A DNA stretch of 15,750 nt. Origin: a bacterium. Its GTDB lineage: Bacteria > Eisenbacteria > RBG-16-71-46. This document shows, piece after piece, positions 1 through 15,750 of the stretch; position 1 is the stretch's first letter; each line of letters begins with the position of its first letter. The stretch spans positions 1-15,750 of the forward strand of contig JAYWEM010000178.1 in NCBI GenBank assembly GCA_043779265.1, in the 5' to 3' direction. The translations under genes were made by a program, and so were the position numbers. The notes beneath the pieces are model-generated. The model did not search any database. It worked only from the letters and a program-made list of their open reading frames with translations, and was not told where the DNA came from.

Positions 1-632
1 AGGCGGCCGTCCCGCGACATCGCCACCCACGCGATGAGCGCAGCGGCACCGAACGACAACGCCCATGCCGCCGCCGCCGTCGCAGCCGACGGCGAATGCG
101 GCAGCACGAAGAAGAGCGCCACCAGGAGCACGATCCCGGCGCCCGCTTGGGCCAACGCCAGTGTGCGGAAGTCCTCGTAGCCGCGCAGCGCCCAATCCGG
201 AAGCAGTCCGATCGTCGCGAAACTCAGGCCCGCTGCCGCGAGCGGCATCCGCATCGGCTCGGGCACGAGCGCGAGTGCAGGCAGCGCGACCACCGAGAGC
301 CAGCCTGCCGCGCGCATGCGAGCGAAGAGCAGCGACGTCGTGATGCCGGGGGCATCGTCGGGCCGATCGCGCCTGGCCGAGAGCAGTTCACGCGTCGCGA
401 ATCCCGAGTTGGCCGACGCGTCCGCGATCAGCCAGACGTATTGCGCCACGCTCAGCGCCAGCGCGAAGCGGCCGTACTCCTCGACACCGAGCCAGCGCGC
501 CGAGACCAGCGCCAGTGCGAGGGATCCTCCGCGTGCGAATCCGTCCGCGACGAGATTCCACGCCACACGGTCCGCGAGTTGACGTCGCCAGCTGCAGCCC
601 GCGACGGGCGCACCGAGTGCGGGAGCGCTCAC
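1..632 (-). CDS. wzx: Wzx-type polysaccharide flippase / polysaccharide biosynthesis protein (5' part; runs off the left edge)
   Basis: Not in the ORF track because it has no stop in the window. Manual translation from GTG at 632 (GTGA overlap with the upstream stop at 629-631) is open to the edge: MSAPALG...DRVAWNLVADGFARGGSLALALVSARWLGVEEYGRFALALSVAQYVWLIAD...LPDWALRGYEDFRTLALAQ... It has multiple hydrophobic helices and the 'aR.LG.eeYG.F' motif typical of the Polysacc_synt/Wzx N-terminus, and lies downstream of wza/wzz-like genes. Confidence 0.8.
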   Translation of the reverse strand, partial: MSAPALGAPVAGCSWRRQLADRVAWNLVADGFARGGSLALALVSARWLGVEEYGRFALALSVAQYVWLIADASANSGFATRELLSARRDRPDDAPGITTSLLFARMRAAGWLSVVALPALALVPEPMRMPLAAAGLSFATIGLLPDWALRGYEDFRTLALAQAGAGIVLLVALFFVLPHSPSAATAAAAWALSFGAAALIAWVAMSRDGR

Positions 633-1654
633 GCCGCCTGCGCCTCGGGCTCGGCCGTCTCCGAAGCCATCGACGAAGCGCGAAGACCCGTCCACAGGCT
701 GCCGAGGGCAGCGAGCAGTCCGAGTGCGATGCCTGCAGCGACGATGACCGCTTTGCGAGGTGCGCTCGCGAACGCGGGCGTCACGGCCGCGTCGAGCACG
801 TTCAGAACTGGGACGTCGCGCTGCTCATCGACACGCGCCAGCTCGTGCTGGCGCGTCAACGCCAGGACGATCTCCTCCTGCGTGCGAGCCTCTCGCGCGA
901 GCCGCGCGGCTTCGAGTGCGAGCCGCGGATTGCTGCCGCGAAGATTGGACTCCCGAAAGCCACGCAGGGACTCCTCGGCACGCACCAACCGATGCTGCGC
1001 CTCGGTCAATCGCTCCTCGATGAACCGACGTTGTGCCCCGGCCTGCGTCGTCATGCTGTTCACGAGGACATGCTGGAGTTCGCTGCAGGCGGCATTGGCA
1101 ACGGCCGCGGCGCGGACGGGATCGCCGTCCTGGTAGCCGATGCGCAGCAGATTCGTCCTGCGGTCGAGCGCGATGTCGAAGCGCTCACGCAATGCCACGA
1201 GCGCCTGCTCGGTGCGCTGCGGAGTCGCCGTTCCCGGCACAAGCCACACCCGGAGTGGGCGTGACTCCCCTCGTGCGTCAGGAAACGGCTTCTCCAGCAG
1301 CGCGCCGAGTAGACGCCGGCTGCGCAGGATGTCCGGATAGGTCAGGGCATTGCTCGAACTGCCGCGCGAAGGGAGCCCGAGGGCCTCCGCGGAGAGACTG
1401 AGTTGATCGAGTGCCGAGCCGCCGTTGCGCGGCGCCTCGAGCAGCGAGGCGGTGGCGATGTAGGTGCGCGGCAGCACGAAGGCGAGTGCTGCTCCCACGA
1501 TTGCTCCCGCGATCGTGCCGATCAACAGACGCCGACGATGCGGCCACAGCGATCGCACCCGTTCGGCCCAGCTCGGGCTGCCATCGGCCGGCGGAGGCAC
1601 GGCGAACGTGTGCGCGATCCGCACGTGCTGCTCGGAGGGCTCGTGACGACTCAC
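629..1654 (-). CDS. Wzz/GumC-family polysaccharide co-polymerase (chain-length determinant, no kinase domain)
   Basis: 341 aa. N-terminal TM followed by 'LPRTYIATASLL', then 'YPDILRSRRLL', a coiled-coil region and C-terminal 'VLNVLDAAVTP...SAPRKAVIV' plus a second TM (GNVR-like end). GTGA overlaps with both neighbours. Confidence 0.85.
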   Translation of the reverse strand: MSRHEPSEQHVRIAHTFAVPPPADGSPSWAERVRSLWPHRRRLLIGTIAGAIVGAALAFVLPRTYIATASLLEAPRNGGSALDQLSLSAEALGLPSRGSSSNALTYPDILRSRRLLGALLEKPFPDARGESRPLRVWLVPGTATPQRTEQALVALRERFDIALDRRTNLLRIGYQDGDPVRAAAVANAACSELQHVLVNSMTTQAGAQRRFIEERLTEAQHRLVRAEESLRGFRESNLRGSNPRLALEAARLAREARTQEEIVLALTRQHELARVDEQRDVPVLNVLDAAVTPAFASAPRKAVIVAAGIALGLLAALGSLWTGLRASSMASETAEPEAQAA

Positions 1655-3936
1655 TTGCCACCCTGACTGACGAGGAAGTAGGTGGTCGCGGCGCTCGCCA
1701 CGATGCTCATCACGGTCGCGATGTCCTTGAGGCCGTCACTCTTCTCCTCGGCCAAACGAGCGGGCACGAGGATGCGGCTACCGGGCTCCGGCCGTCCGCC
1801 CTTGCGAACGCGTCCGGACGGCGACATCACGACGACGCCGCGCCGATTCGCATCGGCCCGGAAGCCGCTTGCCTGCGTGATGTAGTGAGCCACGCTCGCG
1901 CCGGGCTGATACAGCGCGGTGACCGGGTTGAGCACGGCACCCTCGATCATGACGGTGGGCGTGTGGCGCGGCACGATCAGCGTGTCGCCCGGCATCAGGA
2001 TCAGGTCATGGCGGCTGGCGTTCTGACGCATCGCCCGGGGCAGTTCGATCGCCAGCCGGGCTCCACTCAGACGCGAGAAGCGTGCGCCTTGGGCATAGGC
2101 CTCGGGAGTCAGGCCGCCCGCGCGCTTCATCAGGTCACTCAGGCGCTCATTGCGGCGCGTGAGCGTGTAGGTGCCGGGGAAGCGGACCTCGCCATCCAGC
2201 ACCACGAACTCGGGCTCGCGGTACTCGGGGTTGCGGCGGATGAACACGGCGTCGTGCGCCTGCAGCGCGAACGAGGAGGCCTCGACACACCGCGTCAGAT
2301 CGCGCTGCAGCGGCACCTGCAGCGTGTCGGCGAGCCGCTTGCCCGTGGCGACGCGTGTCAGTTCGGCTCGCACCGCGTAGGCATCATCGGTGAATCCACC
2401 GGCGCGCATCAGCAGGTCGGTGAGCGTCATCCCGTCGAGCAGTTCGTAGCGGCCCGGGGAGCGCACGAGCCCATGGACGGTGACGAGCTGGCGCTCCTCG
2501 AGGTCCCACTTCGAGCGGATCGAGACGTCATCGAGTGCCATCAGCGCGAAGTCCTCGACCGCATCGCCGCTCAGCGCGAGCGAAGGAACGAATCGCAGCG
2601 AGGCCCGCGTCGAATCGCGCAGGGTCCGCACCACCTGGGCCCGGTCGAGATAGGCATCCGGAGTCACGCCGCCCGCCAGCGCGATCAGCTCCGAGACCTT
2701 CATGCCGTCTCGGTACTGGTAGACGCCCGGGCGCAGAACGCCGCGGCCGGTCAGGTTCACGGTATTGGTTCGGCGCTGCGGCAGTTCGAACACGCGCAGC
2801 GAGTCCGAGTCGCGCAGAGCCACATCGGGAAGCTGACCCGAGAGGACCTGTGCCAGCGGCACGTCGATGGCGATGCGGCCCTGTCCGGCCAAGTGCTCGC
2901 GCATCTCGGCCGGCACGATCCGATCGATCTGCGCGCGCGTCACATCCGCCTCGGGCAGCACGCCGCCCGCGATGCGCAGCAGGTCGCGCAGCTCCTCGCC
3001 GTCCTTGAGCTCGATTCGGCCCGAGCGACGCAGCGGTCCCGACACCGAGACTCTGCGCGTCGCCGGCGGCACGAACACGACGTCGCCGTTCTCGAGCCGG
3101 GTCATCTCCTGTCCGGCGCCCTTCAGGATCACATCGTAGAGATCGATATGCGCCACGACCTGTCCGCCTCGCAGGATGCGGACGTCGCGCAGCGAGCCAT
3201 CCAGCGTCGGACCGCCGGCCGCATAGAGGGCGTTGAGTGCGCGAGAGACGGCGCTCAGCGTGTAGCCGCCCGGGCGAACGACATCACCGAGCAGGAACAC
3301 CTGGATGCTGCGCAGCTTGCCGAGCGATAGCGATAGCGACGTGGTCGAACGCCCGTTCGTGCCGCGCAGCCCGGAGTAGACGCGCGCCAGAGCCGCGCGG
3401 ATGCGCTCACGAGCGGCACCCAGCGGCAGGCCACTGACCGCCACCTGCCCGACATCCGGCAGCGTGACCGAACCCTCGCGCGTCACCGTGAGGCTCAGCG
3501 CGAGCTGCGCATCTCCCCACAGTGTCAGCGTCAGCTCATCGCCGGGGCCGAGCGGGTAGTCCTCGCCGACCGGGCCATAGGTGAGGGGTTCGAACGTCGT
3601 GGGGGCCCAGCGGAAGATCTCGAAGCCGAGCGGCTCGCCTGCCACAGGAGCAGGACGCGTCACGCGCGCCAATGTGTCGGGCACGATCGCCGGCTCGAGC
3701 CGCGGAACGAAGGGCCGCGATGCGGCAGCGTTCGTGGACGCGGCCTCGGGTTCCGTGCCGCGCATGCGTTCGCGCACCTCGCGAGGGTCCATGCCATTCG
3801 CGCGCATCGCGGCCTCGATCTCGCGGTCGGAGGGAGCACCGGCTCCCAGACTCTGGCCCAGCGCCGGCAGGGTCACGGCGACGAGCAGCGAGAACGTCAG
3901 GCGGATGGTGCGCCCGAACAAAGTGCCATGCGTCAC
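1651..3936 (-). CDS. Polysaccharide export protein, Wza/KpsD-like, with Poly_export and multiple SLBB domains
   Basis: Contains 'DYPLGPGDELTLTLWG' (Poly_export) and repeated SLBB units (GDVVRPGGY, GLVRSPGRYEL...LTDLLMRAGG, GEVRFPGTY...LSDLMKRAGG). Start moved from the ORF-track 4251 to in-frame GTG 3936, which has a GAGGGG SD and is followed by a signal-peptide-like segment (761 aa). Confidence 0.88.
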   Translation of the reverse strand: MTHGTLFGRTIRLTFSLLVAVTLPALGQSLGAGAPSDREIEAAMRANGMDPREVRERMRGTEPEAASTNAAASRPFVPRLEPAIVPDTLARVTRPAPVAGEPLGFEIFRWAPTTFEPLTYGPVGEDYPLGPGDELTLTLWGDAQLALSLTVTREGSVTLPDVGQVAVSGLPLGAARERIRAALARVYSGLRGTNGRSTTSLSLSLGKLRSIQVFLLGDVVRPGGYTLSAVSRALNALYAAGGPTLDGSLRDVRILRGGQVVAHIDLYDVILKGAGQEMTRLENGDVVFVPPATRRVSVSGPLRRSGRIELKDGEELRDLLRIAGGVLPEADVTRAQIDRIVPAEMREHLAGQGRIAIDVPLAQVLSGQLPDVALRDSDSLRVFELPQRRTNTVNLTGRGVLRPGVYQYRDGMKVSELIALAGGVTPDAYLDRAQVVRTLRDSTRASLRFVPSLALSGDAVEDFALMALDDVSIRSKWDLEERQLVTVHGLVRSPGRYELLDGMTLTDLLMRAGGFTDDAYAVRAELTRVATGKRLADTLQVPLQRDLTRCVEASSFALQAHDAVFIRRNPEYREPEFVVLDGEVRFPGTYTLTRRNERLSDLMKRAGGLTPEAYAQGARFSRLSGARLAIELPRAMRQNASRHDLILMPGDTLIVPRHTPTVMIEGAVLNPVTALYQPGASVAHYITQASGFRADANRRGVVVMSPSGRVRKGGRPEPGSRILVPARLAEEKSDGLKDIATVMSIVASAATTYFLVSQGGK

Positions 3937-4273
3937 GAAAGGCCCCTCGGTGCCGCCTGCGCTCAGGCGGTCACGGATCACCGCATCGCCGATAGCGGCA
4001 TGCGGCCTCCCGATGCACGGGAGTCGGTCCGTGGGACGCGATGCCTCTCGCCGGATCCGGGGGGATCCCGACAGCAGCGCCAACGCGAGCGTCCGAGGGG
4101 TGGCCGTGCGCGTGAGCGCCGCGACGAAGGGTGTCGCGGCCCTGCTTGCTTCCTTCCAGTTCGCGTCGCCTGGAATCCGGCGACACCCCATGCATCGGAC
4201 GGCACTTAGCCGGACTTGAGTGCGAAATGCGCGATGCGTGTCCGCGGGCATTGCGGAGTGCGAGACGCCGCGG

Positions 4274-4303
4274 TTGACAGGCCATTCTCGTCACGCCCAT
4301 CGT
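4274..4303 (+). promoter_or_regulatory. Putative sigma70-type promoter of the histidine kinase operon
   Basis: Perfect TTGACA at 4274-4279, an 18-nt spacer and CATCGT at 4298-4303, about 65 nt before the likely kinase start. Confidence 0.45.
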
Positions 4304-4369
4304 GCGGCGGCATCGAGCGGCGCCTGCTCTGGAGCCTGCTCACCCCCCTGCGGAGGCGCGGACCGAGGC

Positions 4370-5692
4370 GTGCATCGCACTCAGAAGTACACGCTGGGCT
4401 TCGCCGCCGCGGCGATGGCCCTGATCGCCGCCTCCGCGGTGGTCACCTACATCGGTGTGCGGGACAGCTTCGAGCGCGAATTCACGCGCCGGTTGTCGGA
4501 CCTCGCTGAACTCGCCGCCTCGCAGGTGGGCCCCGAGGATCTCGAGGACGTGCGGCGGGCCGGCCCCGAGAGCACCGGCTGGCTCGCGCTCCAGGTCCAG
4601 TTCGAGTCGCTGCGCTCGAGCACCGATCTGTTCGATGTCTCGGTGGTCGACCTCGATCGGCGCGTGCTGTTCGATGTCCGAGAGCCCGAGGAGCGCCATG
4701 GCACGCCGAGTCGGATGGACACGGTGGCCAGCGCTCTGCTCGATACCGCGATCGCGGGCCGCGCCGTCGTCTCGGGCATCTACCGTGTCTCGGGTCGCGC
4801 CACGCGCGCGGCGCTGATGCCGGTGCGAGACGGGGCCTTTGCGGTGGGCGTGCTGGTCGCCGAGGCTCAGCCCACGTGGGACCGAGAGCTGCAGCGATTG
4901 TCCCAGAGACTCGCGCTGGTGGCGCTGCTCGGCATGCTGGCGGTGGCCGCGCTCGCGGCGTTGTTGGTCCGGGCGATCGGCTCGCAACTCTCGCTCGAGC
5001 ACCGCCTGTCGCGCTCGGAGAATCTCGCGGCGATGGGGCGCCTGACCGCGACGCTCGCACATGAGATCAAGAACCCGCTCGCCATCATCCGCGGATCGGC
5101 CAAGCGTTTGGGCAAGCTGGAGCCCGAGGCGCAGCGCATGACGGACTCGGTGATCGAGGAGGTCGACCGCCTGACCAGCACGGTGAGTCGCTACCTGCAG
5201 TTCGCGCGCGTCGGCGAGTCGGTGGGCCGAGGCGGCGATGCCGCGCTGACGATGCGCCAGACGCTCGACCTGCTCGAGGGCGAGTTCGGCTCGCGTCAGG
5301 CCAGGCTCGTTCGCGAGCTGGTCGAACCGCCCGCGTTCGTGCGCATGGACAACGAGGCGCTCAAGCAGGTGTGGCTCAATCTCGTGCTCAACGCACTCGA
5401 GGCCGTGCCGGCGGGCGGCACGGTGCGCGTTCGGATCGCGCTCTCGGGCCCCCTGCTCGAGGCCAGCGTGCAGGACGATGGCCCGGGCTTCCCGGCCGAG
5501 GTCCTGCGACGACTGGGCGAGCCCTTCCAGACGACCAAGGCGCAGGGAAGCGGCCTGGGGCTGTTCCTGTGCCGACGGCTGATCGAGGCCGCGGGTGGCC
5601 GGCTGACGGCCGAGAGCCCGCCCGGTGCAGGGGCCACCGTCCGGGTCAGCCTCCCGCTCGACACTGCATCGGATGCGCCGGGCGGCCGATGA
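4370..5692 (+). CDS. Membrane sensor histidine kinase (HisKA + HATPase_c, two TMs flanking an extracytoplasmic sensor domain)
   Basis: H-box LAHEIKNPL, N-box QVWLNLVLNA, G1 DDGPGF, F-box EPFQTTK, G2 GSGLGL. Start placed at in-frame GTG 4370 (GGAGG at 4352-4356, first TM follows directly) instead of 4220. Confidence 0.93.
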   Translation: MHRTQKYTLGFAAAAMALIAASAVVTYIGVRDSFEREFTRRLSDLAELAASQVGPEDLEDVRRAGPESTGWLALQVQFESLRSSTDLFDVSVVDLDRRVLFDVREPEERHGTPSRMDTVASALLDTAIAGRAVVSGIYRVSGRATRAALMPVRDGAFAVGVLVAEAQPTWDRELQRLSQRLALVALLGMLAVAALAALLVRAIGSQLSLEHRLSRSENLAAMGRLTATLAHEIKNPLAIIRGSAKRLGKLEPEAQRMTDSVIEEVDRLTSTVSRYLQFARVGESVGRGGDAALTMRQTLDLLEGEFGSRQARLVRELVEPPAFVRMDNEALKQVWLNLVLNALEAVPAGGTVRVRIALSGPLLEASVQDDGPGFPAEVLRRLGEPFQTTKAQGSGLGLFLCRRLIEAAGGRLTAESPPGAGATVRVSLPLDTASDAPGGR

Positions 5693-5721
5693 CGGCTACA
5701 GTCCCCATGGGAGGTCTCGCC

Positions 5722-6012
5722 GTGCCCCGACGCATCCGGTTGCTCCTGCTGTTCGCCGTCACCCTCGCCTCGATCAGCGGCTGCTCCAAGCGCAGCCGGT
5801 TCGAGGTGCAGTCCGACACGTGCTGGGATGGCTATGTCGACCGCCAGGCGCGCATCGCCGAGTGCGGTGACAAGAGCTACCAGGTCACCGGGTCGTTCGA
5901 CTGCGTGACCGTGCAGAAGCAGACCCTCAACGGCTACCTGAGGATCCGCATCGAGGGCGGCGCATGGCTGGAGACGACCGAGCCGCTCGGCCTCATCACC
6001 ATCTGCCGCTGA
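5722..6012 (+). CDS. Small putative lipoprotein of unknown function (96 aa)
   Basis: GGGAGG SD at 5709-5714, then GTG 5722: MPRRIRLLLLFAVTLASISG|CSKR..., with a basic N-region, hydrophobic core and lipobox ISGC. It fills the gap between kinase and regulator. An alternative start is ATG 5689 (ATGA overlap with the kinase stop). Confidence 0.75.
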   Translation: MPRRIRLLLLFAVTLASISGCSKRSRFEVQSDTCWDGYVDRQARIAECGDKSYQVTGSFDCVTVQKQTLNGYLRIRIEGGAWLETTEPLGLITICR

Positions 6013-6025
6013 ACGAGGGAGTCGC

Positions 6026-7420
6026 GTGCGCGTTCTGATCGTCGATGACGAAGTGAAGAACGCCGAACTCACCGCGGCCGAGTTGGCGGATGCCGGTTTC
6101 GAGACGCAGTGGGTGAGTGGCGGCGCCGAGGCGCTCCGCATGCTCGAGCAGGCTCGATTCGACGCTGTCGTGACCGATCTGCGCATGGCCCCGCCCGATG
6201 GGCTCGCACTGCTGGCCGAGGTGCGCAAGCGCTGGCCCGAGACGATCGTGATCCTGATGACCGCTTATGCCGCGATGGAAACGGCGCGCCAGGCACTCAA
6301 GATGGGTGCGCATGACTACGTCGAGAAGGAAGGCGACTTCGCCGACGTGCTGGCGATCTCGCTGCGGGAGGCCGGTGAGCGACAGGCGCTCCAGCGCGAG
6401 AACACGCGATTGAGCAAGACCGTCGAATCGATCCGCGAGGGCGCGCTGCCGATCGTGGGCGGAGCCCCCGCGACCCAGCGCGTGCTCGAACTGACCCGCA
6501 AGGTGGCGGTCACGGATTCGAGCGTACTGCTGCGAGGTGAGAGCGGCACCGGCAAGGACCTGTTCGCGCGCAGCATCCATCTGATGAGCCGGCGTGCCTC
6601 GCAGCCGTGGGTCAAGGTCAACTGCGGCGCGCTCCCCGAGGCACTGCTCGAGTCCGAGCTGTTCGGCCACGAGAAGGGCGCCTTCACGGGAGCCGTGCGC
6701 CAGAAGCCGGGACGATTCGAGGACGCCGCCACCGGCACATTGTTCCTGGATGAGGTCGGCGAACTGCCGCTGGCGCTCCAGGTCAAGCTGCTGCAGGTGA
6801 TCGAGGAGAAGACGTTCACGCGGGTCGGCGGCAATTCACCGATCACCGTCGATGTCCGCATCGTCGCCGCCACGAATCGGCCGCTCGAGGAGATGGTGCG
6901 CGAGCGCACGTTCCGCGAGGACCTGTTCTTCCGACTGAACGTGTTCCCGATCACGCTGCCACCGCTTCGCGAGCGCCCCGGCGACGTGCCGCGGCTCGTC
7001 GAGCACGTTCTGCTCCGCCACGGCTCCTCGCTCGAACAACTGCGGCCCGAGGCGATGCGTGCACTCGAGGGCTACCCGTTCCCCGGCAACATCCGAGAGC
7101 TCGAGCACACGCTGGAGCGGGCTCTGATCCTGGCGGGCGATGAGCCGATCGGCACCGAGCACCTGGCGTTCGCCCAGCCCGGCCTGGCGCGCGAGGAGTC
7201 GTGGGTTCCGACCATCCCGGCCGACGGGCTCTCGCTCGAGGCCCTCGAACGCGCGTTGATCGTGCAGGCGCTCGAGCGATCCGCTGGCAACAAGAGCCTC
7301 GCCGCACGGCTCCTCGGCCTGACGCGCCGCACACTCTACTCGCGCATGGAGAAGCATGGCCTGCGCCGCCCGGGCGAAGCAGGCGAGGACGACGCGGCCG
7401 ACGACGGGCCCGACGCCTGA
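6026..7420 (+). CDS. Sigma54-dependent response regulator, NtrC/AtoC/ZraR family (REC-AAA+-Fis HTH)
   Basis: REC domain (LIVDDE, VVTDLRM), Walker A GESGTGKD, intact GAFTGA loop, Walker [29 protein letters not shown] and [33 protein letters not shown]. Confidence 0.96.
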
Positions 7421-7458
7421 GTTGGAGCGGGGCTGCGCGCCTGAGGTAGTCTGGCCCC

Positions 7459-8127
7459 ATGCACTTCCTGCGCGGCTGGCTGTTCGACAACCTCGGACTC
7501 AAGTTCACGGCACTGCTGCTGGCGGTGCTCGTCTACTTGAACGTGTTCACCGACCGGCCCGCGACGCTCGTCGTGTCGTTCCCCATCGACTACAAGGGAC
7601 TCGCCGACTCGCTGACCCTCTCGGGTCCGGCGCCGAGCGTGGTCGAGGCCGAGTTGCGCGGCACCGGCAAGCAGTTGATCGCCATCCGTGTTCGTGAGCC
7701 GCGTCTGACGGTCTCGCTCGAGGGCGTACACGCCGGACGATTCGACCGGGCGATCGGTGTGAGCGACCTGCCGCTGCCCGAGGACTCGAAGGTGGTGGTC
7801 GAGAAGCTGATGGGTCCGCTCATGCTGGAGCTGACCCTCGATCATCGCGTGACGCGTGAGATCCCGGTGGCGATGATCGTGCTGGGCGAGCCCGCGGCGG
7901 GCTTCGAGTACGCCGGAGCGTGGACGTCGGCGCCGTATCTTGTTCGCGTGACGGGACCCGCTGGTGTGCTCGCAGGGATCGATTCGCTTCGGATGAGCGC
8001 GATCCGCGTGGATGGCCGGCGCGACAGCGTCTCGGCCGAGGTGGGCCCGGAGCATCTGCCCCAGTGGTGCAGCGTCGAGCCGCTCGTCGTGACGGCCGTG
8101 GTGAAGCTGCCGAGGTCCGCCCGGTAG
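7459..8127 (+). CDS. CdaR/YbbR-like membrane-anchored protein
   Basis: The N-terminus 'DNLGLKFTALLLAVLVYLNV' matches the typical YbbR anchor. It is followed by two beta-rich YbbR-like units ('PSVVEAELRG', 'PYLVRVTGP..VL..I'). Confidence 0.75.
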   Translation: MHFLRGWLFDNLGLKFTALLLAVLVYLNVFTDRPATLVVSFPIDYKGLADSLTLSGPAPSVVEAELRGTGKQLIAIRVREPRLTVSLEGVHAGRFDRAIGVSDLPLPEDSKVVVEKLMGPLMLELTLDHRVTREIPVAMIVLGEPAAGFEYAGAWTSAPYLVRVTGPAGVLAGIDSLRMSAIRVDGRRDSVSAEVGPEHLPQWCSVEPLVVTAVVKLPRSAR

Positions 8128-8160
8128 TTCTCGGACCCGGCCCGCTCCGCCTCGCCAGGT

Positions 8161-9291
8161 TCAGTTGCGGCGGCGGCGGCGTTCGAAGTCCTCGGGCTTA
8201 TCGATCGGCATCGCCTTGGCGGCTTCGATGCTGCGCTCGAGCAGCGCGCTGCGTCCCGCGTCCTTGGCGTCGGCCTTCAGATTGTCGAGCGCCAGGAGAT
8301 GGGCCCGCTGCAGGGCCTCGTGCGCCGGGGACTCGATGTCCGGCTTCACCCCGACGCCCTCCCAGTTGGTCTTGGTGACGGGGTTGATGGCGCGGCCGGT
8401 GGCGATGAACGCGGTGTGGTGCGGGGCGAGCCGGAACAGGCCGCCCGGATGCGCCGCACCCGCGGACGTGATCCCGACCACCGTGCCGAGCTTGTGCGAC
8501 TTCACGTTGTAGGCGAACTCCTCGGCGGCCGAGCCCGTCAGGCTGCTGGTGAGCACGTAGACGGGCTTGCCCGCGAGGCGCTTGCCGGGCACCTGCGATG
8601 CGGTGTGGAACTGGATGGTGCGATCGCCCTCACGCTCGTAGAAGTCGTTCAAGTGCAGGCGGTCGCCATCGGCGACGAGATACGTGGTGAGCGTCTGGAT
8701 CATGTCGGGGCTGCCGCCGCCGTTGCGCCTCAGGTCGACGATCAGAGCGTCGCAGTGGGAGAGGAACTGCATCGCCGCGACCGCGACCGGCTGCGCCTCG
8801 GGCGCGCCCGAGAACATGCGCAGGTCCAGATAGCCGACGTTGCCGGGCAGTCGGCGCACCTGCTCGAACCCGAAGTTGCGCATGCGCATCTCCTCGAGCT
8901 GGCGGGCGACCTCCTCGGGCGGCGCGTCATCATCGAGCTGTGCCGGGAACGGCTCCTGGCGGTAGTGCACGCGCATGTGGCCGTCGAACGTCACCGCCTG
9001 CATGTGCGCCGTCAGCGAGTCGGCGAGCACCCGGCCGCTGGTGATGTTGTCGTACTCGCGGGCCTGCAGCCGCTTGCGCAGCGCCTTGGCGAGCGTCGCG
9101 CCCTTGTCGGCGAACACGTAGCGCGCCTGCACCTGCACCATCAGCGACTCGACGACCGCCCGCGAGTAGGCGGCATCGACCGGCGTGTCGGAGTCGAGCG
9201 AGGAGCCCATGCCGGCCTGAGCGTGCAGCGACGACGCGGCGAACAACAGGCTGCCCGCGAGCAGCGGCAGCGTGAGAAGCATCGGTCTCAT
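8161..9291 (-). CDS. Secreted S41-family peptidase (IRBP-like subgroup)
   Basis: Signal peptide, NVGYLDLRMF, LIVDLRRNGGG, 'TGSAAEEFAY' (catalytic Ser motif) and 'TNWEGVGVKPDI'. GGAGGA SD; ATGA overlap with the TetR stop. Confidence 0.92.
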   Translation of the reverse strand: MRPMLLTLPLLAGSLLFAASSLHAQAGMGSSLDSDTPVDAAYSRAVVESLMVQVQARYVFADKGATLAKALRKRLQAREYDNITSGRVLADSLTAHMQAVTFDGHMRVHYRQEPFPAQLDDDAPPEEVARQLEEMRMRNFGFEQVRRLPGNVGYLDLRMFSGAPEAQPVAVAAMQFLSHCDALIVDLRRNGGGSPDMIQTLTTYLVADGDRLHLNDFYEREGDRTIQFHTASQVPGKRLAGKPVYVLTSSLTGSAAEEFAYNVKSHKLGTVVGITSAGAAHPGGLFRLAPHHTAFIATGRAINPVTKTNWEGVGVKPDIESPAHEALQRAHLLALDNLKADAKDAGRSALLERSIEAAKAMPIDKPEDFERRRRRN

Positions 9292-9932
9292 CGGTTGGTC
9301 CTCCGGGGATGGGGCTTCCGGCGTGTGCCGGGGGTTCGGGTCGGCCGCAGCCCCGCGAGGAGCAGGGCCACCAGAGAATCGGTACGGCGGACGATCTCGC
9401 TTCGGCGCCCGAGTTCTCGGACGCTGAGGCTGTAGGGAAGGAGCGAGTTGGTGGCGGTGACGAGCGAGGCGGCCTCGGCGCTGCCGCCCGGCCGCAGCTT
9501 CCCGGCGTTGGCCCCCTGAGCGAGGATCACCTTGAGCACCGAGGCCTCGGCGCGGAACTGCGCCGCTCGGCGCTCGAGCATCGGCTGGCGCATGGCGGCG
9601 AGCTTCTCGTCGATGCTGTTCGCGTGCTCTCTCGCGTAGTCGAAGCGCATGAGCACGCGTGCGCGCAGCGCGTCGCTCAGGCGCTCGGGTGCGCTGCCAC
9701 TTCCGGCGGCGATGATGCGCAGATGCGCGAGCACGTCCTCGGCCATGCGATCGATGCAGGCGAGTGCCACCTCATCCTTGCTCGGGAAGTGGAGGTAGAC
9801 CGAGCCCTTGCCGACGCCGGCCTCCTCGGCGACCTGGGCGATCGTCATGCGGCGGAAGCCGATCCGCGACAGCAGTCGATCCGCGGCGTCGAGCAACCGG
9901 GGGCGTACGGTGAGGTCCTTCGGGCGAGCCAT
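9288..9932 (-). CDS. TetR/AcrR-family transcriptional regulator
   Basis: MARPK...RLLDAADRLLSRIGFRRMTIAQVAEEAGVGKGSVYLHFPSKDEV is a canonical TetR HTH. The start is in-frame ATG 9932 (214 aa) rather than the ORF-track 10388. Confidence 0.93.
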   Translation of the reverse strand: MARPKDLTVRPRLLDAADRLLSRIGFRRMTIAQVAEEAGVGKGSVYLHFPSKDEVALACIDRMAEDVLAHLRIIAAGSGSAPERLSDALRARVLMRFDYAREHANSIDEKLAAMRQPMLERRAAQFRAEASVLKVILAQGANAGKLRPGGSAEAASLVTATNSLLPYSLSVRELGRRSEIVRRTDSLVALLLAGLRPTRTPGTRRKPHPRRTNR

Positions 9933-9959
9933 GGCTGGGGAGCCTCGTCGGGTGATGAG

Positions 9960-9982
9960 TGACCAGAATCGCGTTCTGGTCA
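9960..9982. promoter_or_regulatory. Palindromic operator, probably bound by the adjacent TetR
   Basis: Perfect inverted repeat TGACCAGAA-tcgcg-TTCTGGTCA, 27 nt upstream of the TetR start and abutting a -10-like CATACT on the minus strand (9987-9982). Confidence 0.75.
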
Positions 9983-10069
9983 GTATGACGGCTCGAGCCC
10001 CGAGAAGGTTGCAGCCCGAGGGGGTGGGATCACGAGCGCGGTGAGGCTCGGCCCCGGCGCAACAAGGGG

Positions 10070-10099
10070 TTGACACCGCCCCGCGCCGAGACTCAAGAT
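10070..10099 (+). promoter_or_regulatory. Putative rho promoter
   Basis: TTGACA at 10070-10075, an 18-nt spacer and CAAGAT at 10094-10099, implying a leader of about 245 nt. Confidence 0.5.
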
Positions 10100-10349
10100 T
10101 CTCTCCACGCGAGCGGTTCCTCACTGCTCGTGCCGGGCTCCGCAGCCCTGCGGCCGCCCGGCCCCGGACACTGCATCTCGCCAGTTCCATCGAGGCCCCA
10201 AGCACCTGCTGGACGTCTCGCGTCCGGCTCACCGAATTCCTACTCCCATACGGCCACCGGACCACGATGTCCGACCCACCGGCCCCTTTCGCCTCCGAGC
10301 GCCCACGGCGCCCGGTCCGCGTTCCCCTCAGCCCTCCGAGGTCCGTTCC

Positions 10350-11621
10350 ATGGAGTCGCAGGCCGCCGACACCCTCGAGCTGCAGCAACTGAAGGCCAAG
10401 ACGATGATCGAGCTACTCGCCATCGCCACCTCGCTCGAGGTGGTGGGGACGAGTGGCCTGCGCAAGCAGGAACTGATCTTCAAGCTCCTCGAGGCGCAGA
10501 CGGAGAAGAACGGCAACGTGTTCGCCGAGGGCGTGCTCGAGATCCTGCCGGAGGGCTACGGCTTCCTGCGATCGCCGGCGTACAACTACCTGCCGGGCCC
10601 CGACGACATCTACGTGTCGCCCTCGCAGATCAAGCGCTTCGATCTCCACACCGGCGACTCGGTCTCGGGTCAGGTGCGTCCTCCCAAGGAGGGCGAGCGT
10701 TTCTTCGCGCTGCTGAGGGTCGAGGCGATCAACTTCGAGAGCCCCGAGACCACCAAGGGCAAGATCCTGTTCGACAACCTGACGCCGCTCTACCCGAGCG
10801 AGAAGCTGAACCTCGAGAGCCGCGAACGCTGCATGGAGACGCGGATCATCGATCTGCTCGCGCCGATCGGGAAGGGGCAGCGGGCGCTGATCACCGCGCC
10901 GCCTCGCGCCGGCAAGACGATGCTGCTCCAGAAGCTCGCCAACGCCATCTCCGAGAACCACCCCGAGGTCGTGCTCATCGTTCTGTTGATCGACGAGCGC
11001 CCCGAGGAGGTGACCGACATGCAGAACTCGATCCAGGCCGAGGTCATCTCGAGCACGTTCGATGAGCCCGCCGAGCGCCATGTGCAGGTGGCCGAGATGG
11101 TGATCGAGAAGGCCAAGCGATTAGTCGAGCACAAGCGCGACGTGGTCATCCTGCTCGATTCGATCACGCGATTGGCACGCGCGCACAATGCGGTCGTGCC
11201 CCACTCGGGCAAGATCCTCTCGGGCGGTGTCGACTCCAATGCCCTGCAGCGCCCCAAGCGGTTCTTCGGCTCGGCCCGCAACATCGAGGATGGCGGCTCG
11301 CTCACGATCATCGCCACCGCGCTGATCGAGACGGGCTCGCGCATGGACGAGGTGATCTTCGAGGAGTTCAAGGGCACCGGGAACAGTGAGATCATCCTGG
11401 ACCGCAAGCTCGCCGAGAAGCGTATCTTCCCCGCGATCGACATCAATCGCTCGGGCACGCGCAAAGAGGAACTGCTCGTCACGCCCGACATGCTGGCGCG
11501 CATGTGGATCCTGCGGAAGTTCCTGAACGAGCTGAATCCCGTGGAGGCGCTGGAGTTCCTCACGTCACGCATGGGCGAGACCAAGACCAATCGCAAGTTC
11601 CTGGAGTCGATGAACCACTAG
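10350..11621 (+). CDS. rho: Transcription termination factor Rho
   Basis: 423 aa. Motifs: [42 protein letters not shown], Walker [66 protein letters not shown]. Confidence 0.99.
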
Positions 11622-11630
11622 GGGGCCCGC

Positions 11631-12392
11631 GTGGCGCTGCGAATCGTGACATTGGAAGAGGCGCCGCATCTGGAACCCGCGCTGTGGGACGAGTCGCTCC
11701 GGACCGTGTGGCCCGAGTTCATGCACCATGACCCGTCGGCCAGTTACTTCTTCGCCGACGGCGTGCTCGCCAAGCGGCACGGATACATGTTCGCCGCCTA
11801 CGAGGAGGCCGAGCCCGAACGGCTGGTGGCGCGCGCATTCAGCACGCCGGTGGCCCTCGGCGGGCCCGGGCGCGAGACGCTGCCCGAGGGCGGCTGGGAC
11901 ACCATCGTGCGCTGGGCGCATGCCGACCTCTTGGACGGCGCTGCGACCAATGCCGTGTCGGCGCTCGAGATCCTGGTGCGCCCCGATCGCCGCAGCGAGG
12001 GCCTCTCGTACCGCATGTTCGACGCGATGCGCGAGAACGCGCGGAAGCGCGGCGCGAGCCGGTTCGTGGCGCCCGTGCGCCCCAATGGCAAGCACCTGGA
12101 GCCGCACACGAGCATGCAGGAATACGCGTTGCGTACCCGTGCCGACGGTCTTCCGGCCGACGGTTGGCTGCGCGTGCACGCGAGAGTCGGCGGCAAGATC
12201 GTGAAAGTGGCCACCACCAGCTTCATCGTGCCGGGCTCGCTCGAACAGTGGCGCCACTGGACCGGCCTGCCATTCGATGCCAGCGGCTCCGTCGAGGTGC
12301 CGGGTGCGCTCAATCCGGTGACGGTGTCGCTCGAACACAACCACGCCGTCTACGTGGAGCCGAACGTCTGGGTGGAGCACTCGCTGGCATGA
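11631..12392 (+). CDS. GNAT-family N-acetyltransferase
   Basis: Motif A-like 'ALEILVRPDRRSEGLSYRMFDAMRENA', plus 'APVRPNGK' and 'DGWLRVHARVGG', which I recognise from a widespread uncharacterised GNAT subgroup. Starts 9 nt after the rho stop. Confidence 0.8.
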   Translation: MALRIVTLEEAPHLEPALWDESLRTVWPEFMHHDPSASYFFADGVLAKRHGYMFAAYEEAEPERLVARAFSTPVALGGPGRETLPEGGWDTIVRWAHADLLDGAATNAVSALEILVRPDRRSEGLSYRMFDAMRENARKRGASRFVAPVRPNGKHLEPHTSMQEYALRTRADGLPADGWLRVHARVGGKIVKVATTSFIVPGSLEQWRHWTGLPFDASGSVEVPGALNPVTVSLEHNHAVYVEPNVWVEHSLA

Positions 12393-12934
12393 GCGAGCTT
12401 CGACCGGGCGCTCGCGCCTCGGCGGTGCTGGTGCCGCTGTGGCGCGATGCCGACGGCGCCTGGCGGCTGGTGGTCGTGCGGCGCACCGAGGGCGGCGCAC
12501 ACAGCGGGCAGTTGGCGTTCCCCGGTGGCGTGTGCGAGCCGCGAGATGGTTCGACGATCGAGACCGCGTTGAGAGAGGCCGAGGAGGAGATCGGTCTGCT
12601 GCGCTCCTCGGTGACCACGCTCGCCGAGTTGCCGCCGGTCGGCACGCACACCACCGGGTTCCTGATCGCGCCGGTACTCGCTCGCATCGAGCGTCCGAGC
12701 GAGTGGCGGCTCGCCTCGGCCGAGGTGGCCGAAGTGTTCGAGCCGCCGATCGATCCGTGGTTCGAGCCCGATGCGAGGCACTTCGCCGATGACCTCGCGC
12801 CGCCGCCCTGGGCCGGCATCCCGCTGCCCTACTACGCCATCGGCGCGCACCGGCTATGGGGTGCGAGCGAGCGAATCCTGACGCCGCTCTTGGCGAGGAT
12901 CCGCGACGGGGAGTGGCCCGATCTGAGGCGGTGA
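12389..12934 (+). CDS. Nudix hydrolase, CoA pyrophosphatase (NudL/PCD1-like)
   Basis: 'SAVLVPL...RRTEGGAHSGQLAFPGG' CoAse motif, Nudix box GGVCEPRDGSTIETALREAEEEIGL and C-terminal 'LWGAS'. Start at ATG 12389 (ATGA overlap with the GNAT stop), 181 aa. Confidence 0.9.
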   Translation: MSELRPGARASAVLVPLWRDADGAWRLVVVRRTEGGAHSGQLAFPGGVCEPRDGSTIETALREAEEEIGLLRSSVTTLAELPPVGTHTTGFLIAPVLARIERPSEWRLASAEVAEVFEPPIDPWFEPDARHFADDLAPPPWAGIPLPYYAIGAHRLWGASERILTPLLARIRDGEWPDLRR

Positions 12935-12957
12935 ATCGGGCTGAGAGCGGCCTCGGA

Positions 12958-13308
12958 GGCTCGGCTCGCAGCATCGAAGTCGGAGGCTCACTGACAATCA
13001 TCTCCACGGCGCTGATTTAGACGGGCTCGCGCATGGACGAAGTGACCTTCGAGAAGTGAAGGGCACCGGCAGTTGTGGGGTCGTGCTCGACCGCGGGTCC
13101 GCCGAGAAGGGCAAATCCCCGCGATCAAGCTCAGTCGCTCGGGGACGCGCAAAGAGGAAGTGCTCTTAGCGCCGAAATGCTGGTGCGCATGTAGATCCTG
13201 CGGAAATCCCTGAACGAACTGAGTCCCATGGAGGCGTTGAAGTTCCTCACCTCGCGCATGGGAAAGACCAAGATCAATCGCAAGTTCCTCCAGGCGATGA
13301 ACTCGTAG
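12958..13308 (+). pseudogene. rho: Degenerate duplicate of the rho 3' end (last 118 codons)
   Basis: Aligns by hand to 11268-11621 at about 81% identity (about 67 differences in 354 nt). It has three 1-nt deletions, premature TAG stops at 13018-13020 and 13192-13194, and ends at the equivalent TAG (..MNS* versus ..MNH*). Confidence 0.95.
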
Positions 13309-13435
13309 CCGCATGGTCGTTGACCGAGTCGCGCGAGCGTCAAGAGGGCGAGAGCCCGCCGGCACGGATCTCCCAGGGCATCTCAGTGGACCAATCCGCC
13401 ACCGTATTGCGATGGCATACATCAAGTGAAATGCC

Positions 13436-13465
13436 TTGACGCAAACACATCGCGAAGCGCAGCCT
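13436..13465 (+). promoter_or_regulatory. Putative promoter of the S8 protease gene
   Basis: TTGACG at 13436-13441, an 18-nt spacer and CAGCCT at 13460-13465, 43 nt upstream of ATG 13509. Confidence 0.4.
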
Positions 13466-13508
13466 CCGCGAAGTGGTTCTCGTCAAGCATTCGCTGAGGG
13501 GGCTGACC

Positions 13509-15718
13509 ATGTCCGAGCTTCGTCGTGATGCGCTCGCGGTCGCACTAATCGTGTTGGCCGCGACACCAGCTGCAGCCGTCCAACTTCGTTGGGGGGGGCG
13601 AGGGTGTTCGGAAACGACATACTCGTGTCGCCAGATTCAAGCCTTGCTCTCACTCTCGAGGTAGTGAAGGAGGAAGCAAATGGGCCGATTGACGGCGTCT
13701 ATTTGCTTTGGATTGGTGACGGAAAGCTAGAAGTCCGTTCGCCGGTCGGCGTGCTGACCGAACCCCGCAGTGACGGGTCGCCGTTGAGTCCCGAAGCTTT
13801 CTCAGATGCATCGAGCGAGCGCACCAGTATCGATCTCAATGGGCCTAGCAGCGCGAGTACGATTCCGTACCATCTCAGGGTCATGAGCGGCTCCGCATTC
13901 ACGGTCTGGGCTGTCGCGGTGCGTGACGGGATGCCGGTCAGCCTGGCCGAGCGGGCGACACGCATCGTGGCTATCAACGGCGGCGTGGAGGGGCCCTTTG
14001 CGCCCGCTGTGACGGCAGTTCGGCCAGTACGGGCCGACGGGGGAGTTGAGGTCGAGGTTTCGGGTGCCATGCTTGGCACGGTAAGGGACCTGAGGCTGCT
14101 GACGACTGACATGAATGTGATTGTTCCCGATTGGTCCAGAACTGAGACGGGAAGTCTTCGATTCTGGCTCGCCAACGATGTCGCAATGCGAGTTCGTTTC
14201 GTGCAGGTCAGGGACTCTGCTGGGCGTGGTTCGGTCGAGCCCTGCGATACTCGTGCCGAGGTGCATCCTCCAGTGAAGAATCAGGTGCTGGCGCGATTGC
14301 GCGAGGGGTACACCGTCACGTCCCTAGGGGCCCTGAAAGACCTCGCCGACGATGTGAAGTCGGTGGGTTGGACTGTTCCACACAGCCGAGTCGGTCAAGC
14401 GAGGAATGAAGAGCGATACCCAGATTTTGCACTGGTCAACCCATCTGCTGCGGCCACCATTCCCGAACTTTTGAACCGAGTGCGTGCCCAACCAGGGGTA
14501 GCGTCCGCTGACTCACTCACAGAGGGGCAGCTCCTATCTACTCCAACTGACCCGCGCTGGAAATATCAGTGGACGCTTCGCACGAGCGCGTTGCCATACT
14601 GCAACGGCACAATCAATGGCCCCATGCCTCCGCTAGTCTCCGGCGGCTCGGTCAACGCCAATCTCGCATGGGACTATCCAGCCAATGGCCCACCCGTGGG
14701 CATCGGCGTGGTTGACTCGGGCATCAACGGCAACCATGAGGACTTCTTCGGAGTGCTTTCCGGACTTCCGCATATGCGGTCCACCCTGACTCCAGGCTTC
14801 AATGCCGCAATCGATCCGTACCCGTTGCTGGACTCGGCAGCGCCTCTCAACACAGGCGGACACGGAACGCCAGTGGCTGGCATCGCTGCGGGCGTGACAG
14901 GCTTCGAAGAGCCGTACAGCCCTGGAGTCGGTACCGCCAGCGCTTCTCGTTACGGGTTGCCCGTGTCGCTGAAGTGCTACTTCACCAACGGCGCGACAAT
15001 TGTTGGAATGGCTGAAGCGCTAGACGCGGTTGTTCAACACTCCAATCTGATCAGAGTCGCGAACGTCAGTCTCGGGTTCAATACGCCGAGTCCAACTGAG
15101 CGAGCACTGCTGGCCTCCACGCTCCGGCGCGCGTTTCTGGGCGGATCTCTGATTGTGGCAGCCATTGGAAACGACGGGGCAACAGTCGCCAAGTTCCCGG
15201 CGGCACTTTCTGATCTGGTCGTCGCAGTGGGGGCGGTCGACTGGAATAACAGCCGATGGCTGAACTCGTCCACCTTGCAGCCCCATTGCTCAGTGGTTCC
15301 GTTTCCGATTCATGGGAGCAGCTCTGGTCCCTGGCTGGACCTCATGGCCCCAGGCGGAGTTGCGGTACACGCTCCTTCAGGCAGCGGGAGTAATCAGGAA
15401 TTGGTACCCGTTCAGCTGGGCTGCAATCTGTGTCTGTCCTACCCCAATTCGAATATATCCGGATTCGGCGGCACGTCGGCCGCCGCACCAGTGGTCTCCG
15501 GGGCAGCCGCTTGGCTATTGCACGTGATGCCGGATCTCACAGCAGAGGACGCTGGGGAGGTTCTCCGTAGAAGCGCGACCGACGTTGGGCCTCAGGGATT
15601 CGACATCTTCTACGGTCATGGCAGCATAGACATGTGGGAGGCGACGAAATTCCTGTCAGTTTGCAGAATGATGGGACCCCCGCAGGGCCAGCTTTGCAGA
15701 ATCATTCCCCCCCTCTGA
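13509..15718 (+). pseudogene. Secreted S8 subtilisin-like serine protease; frameshifted at G8 (13591-13598) and probably interrupted at 15654
   Basis: The 13589-15718 ORF has an intact triad: D (IGVVDSGI), H (GHGTPVAGIAAG), oxyanion N (AAIGNDG) and S (GGTSAAAPVVSG). The SD (GAGGGG), ATG 13509 and signal peptide MSELRRDALAVALIVLAATPAAA lie in a different frame that joins the long ORF if the G8 run gains one G. The family call is firm; pseudogene status is less certain. Confidence 0.8.
13591..13598 (+). repeat. G8 homopolymer at the frameshift point of the S8 protease
   Basis: cgtt-GGGGGGGG-cgagg lies immediately after the predicted signal peptide. Confidence 0.85.
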
Positions 15719-15750
15719 GCTGAGATTTTCAGAACCATTCCCCCCCCCGC
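15654..15750 (+). mobile_element. Probable end of a Mu/Tn7/Tn5053/IS21-superfamily DDE transposon (TGT terminus plus repeated transposase-binding sites); continues beyond the window
   Basis: TGTCAG is followed by three imperfect direct repeats starting at 15660, 15693 and 15726 (TTTGCAGAATGATGGGACCCCC / TTTGCAGAATCATTCCCCCCC / TTTTCAGAACCATTCCCCCCC), an exact 33-bp period. No transposase is visible in the window. Confidence 0.7.

What the first reader, a model, noticed from the sequence alone, without database searches (positions are those of the whole stretch)
11268..13308. Displaced, decayed 3' end of rho brackets a GNAT-Nudix cassette: possible 3'-end-replacement integration into rho
Seen: 12958-13308 is a direct repeat of rho 11268-11621 (~81% identity by hand, 3 single-base deletions, 2 nonsense codons), 1690 bp downstream, with exactly two intact genes in between. 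About 19 codons differ only synonymously, including several third-position C<->G swaps (ctc/ctg, acc/acg, ggg/ggc, ggc/ggg, acg/acc), and there are conservative changes (II->VV, ESMNH->QAMNS). This hints that the copy first diverged as a working rho allele and decayed later, although the synonymous excess is modest. Known: some elements integrate inside a gene and supply a replacement 3' end, leaving the old end as a pseudogene (e14 prophage in E. coli icd, leaving icdC). Inference: a circle carrying a rho C-terminus plus GNAT and Nudix recombined into rho, swapped the C-terminal part of its ATPase domain and placed the cargo in the rho transcript. No integrase is present, so this is either an eroded element or homology-driven capture. 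I do not know rho as a described integration target of this kind.
Basis: partly seen in the sequence, partly recalled or inferred. Interest (0 to 1): 0.75.

Follow-up and report, generated by a model that had tools for sequence, protein, structure and literature searches.

The report
Displaced rho tail marks gene capture
A dead copy of the last third of the transcription-terminator gene rho, lying 1.7 kb behind the working gene, is the scar of a recombination event that stitched together two alternative gene neighbourhoods seen separately in sister species, and a second bacterium of the same family carries the same kind of scar.

Summary
The repeat is real: rho 11268-11621 vs 12958-13308, 81% identical, with 3 deletions and 2 stops. 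One unitig spans it. Two congeners carry the two halves separately: G001 has rho followed directly by the S8 peptidase, with a spacer homologous to the one behind the copy; G002 has rho-GNAT-Nudix and no copy. The copy is sister to this genome's own rho (100/98) and mostly decayed neutrally, so the replacement end is not foreign. The cargo is not mobile-element cargo: the Nudix gene lies in the rho-rpmE interval of 15 of 81 related loci. That interval is a hypervariable hotspot, with no integrase among 70 of its genes scanned. A second, independent scar with the same anatomy exists in G054 (2 of 81 loci). Best reading: integrase-free capture, anchored by homology in rho's 3' end, between close relatives. 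Direction and a shared breakpoint are not shown. It resembles C-terminal displacement in T6SS/Rhs loci, not e14. The scan noted such scars at other genes before.

The parts
10350..11621 (+). Intact rho, transcription termination factor (423 aa, ends MNH-stop)
   Evidence: TIGR00767 698 bits over cut-off 509
11268..11621 (+). Live 3' segment of rho (codons 307-stop), first copy of the direct repeat
   Evidence: short branch 0.016 and omega about 0.1 since the split
11631..12392 (+). 253-aa GNAT-like gene, 9 nt behind the rho stop; in 2 of 89 family genomes (this one and G002, both directly behind rho)
   Evidence: fold label weak
12389..12934 (+). 181-aa Nudix hydrolase (CoA-pyrophosphatase-like, below cut-off), overlapping the GNAT stop; recurrent resident of the rho-rpmE interval
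   Evidence: cluster c0 in 15 of 81 loci
12935..12957 (+). 23-bp junction between the Nudix stop and the start of the copy: inferred non-homologous join
   Evidence: no significant similarity to rho upstream of codon 307 (rank 408 and 888 of 1207 positions)
12958..13308 (+). Decayed rho 3' end (codons 307-stop, ends MNS-stop), 3 deletions, 2 nonsense codons
13309..13508 (+). Spacer homologous over its whole length to the rho-to-S8 spacer of congener G001
   Evidence: 57% identity, score 103 vs shuffles 50.5+-9.4, 0 of 1000 reach it; first 100 bp alone 2 of 1000
13509..15653 (+). Low-GC (about 60%) S8 subtilase gene with signal-peptide-like start, orthologue of the gene directly behind rho in G001; frame shifts at a G8 run (13591-13598), 3' part cut by an IS
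15654..15750 (+). Left end of an insertion sequence (repeated on C172, C138, C160; IstA/IstB-like ORFs on C138; IS21 family label recalled), where the contig breaks

Best explanation
The rho-rpmE interval of this family is a gene-turnover hotspot. Two versions of it coexisted in close relatives of this genome's lineage: rho-S8(-X)-rpmE and rho-GNAT-Nudix. DNA carrying a rho 3' end plus GNAT-Nudix entered a rho-S8 cell. One homologous crossover in rho anchored it, and its other end, just behind Nudix, joined the chromosome non-homologously at rho codon 307. This could be homology-facilitated illegitimate recombination of a linear piece, or single-crossover integration of a 1.69-kb circle; the two give the same product. 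Rho stayed intact with a near-identical end, the two genes landed directly behind its stop codon, and the old end, still attached to its S8 spacer, decayed. Shown: the two parental arrangements, the ancestry of the copy, the hotspot, a second case. Inferred: the event itself, its direction, and the enzymes (housekeeping recombination, no dedicated recombinase).
For: G001 = rho-S8-X-rpmE and G002 = rho-GNAT-Nudix-Kef genes without a copy. The copy ends exactly at the stop codon, keeps G001's last codon, and is followed by a same-length homologous spacer. It shares 15 derived sites with the live end vs 3 with G001 (all in codon 423) and 3 with G002; 100/98 support. Interval length is 59-9228 bp in the 47 of 81 loci that reach rpmE, with 46 different first genes in 74 loci. 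None of 70 interval genes scanned is an integrase or transposase. Second case, G054 (another genus): rho(TAG)-DUF2867/SDR gene-rho remnant(TGA)-c39. The remnant is closest to its own rho (70 of 77 nt), and remnant end, spacer and c39 align at 77% to the rho end, spacer and first gene of congener G053. In both cases the remnant keeps the commoner end of its clade (TCG; TGA in 12 of the 15 genus-g2 loci listed), which fits it being the old end. The mechanism is described for T6SS/Rhs loci (PMC5361080, passages) and for variable segments (PMC2884548, passages).
Against: No donor or recipient of this genome's own species was found: the clade-specific pattern scan of metagenomes gave 0 hits, and G001 and G002 are only about 79% ANI-like from it and from each other. 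The coexistence of both versions in one lineage is therefore inferred. Polarity of gene gain toward the rho end was not significant (9 vs 6 discordant intervals, p 0.61; 44 vs 34 unshared genes). The low-GC S8 block looks more foreign than the cassette (60.5% vs 70.5% GC). As I recall it, homology-facilitated illegitimate recombination usually deletes recipient DNA rather than duplicating the anchor. Only 2 of 81 loci show a scar.
Confidence: 0.5

Rival explanations
1. Same mechanism, opposite direction: rho-GNAT-Nudix was resident. A piece from a rho-S8 relative recombined in through homology on the rpmE side, and its left end, which happened to include the donor's rho tail, was joined just behind Nudix. 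The copy would then be a carried-in passenger, not a displaced original.
For: Nudix near rho is widespread in the family (15 of 81 loci, 12 genera). S8 is low-GC and has close orthologues in only 2 of 41 genomes. In G055 the genes c41-c4-c26 are adjacent, so in G054 the remnant block could be the insertion. No significant polarity.
Against: A donor end lying inside 350 bp of near-identical rho should recombine homologously and give a clean swap, not a duplicate (inference). In both cases the remnant carries the clade-typical gene end.
Confidence: 0.25
2. Local tandem duplication (rho tail plus cassette) followed by decay. The duplicate tail later served as a landing pad for the S8 block, or the second cassette copy was deleted.
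For: The copy is sister to the live gene, the live branch is very short, and copy-branch omega 0.63-0.81 is not distinguishable from neutral.
Against: It needs a second event that restores exactly G001's last codon and full-length spacer, and the same two-step coincidence in G054/G053. No remnant of a second GNAT or Nudix lies behind the copy.
Confidence: 0.13
3. Eroded site-specific element of the e14/icd type, or a cassette moved in trans by a recombinase that targets rho near codon 307.
For: Same gross layout as icd-e14-icdC (PMC13626634, passages). One lenient alignment starts the G054 remnant at codon 307 too.
Against: That shared start is not significant: 29 of 300 control windows score as well, and stricter scoring starts at codon 364. 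No integrase among 70 interval genes. The cargo is host-like and occurs without scars in G002 and G055. The replacement end is not foreign.
Confidence: 0.09
4. Assembly artefact.
For: Metagenome-assembled contig; no long reads seen. The unitig depth is lower here (10.5-10.9) than upstream of rho (14.4-14.7).
Against: One unbranched unitig covers the live end, cassette, copy and S8 with 0 differences in 2 runs of one study. The copies are 19% diverged. An analogous structure exists in G054.
Confidence: 0.02

Closest known systems
C-terminal / effector displacement in T6SS and Rhs loci by homology-facilitated illegitimate recombination (Kirchberger et al. 2017, PMC5361080; passages read)
   Same: A conserved upstream stretch is the anchor, new genes land directly behind it, the old 3' end and its downstream gene are pushed back, no integrase.
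   Different: There the swapped 3' ends are variable toxin domains under diversifying selection. Here the anchor is the housekeeping gene rho, the swapped end is near-identical, and the cargo is ordinary enzymes.
Integrase-free HGT hotspots between core genes (Oliveira et al. 2017, PMC5635113; passages read)
   Same: High gene turnover between two core genes (rho, rpmE) with no mobility genes among those scanned.
   Different: Their model is double homologous crossover, which swaps content cleanly. The scar here needs one non-homologous join and adds content instead of replacing it. Their hotspots are defined within species; this one is seen across species and genera.
e14 prophage in E. coli icd, leaving icdC (PMC13626634; passages read)
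   Same: Intact gene, insert, then a pseudogene copy of the gene's 3' end in direct repeat.
   Different: e14 is a 15-kb excisable prophage with site-specific recombination. Here the insert is 1.3 kb of host-like genes, with no integrase, no demonstrated fixed site, and a replacement end from the host's own lineage.

Membership tests
e14/icd-type integrative element | Target gene intact, with displaced 3' fragment in direct repeat beyond the insert | tested here: met
e14/icd-type integrative element | Integrase encoded in the insert | tested here: not met
   only GNAT-like and Nudix genes in the insert; none among 70 of 89 called interval genes of 19 relatives
e14/icd-type integrative element | Fixed crossover site shared by independent insertions | tested here: inconclusive
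   G054 start at codon 307 only under lenient scoring, 29 of 300 controls reach it; firm start codon 364
e14/icd-type integrative element | Element-borne, foreign replacement end | tested here: not met
   copy and live end are sisters, 100/98
e14/icd-type integrative element | Excision / circular form | tested here: inconclusive
   no joint from live end to copy among the joints listed (14 not shown); contigs only, rare forms are dropped
HFIR-type C-terminal displacement | Homologous anchor on one side, non-homologous join on the other | tested here: met
   anchor = rho tail; junction 12935-12957 has no rho homology; anatomy only, the event is inferred
HFIR-type C-terminal displacement | Both parental arrangements exist in relatives | tested here: met
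   G001 and G002 for this locus. For G054: G053 has the empty side; a rho-c41 arrangement without remnant was not found among 81 loci
HFIR-type C-terminal displacement | Polarised addition next to the anchor | tested here: inconclusive
   9 vs 6, p 0.61
HFIR-type C-terminal displacement | RecA dependence and DNA uptake | not testable with these tools
   recA and a ComEC-family gene are present, but ComEC also rings in 10 of 14 control genomes
Core-gene-flanked HGT hotspot | High gene turnover between two core genes | tested here: met
   319 called genes in 160 clusters over 81 loci; 59-189 bp intervals in the two outgroup families sampled
Core-gene-flanked HGT hotspot | Raised homologous recombination in the flanking core genes | tested here: inconclusive
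   5' and 3' rho trees differ in best topology but neither is rejected; no within-species sample

The most novel reading that the evidence does not exclude
Gene-end-anchored capture is the routine way genes enter the rho-rpmE hotspot of this uncultured family. Small pieces or circles made of a rho tail plus one or two neighbouring genes insert by a single crossover, keep rho intact and place the cargo under rho's transcription. Most scars are then erased, which would explain why the first gene behind rho differs in most genomes. Possibly a host recombinase prefers a site near codon 307.
Probability: 0.2. Interest if true: 0.75.

Novelty: new variant of a known kind. Interest (0 to 1): 0.45.

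Why it matters
Many bacterial gene-turnover hotspots have no integrase, and the clean double-crossover model explains swapping but not growth of their content. This locus catches an additive event with both parental arrangements still visible in sister species, and it recurs independently at the same gene in another genus. That gives a concrete, testable case that the tail of a housekeeping gene can serve as the anchor for integrase-free gene capture. It says nothing new about Rho's function: the swapped tail is near-identical.

Tried and rejected
Clade-specific rho-end pattern in metagenome contigs: 0 hits. 80 metagenome loci with GNAT relatives plus G025's: none showed rho or the Nudix gene nearby. 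Extra rho matches in 5 family genomes (G050, G056, G065, G070, G081) were paralogues, split contigs or, in G070, a rho-to-paralogue junction at a contig end that looks like a misassembly; none was a tandem tail. The protein search of 89 family genomes missed the G054 remnant; only the DNA self-comparison found it. A phylum-wide DNA search (206 genomes) could not separate remnants from the rho paralogue and scored only 3 candidates per genome: uninformative. A weak self-match in G002 lies inside an intact Kef-type gene and was rejected. Shared breakpoint at codon 307 in both cases: not significant. Polarity of gene gain: not significant. Species tree of G000/G001/G002: unresolved; marker genes were missing in G002 and fragment identities were about 78-80% for all pairs. 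Fortuitous homology between the Nudix end and rho guiding the join: no. A scan of 3225 ORF ends of the own genome gave 17 hit rows; apart from rho they looked like paralogue arrays or shared protein tails and were not followed up. Promoter scan: no sigma-70-type site in 10000-13700. No RNA holder listed. Literature: searches listed no paper describing rho as such a target (listings and abstract starts only); and one search were listings only. No supplements were read; tables of integration targets in such supplements could list rho.

Full report
Observation. The window is contig C178 of a 3.43-Mb, 68% GC genome from a sediment metagenome. Rho (10350-11621, TIGR00767) is followed by a 253-aa gene, a Nudix gene and a decayed copy of rho codons 307 to stop (12958-13308). 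The copy is 81.1% identical to the live segment, with three one-base deletions and two TAG codons; 19 codons differ synonymously and 33 non-synonymously. One unitig with no differences spans 11393-15682 in 2 of 3 runs, both from one study and possibly the source sample.

The two halves exist separately in sister species. The genus has two other genomes in the collection. G001 has rho followed directly by an orthologue of the S8 peptidase that follows the copy here, then one more secreted-type gene and rpmE. G002 has rho-GNAT-Nudix followed by Kef-type genes and no copy. The spacer behind the copy aligns end to end with the spacer behind G001's rho (about 200 bp each, 57% identity, 0 of 1000 shuffles reach the score). 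At the last codon the copy matches G001 (TCG), whereas the live gene matches G002 (CAC). The window is therefore a mosaic: rho-GNAT-Nudix joined to rho tail-S8. The three genomes are about equally distant (fragment identity 78-80%; 35 three-way fragments), so the species tree does not give the order of events.

Ancestry of the copy. Over codons 307-423 the copy shares 15 sites with the live gene against G001 and G002, 3 with G001 (all codon 423) and 3 with G002; 41 sites are unique to the copy and 5 to the live gene. In a 17-row tree it is sister to the live end (100/98), and grouping it with G001 or G002 is rejected (AU p 0.017, 0.018). Pairwise omega is 0.45-0.59 with a modest synonymous excess (p 0.006-0.043). 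After polarising (10 ambiguous sites set aside), the copy's branch has omega 0.63-0.81, not different from neutral (p 0.14-0.33), and the live branch about 0.1. So both ends come from this genome's own lineage, and most of the divergence is decay. The best trees for rho codons 197-306 and 307-423 differ (G000+G001 vs G000+G002), but no alternative is rejected.

The cargo is not element-like. GNAT-Nudix has 70.5% GC and GC3 of 0.87-0.88; the S8 region has 60.5% GC and GC3 of 0.65. The GNAT-like gene occurs in 2 of 89 family genomes, both behind rho. The Nudix orthologue lies in the rho-downstream interval of 15 of 81 loci, in 12 genera. Those 81 loci are this window, 78 of the 88 other family genomes and 2 outgroups; 47 reach rpmE and 34 are cut short. 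The interval is 59-9228 bp long and holds 319 heuristically called genes in 160 clusters, with 46 different first genes in 74 loci; the two outgroup loci have 59 and 189 bp (the gene caller under-calls low-GC genes). Of 89 genes called in the first 19 relatives' loci, 70 were scanned against Pfam and none was an integrase or transposase. This is the profile of an integrase-free hotspot between core genes (PMC5635113, passages).

A second case. Comparing each genome's own rho tail with its interval, and an nhmmer profile over 344 kb of intervals, found remnants in 2 of 81 loci: this one (E 3e-75) and G054 of another genus (E 2.5e-19). The next interval hit had E 0.1, and the best hit in 699 kb of control DNA had E 0.029. 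G054 reads rho(TCC TAG), a 490-aa SDR/DUF2867 gene, a rho remnant ending TCC TGA, gene c39, three more genes and rpmE. The remnant has an internal deletion between short repeats and is closest to G054's own rho (70 of 77 nt). Its end, spacer and c39 align at 77% to the rho end, spacer and first gene of congener G053. The anatomy is the same as in the window. A lenient alignment started this remnant at codon 307 as well, but 29 of 300 control windows scored as high and stricter scoring starts it at codon 364, so a shared site is not shown.

Mechanism. One homologous crossover in the rho tail plus one non-homologous join just behind the cargo's stop codon produces this structure in a single step from two coexisting versions of the interval. 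Linear homology-facilitated illegitimate recombination and single-crossover integration of a small circle give the same product and cannot be told apart here. A donor end inside rho should have recombined cleanly, and both remnants keep the clade-typical gene end. However, a test for rho-proximal gene gain was not significant (9 vs 6 of 38 complete intervals, p 0.61), and S8 is the more foreign-looking block. Local duplication (0.13) needs a second precise event in both genomes. An eroded e14-type element (0.09) lacks an integrase, a foreign replacement end and a proven fixed site.

Comparison with what is known. It works like the displacement described for T6SS effector-immunity and Rhs loci (PMC5361080, passages; also PMC2884548, passages), but at a housekeeping gene and with a near-identical swapped end. 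It looks like icd-e14-icdC (PMC13626634, passages) but fails that family's integrase and foreign-end tests. Four searches (listings and abstract starts only) showed no report of rho as such a target; supplements were not read. Earlier notes of this scan describe similar integrase-free displaced gene ends at gyrB, dld, rtcB, dut and other genes in other genomes; I did not test them, and they are not used as support.

Verdict. The feature is real, recurrent in the family and unusually well bracketed by both parental states. It is a new variant of a known kind of recombination scar, not a new mobile element. Interest 0.45.

Noticed in passing
window 13591-13598; L031 about 4798-4805 (G001): Both orthologous S8 peptidase genes have a run of eight G just after the signal-peptide-like start, and both change frame there in the same direction. 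Runs of 8 or more G/C number only 58 in the G000 genome. Possible phase variation or slippage control of a secreted protease.
   Followed up: partly
window 15654-15750; genome contigs C172, C138, C160: Left end of an IS with IstA/IstB-like ORFs (IS21-like, label recalled) cuts the S8 gene. The missing S8 3' part was not found elsewhere in the assembly; rpmE is on C133 at 416.
   Followed up: partly
L304 1832-2116 (G054:C46): Second rho 3' remnant with an internal deletion between two short repeats, followed by the gene that is rho-adjacent in G053.
   Followed up: yes
L031 rho codons 375-423 (G001): G001's rho C-terminus is unusually divergent (70-76% aa identity in the last window vs 91% for G000-G002; branch 0.31), which may itself reflect an earlier end replacement or relaxed selection.
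   Followed up: no
genome C125:7966-8733 and most family genomes: A second rho paralogue, about 55% identical over residues 164-419 and lacking similarity to the N-terminal part, is present across the family; some genomes have a third.
   Followed up: no
L037 4699-5757 (G003): In the same interval a different, canonical GNAT is fused to the Nudix orthologue, so acetyltransferase and this Nudix pair up independently twice.
   Followed up: no
window 8161-9929 and L043: The TetR-S41 peptidase pair upstream of rho here lies downstream of rho in G010 and is absent or partial elsewhere, so the upstream side of rho is variable too.
   Followed up: no
L173 36-1601 (G070:C214): Rho residues 4-386 run in frame into a paralogue-type segment (residues 275-418) at a contig end; probably a chimeric assembly.
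   Followed up: partly
L011 (G017 rho): One in-frame TAG inside rho, probably an assembly error.
   Followed up: no
window 9000-10550 vs 11393-15682: Unitig depth 14.4-14.7 upstream of rho vs 10.5-10.9 downstream; could be a second strain with another rho-downstream version, or noise.
   Followed up: no
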